Shown here piece after piece: positions 1-64,000 of a stretch of DNA of 64,000 nt. The stretch's first letter is position 1. Each line of letters starts with the position of its first letter. The translations under genes and the position numbers were made by a program. Source of the stretch: Octopus vulgaris (taxonomy: Eukaryota). Below the pieces are notes generated by a model. The model ran no database searches, had not been told where the DNA came from, and saw only the letters and a list, made by a program, of their open reading frames with translations. The stretch spans positions 71,424,001 to 71,488,000 of the forward strand of contig OX597831.1 in assembly GCA_951406725.2 (NCBI GenBank). The letters are read 5' to 3'.

Positions 1-435
1 AATCTCATACTTATTTAAAATCTTCCTGTTACAAAGAATATATCCTGTATCAAGTATCTGTAGTTATAGCAGATGCTGTCTTACTCAAATTCACTTTGCC
101 TTCCCTTTGGCAGTGTTCCTTACTTTCCTTATGTTTTTTTTTTGCCATTTTCTTGTTTCATTAAACAGATATTTGAAAGACTTTACATAGACTAAATACC
201 AACAATATTTTTGTTGCTTGCTCTTTCCTCACTTCATACCTACCACTCCTGCCATCTCTTGTTCCAATTCGTATTTGATTCTTTTCTCTCTCTCATTCAG
301 TTTCTGTTTAAAGCTGTACGTGTACACATATATACATAAATGTGTGTGCACATGTATGTTTAGAGTATGTGTACTGCCAGCTGTTACTTGCTTGGCAGCT
401 TGAACCATGCTTTCATTTATTATTTTACATACATA

Positions 436-581
436 GGCGCGGGAGTGGCTGTGTGGTAAGTAGCTTGCTTACCAACCACACAGTTCTGGGTTCAGTCCCA
501 CTGCATGGCACCTTGGGCAAGTGTCTTCTACTATAGCCTTGTGATTGCATTTGGTAGACGGAAACTGAAAGAAGCCCGTTG

Positions 582-630
<49 letters not shown>

Positions 631-729
631 TCATATATATATCGTTTAACGTCCGCTTTCCATATATATATACCAGGCCAGTAGATATATATATATATGA
701 TATGTGCCACCGACACAGGTGCCAGACGA

Positions 730-822
<93 letters not shown>

Positions 823-1005
823 CTGTGTTTGTCTCCCCAACATCGCTTGACATCCCCGTTACTTAGCGGTTTGCCAAAAGAGACCGATAGGATAAGTACT
901 AGGCTTACAAAGAATAAGTACCGGGGTTGGTTTGCTCAACTAAAAGACGATGCTTCAGCATGGTCGCAGTCAAATGACTGAAACAAGTAAAAGAGAATAA
1001 AAGAG
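436..1005 (+). mobile_element. SINE family A (tRNA-derived head, CORE-like ccttgggcaag, internal (TA)n, (AGTAAAAG)n tail) with an RTE-tail fragment inside its microsatellite
   Basis: A box TGGCTGTGTGG and B box GGTTCAGTCCC; body matches about 15 other copies in the window. Confidence 0.85.
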
Positions 1006-1507
1006 AAATATGTAGCCCCGAACAGACATAGGCTTCTTGTCAGCTTGCTCACCATTCCCCTGATGGAACATCCTAGTTGTGACAGCTAGAGACATGAAAT
1101 GAAGTGCTTTGCTCAAGGGCACAATTTTCTGCATGGTAAGAGGATTGACTCTATAACCTTATGACCAGAAGCTGAACACCTTAGCCTCTAGGCCGTATGC
1201 CTTCACATATTACTGTTTATACTTATATGTTTGTGTTTGTGTGTATCTGTGAATATATGTGCTTGAGTGTGCGCACGTGTGTGTGTCTGCATGTTTGTGT
1301 GTATATTAGTTTATTTTGGAAGAATGAAAGAGAAGTGTTCAAAACATTTAGATTGTGTGGGGGTTTTATTTTGAAAGTGAAACTTCGTCTCATGACTAGA
1401 GTTTTATACCACTGCATGTTTTCCGCTGAAGAATCACTATGGTGCTAAACTCAAGTCCTAAGATGAACTCTTAGTTTTGGTTTCAATAAAAAATACAATG
1501 TATATAT

Positions 1508-1895
1508 ATATTATTAATACACAAATATGAGAGAGAATCCACTATGTGGATGCTCTTACGCTAGATATAGATCCGCAAAGGGACTCAACCACTAAGAATT
1601 GTTCTCAAGAAAAAATTTAGCACACTAAGACCGTAAGCGAGCAGGACAAATGAAAAATAACAAAACGCTTACGGTCTTAGTGTGCTAAATTTTTTCTTGA
1701 GAACAATTCTTAGTGGTTGAGTCCCTTTGCGGATCTATATCTAGCATAAGAGCATCCATATAGTGGATTCCCTCTCATATTTGTGTATTAATAATATTTA
1801 CTGAATCTCAGTCTTTTATACGCTAGGCCACTGGTGTTTAAATTGGTGTTATTAAATTAATATCCAATTTTTTCACCCTCATTTTGACTTTAATT
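1508..1895. repeat. Fold-back element in (TA)n: ~132-bp inverted arms (1508-1639 / 1666-1797) plus a unique tail; Penelope-like terminal remnant
   Basis: Arms are near-exact reverse complements. Same arm-arm-tail layout as the hammerhead-bearing elements at 33.5 and 34.5 kb. Confidence 0.7.
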
Positions 1896-2164
1896 ATATA
1901 TATATATATATATCATCATTATCATCATGGTTTAACATCCGCTTTCCATGCTAGCATGGGTTGGGCAATTTTGACTGAGGGCTGGCAAACCAGATGGCTG
2001 CACAAGGCTCCAATCTTGATCTGGCAGAGTTTCTACAGCTGGATCAAGATATATATTCACTAGTTTTATCTACCATTCTTTTTTTTCTCTCAACAATGTC
2101 CATATCTTAACTATCATCACACCATCAATGTGCTATTGTGTATCATATTGGCACGGGCAAGGAT

Positions 2165-2508
2165 GCACCACCTTTAGTCAAGCAAATCGACCCCGGGACT
2201 TATTCTTTGTAAGCCCAGTACTTATTCTGTCAGTCTCTTTTGCCGAACCGCTAAGTGACAGAGACATAAACACACCAGCATCGGTTGTCAAGCAATACTA
2301 GGGGGACAAACACAGACACACAAACACACACACACACATATATATATACATACATACGACAGGCTTCTTTCAGTTTCCGTCTACCAAATCCACTCACAAG
2401 GCATTGGTCGGCCCTGGGCTATAGCAGAAGACACTTGCCCAAGATGCCACGCAGTGGGACTGAACCCGGAACCATGTGGTTAGTTAGCAAGCTACTTACC
2501 ACACAGCC
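2165..2508 (-). mobile_element. SINE family A, truncated
   Basis: Reverse complement of the family A body and head. Confidence 0.85.
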
Positions 2509-3960
2509 GGGGAAGAAGCTTTCCAAACTTTGCCAGGCTATTCTTATTCTAGTGGTAACACTCTCTGAGCATCCACCCCCACTACTAACTTGGTTACCTA
2601 GGTAGTGGAATCTATCAACTACTCCTTGTTTCTCCCCCTGGAGTGTGGTGGAATCTGTTTTCTGAGTATCTGTGGTATCTATAGCCCCTGTGCATCTGCT
2701 GCACACGAAAGCTATCTTCTCGGTTAATTTTCCTTTGATGTTGCTGCACCTCTTGTGTCCATAGCTTACACTGAGTACATCTTATGGAGTTTCTACATAC
2801 ACCTTTTCTACAGATTGAGCAGGGCCACCTACCAGAGTGGGTGTGTGATGAGTTCACCTTCTTACTTACTAGAACTTTGGTCTTTGCTACATTGACTCTA
2901 ATGCTTTTTGATTCTAAACCTAGCTTCCACACCCAAAATTTCTTTTCTAGTTCCAGTAGTGATTCCGCTATGAGGGCCAGGTCATCAGCATAGAGGAGCT
3001 CCCAAGGGCAACCCATCTTGAATTCCACTGTTATTGCCTGGAGGACTATGATGAATAAAAGGGAACTGAGGGCTGAACTTTGGTGGACCCCTACTTCTAC
3101 CTGGAATTCTTCATTATACTCATTGCCAATCCTAACCTTACTAACGGCCTCTCTGTGTAGGGCCTGTACAGCCCTTATTAACCATTCATCAATCTCCAGT
3201 TTCTGCATCGCCCACCAGATAAGGGAACAGGGACCAAGCCACTTTCTTTTCAGAATCATTAAAAGCAAGTGCACCATCATCTATGCGGACACATTTCTCT
3301 CCTGTAACATCACAATTTTCTCTCACACACTGTTTTGCAATCCAAAATACCTCAGTTCTTTGGTCCTCACGTCACTAGACATTGGTAAACTTCTTTTCCG
3401 CTTCGCTCTTGGCTATGTATACCTGCCGCCCCACCCTTCCAGGCTTTCCAGGCCTGTTTCTTTGCTCTAATTGCTTTGTCTACTGTACAATTCCACCACC
3501 ACATAACTCTAGGTCTGGAAGGGACTTTGCACCATCCGCAGACTTAGTCTGTGGCACTCAGTAAGCTCTCCCATAGAAATTTCCAGTTACCTTCTATGTC
3601 TGACGTCTGTAGCTCCTCCTCCCTCTCCTCATATTTCTTGATGAGGATGTCCCTAAATCTCTGACCATGTGAAGGGTTCTTTAGCTTCCAAATCCTTCTT
3701 TTTTGGATCGGTCTACTTCTTGGTATCCTTCTGGCCTCGAGCCTAAAGTCACTAATGACTAGCCTATGCTGGGGGGTACATTCTTCACCCGGGAGGGTCT
3801 TTGCATTTAACAGCAACCCTGCGTCCCACTGTTTGGTGAGGATGAAATCAAACTAGCTAGCAGAGTCCCCTGATTAATAGGTTATGAGGTGGTTGTCTGG
3901 CTTCCTGAAGTTAGTATTGCAGATTAAAAGGTTACATGCATCACAGAACTCCAGTAGCCT
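2509..3960 (-). mobile_element. Decayed RTE-clade LINE fragment (APE endonuclease end plus RT, with internal deletions and frameshifts)
   Basis: ORF pieces LLYADDLALIAES and GEECTPQHRLVISDF; closely similar to the LINE at 14.3-16.2 kb. Confidence 0.9.
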
Positions 3961-4318
3961 GTACGTCAATTTTTGTCAATTTTCTTCATTTTTTTTGTTT
4001 AAAAAGGTGTGTATGTGTGTGTATGTGTGTGTGTGTGTGTGTATGTGTGAGTTCTTAGATTGCTTTTCTTTCAGTATGTGATATAATTTCTCCTTTTACT
4101 GTTTATTTCATTTCTAGTGTAATCTATTTGGAGCCAAAGCAATTGCAGTTTTGTATAATATTACAGACATTACTACTTCAGAAGATGAATGTATTGTATT
4201 TACGTTGTTGAAGTATTTTAAATGTAGAAATATACAGACTGTCAAAACCAACAAATGTGTATGGTTGATATTCAGTAGTCACTGCATATAAAACAAAATC
4301 ACAGGAAACATAATAATG

Positions 4319-4349
<31 letters not shown>

Positions 4350-4351
<2 letters not shown>

Positions 4352-4623
4352 TGGAATCTAAAAACAGAAACAATTCCTATCATAGTAGGTGCATTAGGCA
4401 TGATAAAAAAATATTCTGACAAATACATGACAAAAACACCAGCACTTACAAGTATATACAGCATAGAGAAAATTGCACTACTGGGCACTGCACACATCCT
4501 ACGCAGAACACTTTCCATACAATAACCATCAGAGCATCACAACAAATCACAGCACATACCCAAGGCACACAGAGCTGTGCTCGGTAGTGAAGTGAAAGCA
4601 CGCTATAAAAATAAAACTACTGA

Positions 4624-4625
<2 letters not shown>
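4350..4625 (+). mobile_element. 3' end of an R4/Dong-type LINE inside (TAA)n
   Basis: C-terminal motif WNLKTETIPIIVGALG...ALLGTAHILRRTL, then 3'UTR and (TAA)n. Related shorter copy at 45465-45612. Confidence 0.75.
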
Positions 4626-4658
<33 letters not shown>

Positions 4659-4659
4659 C

Positions 4660-5750
4660 TACTTAAAAAGAGGCATGGTACAGTCCCTAGCAGGGATAGA
4701 ATTACTGAATAGAAACTTGATTAAACAAATTGAAATGGAAGGATACAAAGACCTTGGTGTGCGCGAGTTTAACAAGATAATGGAAAACGAAATGAAAGAG
4801 CAACTGAGGATGGAGTATTTCCAAAGCCTGAGGTTGGTGATGTACTAAAAATTGACTGGATGCAATAAAATTCAAGCAGTTAATACATCAGCAATAGCAT
4901 CACTGCAGGATGGAGCAGAAATTATAAAATGGCAAAAGAGAGAACTGAAGGAAATGGACAGTACACGGAGCCTTCCACCCTAAGAGTGACACTGATAGGC
5001 TGTACTTGTCCAGAAGAAAGGATGGGAGAAGCTTGGTCAGTTGCCAGGACTGTATCGAAGCAGAGGAAAACAGCCTAGGGTGGTATATAAAAAATGCCAT
5101 GGAGCTACTGTTGAAATACACGAAGAAGATAGATATGGAGGACCAGATGAGGAGGAGTGACCTGAAGATAGAGACAGAAACACTCATATTCACAACATTA
5201 AATGGCAATTTGGAGCTTAAGCGAAAGTGTGTCTGAGTGGGTAAAGAGTTTGCTTCTCAACCATGTGGCTTCAAGTTCAGTCCCACTGTGTGGAACCTTG
5301 AGCGAGTATCCTCTACTCTAGGCAACCAGTGCTTTGTGAGTGGATTTGCTAGACAGGAACAAGCATTAAGGACCAACTATATGAAGTGTAGAATAGACAA
5401 CACTAACAATAGTGACAAATGCAGAATGTGTAGGGAGAGAGGTGAAACGGTATGGCACATCAAAGGCGGCGAGGAGCTGGCAGAAACGTTAGCACGCCGG
5501 ATGAAATGCGTAGCCGTATTTCGTCTGCCGTTACGTTCTGAGTTCAAATTCCGCCGAGGTCGACTTTGCCTTTCATCCTTTCGGGGTCGATAAATTAAGT
5601 ACCAGTTACGCACTGGGGTCGATGTAATCGACTTAATCTCCTTGTCTATCTTCTCTGTGTTTAGCCCCTTGTGGGTAGTAAAGAAATAAGTATGGCACAT
5701 CATTAGTGGATGCCCGAAATTAGCATAATGCGAATACAAAAGATGTCACG
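4660..5750 (+). mobile_element. Decayed R4/Dong-type LINE internal fragment, interrupted by SINEs
   Basis: Motifs HPKSDTDRLYLSRRKDGR and the CCHC region KCRMCRERGETVWHI-ISGCPKLA, the latter split by a Meta-SINE. Confidence 0.75.
5465..5689 (+). mobile_element. SINE family B (tRNA-derived, Meta/MESC-like domain) with a 13-bp TSD
   Basis: ggcggcgagctggcagaa head, GTTCAAATTCC B box, cctttcatcctttcggggtcgataaa domain; TSD gtatggcacatca on both sides. Confidence 0.85.
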
Positions 5751-5865
5751 ATGGTTCTAGGTAATTTCCACCTTGGTAAATTACACCACAGAAAATTCCA
5801 CCGGGTAAATTTCACCATAGGTAAATACCACCACAGTATATTCCACCATTGTAAATTCCACCCAT
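5751..5865. repeat. ~15-bp periodic repeat (aaattccacc...), probable subterminal repeats of a DNA transposon
   Basis: Seven degenerate ttccacc/ttacacc units at about 15-bp spacing. Confidence 0.5.
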
Positions 5866-6454
5866 GGGCCAATATTATTCCAATTTCGATTATTATTGTT
5901 TCTTTTCTTTTGAGGTCAGATATTGTAATATCGGGTTTATTGTTCTCTTTATGGTTTGATGTTATTATTGAGCTATCTACTAAAAGTCATAACCTTTTCA
6001 CTTCTTGTTCCCTTTTCTATTTGCATGTTTCTTATTTTCTGGGTTTTTTTTTTTATATATATATATTTTTTTTTCTGTAGTAGGTTCACAAATATTATCT
6101 TGGTTATCTCATCCTGTCTCTCTTTATATTTCGTGTGTGCTATTTTCCCACGTTGTATTGCCATATGTTCAATATTTCCTTTGTTTTTTACAATATCTGC
6201 ATGCCTTTTTACTTCCATTGTAGTTGTTTCTGTCTTGTAAATACCGTAGAATATTTTTATCTCTCATTGCGTCTCTTCTTGATACTTCTTCCTCTTTCAG
6301 GTGTTTAAAGTATTCGTCATGTATTTCTTTGTGTGATTGTTCATTAATTATTTTTCCTCCCTCGTATTTTTTGTATTCATTGACATTATTGATATTATTT
6401 TTATGTATTCTTTTTTATTTCCATAATATCATAACCCATATAATAATAATAATG

Positions 6455-6504
<50 letters not shown>

Positions 6505-6505
<1 letters not shown>

Positions 6506-7060
6506 GCCCTGATGCAGTACCAGGCATTGGCTCTCATGGCTTCTGATCTTAACTGACTGGATGTGTTATCATGTACATTGTTTTGTCTTGGTATAAAAGA
6601 TGGGCTACAGCAAATATTCTGCTCCATACCACAGATTTGCTTGTCAGTTGTTTGACCATAACCAGTTGAGCATGTCCCTTAGTGGCTGACGATATGTGCA
6701 TCTCTGATCACGAGTAGAAGTAGTGGGGGAGCATCATAGCCATGTGTTGAGAGGGATTCTTTGGGGTTTGAATAATTCACCTCTGGAAACATGGGTGTTT
6801 CATTCAACATCCTTAAACAACCCTTAATCAGGGACCTTTTGAGTGGGATGGGTTACCCAACCAGAAGAAAATTCTAACTGGGCCCCACCCACAAGGTCAT
6901 GCTCTGTTTATCTTGTTATGAGATCACCATGTTGCGCACATATAGTTGTGATGCATGTGCCTGGTGTACCCTTATCAGACGGGTAGTCATGATGGGTATA
7001 CTGGGCTTTGTATATTTGTACCCCAGTGTCACTTTGATGGCATGCACTGCTCTCTCACTC
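6505..7060 (+). mobile_element. ~560-bp non-coding interspersed repeat flanked by (TAA)n on both sides; probably a Dong/R4 3'UTR or a derived non-autonomous element
   Basis: Further copies at 16211-16650 and 60720-62557, all ending in (AAT)n. Confidence 0.65.
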
Positions 7061-7339
7061 AATAATAATAATAATAATAATAATAAAACATAGGCACTGG
7101 ACAGATGTGGTATTTTTACACCTCTAACCATCAGAATGTTTTTGCTATAGTAATTGCAGTGAATTTGCATTTAGAAATTAAAATACGTCAAAAAGATATT
7201 TTATCTAACCTAATGTTTTTTTATTTCTCATCACTTCTTGGCACTGATGCTGCTATATAGATATATATATATATATCAGGGGTGTGTGGTGATCTTTCTG
7301 GCTGGGGAAGCAATGACCAAAATTTTCTGTGTTCATATT

Positions 7340-7565
7340 CTCTTTACTCTTTTACTCTTTTACTTGTTTCAGTCATTTGACTGCAGCCATGCTGGAGCAC
7401 TGCCTTTAGTCGAACAACTCGAGCCTGGGACTTATTCTTTTGTAAGCCCAGTACTTATTCTATCAGTCTCTTTTGCCGAACCGCTAAGTAACGGGGATAT
7501 AAACACACCAGCATCGGTTGTCAAGCAATGCTAGGGGGACAAACACAGGCACACAAACACACACA

Positions 7566-7607
<42 letters not shown>

Positions 7608-7852
7608 TACGATGGGCTTCTTTCAGTTTCCATCTACCAAATCCACTCACACGGCTTTGGTTGGCCCGGGGCTATAGCAGAAGACACTTGCCCAAGGTGC
7701 CATGCAGTGGGACTGAACTCAGAACCATGTGGTTGGTAAACAAGCTACTTACCACACAACCACTCCTGCGCCTATGGTGCCACGCAGTAGGACTGAACCC
7801 GGAACCATGTGGTTGGTTAGCAAGCTACTTACCACACAGCCACTCCTGCGCC
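7340..7852 (-). mobile_element. SINE family A with a duplicated tRNA-like head
   Basis: The head is repeated at about 7776-7852. Confidence 0.85.
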
Positions 7853-8375
7853 TAGGCCACTCCACACCTATTTAAAAAATTTTTTTAATCACATTTTATA
7901 TTAATTCTGTAATTTGAAAAAATATAAAATATTAGTTGAATAAACACAGAAAACTATGCATGTGTTATCTTTCAACCGTTTTTTTTTTTTCTGATGGAAG
8001 CAGAATGTCGACTTGCTTTCCTTTTCCTAGCTAAGTGTTACATAACAATGTAAGATTATATACATCATTGGCATTGCGAATTGATGGAAACTTACTCTAA
8101 GCGTATAAGTATTTATTAGTATCTAAAACTATTCGTTATCAGCCCTTACTAGAAAAATAATTGTCTTTGTGGCACTTTTATTGGAAAAAATGTTAAAATA
8201 TTACACCAAAAAGGATGTAACAGCTTGTGTTGCCTCCCTCGCACAGGTTTTTTGTGCCATTTGCTACTGCTTGTCATCTCATACTAATTTCAACAAAAAG
8301 AACAATCTTATGAAAAATTGCTTCCAATTTTTAAGGGAAGCATTGCTTCCTTTGCTTCCATGGACCGCATGCCTA

Positions 8376-8428
<53 letters not shown>

Positions 8429-9616
8429 TATATACATACATATAACAATTAGAAAAGAACACCTTTTATCAATTCAAAAGGAACAATTAAATTACACCAT
8501 CTAGAAAATAACAATACTAGAAATATTAAAAATACAATAACAATAATATTAATATACCGATGATTAAGTAAATTGCAAAATAATGATAAAAACGTATATA
8601 TTTGGTAGAATAACTATATATTTGAATATATATATTAGAATAACTATATATTTGGTAGAATAATATTATTTTATATATATATATATACATATACCCACAA
8701 GCTAAGATGTGTATGTATATAAGCTAATTTTCCTTGATATAAATGGTGATTGTCCCTCTTTATCGCAGTAGGATTTGTTAAGTCTTAGGGTAGCCCTTTT
8801 TAATGGCCCAGTGAATTTTAGGATCTAGGAGATACAGTAATTCATTGAGCAGTAGTACTTGTATAATTAATTGGACATACGTAAGAGCCCTCTGCCTTTA
8901 GGCAAGTGTTTACACAACTCCTCTTTTCAGGTAATATACTCTCTATCATCCCATCTACTCCACAATATTAGAACAGCCACAATCAATGTGGGCACAATGA
9001 AAGTTAGGCCTGGTGGAGTTTTTAAGATGCTAGAATGCAGGCAGGCATGTGTGTTGTGTGCAGGTGGTGTGATGGAGGGAAACCTAAACTAGACTTCTCA
9101 TGGACAAGAAGGTAGGATTGGGATGGTGGTGGTGGTGGTGGTGGTGGTGGTGGTGAGAGTGGTAGTGGCAGAGGCAGTGTTATTGTTTTTGTTATAGTTA
9201 TTGCAAGAACACACACACACGTACATTATTTTATTATATCTGAGAAGTGACATCATGGACTGAAAGGTCAAAAATTTTTTGTACAGACACACTTATCAAT
9301 TTTTGATTAGTTCATTCACATGAAACTTTTGGCTCTTGAGACACTGATGTAGCTTCTCAGCTAAAGTATAAGTACACACGCGCACACACACACACACACA
9401 CAAGTGCACATTGCAAATATATTAATGAAACCAATACCAATACAATGAAATATTTTGCACATTCAATAATTCTTCATACGTCAACAAAATTTAACAGACA
9501 CCGTTTTTATTTGAATTCTGTCTGACTTGTTATCTGGCAGTATTAATTCTTTTGCTGTGCTTCACCAATCATATTTTTCATTGTTGTCACCGTCTTCACC
9601 ATCGCCCCTATCATCG

Positions 9617-9655
<39 letters not shown>

Positions 9656-12410
9656 CCATGTTACTTCCATTTTCCATGCAGACATAGGTTGGAATGATCG
9701 TCATGGTTTATGTCAGTTCATAATTGAAGTTACTGACCTCCACTTAATTTCAGTCAGGAAACTACACCTTACTCAGACATCCCAGTTTTGTCATGGCTTT
9801 TATGACTAAATGTCCTTCCAAATACCAACCACTTTACAGAGAGAGAGAGAGAGAGAAAGAGAGAGAGTACACTGTGCATTTAATCATGGTGCCAGCACAA
9901 GGAAGCTTCTCATATTCTTAACACGATTAAACAGTCTTCTCAACCCTACATTGTATCTGCTTGATTTACCAACCACTTCACAGAGTGACCATTGCAGTGA
10001 GGTTGCCTTGTAAATCACAAGACTGAAGATCCCCCATGACTCTAAGAGGGAGAATGGAAGAAATTGAACTTTGAGCTTGAGGTGGGGTATTGAAAGAAGT
10101 TAAAACATGATCAGAAAGAAGGTTTATTGTTGAGAGTGCAAGTAAATGTGAAGCAGATGAGATAGTGCTGTGGGCATGAATTATAAAGGAAAAGATAGAA
10201 TGGGTGGGGAGTAAGAGGTAAGGGTTATGATTTGCTTGAGTATGGGGCAATCCAGTGTTAGTTCACACTAAATAGGTATGAATGGGTGGTGTAGGGGGTT
10301 TGTGAGGGAAGAAAAAGGAGAGAACAATGTCAGGGTGTTGTGGAGGCAGAGGCGATGCAGAGAGAAGAGGAGAGAAAGAGATTATAGGGTGTCATTGTAG
10401 GAGAGAGATTCTGTGAAAGAAAGGGAAGGTGGGGGTGAGTAACAGAGGATGGATACAATGAGGGCTTTCCAACCCTTACAACATCTTCACATTTTGCTTG
10501 CTATAATTGCACAAAAATACGGTCCTTCTCTAACACTGTACTCCATGTCATTTCTTTTTTGAATCTTAACATCTTGAGATAGTTTTCATTTTTTTCCCCA
10601 TGTCTTGCTCAGTCTTCCTCATCCACAGGTTCCATCCACTTTCAGTGCTGGGCATGTTTTCTCTTCACAACAGTCATTATCCATATGCCTCTCTCTCGTA
10701 TTCATGCCAATGCAGTCTCTCTTGTACATCCGATTCTTCTTATAACTAGCATTTCTTTCAGCTTATTTGTACTCACATCATTCATGCACTTCCGGCAACA
10801 CACAGCCATCAAAATATGCTCACTTAAATTCTTACTAGTTTTTGCACTTGCTTCAGTTTTTGGCTGATAAGGACCAGAAGTTCTATGAGCACAGAATCAT
10901 GAAGTTGCCAGAAAGATGACAAAAGGTTATTGAATAAAATGGAAAATATATATAGTTGATTAAAGTTCATTCTTTGTATGGAATAAAATGGCTTATTTCA
11001 CACTAAAAAACTGAAATTACTTTCTTGCCAGCCCAACAGATAGCTGGCTAGCTAGATAGACAGATAGATTGGTTGGTTTGTTGGCTGCTTGCTTGCTTGC
11101 CTGCCTGCCCCTTCAATACTGCTTATGTGGATTTTTATTACATCTTTTCAAGAATCAAATGTTTCAGAAAAATATACAATTTCATCATATAGTTTTCAAA
11201 ATAACCACAGAATTTCCACAGGTAGTGCTAGTTGTTATTAATATTTTAGAAAGATTTAAGGTGGCAAGCTGATAGAATCGCTAACATAATGGACAAAATG
11301 CTTTAGTGACATTACATCCGTCTTCGTGTTCTGAGTCCAAATTCCTTTGAGGTTGATTTTCATCCTTTTAGGGTCAATAAAATAAGTATCCGTTGAGCAC
11401 TGGGGTCACTGTAATTGACTAATCCTGTCCCTTGAATTGTTGGCTAGAATTTGAAATCAATATTTTAAAAAGATTACTTCTTTGAGACAATTATTTGTTT
11501 TAACATGAGGAACATTTATTGTTATTAGTCGAAAGGGAGAAAAGCAAAGTTGACCCGGTGGAAAATCTATCTTATTTTCCCACTGGGGGCATTTTGTGGA
11601 AGTGTCCAAGTGGAACCTGAAACCATGAGGCTTTGACTGGAAAGGAAATTTTTTACCCCCAACTCCTTTCAGTCTCAGTTACTACATGACCCCTTTTACT
11701 GTAGCTACCAGGCAGTGGAAAACTGCTTACCTTGCCTCATTAAAGGAGAGCAGCAAGTTGAATATTGATTTCTGTATGAATCACAAGACTGAGTTCTTGT
11801 AGGGAGACATATGGAATTAAAACAACTTCAGAAGTTAAATGGTACCCGTTTTATTCGTTCGGGTAAATTTGAACATAGGACACAAATGGTTATAGCTAAA
11901 TTCCATAACACAATAAATATATATCCTGACCTCTGTAAATACATCTAGTAATCTAACCAACATCAACTGATTGTCCATTTGTTGCTTATAGCTTAATACT
12001 TACATAAGAAATCAATAATATAGGAATAAGATATCTTCATTTCCATCAGATCGTTCTAGAACAAAACTAAGAAACAGTTCACTTGATTATTAATGTGTGT
12101 CTGCTTGCCATCATCATTTTGTCCCATCGTCTGTTGCTCATTTGATTTCAGTGTCCATGGCAGACTGGATGTTAAACCTTCTCTACAACTTCTAATTTTC
12201 CTTTCTTATTTGAAGGGATGTAGTCCAATAATTGTCTTTTAAGAGAGCAGCCTGTATAAACCATCAGCTTATCAAAAACAGAAATACACTCAGAATTTAT
12301 GAAGAAGTAACATAGAGGTTCTGTTGTGTCTGGGGAGAGTAATTTTCTTTTTGTGCCTTATTATGTAACACACTCACCGGTAAAATTTCCACTTTTTTCT
12401 TATTTTAATT

Positions 12411-12449
12411 GTCCTAAAATTTTCATTGCATCTTGCAACCTTTTCAATA
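12411..12449 (-). ncRNA. Truncated hammerhead remnant (UUGAAAA core)
   Basis: Minus strand reads ta-TTGAAAA-g-gttgca-aga-tgcaat-GAAA-ATTT-tagg; the 5' strand of stem I is mostly lost. Confidence 0.4.
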
Positions 12450-12618
12450 CTTTTGACTCTGGCCATTATTTACACTGCGTTCCCTTTTGTTTTCATTGAG
12501 GTGTCAATAACGAACTGTTTTCTACCTTTAAAACTTTGCTGCTCATTATTTTTTGTTTTAACTAATTATTATTACATATAGGAAATCTGATCAAATTCAA
12601 TTTACATTTCTTTTTCAG

Positions 12619-12708
12619 TGAGATGGATGGTGAAGTAGTTCCTTCAGATTGGCAGGGAAAACTCCCCATAACATACAAAATAGGTCCAGGTCATGTAAAT
12701 TCTTCATT
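12619..12708 (+). CDS. NAALAD2/FOLH1-like: Internal exon A of a glutamate carboxypeptidase II / NAALADase (M28B) family gene
   Basis: Acceptor tttcag| and donor |gtaagt; 90 nt, phase 2-2. Reads EMDGEVVPSDWQGKLPITYKIGPGHVNSS, similar to GCPII [25 protein letters not shown]. Splices in frame to the exon at 46025 (TT+A = Leu). Confidence 0.9.
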
Positions 12709-12890
12709 GTAAGTACTCATTTATTTCTTTTGATTTTTTTTTTTTACTTGGTAACCAAGTCAGTGTTGATGCCACACAAATTGTCTGTTGAGAACATTGG
12801 TGAATATTTCCAGTAACACATTTGATAATTTATTTTAGCCTCATAATTAAGACCATACTTAGAACACCACCTTCAGTAAATGCACATGCT

Positions 12891-12931
<41 letters not shown>

Positions 12932-13896
12932 ACATATCAATAAACACTGTTTAAGAAAAAAGACAAGTCACAAGTTCAGGTTAAGTACTCAATAACCTAT
13001 TGTAGAGTGTAGATATATATTTATTCACTTACTAGAAAAGTTGCGTTTCTTTTGAGTAAATCACCTGATATTGTGCGTGTTGGTGTCATGATCATCATCA
13101 TTATCATCATCATTATCATCATCATCATCACCTTCATCACTGCTTAACATCAGTTTTCTATGCCAACATAGGTTGGATGATTTCACAGGATCTGATGTAC
13201 CTGATGACTTATCATGCTCCATCTGCCAGATCAAGTTTGGAGCCTGGTGCAGCCGTCTGGTTCGCCAGCCCTCAGTCAAAATCGTCCAACCCATGCTAGC
13301 ATGGAAAGCGGGCGTTAAACGATGATGATGATGATGATTGTCTGCTTTAGCATGGTCCCTATGGCTGGATGCCTTTTCCTTATGCCAACCACTTTACAAA
13401 GTATACAAGGTGCTTTTCTGTGGAACCAACACCAGTGGCATTGCCACATAGCTCATATGACTTAGATCCTCTTCAACTAGGTTGCGAGGGGGCACTACAA
13501 TTGTGAGGGAAGCAGATTTATGCTAGTGGTGGGAGGTTAAAGTATGAAAGAAGGAGCTGGAACGGGTTTCTTGCTGTAGAGGAGATTCAAGGCTGCTTGC
13601 ATCATGCAAGAGTGGGTAGGAATAATTAGGATGGAGCTGGGAAAGAGAGATGAAAATGGTTGGGAAGAAGTACCAGGATGAGCCCTTAAGGTACAAGAAC
13701 GTGAGCAGAACAAAAGAACAGGAAGGGTGGTTGCAATAATCTGAGGAGAGTGAGAGATAGTTGGAGATAGTTGAAGCAAATATAATTAATGAGGAGTAAG
13801 GGTTGAGTGGTCAGTGATGATAAATATGAGCGGTAGACAAGGTAGAAGAAAGTAGGTGATGACTGGCAGTACAGAAAGACCTGAAGAGCAACAAAA

Positions 13897-16190
13897 TCAT
13901 CATCATCATCGTTTAACGTCCGTTTTCCGCGCTAGCACGGGTTGGACGGTTTCGACCGGGGTCTGGGGAGCCAGGGGCTGCCCCAGGCTCCAGTCTGGTC
14001 TGGCAGTATTTCTACAGCTGGATGCCCTTCCTAACGCCAACCACTCCGCGAGTGTAGTGGGTGCTTTTTACGTGCCACCTGCACAGGTGCCAGAGGGGTC
14101 TGGCATCGGCCACGGTCGGTTGGTGCTTTTTATGTGCCACCTGCACAGAAGCCAGTCGGGGCGGTGCTGGCATCGGCCACATTCGGATGGTGCTTTTTAT
14201 GTGGGAGGGGGCAGAAATATAGGGGAGCACCAGTGGGGGGAGGGGGGTGTTCGGAGTGTTCATGTACTTGACTCAACAGGTCTCCTCAAGCACAGCGGGA
14301 CGATCTGGGATCCGGGGTACTTTGAATGGGCAGGGGCTATGCGGAACTGATGCAGGAAGCAACCCGGGTCTTTGCAGTCACAGCATATCTCCAGAGATCT
14401 CGGTCCTTCGCCATTGCCTCGGTGAGGCCCAACGCTCTGAGGTCAAGCTTGACTGCCTCATCCCATGTCTTCCTGGGTCTACCTCTCCCCCTGATACCTT
14501 CAACAGATTGGGAGTGGCACTTCTTCACACATCTCTCCTCATCCATCCGCAGCACATGACCATACCATCGCAAGCGTCGCTCCTGCACACCACATCTGAT
14601 GCTTCTTATATCCAGCATTTCTCTCAGGATGCTTACACTCTGTCGTGTGTGCACACTGACATTACACATCCAGCGGATCATGCTAGCTTCATTTCTTTCA
14701 AGTCTACGCATGTCCTCTGCAGTCATAGCCCATGTTTCATTACCATGAAGCATGGCAGTTCGCACACATGCATCATACAGTCTACCTTTCGCTCTGAGGG
14801 AGAGACCCTTTTTTGCCAGTAGGGGTAGGAGCTTTCTGAACTTTGCCCAGGCTATTCGTATTCTAGTGGTGATACTCTCTGTGCATCCACCTCCGCTACT
14901 AACTTGGTCACCCAGGTAGCGGAAACTATCAACTACTTCTAGTTTCTCTCCCTGGAGTGTGATGGAATCTGCTTTCTGAGTGTCTGTGGTGTCTATTGTC
15001 CCTGTGCATCTGCCGCACATGAAAGCTATCTTATCTGTTAATTTCCCTTTAATGTTGCTGCACCTCTTGTGCGTCCATAGCTTACATTGGGTGCATCTTA
15101 TGGAGTTTCTACCTGCACCTTTCCTACAGATTGAGCAGGGCCACCTACCCGAGGGGGTGTGTGCTGAGTACGCCTTGCTGCTTACTATTACTTTGGTCTT
15201 TGCTACATTTACTCTAAGGCCCTTTGATTCTAACCCTTGCTTCCACACCCGAAATTTCTTTTCTAGTTCCGGTAGTGATTCTGCTATGAGAGCCAGGTCA
15301 TCAGCATAGAGGAGCTCCCAGGGGCATCCTGTTTTGAATTCCTCTGTTATTGCCTGGAGGACTATGATGAATAGAAGGGGACTGAGGGCTGAGCCCTGGT
15401 GCACACCTACTTCTACCCGGAATTCTTCACTATATTCATTGCCAATCCTAACCTTGCTGGCAGCCTCTCTGTATAGAGCCTGTACAGCCCTTATTAGCCA
15501 TTCGTCAATCTCCAGTTTCCGCATCGACCACCAGATAAGGGAACGGGGAACCCTGTCAAAGGCTTTCTCCAAGTCCACAAAGGCTATGTAGAGGGGTTTA
15601 TCTTTAGCTAGGTACTTCTCCTGCAGTTGTCGGACCAGGAATATAGCATCAGTGGTGCTCCTACCTGGCACAAAACCGAACTGCATTTCATCTAAGCAAA
15701 TTCTCTCCCTAATGAGATGGGTTATGACCCTCTCTGTGACCTTCATCACCTGGTCCAACAGTTTGATACCCCTGTAATTATTTCTATCTAGAGCATCACC
15801 CTTACCCTTGTAGCAGTTGACTATGGTGCTGCTACGCCAGTCATTGGGTATGACTCCATTGTGAACTACCTGGTTTACAATGCGGGTGACTATGCCATAG
15901 CCCACATAGCCAGCTGTTTTAAGCATCTCAGCAGTGATTCCTGATGGGCCGGGGGCTTTGCCTGGTTTCATATCCTTAATTGCCTTATCTACAAGGGAGC
16001 TGTCTATTCGGGTAGCTGGTCCCTCTACTGGGTCAACATTTGGCAGGCTCTCCTCCTCCCATTCATTCTCCTCGTTCAGCAGTCTTTCGTAATGGCTTCT
16101 CCAAGCCTCTTTCTTTTCACTAACAGTAAAAGCAAGTGCCCCATCATCCATGCGGACACATTTCTCTCCTGTAACATCACTATTTTCTCT
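13897..16190 (-). mobile_element. Young 5'-truncated RTE-clade LINE with 3'UTR and (GAT)n tail
   Basis: Uninterrupted RT reading frame, 3'UTR shared with many solo tails in the window, (CAT)n on the + strand at 13897. Confidence 0.93.
14337..16190 (-). CDS. RTE-clade reverse transcriptase (endonuclease domain missing) with an embedded PHD-like C4HC3 finger
   Basis: Motifs NYRGIKLL, QFGF, FVDLEKAFDRV, GVHQGSALSPLLF, LLYADD, FRYLG, RRLRWYGHV, RGRPRKTW. The first ~34 codons of the called 651-aa ORF come from flanking repeats. Confidence 0.9.
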   Translation of the reverse strand, partial: RENSDVTGEKCVRMDDGALAFTVSEKKEAWRSHYERLLNEENEWEEESLPNVDPVEGPATRIDSSLVDKAIKDMKPGKAPGPSGITAEMLKTAGYVGYGIVTRIVNQVVHNGVIPNDWRSSTIVNCYKGKGDALDRNNYRGIKLLDQVMKVTERVITHLIRERICLDEMQFGFVPGRSTTDAIFLVRQLQEKYLAKDKPLYIAFVDLEKAFDRVPRSLIWWSMRKLEIDEWLIRAVQALYREAASKVRIGNEYSEEFRVEVGVHQGSALSPLLFIIVLQAITEEFKTGCPWELLYADDLALIAESLPELEKKFRVWKQGLESKGLRVNVAKTKVIVSSKAYSAHTPSGRWPCSICRKGAGRNSIRCTQCKLWTHKRCSNIKGKLTDKIAFMCGRCTGTIDTTDTQKADSITLQGEKLEVVDSFRYLGDQVSSGGGCTESITTRIRIAWAKFRKLLPLLAKKGLSLRAKGRLYDACVRTAMLHGNETWAMTAEDMRRLERNEASMIRWMCNVSVHTRQSVSILREMLDIRSIRCGVQERRLRWYGHVLRMDEERCVKKCHSQSVEGIRGRGRPRKTWDEAVKLDLRALGLTEAMAKDRDLWRYAVTAKTRVASCISSA

Positions 16191-16210
16191 GATTAATAAT
16201 AATAATAATA

Positions 16211-16650
16211 TGCTCAATACCACAGATTTGCTTGTCAGTTGTTTGACCGTAACCAGTTGAGCATGTCCCTTAGTGGCTGACGATATTTGCATCTCTGATC
16301 ATGAGCAGAAGTAGTGGGGGAGCATCATAGCCATATGTTGAGAGGGATTCTTTGGGATTTGAATAATTCACCTCTGGAAACATGGGTGTTTCATTCAACA
16401 TCCTTAAACAATCCCAATTCAAGGACCTTTTGAGCGAGATAGGTTACTCGACCAGAAGAAAATTCTAACTGGGCCTCACCTGCAAGGTCATGTACTGTTT
16501 ATCTTGATATGAGATCACCATGTCGTGCACATATGGTTGTGATGCATGTGCCTGGTGTACCCTTATCAGACGGGTAGTCATGATGGCTATACTGGACTTT
16601 GTATATTTTACCCCAGTGTCACTTTGATGGCATGCACTGCTTTCTCACTC
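16211..16650 (+). mobile_element. 5'-truncated copy of the (TAA)n-associated repeat
   Basis: Matches 6620-7060 and is flanked by (AAT)n. Confidence 0.7.
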
Positions 16651-16694
<44 letters not shown>

Positions 16695-16801
16695 AGAAGA
16701 CAGATGAAGGAAGAGAGAAAGAGATGTAGTTCATATGGAGAATGAGAAGCGTATGGTGAGTGGAAGTAGTTCTCTCTCTCTCTCTCCTTCTCTCTCTCTC
16801 T

Positions 16802-16856
<55 letters not shown>

Positions 16857-18299
16857 AATGTTTAAATTTATTTGATGTTGAAACATCACTCCATTACTTT
16901 GAGTTTCTCATTTCCATTCTACAAAATAAGGAGTCAAAGTAATCACAGAGGAAAGTTTTAGCTTTGAATAAATTCATAAACCTGTCTGCATGTATTCGCT
17001 ACATTTTCCTTTCCTTTGTAAGCTAAACGCATCTCCTTACTGTTTTACGTATTGAGTTTTATTTCTCCTTTTTGTATAACCAAGCCTATATATATATATA
17101 TATATATACCATTACTATCCATTAAATTTGATTTGGGCTTTATAGATATCCCAAAGGAGAGAAAGAAAAAAAATTCTCTCTTTCCCTCCCTTCCTCTCTC
17201 TCTCTCTCTCTTTCTCTCCCTTCTTCTCTCTCTATCTCTTTCTCTCTCTCCCTCCCTTTCTCTCCTGGTGCCCTACACCTCTGTCACTTCTGTCTCCCTC
17301 GTCCTGTCTCCCTCTTCACATACACAATTATATGTCAGCCACCCAGTATTTTTAGGCTGTAATTATGGAACTAAACTATTCCCATCATTCCCATTCTGAG
17401 CAGATGACAACATTTTACTGAGGAAATATTAAAAATAATTTATCTCTAATTGGTCATCAGTTTCACAATTTTTTGGAACTAACATCAAGAACGTTCCTAA
17501 ATTTTCAGGAGCACCAACAAAACTACAAATGCTTGCATAAAAGGGTAATACTTTACACCAAAATATAGCGCTGTCGAAGCATAAATGCTAAGCTGTCAGG
17601 TCACATTTCTGATAATTCACAAAGCTCTAAATTTATAGATTCGCTTTTATTTCTGTTGAGTTCTTAAATTCTTTGGAAACCTCTGTACTTCCACACTACC
17701 GACTTCTGTTAAAAGTAGGAGCCACCATCATTACTACTAGTGATGCATTGGTCATACTTAGTCTGGTGGTTAAGGCATTAATGTCTGCTATTATTCGGGC
17801 AACTCTTCTGACAACTATTCTCCAAGGAAGAAAATACTTTCATAGCCAAAGTACCCCTGGCACATCTGATTCCTTATTACACTTCAGATACTAAAGTTTG
17901 CTGTCTCCTGTAAAACTGAGCTTCGTTAAATCCATAAATGAATCACAAGAACTGTTGCTGGACAACTTGAAGGACACTGCTTCCCTCACAGACAATTTTA
18001 TATTGCATGTGAAACATTGTTTAGAAGGAAGTTCTGGGCTTACATGAAATAGTATTAAGAGGTAACATGGTGCTGAGAAACAGAAAGGAAAACCATCATG
18101 TGTACAGTCATCTCAGGTAATACAGTGTAACCATCACGGAAGTGTCTACATGACATCTCAGCATGGTAGGAAAAGCAGCCAGATTTCCCTCAGAACCCAC
18201 TAAATTGCTTTATGTCTTTGTATATGTGCCAATTCTGTATAGAGGTGTAAGGACCACCAGTACTGTTTCTGCAAAGCCTGGTGCACTGATAACCTAATT

Positions 18300-18800
18300 T
18301 TTTTGTGTTACATACAAGTGGGATCTTGCCTTGGTGGAACTTGGTGAAAGTAATGTTGTTGGCTTCGTCATTAGCAAAGTATTTAACCATGTCTGGCATG
18401 CAAATCTCCCATTGGAACTTCCTGCCTATGGACTCCCCCATCTCTCTTCTCATGGATTACAAGCTTTCTATCAAGTGCACTATTATTGTTCATGTTGCTG
18501 CTGCTCTTTATGCCCCTTATTCTTTCAATTCCAGGGTACCTCGAGGTTTGGTTTTGTCTCCCACTTACATCCTTCCATACATCAATAAATCACTTGCCAC
18601 CACATCCAATAACACTCACTCTCACATAGATGACACTACCCTTCATTTCTCCCTAACATTCTCTAACCATGCATTATCCACTCATAATCTGGATGTCACT
18701 CACCAAACACACACTGGTTCCATGAAGAAAAACCTCAAAACATCTTCCAATGGCAATATGCCAATTTAGTTTCTTTCAAGAAGAAAATTCAATCTCTACT
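18300..18800 (+). mobile_element. Old CR1/Jockey-group LINE RT fragment
   Basis: Degenerate motifs ISKVFNHVWH, VPRGLVLSP and HIDDTTL across frames. Confidence 0.6.
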
Positions 18801-19505
18801 GACATCAAGGAAGTATCTTCACAGCTAGCGCCCTCAAATCACTCCAATCTATTCAGATGAAAGTTGGATGGGTATGCATGAATAGAAGGGGCATGGACCC
18901 AGCTAACTCTAAAGAGCAAAGGCCATTATAGTAGCATCAAAAAAGGCAAAGACAGAGAACAGCACATCCATGGGGAAGAAGCTGGAGTATCTCTGTAAGT
19001 GATTTAATGCCAATCAGTCAGGTGGAAATTTTTACCTCAACTGGTCCTTGTACAGTTATACTAATTCACTCAATTGAACTGGAAAAGTGAAACTGACCTT
19101 GGCAGGATTTGAACTCAAAACACAGGTCATCTCATTTGATGCTTTGACAATCATGCCAATCCACTCAATTGAACTGGAAAAGCAAAACTGACCTTCACAG
19201 CATTTGAACTCAAAGCACAGGGAGTAGAACATATAGTGAAAAGCATTCTGTCTGATATTGTAACAGATCTACCCAATCCCACTCCTTATGCACTCAGTAC
19301 ATTCATATTCCATTCTAACTCAGAACGTCAAGACATACGAAATGCCGCCAAGCATTCTGCCAGCACCCCGCCTTATTCTGGTTTAAAACAAAAATATTAA
19401 AAATTGACTGAAGTGTTCAAACTTTAAATGGAAAGTTTCTCATCTTAGTGCTGCCTTTAATATGGTCACTGTCATAAGCAACAATTTTCCTTCTAAAATA
19501 ACACG

Positions 19506-19666
19506 GGCGCAGGAGTTGCTGTGTGGTAAGTAGCTTGCTAACCAACCACATGGTTCCGGGTTCAGTCCCACTGCGTGGCATCTTGGGCAAGTGTCTTCTG
19601 CTATAGCCCCGGGCCGACCAATGCCTTGTGAGTGGATTTGGTAGACGGAAACTGAAAGAAGCCCGT

Positions 19667-19703
<37 letters not shown>

Positions 19704-19925
19704 ATATGTTTGTGTGTCTGTGTTTGTCCCTCTAGCATTGCTTGACAACCAATGCTGGTGTGTTTACGTCCCCGTAACTTAGCGGTTTGGCAAAAGAGAC
19801 CGATAGAATAAGTACTGGGCTTACAAAAGAATAAGTCCCGGGGTTGAGTTGCTTGATTAAAGGTGGTGCTCCAGCATAGCCGCAGTCAAATGACTGAATC
19901 AAGTAAAAGAAAAGAAAGAATAAAA
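19506..19925 (+). mobile_element. SINE family A
   Basis: Full head-to-tail copy. Confidence 0.88.
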
Positions 19926-20687
19926 GTTTAAATCCTACATTTCTGCATGTTGCTTTTGTTTATAATGAAGAACTTTCACTGAAATATCTGGTACTGTTGA
20001 TAAGCAGAGCAATAGACTTACTATTGAAATGATAATACACCCATCTTGTATGTAAACATTGAAATGCTCTAGCTTTAGTTTAGAGTTCCATGAGAGTAGT
20101 CATGTAGAAATATTGAAGTTGGAGATGCTCAAGACTCAGCTTTCAGAAGCAGAACAATTAAGTTTAGAGTAATAGACTGACTCATACTGCGAACTGCCTA
20201 CAACATTGGGGTGTAATATAACTAAATTGACAATTTCAAAATGCAATACATTCTATAAAAAAAAATACCTTTCAAGATTAATTCCAAAAATTATGGAAGC
20301 ACTAGAAGAGACTGTTATAGTCGCACTGCAGGCAGAAAATAAAATTAAAAATGATATGACAAACGTTATCCAAGAACTACCAGTGACAGCATAGGATATA
20401 AGAATGAAAGCTATAGGTGATGCATATATTACGAAAATAAAAGAAGCTTTAAAAAATAAACAAAATGAAAATTCAGATACCAGTAGTTTTTCACTATGCG
20501 ATGATATTCGGATGTATGTCCAAAGAGTGGTGTTTCCCATGGAAGTATTCTGAGAAATATTCGATGTACTGGTACCAAAAGCAATAGAGTTCCGTAGAAC
20601 CAGCATGAGAAACAGAAAGCAGGCCGAACACCTTGAGATAATACCCAAGCGAAAAGGATACAAAAAATAAATAAATAAATAAATATA

Positions 20688-21095
20688 GGCGCAGGAGTGG
20701 CTGTGTGGTAAGTAGCTTGCTAACCAACCACATGGTTCCGGGTTCAGTCCCACTGCGTGGCACCTTGGGCAAGTGTCTTCTATTATAGCTTTGGGCCGAC
20801 CAAAGCCTTGTGAGTGGATTTGGTAGACGGAAACTGAAAGAAGCCCGTCATGTATATGTATATATATATATATATGTTTGTGTGTCTGTGTTTGTCCCCC
20901 TAGCATTGCTTGACAACCGATGCTGGTGTGTTTATGTCCCCGTCACTTAGCAGTTCGGCAAAAGAGACTAATAGAATAAGTACTGGGCTTATAAAAAGAA
21001 TAAGTCCTGGGGTCGAGTTGCTCGACTAAAGGCGGTGCTCCAGCATGGCTGCAGTCAACTGACTGAAACAAGTAAAAGAGTAAACAAAAAGAAAG
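20688..21095 (+). mobile_element. SINE family A
   Basis: Full head-to-tail copy. Confidence 0.88.
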
Positions 21096-21551
21096 AAAGA
21101 ATTTCTTTATTCCTTTGGAACACAAAATCTCAAAACAGGAGATGTTTTGCAAGAGTACGATGCGCCCTGGTGAGAATGGACTGGATCACTACTTATAAAT
21201 AGTAGCGATCTGAGTGAGATAGTTTGTGCTAGTTCCACCGTTCATGTGTTTATAGTTCAAAGCTGGAGTGCAAAGTTTACAGTTCGAGTTAGTATGTTGG
21301 ATTACTGGTTCTTAAAAAATTGTTGCTATGTTCCTTGTGGTTGCTGCTGTTTGTTTCAGTTATATTGTTCTTACACTGTTGCAGTGTATTTGTTTATCCA
21401 TAAGGATATAACATGAATGAGAGGATTTGCCTGACGAGAAGCTGGCTGGAGCTTATTGCTTATTTCCAGTCTAAGGAGTCTGTCACCTCAGACAAAGTCA
21501 GCTGTTATTGTGGCAAGTGAATAAATTCTCAAAGTCTTGCAAGCATAGCAT

Positions 21552-21785
21552 TATTTTTAACTACCCACAAGGGGCTAAACACAGAGGGGACAAACAAGGA
21601 CAGACAAACGGATTAAGTCGATTACATCAACCCCAGTGCATAACTGGTACTTAATTTATCAACCCTGAAAGGATGAAAGGCAAAGTCGACCTTGGCGGAA
21701 TTTGAACTCAGAATGTAACGGCAGACGAAATACGGCTACGCATTTCGCCCGGCGTGATAACGTTTCTGCCAGCTCGCCACCTTAT
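21552..21785 (-). mobile_element. SINE family B (Meta-like)
   Basis: Reverse-complement copy; TSD-like gcaagcatagca / gcaagtatagca. Confidence 0.85.
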
Positions 21786-22096
21786 TGCAAGTATAGCATG
21801 AGGTGTCATGCTAGATATACGGAGGATAATGCAATGATCAAATGAACCATTGAAAACTGTTGTGATGACCAGTTTATCCTAGAACCTGTGAGATTGTCTC
21901 AGTTGGATGGGAAAGGACTGACTATTTAACTTGCATTTCTTTAAGATGAGTTATTTCTTATGGAATGCTATTGTGGCAAAGACATTACTGAAAACAGTTC
22001 CTTACCTCATTACTGCATGTAGCACAGCAACAAAAACAGAACAGGGCAAAAACGACGACGCTGTGGTGATCTCATTCTTGCTCACAACATCATAAG

Positions 22097-22410
22097 CGGA
22101 GGGTGTAACCTCTCAAAAGAGCTGTTCTTCACTCCTGCTCCAGAGCGTCGGCTGCGGGGTCATTCCGAAAAGCTCTATCTGTGACAATTTCATCTCAATT
22201 GAAGGAGAGGGGCTTTCTCCGTCCGGCTTGTGGATCCGTGGAATAAGCTGCCAGACGAGATGGTGAAGATGCCGACAACCACTCGGTTCAAAGTCTCCCT
22301 TGACCTCAAGTGGCCTGAACTCTTTACATGAACACCCTCCCTGTACATAACTCCATGTCCCCCTACATGGCCTTGCTTTTTGCTTTTTGAGCCAAAAAAT
22401 TAACTAACTA
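22097..22410 (+). mobile_element. CR1-type LINE 3' end with (CTAA)n tail
   Basis: RLRGHSEKL...FSVRLVDPWNKLP C-terminal motif; inverted copy at 31485-31810. Confidence 0.75.
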
Positions 22411-22810
22411 AGGAGTGGCTGTGTGGTAAGTAGCTTGCTAACCAGCCACATGGTTCCGGGTTCAGTCCCACTGCATGGCATCTTGGACAAGTGTCTTCTG
22501 CTATAGCCCCGGGCCGACCAAAGCCTTGTGAGTGGATTTGGTAGACGGAAACTGAAAGAAGCCTGTCGTATATATGTATATATATATATATGTATGTGTG
22601 CGTGTTTGTGTGTCTGTGTTTGTCCCCCAAGCATTGCTTGACAACCGATGCTGGTGTGTTTACGTCCCCGTCACTTATCGGTTCGGCAAAAAGAGACCGA
22701 TAGAATAAGTACTGGGCTTACAAAGAATAAGTCCCGGGGTCGATTTGATCAACTAAAGGCGGTGCTCCAGCATGGCCACAGTCAAATGACTGAAACAAGT
22801 AAAAGAAAAA
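22411..22810 (+). mobile_element. SINE family A
   Basis: Near full-length copy. Confidence 0.88.
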
Positions 22811-23748
22811 AACTAAAAACATAATATGGGACCAAAGTGTGCCATAAGCTTCAACCCACAACATTCAAAAATTATGAATCTGTGTCCCATAACCCCACAT
22901 GCAACAATTAATGAAATCAGCAAACTATTGAATGAGACCCCAAACAACACACCCCTGTCTGTGTTTCTCTGTCAATGACTCTCAATAGAAAGGGAAAACA
23001 CCTTATGTGTACAACTTATATAATATTTACTGGGGGGGGACATTGTTTTCAGATATTTTATTTCTTTTCTCTTGATATAAATTATGTTGTCAGTAAATAA
23101 GTGTCAGGAATAAATTAATAGTGTTTCTAAGATATATGACTTAATTGCTCAATCTATTGAACTCAGGAGAATGTAGAACTACTAAAGTGAAAAAATAATT
23201 GATTAATTCTTAAATAGACTTGGAACTTTTTATTTTAAATAGGAAGAAATGAGATGTGATGATAATATCTTTGTAAAAGACACTGTAGTTTGTTTTTAAT
23301 AGTTTGATCTGGAGGAAGGGACAATGCCCGTAACCTTTTTTTAAGCTCTTCAAGACAGTTAAAGTTAATGAGGTTGATGTTCATCTTGAATTACTCATTG
23401 CAAGCCGACATCTGCAGGTGAAACAGTAGTAAGGAGAGAACTTCAGAGGATTGATGTTCTGAGAAGAAAACCTTGAGTGCCATAGTTTATACAAGGCTTG
23501 GAGAACCACAATATATGGTTGATGAAGATGAGAAATGAAGAGACAAGTGAGTTGAGTGGGCTTAGCTGGAGGTGATATGGGACCAACCAGTGTCACTGTA
23601 GTAACAATATTAAAAGCAGAGCAAGGTAACTCCACACCTGTGCTTGGAGTACGCTGGTAGTAGTTGTGGCAATAGCAGCCACAAGCCTTTTCAATGTCAA
23701 CGGCTTTTGGAAATGACACCATATCACACCATATCACTGGAATTATGT

Positions 23749-24086
23749 GAAGGCACGTGGCTCAGTGGTTAGAGCATCGAGCTTACGATCGTGAGGTTGT
23801 GAGCTCGGATCCCGGACCGGGCTGCGTGTTGTGTTCTTGAGCAAGACACTTTATTTCACGTTGCTCCAGTTCACTCAGCTGTAGAAATGAGTTGCGACGT
23901 CATAGGTGCCAAGCTGTATCGGCCCCTTTGCCTTTCCGTTGGATAACATCGGTGACGTGGAGAGGGGAGGCTGGTATGCATGGGTGACTGCTGGTCTTCC
24001 ATAAAAACAACCTTGCCCAGACTTGTGCCTCAGAGGGTAACTCTCTAGGTGCAAACCCATGGTCAGTGTCTGACCGAAGGGGGTCA
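23749..24086 (+). mobile_element. SINE family C (tRNA-derived, V/CORE-like cttgagcaagacac domain)
   Basis: TGGCTCAGTGG A box; inverted copy at 53462-53797. Confidence 0.8.
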
Positions 24087-24774
24087 CCATCACCACCATA
24101 TATTCAGTGTATGATAGTTGTCTTATTCTACACCTACTGGTTGCTGGCTTTTTAGCCCTAGGTCAACCTTGATTAAGCAAGCATATAAATAGTCAAACCG
24201 ACTGAAAAATGTAACTTACCGATCCATATATCCACATATTCCATGCCTTGCTGATGGCCATATTGCACATTCTGATGGGCAGTGTTTGGTTATTTTTGAT
24301 GCAGTGCTGCAGCCTGGACAGAATGGATTTTCATGTTTCTGAATGGCTGCTGTTTCTACAACCAAAGGTACTTCAGCCTGGACCACCCCATTTTTTCACA
24401 TATCCATGACTACATTGTTCAATGAATCTTTGTGCTTTTAAAGTAGTAGGGTTAGAGAGTAATTTGGTTGCTATTTCTAGCATTTTGAACAACCTTATAG
24501 AGGCTTCTTCATTAGCATGTCTGTATATCTGTAGATTCCAATGGTAGTCAGAATGAAATTGGTCAAAGGGAACTCAGTTCATATGTGATTGCTGCTCAGA
24601 GACCTTTATGAAGTCACTCAATTTGCTAGAAATAATAACCCAGATCTCCTTCAAATTTCACACTATTGTCTTAGTTGGCCACTTCTATTTTATATGTATA
24701 TCATGCATTATTTATTTTCAGTTTTCCTTATGATATCAACAGACTTGTTTTGCTATCTTACAGTATGTCTGTGT

Positions 24775-25050
24775 CATCATCATCATCATCATCATCATCA
24801 TCGTTTAACATCCGCTTTCCATGCTAGCATGGGTTGGACGGTTCAACCGGGGTCTGGGAAGCCAGAAGGCTGCACCAGGCTCCAGTCTGATCTGGCAGTG
24901 TTTCTACAGCTGGATGCCCTTCCTAACACCAACCACTCCGTGAGTGTAGTGGGTGCTTCTTACGTGCCACCGGCACAGGTGCCAGGGCAGGCTGGCATCG
25001 TCCATGATCGGTTGGTGCTTTTTACGTGCCACCGGCACAGAAGCCAGTCA
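24775..25050 (-). mobile_element. Solo RTE 3'UTR / tail with (GAT)n
   Basis: Matches 13897-14160. Confidence 0.82.
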
Positions 25051-25167
25051 TGTGTTTAAATTTTGTCCTGGTCATATATGTTGTGAGCACTTCTAGTAAA
25101 CTATTCAAATATTGCTATCCATTTTACACTGTGTACACTAAATGGTATATAAAGATGAGGTATATAA

Positions 25168-27348
25168 GGCGGCGAGCTGGCAGAAACGTTAGCATGCTGG
25201 GCGAAATGCTTAGCGGTATTTCGTCTGCGTTACGTTGTGAGTTCAAATTCCGGCGAGGTCGACTTTGCCTTTCATCCTTTTGGGTTCGATAAATTAAGTA
25301 CCAGTTACGCACTGGGGTCGATGTAATCGACTTAATACCTATGTCTGTCCTTGTTTGTCCCCTCTGTGTTTAGCCCCGTGTGGGTAATAAAGAAAGGTTA
25401 ATATAGGGCGTTACGATTATCAGAAAATCAAAAATAAAATGTGTGTAATAGGTGTAAAACAACTTCCTATGAACGAATATGAAAAAAAAAATTCGCGCAC
25501 GCGAAAGGGGGTGGGGAGAGGCCTCGGAAAATTCACATCGGGAAGTTCCGAAAGCGTCTGAGGAGCTGACCCGGGCACCAAAACAAAAAAAAAATAGTGT
25601 AATATGTGTAAAACAACTTGCTCTAAACGAATATGACAAAAAAAATGCGCTCTCGCGAAAGAGGGGTGGGGGAGAGGCCTCGGAAAATTTATATCGGGAA
25701 TTTCCGAAAGCGTCTGAACCGGGCACAAAAACAAAAACAAAAACAGCGTAATAGGTGTAAAACAACTTGCTCTAAACGACTATCATGAAAAAAATGCGCG
25801 CTCGCGAAAGGGGGTGGGGGAGAGGCTTCGGAAATTTCACATCTTCAGTCCACGGCCTTTAAACTAAGAAAAATAGTGTAATTGGTGTAAAACTACTTGT
25901 TCTAAACGAGTATCAAGAACACACACTCACACATGAATCATAAACTCCGTATTTTTGTACATATTTCGCAAAAAAAAAAAATAAATAAAGAGAAGAAATT
26001 CTGGAAAAAGTGAAAAAATGTTGGATCTCGTTCCTTGGTTAAAGCTATTTTAAACATTAAATTTATGCTTTTCTTTGAAATAGTTCAGATATATGCAATT
26101 CTTCTCACTTATTAAGATGCATTTATCAGAAAAAAGAGACAGAAAAAATTATTATTTTGTGTCAATCCTTCCCTAATTATCCTTTATTAATTAGTTTTGG
26201 CATGTATTTTTTTCCCAAATTTATTTTTTCACCTTTACAACACTGTTTAGTAAAGCAATTAATTATCTTTATAATTTGCATATTTGACTTATTAATCAAA
26301 ATTCTCTAGATGTAATATATACTAAGTAATGCATCCTTCATTTATGTGTTCCGTTCTGTATTATGCATGCGTGACTGTTTGTATGTAAGTGTGTTTAACT
26401 GTGCACATGAATGTGAATATTAAAGACCATATTTATTTACTATGATTGTTATTTTCAGAACAAATAAATCTTTTGGCTGTTATGTTATTGATGTTATTAT
26501 TATTGCTAGTTAAAGGGTGGTGACTTGGCTGAATATTTTGAGTCTTGTAGTATGTAGTTGTATTAGTCAATATTCTGAGTTCAAATCCAACTCATTTCTT
26601 TATCATCATTATCGATGGACCACTCAAAGAGGTATGTATACATTATCATTTTCGTAACATAATTTCTGTAGTATTTCAAGATGTTTCTGACACGTATTTT
26701 GATTCACATGGCGGAGATCCAACATTTCTTCACTTTTTCCAGAATTTCTTCTCTTTATTTTTTTTTTTTTTTTGCGAAATATGATTTTATGATTCATTTG
26801 TGAGTGTGTGTTCTTGATACTCGTTTAGAATAAGTAGTTTTACACCAATTACACTATTTTTTCTTAGTTTAAAGGCCGTAGACTGAAGATGTGAAATTTC
26901 CGAAGCCTCTCCCCCACCCCCTTTCGCGAGCGCGCATTTTTTTCATGATAGTCGTTTAGAGCAAGTTGTTTTACACCTATTACGCTGTTTTTGTTTTTGT
27001 TTTTGTGCCCGGTTCAGACGCTTTCGGAAATTCCCGATATAAATTTTCCGAGGCCTCTCCCCCACCCCTCTTTCGCGAGAGCGCATTTTTTTTGTCATAT
27101 TCGTTTAGAGCAAGTTGTTTTACACATATTACACTATTTTTTTTTTGTTTTGGTGCCCAGGTCAGCTCCTCAGACGCTTTCGGAACTTCCCGATGTGAAT
27201 TTTCCGAGGCTTCTCCCCCACCCCCTTTTCGCGTGCGCGAATTTTTTTTTTCATATTCGTTCATAGGAAGTTGTTTTACACCTATTACACACATTTTTTT
27301 TTTGATTTTCTGATAATCGTAACGCCCTATATTAACCTAAAGAAATAG
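25168..27348 (+). mobile_element. SINE family B split near its 3' end by a long-TIR transposon
   Basis: SINE body 25168-25395 resumes at 27338; flanking duplication ggtatataaagatgag. Confidence 0.8.
25396..27337. mobile_element. Non-autonomous long-TIR DNA transposon (Merlin- or MULE/Foldback-like)
   Basis: TIRs of ~630 bp (25396-26029 / 26714-27337) starting GGTTAATATAGGGCG, built of ~150-bp subrepeats; 8-bp TSD taaagaaa; non-coding AT-rich spacer. Confidence 0.88.
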
Positions 27349-27570
27349 GTATATAAAGATGAGAAATTTAAAAATCTGTTCAAATTTTTAACCTGATAGT
27401 TTGAATTCCATATTTTCTGTACTGCAGTACTATAGTTTTACTATCACCGTAGAGCCTGTCCAAATGTATCTCACCACTGCATCCATCATCTAAGCAGCTG
27501 TAAAATACCTTTACTATCTTAACCTCATTTCCATAATGGCTTATTTAATGCAGTGTGGAATGTTACTATA

Positions 27571-27974
27571 GGCGCAGGAGTGGCTGTGTGGTAAGTAGCT
27601 TGTTAACCAACCACATGGTTCCGGGTTCAGTCCCACTGCGTGGCATCTTGGGCAAGTGTCTTCTGCTATAGCCCCGGGCCGACCAATGCCTTGTGAGTGG
27701 ATTTGGTAGACGGAAACTGAAAGAAGCCTGTCGTATATATGTATATATATATGTATATGTGTGTCTGTGTTTGTCCCCCTAGCATTGCTTGACAACCAAT
27801 GCTGGTGTGTTTACATCCCCGTCACTTAGCGGTTCGGCAAAAAGAGACTAATAGAATAAGTACTGGGCCTACAAAGAATAAGTCCTGGGGTCGATTTGCT
27901 CGACTACAGGTGGTGCTCCAGCATGGCTGCAGTCAAATGACTGAAACAAGTAAAAGAGTAAAAGAGTAAAGAGT
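27571..27974 (+). mobile_element. SINE family A
   Basis: Full copy, tail-to-tail with the next copy. Confidence 0.88.
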
Positions 27975-28337
27975 ATAGTGACAATGTTACTTAAAGGGAA
28001 ATGGTGCTTGAGTAATGTAACGTAAATATTTTAACAGCCACAAATAGTCATATATTTCTTGTTATGTAATCAACATTTAACAAGGATGGAGGAGAAAAAC
28101 CCCCTAATAATTGTGGGATGGTGTTGTCCTTCAGGATATATGTTGGCCAAAATGATTCAATAAAGAAGAATAAAATAACTGATAGCAGGAAAGGATTGTG
28201 GCTGCCTTACAATGTTCACAAGCAATGTTAAACCTCATTCCAATGTAATGACCATGTAGTTTTTACACTCTGTGCTATGCAATAATAATTGCCACAGCTT
28301 CAGAATAAACATTTAAACAAACTGATCATATGTTTGT

Positions 28338-28744
28338 TACTCTTTATTCTCTCTCTCTCTTTTACTTGTTTCAGTCATTTGACTGGGGCCATGCTGGAGC
28401 ACCACCTTTAATCAAGCAACTCGACCCCGGGACTTATTCTTTGCAAGCCCAGTACTTATTCTATCGGTCTCTTTTGCCGAACCGCTAAGTGACGGGGACA
28501 TAAACACACCAGCATCGGTTGTCAAGCAATACTAAGGGGGACAAACACAGACACACACGCACATATATATATACATATATACGACGGGCTTCTTTCAGTT
28601 TCTGTCTACCAAATCCACTCACAAGGCTTTGGTCAGCCCGAGGCTATAGTAGAAGACACTTGCCCAAGGTGTCACGCAGTGGGACTGAACCCGGAACCAT
28701 GTGGTTGGTAAGCAAGCTACTTACCACACAGCCACTCCTGCGCC
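28338..28744 (-). mobile_element. SINE family A
   Basis: Full reverse copy. Confidence 0.88.
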
Positions 28745-29394
28745 CAATGGTTAATAGCTTAAATTATTTCATATATTGTCTGTTCATATTGTAATATTAC
28801 AATATGGACAGAACAAACAGACTAGAGAAAAATATTCCACAAGACATTACAATTCAGGCATTCTTGAAGACATGAAGTTGACACAGATGTTCTTTATCTC
28901 ATATCCATGAATAGAAAGCATTTTGAAGTGCTAGCATAAAATTACGAGGAAAAATCTTCGGTCATTCCTGTTCTTTATGAGTTTTGTGACTGTCAGAAAC
29001 ACCACCTCCATTTTAATATTTTTGATTTTATAGAACAAATAAACTTTTTTTTTTTATATCAAATTTCTAATGTATGTAGTTAATTGTTTTAAGATTTCTC
29101 TAAAATGTATCCTGTTTTAGTTTTTTTATTGTGTGTGATTCAGATGATATTTTCAACAAAATATGATACAATTCAAAATATGTTCATGATGTGATTGTTC
29201 TTTACAGTTAAACATGTCATGTTTAAGCAGTGGCTTACATTTGGAAATTGAGAAAATTAAACTTTGAAGGATGTTGTTAATATATAGTGATTAGAAAATG
29301 GATCTGACGTAAACAGATATCATGTATACACACAGATGTCTACATTTATGTCTGTATGTGTAAGTGTACGTATGTGTGTGTATGTGTGCGTGTA

Positions 29395-29444
<50 letters not shown>

Positions 29445-29445
<1 letters not shown>

Positions 29446-29587
29446 TTTATTTAAAAGCAGCAGAAAATTCAACAAAACCTGTTACTCAGAGTAACAGTAT
29501 TTGTTGAATTTTCTGCTGCTTTTAAATAAAGCATATTACTCTACCACTGGTATTTGAGTACTCTTTTTTCCATCTTGTTTACTCCGG
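29445..29587. mobile_element. Short fold-back copy of the 34525-34764 Penelope-like element, centred on hammerhead stem III
   Basis: Arms 29445-29487 / 29489-29531 around A29488; same tail ending actccgg; inside (TA)n. Confidence 0.8.
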
Positions 29588-29627
<40 letters not shown>

Positions 29628-30039
29628 TACATGCATACACATACACACACACTTTATAAGATAATTATGCTCTACAGCTATCATTTAAATTGCTACATAA
29701 TCAACACACATAATTTATTGATTATGTATGTATTTTCTTGCTGTTTTTTGAGGAATATGGATTTACTAGGAGGAGAGGATTCCCAGTCCCCTCGCTCCTG
29801 GCCCTTCTAGTGGCCTCTTACACCATGCAGGGAATACACCAACTGCATTCTACTGATCACCCCCTCCCCTCCCCACCAGTCACAGTGGGGTTTGACAGTT
29901 AACCTGTAACTGGAACCCTTACAGATGCTACCACTCCAGGCCAGAGTGGACCTGGGAGCAATAGTAGCTAAGATGTGGTTTCACACTCCTCAGACCCTGA
30001 AACCAGGGCCCCAGGTTCCAACTAACAGATGTAGTTTAT

Positions 30040-30260
30040 CCCTTTAGCATTTAAACTGGTCGTATCCGGCCAAAAGGATTCTGCCTGTTTTATGTTCAAA
30101 CTGGCCATATCTGGTCTCTCACACCAACCCTACAATATTGTTTTAAAAATTAGCAGTTTCCTCATCAAAATCTCATAGCTACAAGATAATGCATGATTAG
30201 TTCAAAACAATGTGGATAAAAAAGCATTAATTTTGGCAGAATAATGTGAACACTAAAGGG
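30040..30260. mobile_element. piggyBac-like MITE
   Basis: Termini CCCTTTAG...CTAAAGGG followed by TTAA; related copies near 44200-44430, 49990-50205 and 54428-54895. Confidence 0.65.
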
Positions 30261-30647
30261 TTAAAGTCATACCTGAGACAGGTGGTTAGAGGTGTTGGAG
30301 TGAGAGAGGCAAGAGTGTTTCTAAATGATAGGAAACTTGGAGAGTGTTTATGGACGGATGAGTGAATTTGATGTTGTTCAAGGGTTACAGAACCAGCATG
30401 ATGCGGTGGGAGTAAATCAGCATATGCTGTTGGGCCCCACTACTGATATTCTATGCCTTGACCTGAACATAGAATGGAGCTTGCCTCTTTGAGCTGGGAA
30501 ATGAATGGAATGCCTGGTGTGTGTCTTGTTGTGGCTACCCACTTCTAAAAAATGGGGAATAGGCCTGGGTATATAAAAAAAATATGTAATTTATTTATGT
30601 TACTCACTTCCTTACGAGGAAACAAATCAAAAGTGGGGAAAATTAAC

Positions 30648-31048
30648 AGGAGTGGCTGTGTAGTAAGTAGCTTGCTAACCAACCACATGGTTCCGGGTTC
30701 AGTCCCACTGCGTGGCATCTTGGGCAAGTGTCTTCTGCTATAGCCCCGGGCCGACCAAAGCCTTGTGAGTGGATTTGGTAGACAGAAACTGAAAGAAGCC
30801 TGTCGTATATATGTATATATATATATATATATGTGTGTGTACATGTTTGTGTATCTGTGTTTGTCCCCCTAGCATTGCTTGACAACCGATGCTGGTGTGT
30901 TTATGTCCCCATCACTTAGCGGTTTGGCAAAAGAGACCGATAGAATAAGTACTGGGCTTACAAAGAATAAGTCCCAGGGTCGATTTGCTCGTATAAAGGC
31001 GGTGCTCCAGCATGGCCGCAGTCAAATGACTGAATCGAGTAAAAGAGT
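30648..31048 (+). mobile_element. SINE family A
   Basis: Near full-length copy. Confidence 0.88.
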
Positions 31049-31484
31049 ATATTTGCCAATTTTGTGTCTACATGCAAATTTCTTCTTCCTTGTAATAATG
31101 TATTGGAGTTTAATGATGTGTTATGTGTTGAGCTCTTAAATACTGTGAATATAATTTATGGCGTTTTTACATCAATTCACTATACAGGTAAACAGCAGGC
31201 AGAGAGTTATACATACAGGTGTATAGATACAAATAGTTTTCTGGGGAATCTTCTAAACATTTGAAAGAATATATTTCACATGTTCTTTCACAGTTAACTA
31301 CTCTCGTGTTTTCGGCAGGTATCTGTATTTCTCTCCTGCATACCAAGTATGGCCACTTTTGCAATGGCAGTAGGGTCCCATCTTCTGTCCTGCTCACTAA
31401 AACTTTAGTCTTTACTAGATTTATATGTAATCTCTTCTGTCTTTCACTTCAATGTTTAGAATTTTCTTTCTAAATCTTTTACCT

Positions 31485-31810
31485 TAGTTAGTTAGTTAGT
31501 TAATTTTTTGGCTCAAAAAGCAAAAAGCAAGGCCATGTAGGGGGACATGGAGTTATGTACAGGGTGGTGTTTATGTAAAGAGTTCAGGCCACTTGAGGTC
31601 AAGGGAGACTTTGAACCGAGCGGTCGTCGGCATCTTCACCATCTCGTCCGACAGCTTATTCCACGGATGCGCAACCCGGATGGAGAAAGCCCCTCTCCTT
31701 CGATTGAGATGAAATCGTCGCAGATAGAGCTTTTCGGAATGACCCCGCAGCCGACGCTCTGGAGCAGGAGTGAAGAACAGCTCTTTTGAGAGGTTACACT
31801 TTCCGCTTAT
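31485..31810 (-). mobile_element. CR1-type LINE 3' end
   Basis: Reverse complement of 22097-22410 with a (TTAG)n tail. Confidence 0.75.
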
Positions 31811-32264
31811 GATGTTCTGCTATGAGATCTAGATCACTGACTTACCTGGACAACCGATCTTAAAATATTCTGCTGAGAAAATACAATAAAGAGAAGTCAG
31901 TTAAGAACTGAAACCATTTGGATGCCAACCTCCAGGCTAGATTTGTCTGGGAATCGAAACCGCGATCCTACGACCGCGAGTCGTAACCACTGGGCCATTG
32001 CGCCTCCACTAGCACATCTGTATATGGCTTGTCAAATGTCAACTATTTATCTCTAGTTTTCTTAGTGAGTGGCATTTTGTCAAAGACTTTCTTCAGGTGG
32101 ATTAGGTACAGTGGTTTACAAAGTTGTTTCGCTAGGAAGAATTCTTTGGTGGTACACCATGGCATAGACATAAACTCTAACTGCATGGCAAATAGCTTTG
32201 ATAACTTTTGTTACTTGAGTGACCTAGTTAGCATTAGAGATGGTTGTTCTCAAAATATGATATC

Positions 32265-32485
32265 TCTCTTTTACTCTCTTTTACTTGTTTCAGTCATTTG
32301 ACTGCGGCCATGCTGGAGCACCGCCTTTAGTCGAGCAACTCAACCCCGGGACTTATTATTTGTAAGCCCAGTACTTATTCTATCGGTCTCTTTTGCCGAA
32401 CCACTAAGTTACGGGGACGTAAACACACCAGCACCGGTTGTCAAGCAATGCTAGGGGGACAAACACAGACACACAAACACACACA

Positions 32486-32525
<40 letters not shown>

Positions 32526-32700
32526 TACACATATATACGACGGGCTTCTTTCAGTTTCCGTCTACCAAATCCACTCACAAGGCATTGGTCGGCCCGGGGC
32601 TATAGCAGAAGACACTTGCCCAAGATGCCATGCAGTGGGACTGAACCCGGAACCATGTGGCTGGTTAGCAAGCTACTTACCACACAGCCACTCCTGCGCC
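32265..32700 (-). mobile_element. SINE family A
   Basis: Full reverse copy. Confidence 0.88.
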
Positions 32701-33259
32701 TATACTGAGTATTCCAGATAGATATAGAGTTTTGTATTCTTTTATGCTGAGTAAATCTTGCGTCGTTGTTAGAGTCAGGTTGAGGTTTCTTGGTTCTAGA
32801 CTTTCTGGCCACATTTGAGATATCTTCTCTAAATCATTGTTAGACTCATCTTTGAAAATTAGTTCCTCGGTGTTCAGAGGTTCCTGCAGTCAGCCAATCT
32901 TAGAAACCTAATTTAGCCTGGAGAAGCTATAACAAATAAGAAGAGGCTAAAAATTGAAGCCTGATGGATATCTATTTGCATCTAAACCCCATACTGATCT
33001 CATTGCTGACACCCCACTCACTTTGCTGACATGACTCAGAAACCTACCTCTAGTTTTCTAAGCAGTCATCAGATTACAAAGCATGGAACACAGTCAACAA
33101 TTACAGATGAACCACTCAACCATGCAAAGCATGTTCAAACTTTTGCACAAACATTTGCACACTTACACACACCACTCTTTCGATATCGGTTCATAGGACA
33201 GCACTCCTAAGGGCTAAAAACGTTTTTCCTTTTCTCCACTTCTGTTTTCTTTCTTCTTC

Positions 33260-33291
<32 letters not shown>

Positions 33292-33479
33292 ATTTTTCTT
33301 TCCTATCTCCTTTCACACAGGACATCAAAGACATTTTTTCCCTATCATTCAAACATTAAACTAACACCTTATATAGATACACACACACATATTTTCAAAG
33401 TTTTTGTAGTATTAGTAGAAAGCGCTACCTCTCCACTCTTCTCTTTCTCCCCCTCTCTCTCCCTCATGCATATATATAA

Positions 33480-33521
<42 letters not shown>

Positions 33522-33525
<4 letters not shown>

Positions 33526-34075
33526 ATCAAAATAAAAACATGATGCGAAGGATTCAGCGGTACATATGTTTCGGGCCTTTATTAGACAGATTTATAACAA
33601 TGCATAATGTATGTCTGTGGCCTTCTTCAGCGCACAACAGCTTCCACAAGGACATGTGTTACATTAAAATTCTGGTTGGGGATGCAAATCCTCTCATTCG
33701 TGTACGACATAATGCGGCAACAGCATAGAATTGAAGCGTCCATCTCTTTCTTTTCTCAATTGAGAGAAGAAAGAGATGGACGCTTCAATTCTATGCTGCT
33801 GCCGCATTATGTCGTACTTGAATGGGAGGATTTGCATCCCCAACCAAGAATTTTTGATGTAACACATGTCCTTGTGGAAGCTGTTGTGCGCGGCTGAAGA
33901 AGGCCACAGACATACATTATGCATTGTTATAAATCTGTCTAATAAAGGCTCGAAACATATGTACCGCTGAATCCTTCGCATCATGTTTTTATTTTGATCA
34001 ATTTACTCCACCACCTACACCACCAAACGGTATACACAGGTGCTTATAATTATCAAGTACTCACCCTGAATTTCT
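33522..34075. mobile_element. Spacer-less ~480-bp palindrome plus tail; non-autonomous Penelope-like element with a hammerhead in each arm
   Basis: Arms 33522-33759 / 33760-34002, unique tail to ~34075, (TA)n on both sides. Confidence 0.82.
33890..33967 (+). ncRNA. Type I hammerhead ribozyme (CUGAAGA core, palindromic stem III)
   Basis: gcgg-CTGAAGA-aggcc...ggctc-GAAA-CATATG-TA^ccgc; predicted cleavage after 33963; mirror copy on the - strand at 33557-33633. Confidence 0.75.
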
Positions 34076-34347
34076 ATATATATATATAAATATATATATA
34101 TTTGTAAGCATATATATACATGTTAAATATATATATACATTTTTTTTATTTACATATATTTTACACACACACATATACATATATGTTTTATGTATATATA
34201 TATACATACAGAGATGTACTTGCATAGCAAGTAATTTGATCTGAGATCGTGTGCTGAAACGAAAACAATTGCAGCGTGGAAGGTGTTTATAAGCCATTTA
34301 AGAAACACACAAAAGCCGTTCGATTCACTTCAACATTTAAGTTTAAA

Positions 34348-34395
34348 TTGTCAAAATATTTTCGTCGCTAAAATCCGCGACCTGTTCACTGACAA
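34348..34395 (-). ncRNA. Type I hammerhead variant with a G3-C8 swap (GUGAACA core)
   Basis: ttgtca-GTGAACA-g-gtcgc-ggatttta-gcgac-GAAA-ATAT-TT^tgacaa; perfect 6-bp stem I, 5-bp stem II, palindromic AATATT stem III. Confidence 0.7.
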
Positions 34396-34487
34396 AGTCC
34401 GTGCTGCATATATACATACATATATTTTATGTATATATGTGCATATACATATATACACACATACACATATATATGTATACATACATG

Positions 34488-34524
<37 letters not shown>

Positions 34525-34525
<1 letters not shown>

Positions 34526-34762
34526 TTTATTTAAAGCAACAGAAAATTCAACAAAACCTGTTATTCTGAGTTTCACGTTGCCGTTCATCGGACAGTTTTT
34601 GCTAGTTCCATTCTAGCAAAAACTGTCCGATGAACGGGAACGTGAAACTCAGAGTAACAGGTTTTGTTGAATTTTCTGCTGCTTTAAATAAAGCATATTA
34701 CTCTACCACTGGTATTTGAGTACTCTTTTTTCCACCTTGTTTCACATTTATGTGTTTACTCC

Positions 34763-34764
<2 letters not shown>
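34525..34764. mobile_element. Fold-back non-autonomous Penelope-like element with hammerhead
   Basis: Arms 34525-34605 / 34613-34693, 7-nt spacer, tail to 34764, inside (TA)n. Confidence 0.82.
34623..34660 (+). ncRNA. Minimal type I hammerhead variant (CCGAUGA core, U4C)
   Basis: ctgt-CCGATGA-acg-ggaa-cgt-GAAA-ctc-a-gag-TA^acag. The mirror copy at 34558-34595 has loop II GCAA; both loops are GNRA. Confidence 0.75.
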
Positions 34765-34824
<60 letters not shown>

Positions 34825-34973
34825 TCATATAATTTAGAGAAAAACCTCTATTAAGCAATTCAATAATGAAAGATGTTATTCACACCATATAGAAAACATA
34901 TACTATAAAAACCTTAATCTAAAAATCAATAAAGTACAATGAATAGTAAATAGTAGTAAAAATACTACACGTG

Positions 34974-35017
<44 letters not shown>

Positions 35018-35642
35018 GAATGTATGTATATAGATATATGTATTGAAAGGGCTTGTAATATTACTAGTTGCCATAACCAGATGAGGACTCAAGATGCATA
35101 AACAAGTCTAAGACAAAAGGGTTATATAATGCTATTGTTTCATGATAAACTGCAGTATGTTTTGATCTAGGAATCACATCTATCAAATGGATTGAGCAAG
35201 AGAATATATATTCATGGAATGCATCTATGGAAAAATTTTGAGGAGAAAAATCCGATGCAAAAAAAACAAGGATGTAAGAGTTGAAGAATTCATTAACAGA
35301 GTTTCTGTTTCTAGGCTTCAGTTCAGATGTAATTTGTTTGCAAATACCTATGTGCATGTTTATAGGAAGAAGGTAGCGATAGCAGCAAAGAGAGAAAGAG
35401 AGAGAGAGAGAGGGGGGAGTAGTGGTGATTGAGAAGTAGAAAAGGACACGAGACAACTGAAAAAAATGTATTAAAGGTAGAGAGAGAGGGAGGTGGGGGG
35501 AATTTCAGGAAGAGGAGAAGAAAGTTTCTTCTGTAAAGATTTTCATTCCATAGATTTTCGTTCAGGCAGATTTTATTTGAAAGAAATGCATGATAAGATG
35601 AAAAGGTATTGAGAAGTAAAGAGAAAGAGAGAGAGAGCCTGT

Positions 35643-35734
<92 letters not shown>

Positions 35735-35960
35735 TATTCATTTATTTTATGAGAATAAGATGTATAATGAAAGAAAAAAGCAAAGAAATCAATGAGTGAC
35801 AAAAATGAATGAGATTAAGTACATCGTATGGAAAAGTTAATACATGTGAAGCTCAAGGTGGGAATAAGTCAGATTAGGAAAAAGTCATTGACTTAATGAA
35901 TATATTGTAAAAATATATTGTATTGTAAAAAATGTAGTATAAATGTATGCAACAAAAATA

Positions 35961-36006
<46 letters not shown>

Positions 36007-36231
36007 GAAATATTAAAATAACTAAGTCTCTCTAAAAGAGAACAGCGGCAGCGTTCCCGGAAAATAATAGTTATCGCCATACTAATATGGCATTCTTATA
36101 AAAATAAGAAAAAAGCTGTCCGCTTATTAGCTCCATGAGGCCATCGCCTTAAGTTAGCTATTTGATACACAAACTGTATCCATATAACCTTCGAACAAGG
36201 GAGGTCAGTCGCTCCACACTATTGACCGGCA

Positions 36232-36273
36232 GCTACAGACGCGTTTCAGGGTATTGCCCCTTTTCAATGCAGC
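36232..36273 (-). ncRNA. Type I hammerhead, U3-A8 variant (unit 1)
   Basis: gctgca-TTGAAAA-gggg-caata-ccct-GAAA-CGCG-TC^tgtagc on the minus strand. Confidence 0.78.
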
Positions 36274-36593
36274 GTAGCCAGCCAGTAGGTGTCGCTTCCG
36301 ACAATCTCTGTTCGATGGTTTTATTTACCTAGTTTCGGTGGAATACATCCACTTGTTTTCAATAATAGAAATATTAAAATAACTAAGTCTCTCTAAAAGA
36401 GAACAGCGGCAGCGTTCCCGGAAAATAATAGTTATCGCCATACTAATATGGCATTCTTATAAAAATAAGAAAAAAGCTGTCCGCTTATTAGCTCCATGAG
36501 GCCATCGCCTTAAGTTAGCTATTTGATACACAAACTGTATCCATATAACCTTCGAACAAGGGAGGTCAGTCGCTCCACACTACTTGACCGGCA

Positions 36594-36635
36594 GCTACAG
36601 ACGCGTTTCAGGGTATTGCCCCTTTTCAATGCAGC
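36594..36635 (-). ncRNA. Type I hammerhead, U3-A8 variant (unit 2)
   Basis: Identical to unit 1. Confidence 0.78.
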
Positions 36636-36955
36636 GTAGCCAGCCAGTAGGTGTCGCTTCCGACAATCTCTGTTCGATGGTTTTATTTACCTAGTTTCGG
36701 TGGAATACATCCACTTGTTTTCAATAATAGAAATATTAAAATAACTAAGTCTCTCTAAAAGAGAACAGCGGCAGCGTTCCCGGAAAATAATAGTTATCGC
36801 CATACTAATATGGCATTCTTATAAAAATAAGAAAAAAGCTGTCCGCTTATTAGCTCCATGAGGCCATCGCCTTAAGTTAGCTATTTGATACACAAACTGT
36901 ATCCATATAACCTTCGAACAAGGGAGGTCAGTCGCTCCACACTACTTGACCGGCA

Positions 36956-36997
36956 GCTACAGACGCGTTTCAGGGTATTGCCCCTTTTCAATGCAGC
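36956..36997 (-). ncRNA. Type I hammerhead, U3-A8 variant (unit 3)
   Basis: Identical to unit 1. Confidence 0.78.
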
Positions 36998-37340
36998 GTA
37001 GCCAGCCAGTAGGTGTCGCTTCCGACAATCTCTGTTCGATGGTTTTATTTACCTAGTTTCGGTGGAATACATCCACTTGTTTTCAATAATAGAAATATTA
37101 AAATAACTAAGTCTCTCTAAAAGAGAACAGCGGCAGCGTTCCGGAAAATAATAGTTATCGCCATACTAATATGGCATTCTTATAAAAATAAGAAAAATAA
37201 GCTGTCCGCTTATTAGCTCCATGAGACTTAGTTATTTTAATATTTCTATTATTGAAAACAAGTGGATGTATTCCACCGAAACTAGGTAAATAAAACCATC
37301 GAACAGAGATTGTCGGAAGCGACACCTACTGGCTGGCTAC

Positions 37341-37382
37341 GCTGCATTGAAAAGGGGCAATACCCTGAAACGCGTCTGTAGC
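37341..37382 (+). ncRNA. Type I hammerhead, U3-A8 variant (inverted unit, host-sense strand)
   Basis: gctgcaTTGAAAAggggcaataccctGAAAcgcgTCtgtagc; predicted GUC cleavage after 37376. Confidence 0.78.
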
Positions 37383-37589
37383 TGCCGGTCAAGTAGTGTG
37401 GAGCGACTGACCTCCCTTGTTCGAAGGTTATATGGATACAGTTTGTGTATCAAATAGCTAACTTAAGGCGATGGCCTCATGGAGCTAATAAGCGGACAGC
37501 TTTTTTCTTATTTTTATAAGAATGCCATATTAGTATGGCGATAACTATTATTTATATATATATACACACACATATATGCATATATATAT

Positions 37590-37636
<47 letters not shown>

Positions 37637-37639
<3 letters not shown>

Positions 37640-39246
37640 TGGGGGGAAATAAATATTCGTACATGTCAAAATTCTTTATATATCTAATTTCTAATGAACA
37701 TAAATGTGATATACCAATACTATATTTGCATACACATGCATAAACTAAGAATATGCAAAAGAAACTAATAAATTATAGTTACTAAGGAATTTATATACAA
37801 TTATAAATATTTAGGGATGAAAAAAGTATTCGTACAGAACATAAATAACTGATAATTCTGATTTAATACTTCGTAGCATAACCATTATTCAGTTCCACTT
37901 CAACCAATCTCTTCTTGTAGTTCTTTATTAATGACTCACATGTTTCTTTAGGAATTTTTTCCCATTCTTCTTGACAAATTTTCTTCAAATCTGGAATGCA
38001 TGTTGGGGCTCTTGAATGAATTTTAATTTTCAAATAACGCCACAAATTTTCAATGCGGTTCAATTCAGGTGACTGGCTTGGTCATTCTGATAATTTTATA
38101 TTGTGATCGACAATCCATTTTTTGGTAGACTTTGCCGTGTTCTTAGGGTCGTTATCCTGTTGTAAAACCCACCCTTCACAAAGCTGGAGCTTTTCTACAG
38201 AGTCCCATAAATTATTGCTCAAAATATTTTGGTACATCTCTGCATTCATTCTACCATCTATCACATGTAAATTGCCTCTACCATTTGCAGAGAAACACCC
38301 CCACACCATCATGTTGCCACCTCCAAACTTCATGGTAGGAATTGTGTTTTTCGGCGAATAGGCAGTACCATCTTTTCTCTAAACATGGCTACGTGAATTT
38401 CTTCCAAACAATTCAATTTTCGACTCGTCTGTACATAGAACATTTTCCCAGAATGTATCAGGTTTATCTTTATGTTCATAAACAAATTTTAAACGGGCAT
38501 CTCTATGCCTTTTTGTCAACAGCGGAGTTTTTCTAGGAGAGTGTGACTTCAGTTCATTCCTATAAAGTTCATTGCTGATTGTTCATAGTGTAACACTAGT
38601 CCCTGAAGCTAACAAATCTTCTTGCAACTCCTTTCTGGTGATCATTGCGTTTTTTTCGATTCTTCACTTCATTTTTCTTAAAGATCTAGGGGAAATCTTG
38701 CATGGTGCACTGGATCATATTCTGTTTTCAACAGTTCCTGATTTTTTATATCTTTGAATAAATGAAGATATGGTAGAAAATGGAATACAAAGGGTCTCTG
38801 ATATTTTCCTGTAACTTTTACCTGCTTTCCACTGTTCAATAATTAAGTTTTTCACTGTATTTGTGGGTTCTTTAGTTTTCGCCATTATTACGATACTACT
38901 TTATGTTGTCTCAGTGCTGAATGAAGAAGCTAGCGTTTTGACACTTAAAAATGACAACTGATAAGATTATTGGAACAAACGAGAAAGTTCTAGTAAAAAA
39001 ATTATTTTAACAGTATTTTGTGGCTTAGAAAATCATAAATTTATTCTGTACGAATACTTTTTTCATCCCTAAATATTTATGATTGTATATAAATTCCTTA
39101 GTAACTATAATTTATTAGTTTCTTTTGCATATTCTTAGTTTATGCATCTGTATGCAAATATAGTATTGGTATATCCCATTTATGTTCATTAGAAATTAAA
39201 TAAATAAAGAATTTTGACGTGTACGAATATTTATTTCCCCACACTG
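37637..39246 (-). mobile_element. Tc1-family (IR/DR type) transposon with a disrupted transposase
   Basis: TA|CAGTG...CACTG|TA; ~200-bp TIRs with inner direct repeat tattcgtac. Transposase 38885-37863 reads MAKTKE..., KFGGGNMMVWGCF, QQDNDPK, LNRIENLW with stops and frameshifts. Confidence 0.93.
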
Positions 39247-39544
39247 TATATATATATTCTGAATTTGTGTGAATGTGTACAGAATAATATATCAGTTGAA
39301 TAAAGTTAAAACATGGTCTGGTTTTCACATTTTTTTTTAATGGCATTTTAACATTAACTTAGCGCTTTCATACATTTGGTAGTAATGAGTAGATTTCCTA
39401 ACATATTTAACTGACTGTTGAGTTCTTGATAACGGTAGTACTTCTGAGAATGCTCCAACAATCTGAATTTATGGAATACGGTTTTGACCAATCCACATGC
39501 AGCTTAAACATCACGCTTTACCAGGCGTACCGATATTCAGTAAT

Positions 39545-39949
39545 CTCTTTTACTCTTTTACTTGTTTCAGTCATTTGACTGCGGCCATGCTGGAGCACCG
39601 CCTTTAATTGAGCAACTCAACCCCGGGACTTATTCTTTTTGTAAGCCCAGTACTTATTCTATTGGTCTCTTTTGCCGAACCGCTAAGTAACGGGGACATA
39701 AACACACCAGCATCGGTTGTCAAGCAATACTAGGGGTACAAACACACACACGCATATATATATATATACATATATACACATATATACGACGGGCTTCTTT
39801 CAGTTTCCATCTACGAAATCCACTCACAAGGCTTTGGTCGGCCTGAGGCTATAGTAGAAGACACTTGCCCAAGGTGCCACGCAGTGGGACTGAACATGGA
39901 ACCATGTGGTTGGTAAACAAGCTACTTACCACACAGCCACTCCTACGCC
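39545..39949 (-). mobile_element. SINE family A nested in the Penelope-like element
   Basis: Full reverse copy. Confidence 0.88.
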
Positions 39950-40559
39950 TTTTTATAATCATATGTTAAAGGATATTTTTTAATCCACCTCATTAACTGA
40001 TTGTTATAGTATTGTTGTTATTTCCATTCAGAACAGGTTTGAACATTTTCATAAACCATTTTCCCTTTCTCTTTCTTCCAACCTGACTTGTGTCATGTAG
40101 TTTGTGGAAAGGAAAAATTAGAAACATTTTCTCACCACATGTTTCTATATGTTTGCTCAGTGGAATTTGGTGAACATTGTTGTCTGTGGACTCATGAGCA
40201 TTCCAGTAATGCATTTCCTGTCTCGCCTTTATTTAGTTCTTCGCAATTCGGGCATTTAATACAGTAGATCAAATTTGAGCTTTTGCAGTTCATATCTGCA
40301 TTTGTGAAAATCTGACCATTTTTTTTTCTAATGGATCTACTTGTATGTATGTATTGACACCATTCCACATCTGTTATCATTACACTTGGATACTGTGAAT
40401 GTCTTATCTTGTTTGTCCATGTTGAGTTTTGTCTTTGTTAATAGTTTCTTCAAGTTATGTGGTTGTCTTTTGCTTAAGATTAGTGTTTGATTAGCTATTA
40501 TGTTTTTTAATTTTTTACTTTGTTTTATGATTGGCAATTTTGTTTTAATACTTTGATAC

Positions 40560-40930
40560 TTTGATAGGTTTCAGCCATTATTGGCCCAGGCCATGTCTAA
40601 CTTAATAGCACCACCTGGTGAAGTCTTTCAAGTCAGAATTTGGGCACTATGGCCCACTCAAGTAGAGAGTTATTGTTTACAGAGACATATCCGGGTGTAG
40701 GGGGTTTATCCGGGATTTCTTGAAGGAATCTGTCCAAAGACTTCTTGAACCCTATAGGGTCTGTTTCTGTTTTAATGTGTTTTGGTGTAATGTTAAAGAG
40801 AGCGGGGCCAATTGAGGTGAAATAATTGTGCCGTATTGTTGTTATGAGATGAGAGTGAGAATTTTGTTGTGGGCGGATGGGACAGGGCCCAAGCCTTGGA
40901 TGTACCTTAAAGGTGATGCCAATGTTTTAA
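40560..40930 (-). mobile_element. LINE 3' fragment (CR1/L2 group) nested in the Penelope-like element
   Basis: Minus-strand translation GPALFNITPKHIKTETDPIGFKKSLDRFLQEIPDKP. Confidence 0.6.
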
Positions 40931-41662
40931 TGATGTTAAAAATCATTTGGTGATGTATATTGTGTGTTACTAGAAATGGTATTGTGTTTGGTTGATGGGT
41001 TTGCTTTCTCGTGTTGCCCTAAGTTGTTCTATAGGTATCCCATTTGCTCATTGTATGCTGTTTTCTATAAGTAAGAGAGGGCAATTGTGCTTGAACAGAA
41101 ATCTTTTGAGTTCTATAAGTCATGTGTTTCTGGTATTTGGATCATTTACTATGGTACAAATTTTCCTGGCTAGACAATACGGGATGACTCGTTTTGTGTG
41201 TGTTGGATGGCATGATTTGTAATTTAGATACTGGTGTGTGTCTGTGCTTTTGTAATAAATATCAGTTGTGATTGTGGTGTTGTTTTTAATTACCATTATG
41301 TCAAGAGATGGTAATTATGTGTTGCTCAATTCACTTGTAAATTTGAGACTAGGGTGTAGAGTGTTGAGAAGGGTGCTGAATTCTTCCAGATTTTCTAGGG
41401 GTTTGGCCCAAATTAGGAAACAATCATCGGGGTATCTTTTCCATGTGTCCTCTGTCTTTTAAAGGTCATGCTGTGGTTCTCTTCAATTTTGTTTTATAGG
41501 TTTTGTTGAAAAGGAATGTTTTGCTTATGAAGATGATTACCACCAAATGTATGAAAGTGCTAATTGGACTTTATGAACATTACAAAATATTTTTTTAATG
41601 TTAAAATACCATAATAAAAAAAAAACGTGAAAACCTGACCATGTTTTAATCGTATTCAACTG

Positions 41663-41730
<68 letters not shown>

Positions 41731-41779
41731 TTATATAAGGATGGATGAATGTATGTATAGTTTATAGTTCTATTATAGG

Positions 41780-42200
41780 TCTTCTTCTTCTTAATCCTTT
41801 TTGCCCCTTGTGGAGCATAGGGCCTCAACAATTGTTTTCCACTTTTGGCAGTCATTGGCGTGTTTCTTGGCTGCTTCCCATGTCAGGCCGGTGGTCCTGA
41901 GCTCGTCCAAAATGCTCCACTTCCATGTCTGCTTCGGGCATCCTTGCTTCCTTTTCTCTTGCGGGTTCCAGTCAAGTGCTTGTCGTGTCACATTTGGGGG
42001 TTCTTTCGGCAGTGTGTGTCCAATCCATCTCCATTTCCTTCATCTAATCTGAACATTTATGGGCTCCTGGTTGGCCCTTTCCCACAGGTTGGTGTTTGGC
42101 ACTCTGTCGAACCACTTCAGATGGAGGATCTGCCGGAGACATCTGTTGATGAAGGTCTGGATCGTCTTGTAGTTGCTGCAGGTGGCTCTCCATGTTTCAA
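41780..42200 (-). mobile_element. 3' end of a second RTE family with (AAG)n tail
   Basis: RKWRWIGHT...TRQALDWNPQEKRKQGCPKQTW. Confidence 0.8.
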
Positions 42201-42849
42201 AGCCATACAAAGCCATATAGGTGGGAGCAGCTAAATAAGTACTCTATCCAATGAGAGATAAATATCATTTGATATATAGAATTTGCAAAAGAGCTACTTA
42301 TAGTTTCACGCTTTAGAGATACAATAAATTGACAGATTTATATAACATGCCATGTATCTCAAAGCAATCATTCTGGTTCAGTGCATATCACTAGATGTAC
42401 TTAAAAGCCAGGATGCTGGTCTTTGATAAAACATGAGAGAAAATGAGAAGTGAAAGAATGGGACGAAGGCCGATGCAAAAGGTAGAATGAGTGAGAAACT
42501 GAGTTTCTTCTGTGAAACTGGATGATGCCAGCTGCTTTGGATTGAGGTGCTATCTCACAGGCTTTGGCCTCCTCTTTGTTATACTATTTGACACCAGCTG
42601 GATTAGTTATGATTTCTACAAACAAAGAGGATGAAGATTTTGGTTTTCTTACCTTCCTTTTCTTTCTTCTCATTTTTTTTTTTTCATGTTTTCTCATAGA
42701 CCAGCATATTTGTTTTTAAATACATCTAACGATATGCAATGAACATGAAAGATTGCTCTCCAAGTTATATAAGTCTGCCAATTTATTGCATCTCTAAAAC
42801 ATGAAACTATTGGTAGCTCTTTTGTAAATTGTCTATGTATATATATATA

Positions 42850-43070
42850 TATTTCTTTACTACCCACAAGGGGCTAAACATAGAGAGGACAGACAAACGG
42901 GTTGAGTCGATTACATCGACCCCAGTACATAACTGGTACTTAATTTATCGACCCTGAAAGGATGAAAGGTAAAGTCGACCTCGGCGGAATTTGAACCCAG
43001 AAGGTAACGGCAGGTGAAATACAGCTACGCATTTTGCCCGGCGCGCTAACGTTTCTGCCAGCACGCCACC
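42850..43070 (-). mobile_element. SINE family B (Meta-like)
   Basis: Reverse copy. Confidence 0.83.
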
Positions 43071-44754
43071 CTATTGTCTATATATATATAAACACACATA
43101 TGCACACACACACACATACATAGTTTTACAAGTGTGTGTGTGTGTGTTATGTGTGTTTTTCTTTTTTCTTTCTTTCATTTTGTCTTTTGCTGATAAAATG
43201 AAGAAACTGGTACTTTTCAAAAGTTGCCACTTGTATATTTGTTCTGGCTCCAATTCTCCAACACATTTTTATCACTCCCACCATCAGATATACTAGAAAA
43301 CTGAAACCAACAACACTTGATCATTAATATAATATATATAAATCACAGTATGTGTGTGTATAATGACTAATGCATACATTTCCACAATTCTCAACCAATT
43401 TTCACCAAACTTTACACACGTATTCCTTATATCCCAAGGATGCTCATGCACTAAACATTTTGCCCAGAGCTCTTGTATAAATGAACCCAAATGGACATAG
43501 TTTTTTTGTATGTAGGGTCTTCCATATGCAGGGTCTTCAAAGGACAGTTGCATTTGCTTGGAACAATATAAATTATATAAGTAAATTAATACATCTATAT
43601 CATCTCAATTCGCCTAAATATTAGATGGTACCAAATTTCCTGAGAATTTTTACTATGATGGACTAATGTTTACCATGACAAAACCTAATGCTTTTAAACA
43701 GGATCTAAATCTAAGAACAGGTTCTTAAGATATATTCTGGGAATTCTGAAGATATTTGTATCTACATTAGTTTATAGTGTTTATGAAACTTTTATCCACT
43801 CAAAATCCGAATATCTTTTTATTGCTGAGATTGGGCTTTATCATAAATACCAAAATAAAATAAAAATGAAAGTAAAAAAATGGCACCAGAATCTAAGAAC
43901 ATTATGGTTGTTGGTTGCATCAGCAAAAATTAGTTCAATAATGTTTGAGAAATGAAATGTTTTTCCACCTTAAGAAAATAATCCCAACATTTCTGGTAGT
44001 CCTACCCTAGTTTACTCAAAGGGGACTGTACTTGAAATATGCCAGAATATTTTTGATCTCCTGAGACAATCTAATTCCATTTTGTGAACTTCGTGTAAAT
44101 TCTCTTTCAGTACAACTTCACGCAGGGCATATTTCCAGATAAGGAGCAGAAAAATGGGTGAGAATGAAGAGTGTATTTGGGAAATAACTTTGCAACGGAT
44201 GAAACCCTTTCATTACTGAATTTATTTTGTGATGCTCTGTGTTTCTTTCAATTATTTAAAATATAACAAAGAATTTAGTTAAATAACTTAAATTATCATT
44301 CAGCTAGTGTTATGAACATAAATTGCGAATAAGGTTTGGTGAAAGATTTTAATTAAAAACTTATGGAAACAAGACATGTATATTAAAGAGCCAGAGCCGG
44401 TTTCAGCCGGGTTGGTAACGAAAGGGTTAATGATACATGTATGGTGGAGAAAGAGAGGGAGATTGGCAGAGATATGCATTTGTTGCAAAGAAGTTTAGTA
44501 TAGAATGGGCACACATATGCACATGCACAGAGAGAGAGTGCATTCAGATAATGAGCAGTGAGGACTGAGACAGTTTGTGGACTCTGGTTTGAAGCTGTAG
44601 TACTGCAGTGAGTTCTATAGTACCTCAGAAAGATTTGAACACTGTACTGCAAGTTAAGAAAACAATTATCTGTTTTTGAAGTGCTTTCTTTAGTTACTGA
44701 AGTAAGATGGTCCTACCCTTTGTACCATTTTGAACTGGGTTTTTTCCCCCCAGG

Positions 44755-44789
<35 letters not shown>

Positions 44790-45370
44790 CTTTCTTTTTA
44801 TTGACAACAAGGGCTAATATAAATCAAAAACATTAAAGGACGACACAAGATGATAAACAAAGGGTTTTACAAAAAATAAGTCCGTGTAAACATTTCATAA
44901 TGAAGATAACAATATAACAAGTAAAAACTGCCAATAGGTTATAGGTGCTTTGAAGGTCACTCGGGGAAAACCCATAGAAGCCACATGTGTCTGGTCAACA
45001 GGGCGAGAGTCCTTTCTCCCTTTTATACCTTTTTTTACAGATGTAATCTCAGAATTGGCCTCACCTTCTTTTCAAAAGGAACTTGAAAAAGTTGATGAGG
45101 CCTTGGTCAGAGAGGAAAGTGTCTGACTTTAGCCCTTTCAAACGGGTCCACTTCTTTTGCTACAGCCACCAGACAAATGAAAATTGCCTTCACCTCCAGG
45201 TTAAAGGAAGCCTGGATGGTCTGCTCTACGAGTTTTACGTTTCAATGCCAGACTCGTTTGTGGGCCGCTTGGCAGACATCTACTGCAGCTGGCAACAAAA
45301 CGGGAGAATTCCTACTTTTGTTTGTCGAGTGGTGGTGGCACTGCTGAGAAAGGACCTAAACTAGGGGGAC
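44790..45370. mobile_element. Tx1/L1-like LINE remnant, apparently with a 5' inversion, inside (TAA)n
   Basis: + strand reads GSLDGLLYEFY...VVALLRKD (RT N-terminal region); an opposite-strand T-rich 3' end abuts (TAA)n. Confidence 0.45.
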
Positions 45371-45464
45371 GTCATAGAAAACTTCAATAATAATAATGAT
45401 AATAATGATGATGATGATGATGATGATGATGGTGATGGTGGTGGTGGTGGTGGTGGTGGTGTTA

Positions 45465-45608
45465 ACAGTAATAGGCACTGCAAACATGCTACATAAAACA
45501 CTTACGTACAGTGAAAATAAGAACATGACAGAAAACCACAGCACGTACCCAAGGCACACAGAGCTGCACTCAATAGTGCAGTGAACGCACGTGATAAAGA
45601 TAAGACTA

Positions 45609-45612
<4 letters not shown>
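45465..45612 (+). mobile_element. R4/Dong-type 3' end fragment
   Basis: GTANMLHKTL and a UTR similar to 4480-4625; (TAA)n tail. Confidence 0.65.
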
Positions 45613-45660
<48 letters not shown>

Positions 45661-46024
45661 GTCATTTCAATGTCATTTGCAGTTTCCCGACCCAACCCTT
45701 CTTGTAAAAAAAAAATGGTAGTACAGGTAACAACAGTAACTGTGAATTCACACCCAGAAATATTGGTGCTTACTATTGTTGTTCTTAGTGTTGTGAACAT
45801 TACAGGGAAAACATTTTCGTGTATGGTTAGTGATTAAAGTTACTTTGCTACATACTTCAGAAGTCTGTGATCATCACAACTTCTCTTTTTTTCTTCGTTA
45901 CTGGTAATTAGCAGTCATGTTGGACTATTTGCACAGTGTTTTCTTCATTTTCTTCATTTTCTTAATTTTCCCCTTTGATTCTTTTTCTTTATTTTACTAT
46001 ATTTGCATTTTTCTTTTGTAACAG

Positions 46025-46110
46025 AACAGTCAGGTTACAAGTGAACAACTATGAGAGCATTACAACAACATGGAATGTCATTGGATATATTAAAGGGGAA
46101 TTGGAACCAG
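46025..46110 (+). CDS. NAALAD2/FOLH1-like: Internal exon B of the GCPII/NAALADase family gene
   Basis: Long polypyrimidine tract with taacag| acceptor and |gtaaga donor; 86 nt. Reads TVRLQVNNYESITTTWNVIGYIKGELEP, similar to GCPII [28 protein letters not shown]. Confidence 0.93.
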
Positions 46111-46230
46111 GTAAGAGCAACCCTTACATAATACGCATAGCGAACTGTTTTTTGTGGATTGGTGTCCCCTGGCTAAATAACAGGACAAATGAATGCAGCT
46201 GTTCCAGAGATTTATCTCAATATTTTGTTG

Positions 46231-46351
46231 AAATTTACAAATTTACAAATTTTACAAATTTACAAATTTTACAAATTTACAAATTTTACAAATTTACAAA
46301 TTAACAAATTTACAAATTAACAAATTTACAAATTTTACAAATTTACAAATT
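46231..46351. repeat. 8-9-bp minisatellite (AAATTTAC / AAATTTTAC / AAATTAAC)
   Basis: About 14 tandem variant units, 120 bp downstream of exon B. Confidence 0.85.
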
Positions 46352-46485
46352 AAGCCAACATAAACTAGTGTAGTGTAACAAATACTTAAGAGAAATGCAT
46401 TTGTGTTGTGGTTTACATATGTAGAAACATTGAAGCACCCATCACAGATTTGTGTTGGAAAGTTAAGATATTTTCATATTTGTAT

Positions 46486-46887
46486 ACTCTTTACTCTTTT
46501 ATTTGTTTCAGTCATTTGACTGCGGCCATGCTGGGGCACCGCCTTTAGTCGAGCAAATCGACCCTAGGATTTATTCTTTGTAAGCCTAGTACTTATTCTA
46601 TCGGTCTCATATTCCGGACCGCTAAGTTACGGGGACGTAAACACACCAGCATCGGTTGTCAAGCAATGCTAGGGGGACAAACACAGACATACACACACAC
46701 ACACATATACATATATATATATACGACGGGCTTCTTTCAGTTTCCGTCTACCAAATCCACTCACAAGGCTTTGGTCAGCCCGAGGCTATAGTAGAAGACA
46801 CTTGCCCAAGATGCCACGCAGTGGGACTGAACCTGGAACCATGTGGTTGGTTAGTAAGCTACTTACCACACAGCCACTCCTGCGCCT
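46486..46887 (-). mobile_element. SINE family A
   Basis: Full reverse copy. Confidence 0.88.
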
Positions 46888-46902
46888 ATGTATGTGCTTA
46901 AT

Positions 46903-46940
<38 letters not shown>

Positions 46941-47816
46941 GGGAGTAACCACTTAATAAAATCTGTGTCTTGGATATCTATCCTAAGTGATTGGTTCAGC
47001 AATTATTATTTGCATCTATATAAATATCTTATGGAAGAATGGTAACTATATGGGCATAGCTGTGTGGTAAGAAGGTTGCTTCCCAACCAAATGGTGTCAC
47101 TGTGTGACATTTTGGGCAAATAAAACTCCAGGCTGAAAAAAGTCTTTTGAGTAGATTTGGTTAATGGAAACTGAAAGAAGCCTGTTGTGTGTGTGTGCAC
47201 GCGCACACGCGTGTGTGTGTGTATATATCTAATATAATAAATGCGAAAACTAATTTCTGTGTGTCAGTGTGTCACACTCTGACTTCCCATCACTATTCAG
47301 TGACACTCCTACTATTGCTCATGTTGGGGTGAGAGTAATAGTAGGCATAGAGATGGTGGCAAAGACAGAGAGAGAGAGAGAGAAATTTAAGGAGAGTTGA
47401 TATTTTTATTAAAAGTAGTAGTGTTGATAGTGGCAGTGGGAGTAATAATAGGAGAGAGAGAGAGAGAAAAAGAGGAGCTGACCACTGAACTAAGATGCTG
47501 AACAAATACACACATTTAGCCTTTTTGCAATGGTAATGGGGCGATAGTAATAGTATGAGCTGCAATTGCGATATAGGCAGAGGCAGCGGTGATGGTGGTG
47601 GTAGCCAAGGTGGTTAGTGATGAGAGTAAGCAATGTAAAAGACAGTGGTGATGGTGGTGGAGGGGAAGGTGGCGAAGTCAGTGCAAAACATGGTGGAAAA
47701 AATAGTACTCAAATACCAAAGGTAGAGTAATATGATGTTACTACAGCAGCAAAATTATCACAGAACTGTTATTCAGTTTCACATTCCCATTCGTCAGACA
47801 ACTGTGATGAAAGCAC

Positions 47817-47909
<93 letters not shown>

Positions 47910-47917
47910 CACATAGT

Positions 47918-48226
47918 GGAGGCGCAATGGCCTAGTGGTTAGGGCAGCGGACTCGCGGTCGTAGGATCGCGGTTTCGATTCCCAGACCGGGCGTTGTGAG
48001 TGTTTGTTTATTGAGCGAAAACACCTAAAAAGCTCCACGAGGCTCCAGCAGGGGGTGGTGATCCCTGCTGTACACTTTCACCACACTTTCTCCCACTCTT
48101 TCTTCTGTTGGCCTGCTCGCTTAGCCAGCGGGGTGGCATCATTCGAAGGCTAAAACAATGCAAACGCATTGTGACCAGCGATGTGTAACAACATCTGATG
48201 GTCTGGTCGGTCACGTGATCACGTGA
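47918..48226 (+). mobile_element. SINE family D (tRNA-Arg-like head, TCACGTGA tail)
   Basis: TGGCCTAGTGG A box and GTTTCGATTCC B box; head fragment on the - strand at ~31945-32010. Confidence 0.78.
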
Positions 48227-48249
48227 TATATATATATATATATATATAT

Positions 48250-48700
48250 GTATACACACACACACATACACATACATATATATGTATATGTGTGTGTTTG
48301 GCCTAACCACCCATCCCCCACTTGACAACTAGTGTTGGTTTGTTTACATCTATGTAACTTAGAGGTTTGGCAAGACACAAAATTAAATATGCACTAGACT
48401 TAAAAATATGTGTATGTTTGTGTGTCTGTGTTTGTCCCCCTAGCATTGCTTCACAAGCGATGCTGGTGTGTTTATGTCCCCGTCACTTAGCGGTTCAGCA
48501 AAAGAGACCGATAGAATAAGTACTGGGCTTACAAAGAATAAGTCCCGGGGTCGATTTGCTCGATTAAAGGCGGTGCTCCAGCATGGCCGCAGTCAAATGA
48601 CTGAAACAAGTAAAAGAGTAAGAGTATTAGGGTTGACTTCTTTAATAAATCCTTCAGGACAGAGCTCCAGCATGACCACAATCCAATGACAAACTAGTAA
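48250..48700 (+). mobile_element. Nested 3' halves of family A SINEs
   Basis: Young 3' half at 48410-48625 inside an older diverged copy. Confidence 0.7.
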
Positions 48701-51601
48701 AAAAAAAAAAAAAGAAAATGATAAAAGATATAAAGGTAAAATAAATGGCTCGTTGTTAGTTTTACCAATACATGCTATACAGTAGAATCAATACTGATGC
48801 TGGTGCCATGTTAAACGCAAGCACTCATGCTGGTGCCACGTTAAAAGTGCCCAATATGCTTTGTGAAGTGGTTGGTGTCAGAATCTGAGTATCATCATCA
48901 TTGTTTGACATCTGCCTTCCATGCTGTCATGGGTGGGCTGATTTGACAAGAGCCAGCCAGGCAGAAGCCTGTACCAGATTTTCTGTAACTGTTTGGGCAG
49001 GATTTTTGCAGCTGGATGCCCTTCCTAACACCAACCCCTCAGCAGTGTGGTCTTAGAGATTTTTACGTGGCACAAGCACAGGCCAGGTCAGTTTTGGCAA
49101 GGCTTTTACAGCTGGATGCCCTTCCAAACACTAACTACTTTACAGTGTGGACTAAGTGCTTTCAAGTGGCACCTGCAGTGACAGGGTCACCAAGTACTTG
49201 CATGACAAAAAAAACCTCTTTTTAGAGGGGAGGAGCATTGGAGGAAGACATCTTGTGTTGGATGTTGAAAGGTTATTGTGAGGCAGAGAGACAGAAACAG
49301 GTGTCTTGCTGAAGAGGAGGTATAGGGTTACCCTACTGGAGAGAGAGAGAGAGAGAGAGAGATAATTTCTTTATTCACCATAAGGTTGAGAAAAAGAAGG
49401 GACGATATGAGGACAGACAAAACAAACATTGGGGTCAGGGTATTGAATGAGAGGAAATGTATGAATAAACAAACAATTAAAATATATACAATAAAATGCG
49501 AATGACTGATTTACAAAAAATGAAACAGAGGACGTGGTCGACCCCACAAACCTCATACTCGCGCTGAAGACTTTGCAGAGAGCAGGAATGAAGAAACAGG
49601 CGCACTGACACAAAGGAAATACTTGGTTACCCAAATATCATTTATAAAGAGACACTTATACCACACAGCAGGATTGAACCTGAAGCCTCATCATTGCAAA
49701 GCAGTCTTCTTAACCATTTAGACATTCTACATGGATAAATGGTTAAGCTACATAGTTACCAGTACACTCACACACATTACATATGTGTAATGTTCTTATT
49801 GTTTAACCAAGGTCAGCTCTGTCCATCCTATATCCTTTCAGATTCAACGTTTCTAAGACTATAATTATCTTATTGTTTTATTTATTTATTTTAAACACTA
49901 GGATGTTGTGGAAAGGAAAACTGGCTGTTATTTTCCAGTGACAACACAGACATTTCCTTATTACATGTCATATGTATATATGCTATTTCTCACGTAGCAT
50001 TTAATTGGCTTTCCAAGAATCAAGCATTGTACCAGTTTTGTATTCAAACTGGTCAGTTCCGGCACCTACTTACTTTGTCATTGTAAAATAAACAATCATA
50101 TCACCAAAATCTTGAAACTGTGAAACTATGTATGGTTAATTCAAAACAGTATGAATAAATAAGCATTATATTTGACGGCATTATATTTGAATGCTAAATG
50201 GTTAAGTCAGCTAGGTAAAGACTACACCTCCAATTAATATTCATGTGAGGAGGAGCTGTCTTCTGCTTTGCAAACTAATAAATTAGTTATATGGAGGTTA
50301 TTGTGCTTCGTGTGATAGATCAAAAGTGATTTTTGCTCAACAGAAATTATAATTATGATTTATAAGTATCAGACTCTCTTCTTTTTCCTGCAAATATCCA
50401 TTCAAATTTTGGTTAATTGAAATTTCAAGAGTTTTCTAACTTGCTTCCTTTGAGAGAGTTTCCATTAATGCCTATGAATTTTCTTCTTTTATCATGAATT
50501 TTGTGAATCAATTTTGGTTCAGATTATGTTTGATAGCCAGCACTTAACTACATAATCTACATGGAGATAGTACCCTTGAGAAATATTCAAATGTTATTCT
50601 TTTAAATTTACTAATCAGTGAATTATTTTCACACCAAAATTATATATCTCTCCAGGTCATTCTTTAGTCAATCAGCTTTGTGTTGTCTATGTTATGCCAA
50701 AATCTAATAGTACTCCATCCTGTCTAGAGCTATCACCATAGCTACCTGAGATAGGATCCATTTACTCCCTTCTTGCATATCTCAACTTAAATATTAGTCT
50801 ATAAAAATATTCAGAATTATCATATTGTCCCATTTGAGAAATGCTGCTTTAATTTTAATTGATTAAAAACTATTGCCAGTTCACCACATTACATACGGTA
50901 GCCTGAACTTGTATATTCTTTATGCAGAAGAGATTCTTTGGGAGTTTTCTAGTATCATTACAATAAATCAGTTGTCAGATATATAGGGTACCTATCCTGA
51001 AGTGGTACCTATTTATTATTTGATAAGAATATGCCATTTCTAGAAACTGCCATTGCAGCAACTTGTTTTATTTGATGTAATTTGTTAGGAGAGTTTTCTT
51101 TTTGAAACACCCTTAACTCCTGTAGAGATATACGCATGTGTATATACACACATAAGCTCACCCATATTCAAAAGTGCTTTAGAAATATACAGGAATACAG
51201 TTTGAAACAAAAACAGAAGCGTACACTTTTACCTAATATTTCAGCATCTTGGCTTCAGAAATAAATTTCATTAAAAAAAAAAGCATAGAGATTGAGCTCA
51301 GCTCTGATCTGCATATATATGTTAGGATGGGAATATATGTTTGGGTTAGTTGTGAAACATTAGCATCATACAACATGTTAGTGGCTGGATATTTTTTTTT
51401 TATTAACATGACAAGCCTCCTTAATCTTAATACTGTGACTTTGATGGTGACTATGAGATTTTTATAAGGACATCTAACTAATTGTTCTCTAACAGAAGAA
51501 GTGTTTGTATGCGTTCTTTAATGCAGGTATACTATTTGCAAATGGTGCTTCCACTATATTTATTACGTGCTGTGTCATACAACACATAAGCTTGTAAAAG
51601 A

Positions 51602-52848
51602 AGGGTTTTATCATTAAAGATTTCCCCTGACCCACTTTCAGTTATTGCAGGAAATAGAACTTGTACAAGTACAATCATACATCTCTCTACATGTCACATT
51701 TTAAATTGCAGCTTTCCACTAGTATTCATTTGCCTTTTACGGCTGCTGAAGTGGACTGAAGTGTTATAATGGAGGCAGTTGAATGCAGATCAGGGATCAG
51801 GTTCTTATACTTAAAAAGGTCATACACCAAAAAGGACTTTCGATGAGATGAAAGAAGTTTATGGTGATGACATACCATCATATAACATAGTTAAGCACTG
51901 GTATCACCAATTCAAATGTGGTCAGACATTGGTAGAAACTGCTCCTGTTCCTGATGATGAAAGCATCCATAGAGTGGAAGCTACCATGTTGGAGAAATGC
52001 TGCATAACTATCAGACAAGTAGTGCAAGAATTGATGATAAGTGTAGGGTCCATGGAAAAAAAAAATCATTCACAACGATTTGCACATGCGGAAGTGTCTG
52101 CACGACGGATTCCCCAGATGCTCACACCTTTTCAGAAGCAGGAACGAGTCAATTGCTCCCAGGCTCTTTTGGCAATGTGCCAAGAAAACATGAAGGACTT
52201 TTTCGGCAGACTTATCACACAGGAGGAAACATGGGTCCATCACTATGATCCTGAGACTAAAGTTTAGTCAAAACAATAACTCACCACTTCCAAAGAAGGC
52301 TTGTGTCCAATTCTCAGCAGGCAAGATGATGCTCACAGTCTTTTGGGACCAGCTCAGAGTAGTGATGATGGATTTTCTGGCAAAAGGCACCACAATTAAT
52401 GGGGCATATTATGCTTCTCTGCTGCCATCAAAGCAGAGAGGCGTGGCATGCTGAACCAAAAGAGTTTGCATCCTTCAAGTCAATGCTCCAGTTCACAATG
52501 TGCATGTTGCTCAGCTGAAAGCACACTCCTGCGCTATGAAATCCTTCCTCATCCCCCTTACTCTCCCAGCCCCGTACCATCTGATTTCCACCTCTTTCCA
52601 ACCATGAAGTCTTTTTTGAAGGGGAAGCACTTTGCAGATGATGATGAACTTATTTCCCTGGTAAAGTCTTGGCTCCAGACACAACCTACCGACTTCTACA
52701 GATGAGATCTTCACAGCTGCATAAAGTGATGGGAGAAGTGTGTTACAATTGCTGGTGGTTATGTAGAGAAGGACTAATAATTATGCCAAGATTCATTTAT
52801 TCCAGTCCTTCAGAAGTGGGTCAGAGGAAATCTTTAATGAACACACCT
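51602..52848 (+). mobile_element. Older mariner (DD34D) element with a disrupted transposase
   Basis: Degenerate TIRs tcattaaagatttcccctgacccactt / aagtgggtcagaggaaatctttaatga; motifs ITQEETWVHHYDPETK and HPPYSPSPVPSDFHLF. Confidence 0.88.
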
Positions 52849-53461
52849 ACATTGTGTAAAGGGCATTTGGCCAGTTGGCAAAATACCTGTTAGACAGTTT
52901 TTCAAGGTACCAGCTTTACATTCATGGATTGCGGCATAAATTCAGTCATGAAGGGCCAGTGACTTTGAAAAACGTTCTGTTGTTGAAAGTGTGAATCTTC
53001 TTCTGAAAGTTTAAAACCAGACTTGTATCTTGTAAACTGTGTTGGTTAGTCATTAATCATTAGCAACTTTTGAAAATATTTAGTCTAAGCAGATTTATTC
53101 TCACCTGTGCTGCATCTTTTCTTTATAGGGTAGACTTTATTTCATAGAAACGAAATCCTGGTGTTAGTCAGTTGATATATGATTCACAACTAAACACTTG
53201 AAAGTGGCTTTCTTGTAGAAGATGGTATTAATGAATCCATCCTCTGTGATTTAGAGTTGGAAATCAGAGAAAGATCTGATGTTGTCTGGACGATCCATTT
53301 CAAAGTCTATTTGGTGGTTGAGGTGGTTGTTCATGCTATTTGTCTCCACCATAAGAAGTCAACATAGATTAAATTATGTGGTTTCATCAAATTTTTGTCC
53401 CCAAAGGCTGCTCTTCATTGAACCAAACAGATAGAAATTATGGGACACTGGGATGGGACAG

Positions 53462-53797
53462 GACCCCTTCGGTCACGACACTGACCATGGGATTGCACCT
53501 AGAAAGTTACCCTCCTAGTCACAAGTCTGGGCAAGGTGGTTTATGGAAGACCAGCAGTCGCCCATGCATATCAGCCTTCCCTCTCCACACCACCAGTGTT
53601 TATCCAAGGGAAAGGCAAAGAGGCCGATACAGCTTGGCACCTGTGACGTCGCAACTCATTTCTACAGCTGAGTGAACTGGAGCAATGTGAAATAAAGTGT
53701 GTTGCTCAAGAACACAACACGCAGCCCGGTCCGAGATTCGAGCTCACAACCTCATGATCGTAAGCTCAACGCTCAAACCACTGAGCCATGCACCTTC
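53462..53797 (-). mobile_element. SINE family C
   Basis: Reverse complement of 23749-24086. Confidence 0.8.
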
Positions 53798-54635
53798 ACT
53801 AGGCTATACAGGGATCGGGTGGCCACAAACTAATACAGTTTGTTAATTGCATAAAAGTCATGTGGGATCGATGAATGTGGATCATTTTCTGATTCTTGTT
53901 TGGTATCTTCCTTCTAATGGCTTCTTCAAGCTTTTTGAATGTCTCAGTATACTGCTTGCTGTTCAAGAAGCAGCCACATCCTTGAAAGTGATGGAGTACG
54001 ATACCCTTGTCATCTGCAAAGGGAGTCACTATAACTTCCTGTGTCGATCACTGGCTCTTGAATTTCTTAGGCTTTGGAGAAAAGTTGTGATGCTATTACC
54101 ACAGTTCATCTCATATCACCAGATCAGAAAAAAAAAAAAACATGTCTTCAAAGAGGATCTTCAAATGCTTCCAGAGTAGACTTCCACTACTCTCACTTTC
54201 AAATCATGTGCCATCTGGTGAAGTACCCACTTTGCACCCATTTTCTGGTACCCAAAATATTCCAACCATTTCTGAAATACATTGTGATGACAGTCCAGTT
54301 GTGTAGCAAGCTCCATAGACTATGATTCACTTGTCTCTGTCAATCCGTTCATCCACTCACTGGTGCTTTGTGTCAGTGGTTGCAGTTGGTAGTTTCCTAC
54401 TCTGTGATTTGTCTTTACTGCTGGTTGCCCTTTAAGCCTTTAGTTTTCGCATTATTCTACCAAAATTAATGCGTTTTTATCCACATCGTTTTGAACTAAT
54501 CATGCATTATCTTGTAGCTATGAGATTTTGATGAGGTAGCTGTTGATTTTTAAAATGGTATTGTAGGGTTGGTGTGAGAAACCAGATCTGGCCAGTTTGA
54601 ACATAAAACAGGCAGAATACTTCTGGCCGGATATG

Positions 54636-54865
54636 TATTTCTTTATTGCCCACAAGGGGCTAAACATAGAGAGGACAAACAAGGACAGACAAAGGGATTA
54701 AGTTGATTACATCGACCCCAGTGCGAAACTGGTACTTTTATTTATCGACCCCGAAAGGATGAAAGGCAAAGTCGACCTCAGCGGAATTTGAACTCAGAAT
54801 GTAACGACAGATGAAATACCGCTAAGCATTCCGCCCGGCACGCTAACGTGTCTGCCAGCTCGCCG
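54636..54865 (-). mobile_element. SINE family B nested in a piggyBac-like MITE
   Basis: TSD-like gccggatatg on both sides. Confidence 0.82.
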
Positions 54866-55166
54866 GATATGGCCAGTTTAAATGCTGAAGGGTCAAACTT
54901 TTTCACTTGTCTATGTACATTTCTCTTGTCATTGGTGTCATCTCTGTAAGCAACTCATAACCTTCTGTAGATGTTCAACAGCCTGATCCCCTCCTTTGTC
55001 AGGAACTTAAAGACAGCGCATTGCTTCTACTCGGTACCCATCATTTACCTGCAATGACAAAACAGCAAGAAGAGTTGTTATAGAGGAAAAGTTGCTCTAC
55101 CAACATGTGCAATTTTTATATCGATGCCTACATTTGTACCTTCAGTACAACCCGTGTGTATCTATG

Positions 55167-55250
<84 letters not shown>

Positions 55251-56200
55251 AAAAAAAATTTTTATCTCGTTTGGCTTAACAGCCCTTCTTGTTTGTGTTA
55301 CTGTTATTCTCCTTGTCCTGTCTTTTACTGTTTATATTTTGTACTGTCGTTACTGTCCTGTTTTTGTTACCATTTTTACCCCTCCGCAAAAAAATCTCAA
55401 ATTTTATTTAATTTGATTTTCGTGGGAAGGATTGTTTCATTAAAGTCATGTATCGCCTTGACCATCGAAATGCGGAGTAGATGAAACCATGGCGACTGAA
55501 GAAGGGGAATTTTCCTTGTTTTGTATGTCCTGTACACTATTTTTTTGTTGTTTAAGAAAAATGTCCATTTGCTTGGTTTTGTGTTTATTTTTTCGTTTCT
55601 CATTGTGTTCGACGTTTTTTTGGTGTCCTGTACCCTTATATACATGTATATATACATGTAGAGGTAGGTACGTACATATATGTATGTATATATGCATATG
55701 TTTTATTTATTTATTTATTAATTTATTAGATAGATAGATAGATAGATAGATAGGTAGGTAGGTAGGTAGGTAGGTAGGTAGGTAGGTAGGTAGGTAGATA
55801 AGTAGGTAGGTAGGCAGCAGGCACACCAACATACACACACATGTGCACACACACACATACACACACACTTATTTATATATGTAATACACACAAACATGCT
55901 TATTCCTTTCCTTGTCTTTTTCTTTCTTGTAATCATTCATCCATTTGTTCTTGTTTTTCATTTATTCTTTCCTTCTTTCTTTCTTTTTTTCATGATTCTC
56001 CCCACTTCAGTACATGACATTATTTTCAATTTTTCATCTTGTTCTCTGTGTTTAAATACAATATAGCTTTTTGCATTTGAACAGCCTTTTGTTGTATTCA
56101 TACATGTAGTCTATTATTATAGACATTCTGTATAAGTGCCTGCATGCACGCAAGTATGTACATATGTCTGTTTCTGTGCCTATGATTATGCATATTCATA

Positions 56201-56234
<34 letters not shown>

Positions 56235-56677
56235 CATATATATATATACATATATATATACATATATATATAAGTTAATCCAAACAAGAAAGCACAAAAA
56301 AACACAACACGAGGACGTGGAACAAATATAGTATTATTGGACGCTCATACATATATACATGTGTGTGTGAATATGTGAGTGTACACACATACACATGTAT
56401 ATATTAGATAAAATCATACAAGTAAAAGAAGGAAGATTATTATAAGGTAAGGAGAAAACTAACAAGTGAATAATACATGAAGTTAGACAAGTAAAACTTC
56501 GTGATGGAAAAAAAGAAGTATAGGAAACAGAGCAAAACATTAACAATGACAGAATGTGTACAATGAAAATAGATTTGCCACAGGAGAAGATATAGATGTG
56601 ATGTTTCGGGTTATGTCCTTTTATCAAAGAAAAGTAAGAAATAAAAAAAAGGTGGTGGAGCAGAAAAAAAACAGTGG

Positions 56678-57053
56678 AACCAACCACATGGTTCCGGGTT
56701 CAGTCCCACTGCATGGCATCTTGGGCAAGTGTCTTCTACTATAGCCCCGGGCCGACCAAAGCCTTGTGAGTGGATTTGGCAGACGGAAACTGAAAGAAGC
56801 CTGTTGTGTATATGTATATATATATATGTGTGTGTGTGTGTGTATGTGTTTGTGTGTTTGTGTTTGTCTCCCTAGCATTGCTTGACAACCGATGCTGGTG
56901 TGTTTACGTCCCCATCACTTAGCGGTTCGGCAAAAGAGACCGATAGAATAAGTACTGGGCTTACAAAAAGAATAAGTCCCGGGGTCGATTGGCTCGACTA
57001 AAGGCAGTGCTCCAGCATGGCCGCAGTCAAATGACTGAAACAAGTAAAAGAGT
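56678..57053 (+). mobile_element. SINE family A, 5'-truncated
   Basis: Starts within the tRNA-like head. Confidence 0.85.
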
Positions 57054-57128
57054 ATCTGTTTACATTGCAGGCTATTTAAACCAGATAAAAAGAACCGTTT
57101 CTTTATCAGTCTGTATGTCTGTGTTTGT

Positions 57129-57218
57129 GGGGGGTGGGGGTGAAGGGGGTGGGGTGGGGTGAAGGGGGTGGGGGTGGGGTGGGGTGAAGGGGGTGGGGGT
57201 GAAGGGGGGTGAGGGGGG
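57129..57218 (+). repeat. G-rich tandem tract (G4-6 runs), G-quadruplex potential
   Basis: About 13 G-runs separated by T, TGA or TGAA. Confidence 0.8.
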
Positions 57219-57459
57219 TTCATTAATCTGGAAAGCAATTTGATTACTCAACACTATGTAGAGTGTAAGGTATGTGAAAAAATGCATACCTGGTATTTGG
57301 TTATCTGTTTACATGTTGCTTGTGGAAAATACAACAGATGTCCATTCATTGTTGTTGTTGTTGTTGTTGTTGTTATTGTAATGTTGTTTCATTCGACTAA
57401 AATGAGGCTTTTAGTTGATAGGTAGACAGTGTAAGAGATGTAATTGTGTTGCTATGCAA

Positions 57460-57663
57460 CTCTTTTTACTTGTTTCAGTCATTTGACTGCGACCATGCTG
57501 GAGCACCGCCTTTTAGTCGAGCAAATCGACCCCCAAGACTTATTCTTTGTAAAGCCTTGTACTTCTTTAATCGGTCTCTTTTGCCGAACTGCTAAGTTAC
57601 GGGGACATAAACACACCAGCATCAGTTGTCAAGCAATGCTAGGGGGACAAACACAGACACACA

Positions 57664-57700
<37 letters not shown>

Positions 57701-57862
57701 GACGGGCTTCTTTCAGTTTCCATCTACCAAATCCACTCACAGGGCTTTGATCAGCCCGAGGCTATAGTAGAAGATACTTGCCCAAGGTGCCACGCAGTGA
57801 GACTGAACGTGGAACCATGTGGATGGTAAACAAGCTACTTACCACACAGCCACTCCTGCACC
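57460..57862 (-). mobile_element. SINE family A
   Basis: Full reverse copy. Confidence 0.88.
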
Positions 57863-57967
57863 TATAAAAAGCTAGCAGAGCTTTGACCTTCTGGCTTGGT
57901 CAAACATTTTGCATCAACATTCACCTACATGTCCCTAAATCTGTCTCTATATTCTCTTGTAAATGCT

Positions 57968-58085
57968 CATTACAGCCATATCACTTTGAAAACACCAGTT
58001 CTCATCTGATCACCAAAGTTAACAATGTCGAGCCCAGTTAGTACTTAGATGGGTGACCTCTTGGAAAACTTAGGTGCTGTTAACA
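57968..58085 (+). pseudogene. 5S rRNA pseudogene fused to a SINE family A 3' tail
   Basis: tacagccatatcactttgaaaacaccagttctcatctgatcacc...ttagtacttagatgggtgacc...ggtgctgt follows the metazoan 5S sequence over its full length, with many CpG-type substitutions. Confidence 0.85.
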
Positions 58086-58167
58086 TCTTTTTAAGGTAGT
58101 GCTCCAGCATGGCCACAATCAAATGACTGAAACAAGTAAAATAAGAAAAGAATATAAATAAATGTGT

Positions 58168-58329
58168 GCGCAGGAGTGGCTGTGTGGTAAGTAGCTTGCT
58201 AACCAACCACATGGTTCCGGGTTCAGTCCCACTGCGTGGCATCTTGGGCAAGTGTCTTCTGCTATAGCCCCGGGCCGATCAATGCCTTGTGAGTGGATTT
58301 GGTAGACGGAAACTGAAAGAAGCCTGTCG

Positions 58330-58368
<39 letters not shown>

Positions 58369-58580
58369 CTGTGTTCGTCCCCCTAGCATTGCTTGACAAC
58401 CGATGCTGGTGTGTTTACGTCCCCGTCACTTAGCGGTTTGGCAAAAGAGACCGATAGAATAAGTACTGGGCTTACAAAAAGAATAAGTCCCGGGGTCGAG
58501 TTGCTCGACTAAAGGCGATGCTCCAGCATGGCCGCAGTCAAATGACTGAAACAAGTAAAAGAGTAAAAGAGAGTAAGAGT
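58168..58580 (+). mobile_element. SINE family A
   Basis: Near full-length copy. Confidence 0.88.
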
Positions 58581-59220
58581 AATAAATAAAAGGCTTAAAA
58601 AAAAGGACTGGGCCAAGTAATTTGACTAAAAATGCTTCAACGTGGTGCCCCAGCATAGCCACAGTCAAATTACTGAAACAAGTAAAAGAGTAAAGAGTAA
58701 AGAGTACTAGTGGAAGTCTACACACACACACACACACACACACGCACAAACATGTACACATTCCTACCCCAATATGTTATGGGAGGTAGACATATGTAGA
58801 TACAAATGTGTGCAGTCCTATGAGACATAAATAATAGATAGAAGAACAGAGACAGATAAACGAAATACACAAACTTACAGATAAATTGATAAGCATAAGG
58901 GAAGATAATTATACAAGCAGATAACCAAGTAGCTGGACAGAACAATAGACAAACAGATAAATAAACAGATAAATAAATACACAGGTGATTAGATAATTAG
59001 ACTGACAGACAGCTAGATGATACCAAATCTTTTATTGTTCTGATTTTTATGTTTGATATATATAAGAAAAATTCTGGATTTTCTTTTCTTTTTTCTAAGA
59101 AGTCCTTTGATGGAAAAACATTGAATTAATTTGCCAATATCTTTCTCAATTATACTAATTACTTTCCCATTAAGTTTGGATGTTGATGAAAATATGAATT
59201 AAATTGTATTAAATAATGTT

Positions 59221-59274
<54 letters not shown>

Positions 59275-59498
59275 CACTCTCTAAGATGTTACTAATTGAT
59301 TTGAGAACTTTACATTATTGGAAAACCTATAGGAAATTAGCTGAAGATTACTTGACATATTATATTTGCTGTAATATTTGGAGCTTTAATAAATTGTTAT
59401 AGTATGAAACAATTGTACTAAATTACCGATCCATTCTTGTTGCTTATTTTTTGGTTATATATATATATATAATTATATATATTCTGCTTCTACTTCAG

Positions 59499-59618
59499 AT
59501 CGGTATGTCATATTGGGAAATCATCATGATTCTTGGGTTTATAGTGCTGTAGATCCTTTGTCTGGGGCTGCATCTTTGACTGAGATCACACGAGTTCTGG
59601 GAAATATGTCAAAGGAAG
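59499..59618 (+). CDS. NAALAD2/FOLH1-like: Internal exon C of the GCPII/NAALADase family gene (carries the first Zn-ligand His and Asp)
   Basis: Acceptor cttcag| and donor |gtaaat; 120 nt. Reads [40 protein letters not shown], similar to GCPII [25 protein letters not shown]. In frame with exon B (G+AT = Asp). Confidence 0.95.
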
Positions 59619-59964
59619 GTAAATAAAATTTCTGAATATTTTGTAAATGTTTTTTGCTTGCAAAAGATAGTGCAGAAATGATTAGGCATCTGACTTAATA
59701 CTTTGAAGGATTTAGGTATATTTTTTTTTATTCTTGAAATTAATACTTTGTTCTGCAGGAATTGGTAATACCTATGGTCTTTGGAGAAACCAGTCAGATT
59801 GGTATCATCGATATTCTTCATGCTTGAAGTTACTTTAAGATTGATAAAATGTATACTAGCTATACACACAGTTCATTCATCTGCTTCTATCCTCCTCCTA
59901 TTAAATTGAAACATCTTTCAGTGTGAGATATTATTATTATTGCTTGCTAATGATAATGATAATC

Positions 59965-60375
59965 ACCATCATCATCATCATCATCATCATCATCATTTAG
60001 CGTCTGTTCTCCATGCTAGTATGGGTTGGATGGTTCGACCGGGGATCTGGGAAGCCAGAAGGCTGCACCAGGCTCCAGTCTGATCTGGCAGTATTTCTAC
60101 GGCTGGATGCCCTTCCTAATGCCAACCACTCTGTGAGTGTAGCGGGTGCTTTTTATGTGCCACCAGCACAGGTGCCAGGCGAGGCTGGCAACGACCACGA
60201 TCGGATTGGTGCTTTTTATGTGCCACCGGCACGGAAGCCAGTCAAGATGGCACTGGCATCGGCCACGTTCGGATGATGCTTTTTACGTGCCACCGGCACA
60301 GGGATCACAACTACGATTTCCATTGATTTTTGATGTTGGTGTACTTGACTCAATAGGTCTCCTCAAGCACAGGGT
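59965..60375 (-). mobile_element. Solo RTE 3'UTR / tail
   Basis: Matches 13897-14300; (CAT)n on the + strand. Confidence 0.82.
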
Positions 60376-60719
60376 CGAAATAGTGTTTCTTTACTTGCCA
60401 CCTGCACAGGAGTCAATCCAGCGGCACTGGCAACTGCCGAATGCCAGTCATAGGATTGGTTCAATTTCGATTCCGAATAATCCTTTCTGCTATAGGCACA
60501 AAGCCTAAAATTTGGGGGCGGGGGATAGTTGATTACATTGACCCCAGTACTCAACTGGTACTTAATTTATCGACCCTGACAAGATGAAAGGCAAAGTCAA
60601 CCTCAGCAGAATTTGAACTCAGATCATGCATACTGATAAAATGTACCTCAGCATTTCGCCTGGCATGCTAATGACTCTGCCAGCTCACTGCCTTAATAAT
60701 AATAAAGATAATCATAAGC

Positions 60720-62556
60720 TGCCTCAATGTAATACCAGGTACTGGCTCTCATGGCTTCTGATCTTAACTAATTGGAAGTGTTATCTTATACGAGGGACGT
60801 TCAATAAGTAATGCTTCTGACCCACTTGCAGTTGTTTGATCTAGCTGAAATTTTGCATGTGCAATTATTTATATCTCTATAGATTAAGTGGCAAATTACA
60901 GCTCTGAACTAATTGTGGTTTCTGATTTACAGAGTCAAGTGTGAAATGGAGCCAGTTGAGTGTCGAGCAGTGATCCGGTTTTTGTATTTGAAAGGACGCA
61001 CACCACGGGAGACTTTTGATGAAATAAAAGTAACTTATGGTGATGATGCCCCATCATATGACCTTGCAAAACCATGGCATCGTGAATTTAAACATGGTCA
61101 GAACTCTGTGGAAACAGCTCCCAGATCTGGTCGCCCCCTTCTGCCATTGATGAGGCATCTGTCCATCAAGTTGAGGCTGCCATTTTGGAAGATCGATGCA
61201 TAACTATTCGCCAAATAGCCCATGAGATCAAGATTAGTACCGGGTCTGTGGAAACTATCATTCATGACCATTTGCATATGCAAAAGGTGTCTGCCAGATG
61301 GATTCCCAGGCTGCTCACACCTTTCCAGAAGCAAGAACGCGTCGAGTGCTCGAGGATGAATTTGGAGATGTGCCAAGAAGATGAGTCAAAATTTTTCAGA
61401 AGACTGATTACACAGGATGAAACCTGGGTCCATCACTATGATCCAGAGACCAAAGCCCAGTCAATGCAGTGGAAACACCGTGACTCACCTCCTCCAAAGA
61501 AGGCAAAGGTGCAGCCCTCCGCTGGCAAGGTCATGCTCACAGTCTTCTGGGACCAGGATGGAGTAGTGATGACAGATTTCCTGGCAAAGGGTACCACAAT
61601 TACAGGAGTCTATTATGCTTCACTTTTGAAGAAATTAAGAGAAGCTATCAAAATCAAGAGGCGGGGCAAGATCAGCAAAGGCATCCTCCTCCTGCAGGAC
61701 AATGCTCCGGTCCACACCTCGCTTGTCGCCAGATCAGAAGCACAGGCGTGCGGCTATGAACTCCTCCCCCAGCCCCCTACGCTCCTGACCTTGCACCCTC
61801 TGATTTTGACCTCTTCCCAGCCATGAAGTTGTTTTTGAAAGGAAAGCGTTTCCCATATGATGCAGCCTTGATTTCTGAAGTCATGTCGCGGTTGGAGGAC
61901 CAAACTGGGGTCTTCTACAAAAACGGTCTCCAGAGCTGTATCAAACGATGGGAGAAATGCGTAACTCTGGGTGGTTCCTATGTAAAAAAAAAACTAATAA
62001 CTGTGCCAAGTTTCGTTGCTCTACTGCTATGGGAAGTGGGTTAGGGGCATTACTTATTGAACGCCCCTCGTACATACATGTTTTGTCTTGCTATCAAAGA
62101 TGGACTACAGTAAATATTCTGCTCGATACCATAGATTTGTTTGTCAGTTGCTTCACCTTAATCAGTTGAGCATGTCCCTTAGCGGCTAATGACATGTGCA
62201 TCTCTGATCATGAGCAGAAGTAGTTGGGGAGCATCGTAGCCATGTGTTGAGAGGGATTCTTTGGGGTTTGAATAATTCACCTCTGGAAACGTTTGTATTT
62301 CATTCAACATCCTTAAACAAACCTTACTCAGGGACCTTTTGAGTGAGATGAGCAACTCAACCTGAAGAAAATTCTGAGCCCTACCTGCAAGGTCATGCGC
62401 TGTTTACTTTAATATGAGATCACCATGTCACACACATATGGTTGTAATGCATGTGCCTAATGTACCCTTATCAGACAGTTAGTCATGATGGGTATACTGG
62501 GTTTCATATATTTGTACCCCAGTGTCACTTTGGTGGCATGCATTGCTCTCTTACTC

Positions 62557-62557
<1 letters not shown>
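60720..62557 (+). mobile_element. (TAA)n-associated repeat split by the mariner at 60791
   Basis: 60720-60790 and 62073-62557 together reconstitute the 6505-7060 element. Confidence 0.72.
60791..62070 (+). mobile_element. Full-length mariner (DD34D, irritans-like), 1280 bp, frameshifted transposase
   Basis: TA|cgagggacgttcaataagtaatgc...gcattacttattgaacgcccctcg|TA. ATG at 60946 (MEPVECRAVIRFL); WIPRLLT, ITQDETW, LLQDNAPVH, APDLAPSDF across frameshifts. Confidence 0.94.
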
Positions 62558-62603
<46 letters not shown>

Positions 62604-62644
62604 TAATAATAATGTTAATAATAGTTATTGCTAGCATCGCTACT

Positions 62645-62875
62645 ACCTATTTCTTTATTACCCACAAGGGGCTAAACATAAATGGGACAAACAAGGACAG
62701 ACATAGGTATTAAGTCGATTACATCGACCCCAGTGCGTAACTGCTACTTATTTAATCGACCCCGAAAGGATGAAAGGTAAAGTTGACCTCGGCGGAATTT
62801 GAACTCACAATGTAACGACAGACGAAATACCGCTAAGCATTTCACCCGGCGTGCTAACGTTTCTGCCAGCTCGTT
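62645..62875 (-). mobile_element. SINE family B (Meta-like)
   Basis: Reverse copy. Confidence 0.83.
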
Positions 62876-63540
62876 GTTGTTAGTCAGTGAAATTACAAAA
62901 GCAATAAAGCACTAGAATAAAGGCTTTGTGATATTTAGTTACATCACTTTGGAAGCTGAGTTCAAGTCCTACAAGGACTAACTTTGCTTTCAGTCACTCC
63001 CTAAGTTTTCAGTAAGGCTGGAATGGCAGTGCCTATGACCCTTTACAGGGCTTTCCAAGATTAATGGGAAGGAGGCAGGAGAGGGTTCTCAAACAAGAAA
63101 CTTAGCCTGAATGCAAGCAGCAACATGATGTCAAGTGAAGGCACACGAGGATCAGATGGCAAATGCAATTTGAATTCAGAATGCAAAGATCCAGAACAGA
63201 TATTGCAAGGTATCATGTTCAACACTAATAATTCTGCCAGTCCACTGTCCCAGGCTAATTATTTATTAATCCTGCAAAAAACCACAAGATGACCTCGGCT
63301 AGCACCTGGAACAAATCCTAAGCATTAAATTTCAAACTAATTCATCACGATAGGTTGATAAAAGAATAAACAAATCCTGAGCTAAATCAATTAGTTATAC
63401 TTGCTTGATTCTCTATAAATTTCTCACTTTTTACCAATGGTAGAAATCTTTATTGCTATCTGAGAGCAGTAGAGAAAATGGTATTTAATTCTTGGCATTT
63501 TGCCAACAGTAGGAATCCTTATTTTCTGCAGTGCACTTAA

Positions 63541-63880
63541 CATCATCATCATCATCATCATCATCATCGTTTAACGTCCACTTTCCATGCTAGCATGGGT
63601 TGGACGGTTCAACTGGGGTCTGGGAAGCCAGAAGGCTGCACCAGGCCAGTCAGATCTGGCAGTGTTTCTACAGCTGGATGCCCTTCCTAACGCCAACCAC
63701 TCCGTGAGTGTAGTGGGTGCTTTTTATGTGCCACCGACACAGGTGCCAGACGAGGCTGGTGAACGGCCATGCTCGGATGGTGTTTTTTATGTGCTACCAA
63801 CACAGGTGCCAGACGAGGCTGGCGAACGGCCACACTCGGATGGTGTTTGTTACGTGCCACCAGCACGGAGGCCAGTCGAT
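63541..63880 (-). mobile_element. Solo RTE 3'UTR / tail with a triplicated module
   Basis: (CAT)n followed by the shared tail and three ~60-bp gtgccacc modules. Confidence 0.82.
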
Positions 63881-64000
63881 GTGGTACTGGATGATATTAA
63901 TTTCATTCCTTATTCCCTGTGAGCCTGTAAGCTCAAACTCCATAGAAATGATAACATGGTGTATAAAGAAATCATCATCGTCATCGTTGTTTAACATCCG

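Follow-up and report, generated by a model that had tools for sequence, protein, structure and literature searches.

The active fold of the hammerhead ribozyme was classically proved in the laboratory by exchanging the C3-G8 pair for G3-C8. In Penelope-like elements (PLEs), hammerheads with a palindromic stem III and a natural U3-A8 pair have already been published (Cervera and de la Pena 2014, PMC4209133), and both natural U3-A8 covariation and the U4C change of a viroid have been described (Perreault et al. 2011, PMC3088659). When C3G and G8C are engineered together, part of the cleavage returns, and this also holds for a PLE ribozyme (Frangieh et al. 2024, PMC11167929; PMC8495972). Minimal PLE ribozymes cut poorly in published work, catalytic mutants of one PLE left insertion in vitro unaffected (PMC11167929), and no reads ending at the PLE ribozyme cut site were seen in Anolis (PMC11167929). 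A Hydra family of Octopus bimaculoides is listed in PMC8557442, and a PLE origin has been proposed for the non-LTR retrozymes (PMC7229834; bioRxiv 10.64898/2026.07.22.740005). Here we present four hammerhead-shaped motifs (HH1 to HH4) that lie within 3.5 kb of Octopus vulgaris DNA, together with the families to which they belong; the whole stretch analysed (64,000 nt; GCA_951406725.2, contig OX597831.1, positions 71,424,001 to 71,488,000) is referred to as the window.

Sequence inspection confirmed the four distinct cores at the positions given in the original prediction, each with GAAA, a stem I of 4-6 bp and a palindromic stem III; stem II, likewise predicted for each, is present, although weak in HH3 and opened by A.C in HH1. 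HH1 (33890..33967, plus strand, C3 at 33894) comprises CUGAAGA (C3-G8), a stem II region of 51 nt that begins with A.C, GAA, the palindrome ACAUAUGU, A17 and a 4-bp stem I; a second, inverted copy (33555..33633, minus strand), identified by its sequence and the match of the inverted arms, is short of two bases in stem I. HH2 (34348..34395, minus strand, G3 at 34389) carries GUGAACA, i.e., the G3-C8 swap, followed by an extra G, a 5-bp stem II with G10.1-C11.1, GAA, the palindrome AAUAUU, U17 and a 6-bp stem I. HH3 (34619..34665, plus strand, C3 at 34627) has CCGAUGA (C3-G8 with U4C), a 2-3-bp stem II, GAA, ACUC-A-GAGU and A17. HH4 (37341..37382, plus strand, U3 at 37347) has UUGAAAA (U3-A8), a 4-bp stem II, GAA, the palindrome ACGCGU, C17 and a 6-bp stem I; array hammerheads of the same type have their U3 at 36991, 36629 and 36267 (all minus strand). 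The features that define type I PLE-type hammerheads (3-8 pair, G12-A13-A14, A15.1-U16.1, H17) are found in all four, with C4 in HH3. The strict CUGANGA consensus occurs in HH1 alone, and a search for it misses the other three, as had been foreseen. The weak stem II of HH3 is capped by a loop of GNRA type, and position 11.1 differs among members of the HH3 family. In the inverted partners of HH1 (core 33630-33624, minus strand) and HH3 (C3 at 34591, minus strand), stem I or stem III is broken.

A strict descriptor with positions 3, 4, 7 and 8 left free yielded 6 matches in the 64-kb window, among them HH2, HH3 and HH4; 40 dinucleotide shuffles gave 0.225 per 64 kb. HH1 was missed because of its stem II, which is 51 nt long and starts with a mismatched A.C. 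A descriptor tolerating A.C gave 8 window matches (0.2 in 30 shuffles), among them all four motifs and a fifth at 59341. In an Rfam scan of the window (E<=10), no hammerhead family appeared among the 150 of 157 matches listed. A search with relaxed core covered 980 kb of unselected genome, where 28 strict motifs were found versus 3.2 by chance. Positions 3 and 8 form a Watson-Crick pair in 25 of these 28, as against 1.2 of the 3.2 in shuffles, and in 13 of the 16 motif clusters recurring at at least two loci (two of the 16 are mismatched, A.A and C.U). The prevalence of Watson-Crick states at 3-8 agrees with the prediction. Exact patterns matched 5,940 times for HH2, 8,090 times for HH3 and 3,542 times for the HH4 lineage, with 0 matches in reversed-pattern controls. 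The repertoire is large, as had been supposed, but not overlooked as a class: PLE hammerheads, palindromic stem III, U3-A8 and U4C were all in print, and in the papers searched G3-C8 alone was not found. Descriptors built on CUGANGA fail to capture the U4C copies and about 9,000 motifs with U3 or G3 in the present counts.

HH1 belongs to an inverted pair of 5'-truncated 3' ends (33519..34005) whose arms meet at 33759/33760, with (TA)n at the left. This element is 94-98% identical to the 3' end and the inverted 5' copy of an ORF-bearing element at locus L124. The GGCC...GGCCC stem II with its A.C opening was present in 33 of 41 HH1 copies and represents the family state; at least 1,132 first-look candidates were counted in the genome. 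HH1 is located about 1.6-1.9 kb 3' of an 842-codon frame encoding reverse transcriptase (RT) and GIY-YIG domains. According to the criteria of PMC8557442, the frame of the HH1 element at L302 shows DKT, a CxCX5C linker, a GIY-YIG core lacking CCHH, and CxxC/CxH around the E and N residues, which are marks of the Hydra clade. Its N-terminal motif reads RWA, the Hydra-clade motif being RWK. An identity as Naiad was rejected for the HH1 element, as the endonuclease is C-terminal. HH3 lies in an inverted pair of 3' ends (34520..34765) with (TA)n on both flanks, 93-96% identical to both ends of the 5'-truncated, ORF-bearing copy L368. There the motif follows, at about 1.1 kb, an RT/GIY-YIG frame that has decayed and is accompanied by an inverted 5' copy; CxxC and CxH are present in the frame, and its linker has decayed. 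Among the HH3 matches listed, C4 was counted by eye in about 43 of 100. An ORF fragment beside HH3 at L122 sits 3' of the ribozyme and was not counted as ORF linkage. Judged by these protein and layout features, HH1 and HH3 appear to be the 3' ends of two distinct Hydra-clade PLEs.

The element of HH2 (34207..34408, minus strand, between microsatellites) is the 3' end of a Neptune/Nematis-type PLE and is 96-98% identical to that of the element at L300, which has a 1,025-codon open frame. This frame has a CX3CxxC linker, a pair of Cys flanked by GIY and YIG, and two His further on, in agreement with the linker (CX2-5CxxC) and CCHH of Neptune/Nematis (PMC8557442). Pfam GIY-YIG was detected at the ORF's C-terminus, and HH2 follows the PLE ORF at about 1.0 kb at all 30 top loci. 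G3 is lacking in 198 of the genome-wide matches, leaving 5,742 G3 copies. G8 occurred in 5 of 100 HH2 matches listed, a C3-G8 sister subfamily in none of 100 listed from the 198 non-G3 matches, and G3.G8 and C3.C8 are confined to scattered copies. G3-C8 is retained across subfamilies with ORFs about 80% identical, while loop II varies. Among metagenome relatives (26 loci examined), all four with a clear 3' motif (L369, L372, L374, L381) have C3-G8, and the HH2 pattern itself gave 0 matches in metagenome contigs. No compensatory change was seen in 12 predicted stem pairs among 9 HH2 copies, and a protein tree lacking named PLE references failed to place HH2, L369, L370, L371 and P0001. Assembled contigs of 4 runs cover the HH2 element, a kind of evidence that cannot reveal RNA ends. 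When additional G3-C8 families were sought with ACGU as stem III, 20 matches were obtained versus 39 in the control; the only one with full stems I and II (L331) is a single G3-C8 copy within a C3-G8 family, and another (L328) resembles an HH2 relative. A second large G3-C8 family of the ACGU shape does not exist. The natural G3-C8 family of about 5,700 copies, carried by a young PLE, is apparently new, as none was found in a literature search of incomplete coverage. The HH2 hammerhead is predicted to keep weak activity and would likely still cut.

HH4 is associated with a retrozyme-like tandem array (36001..37225, minus strand) of 3.4 units of 362 bp (99% matches), with one hammerhead per full unit. 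An inverted 331-nt copy of the unit (37223..37553, plus strand) adjoins it, its arms 100% complementary, and ends in (TA)n. The array contains no ORF of 120 codons, and a folding energy of -121 kcal/mol (z -6.8) is predicted for the circular monomer (41% G+C), so that the array agrees with non-LTR retrozymes in being a non-coding, self-paired tandem unit of 170-400 nt and <45% G+C with a type I hammerhead in each. The minimum-energy prediction for the HH4 dimer is a double hammerhead; those for HH1, HH2 and HH3 dimers are not. The matches to the lineage consist of 3,384 with U3 and 158 without. U3.G8 occurred in 21 of 100 U3 matches listed, and C3.A8 in 18 identical entries among 100 non-U3 matches listed; the C3.A8 subfamily, a single sequence, forms tandem and inverted arrays at 7 of 7 loci fetched. 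One A3-U8 match was listed in the non-U3 search; its stem I is missing, and no family was seen. The lineage holds multiplied C-G, C.A, U-A and U.G states, represented by L141, L340, L362 and L363, respectively; the spread of C.A and U.G counts against strict covariation. An autonomous partner was not found, the nearby Hydra-type remnants (L126, L129, L342) establishing none.

All four motifs sit in (TA)n context, (TA)n making up 7.8% of the cluster versus 2.8% of random DNA. The PLE layout as defined in PMC8557442, 5'-truncation with an inverted partial copy at (TA)n sites, is seen in the window for HH1, HH3 and HH4 and at L300 and L305 for HH2. For HH1, HH2 and HH3, the ribozyme has at its 5' side, on its own strand, an RT ORF with C-terminal GIY-YIG; none was found for HH4. 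The four elements had been called unrelated, which is not supported: three motifs are PLE 3' ends, two of them apparently of one clade. Near other copies the four families rarely co-occur (5 of 117 loci, four of the five being one place), so the cluster in the window is an unusual pile-up. The arrangement is probably best explained by HH1 to HH3 being the 3' ends of three PLE families and HH4 a 362-bp non-coding repeat unit, all in TA microsatellite; in the source elements the hammerheads would likely act as dimers that cut tandem or read-through RNA, HH2 with its G3-C8 weakly. Insertion of copies would proceed at (TA)n by target-primed reverse transcription, a route that would account for their accumulation within 3.5 kb, and palindromic stem III would pair between two hammerhead copies. 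Selection may work on few master elements instead of the truncated window copies and may favour 3-8 pairing loosely, so that transitions could cross U.G and C.A states still able to spread.

The motifs might alternatively be chance look-alikes drawn by a relaxed pattern from AT-rich, inverted-repeat DNA. Relaxed descriptors do yield 3-6 chance matches per Mb, the Rfam matches listed include none of the four, and stem II is weak in HH3 and at its base in HH1. This reading, which retains a vanishingly small probability, is refuted by the fixed position 3' of PLE ORFs, the copy numbers of HH2 and HH3 and near identity to published PLE ribozymes; the excess over shuffles in the window and the thousands of exact copies absent from reversed-pattern controls also speak against it. 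A more substantial alternative accepts PLE hammerheads but holds cleavage to be dispensable or rescued in trans, so that positions 3 and 8 drift, G3-C8 and mismatched subfamilies spread regardless and the fold persists chiefly for its role as a structural signal. The multiplied C3.A8 arrays and the share of U3.G8 would fit this, as would the insertion of catalytic mutants and the Anolis read ends (PMC11167929) and the success of Naiad elements lacking canonical ribozymes (PMC8557442). On the same grounds, the earlier statement that the 3-8 combinations imply selection on the active fold was too strong, given the U3.G8 and C3.A8 of the HH4 lineage and insertion without cleavage in one PLE (PMC11167929). 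Drift, however, hardly yields a double transversion onto a Watson-Crick pair that is then fixed across ORFs of about 80% identity; the G3.G8 and C3.C8 states are confined to scattered copies, C3-G8 is missing from the non-G3 matches listed, and most recurrent clusters pair. We therefore regard dispensable cleavage as unlikely.

Beyond the preferred reading of cleaving PLE 3' ends and a retrozyme-like repeat, the genome might, somewhat doubtfully, be a natural record of the evolution of a catalytic tertiary pair, in which a young PLE family of about 5,700 copies uses a functional G3-C8 hammerhead that arose from C3-G8, and a retrozyme-like lineage multiplied C-G, C.A, U-A and U.G; the mismatched intermediates would spread because they are cut, in mixed dimers, by an active sister RNA with the same stems I and III. 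If true, a natural family that fixed G3-C8 and still spreads would demonstrate that the exchange functions in a cell. In the HH4 lineage, paired and mismatched cores occur naturally in sets of nearly identical sequence, on which it can be tested whether PLEs and retrozymes need cleavage and how compensatory changes cross mismatched intermediates.

Compared with known systems, the motifs share with those of PMC4209133 the type I layout with its palindromic stem III, copy numbers in the thousands, mostly of solo copies, and close opposite-strand pairs; HH2 also shares the extra base between 9 and 10.1 and G10.1-C11.1. The UUGAAAA core of HH4 is that of Schistosoma mansoni family 4 (Fig. S3, PMC4209133), a species with about 1,300 U3-A8 matches. 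The Fig. S3 representatives (56 per legend), from which cephalopods are absent, include U3.G8 in S. kowalevskii 1 and neither G3-C8 nor C4. With the Hydra-clade PLEs (Craig et al. 2021, PMC8557442), the HH1 and HH3 elements share C-terminal GIY-YIG, DKT, CxCX5C, lack of CCHH, CxxC/CxH and (TA)n targets. HH3 has the stem III ACUC-N-GAGU of Hydra-clade ribozymes (PMC8557442) and nearly matches those of Hydra-2_aMil and Penelope-3_HM (File S2, PMC8557442); the cores in File S2 are all CUGANGA, from which HH3 differs by U4C in about half of the family's members. HH1 differs from these ribozymes in its 51-nt stem II opening with A.C and its 3' UTR of 1.6-1.9 kb. Like HH4, the animal non-LTR retrozymes (PMC7229834; Li et al. 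2026, bioRxiv 10.64898/2026.07.22.740005) are non-coding units of 170-400 nt and <45% G+C, each with a type I hammerhead and a self-paired circular fold, whereas HH4 has U3-A8, a PLE-like inverted terminal copy and a lineage mixing C-G, C.A, U-A and U.G. Finally, G3-C8 in PMC3088659 and PMC11167929 is a laboratory double mutant only, whereas in HH2 it has become fixed in a family of about 5,700 copies.

The window is animal DNA with many microsatellites and mobile elements, from a genome of 2.8 Gb. The source is probably an octopus, since NCBI gives the name Octopus vulgaris to a relative, 54% identical, of the protein of one element. Sequence inspection and descriptor searches of the window confirmed the four hammerhead-shaped motifs (HH1 to HH4, window 33890-37382, hereafter the cluster) where the original prediction had placed them, and judged by sequence all four are hammerheads of known kind. 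Their core pairs at positions 3 and 8 (3-8) are C3-G8 (HH1), G3-C8 (HH2), C3-G8 with U4C (HH3) and U3-A8 (HH4). (A hyphen within a pair marks Watson-Crick pairing, a dot a wobble or mismatch.) A strict descriptor, i.e., the hammerhead pattern with positions 3, 4, 7 and 8 free, recovered HH2 (G3 at 34389, minus strand), HH3 (34627) and four copies of HH4 in the window, with a chance rate of 0.225 per 64 kb in 40 shuffles. HH1 (33894) was found once stem II was allowed to open with an A.C mismatch, the state of its family; this descriptor gave eight matches in the window (0.2 in 30 shuffles), including a fifth family at 59341. That hammerhead-like motif (59329-59430, plus strand, C3 at 59341) has the core CUGAAGA, a long stem II region, the palindrome ACAAUUGU and A17, in a layout resembling motifs in loci L083 and L233. 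Among the 150 of 157 Rfam matches listed for the window, none was a hammerhead.

Every one of the four motifs is a member of a repeat family; HH1, HH2 and HH3 are represented in the window by 3' ends of truncated elements. HH1 lies 1.6-1.9 kb 3' of an 842-codon frame with a reverse transcriptase (RT) and, C-terminally, a GIY-YIG domain, and an inverted copy occurs at the element's 5' end. The protein has DKT, CxCX5C, CxxC and CxH and lacks CCHH, the same features that Craig et al. 2021 (PMC8557442) give as Hydra-clade marks. A decayed RT/GIY-YIG frame of the same type (L368) precedes HH3 by about 1.1 kb, and the motif is very like the Hydra ribozymes printed in File S2 of that paper. HH2 follows another ORF at about 1.0 kb, with CX3CxxC and CCHH, of Neptune or Nematis type, in 30/30 top loci, and its GTGAACA core was likewise present in 30/30. 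(TA)n makes up 7.8% of the cluster versus 2.8% of random DNA, in agreement with the target preference published for Penelope-like elements (PLEs; PMC8557442).

A first look at endonucleases genome-wide gave 19,435 candidates for the HH1 element and 8,578 for the HH2 element, which suggests a very large load of PLEs. Another Penelope-like RT remnant (41102-41455, minus strand) is 39% identical to an ORF in L121:4514-5902. LINE reverse-transcriptase frames, which we take to be RTE-like, occur at 14337-16298 and 2419-3280 (both minus strand; 653 codons open), and 61092-61826 (minus) and 51815-52267 (plus) are presumably Mariner-like transposase fragments. A 5S rRNA-like sequence (57968-58085, plus strand, 79.7 bits) with several broken pairs, followed by SINE-like sequence, is likely a pseudogene or 5S-derived repeat. 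Two inverted arrays of a 149-156-bp unit (25424-25843 and 26888-27309), about 1 kb apart, yielded no match to the hammerhead descriptor.

The HH2 family is young: 25 genomic matches to its ORF are tied for the best score, each 100% identical across 227 residues, and one copy retains an open frame of 1,025 codons. Only 198 of 5,940 HH2 matches are non-G3; C8 is present in 93 of the first 100 of the 5,940, and C3-G8 is absent from the first 100 of the 198. Older subfamilies of about 80% protein identity (L309, L311, L317, L319) keep G3-C8 with a variable loop II, and a G3.G8 copy adjoins a 70%-identical ORF (L306). No compensatory stem changes were seen among nine HH2 copies. As outgroups, 26 metagenome loci of related elements were used, many without a 3' end; the tree picked out no single nearest relative. 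A clear motif directly 3' of the ORF was found in four, with C3-G8 in 4/4, and G3-C8 in none of the motifs read at the 26, so that the swap is likely derived within the HH2 lineage. By eye, L370 is C3-G8, with its motif some 115-160 bases beyond the ORF match on the 3' side and U15.1-A16.1 replacing A-U; L373 may be U3-A8. A genome search for further G3-C8 families with stem III ACGU fell below its control. At about position 1500 (plus strand), L331 holds a lone G3-C8 copy, its stems intact, of an otherwise C3-G8 family (stem II GAGC/GCUC, stem III ACGU); this is an independent double change, observed a single time.

HH4 is a non-coding 362-bp tandem unit (41% G+C) in an array ending in an inverted copy. 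The predicted fold of its circular monomer is far better than that of shuffles (z -6.8), and a search for an autonomous partner found none. The related 360-bp lineage (L340-L346, L141, L360-L367) has expanded C3-G8, C3.A8, U3-A8 and U3.G8 subfamilies, and its palindromic stems III vary (ACCGGU, ACUAUAGU, ACUAGU, ACUGCAGU). Counted by eye, the first 100 of 3,384 U3 matches comprise 79 U3-A8 and 21 U3.G8, and the first 100 of 158 non-U3 matches include 40 C-G and 42 C.A, with 18 identical sequences in the C.A group. C3.A8 was present in 7/7 loci examined for that sequence, several with tandem or inverted arrays. In a tree built on 37 units after masking of positions 3 and 8 (a copy without stem I was excluded), the C.A subfamily joins L141, the C-G family, with bootstrap 79, and a U-A copy joins these two with 100; U.G and U-A copies are intermixed nearby. 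By these counts, arrays and tree positions, mismatched 3-8 states have multiplied in the HH4 lineage.

Frequencies were estimated from 98 regions of 10 kb picked blind to content; one more, beside the window, was excluded. The strict descriptor gave 28 matches versus 3.2 in 10 shuffles, in 20 bins and 19/98 regions, which extrapolates to roughly some tens of thousands of motifs in the genome. The count of paired against unpaired states proposed for the whole genome, made here on this sample, gave C-G 18 (seven from one array), U-A 4 and G-C 3 against C.A 2 and A.A 1. Exact patterns across the whole genome numbered 5,940 (HH2), 8,090 (HH3) and 3,384 + 158 (HH4 lineage), with 0 in each reversed control. 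Clustering of loose descriptor matches from all DNA compared gave 30 clusters; the 16 found at two or more loci comprise 13 that pair at 3-8, a mixed one and two with a mismatch. The original reading of the covariation as selection on the fold is partly supported; the HH4 lineage speaks against strict covariation.

Transcription of master elements, in tandem or by read-through, would most likely supply the starting RNA. Palindromic stem III would join two copies as a double hammerhead cut after H17; predicted cleavage would yield unit-length or circular RNA, and the PLE protein would then place copies, many of them truncated and inverted, in (TA)n. This scheme follows Cervera and de la Pena 2014 (PMC4209133) and a review (PMC6765202); minimum-energy dimer folds gave a double hammerhead for HH4 only. 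In Frangieh et al. 2024 (PMC11167929), cleavage requires the protein and is partly rescued in C3G/G8C, and ribozyme mutants leave insertion in vitro unaffected. Mismatched states of the HH4 lineage may keep some activity, may rely on a sister RNA to cut them when the two pair as a mixed dimer, as we infer from dimer topology, or may not need cleavage.

The prediction of a large, overlooked repertoire holds as to size, but much of its kind is in print: PMC4209133 describes PLE ribozymes by thousands, palindromic stem III, an additional base following A9 and U3-A8 as a natural state, and Perreault et al. 2011 (PMC3088659) report viroid U4C as well as U3-A8 in nature. Fig. S3 of PMC4209133, as available, contains the exact core of HH4 and lacks G3-C8. 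HH4 fits the descriptions given for animal non-LTR retrozymes (PMC7229834; bioRxiv 10.64898/2026.07.22.740005). In the portions seen of PMC3884650, PMC8495972 and PMC11167929, G3-C8 is an engineered variant only, and a literature search covering few subscription papers found no natural one. What looks new beside these systems is a young family that carries G3-C8 in high copy number and has outgroups with C3-G8, along with a lineage in which both paired and mismatched 3-8 states have multiplied.
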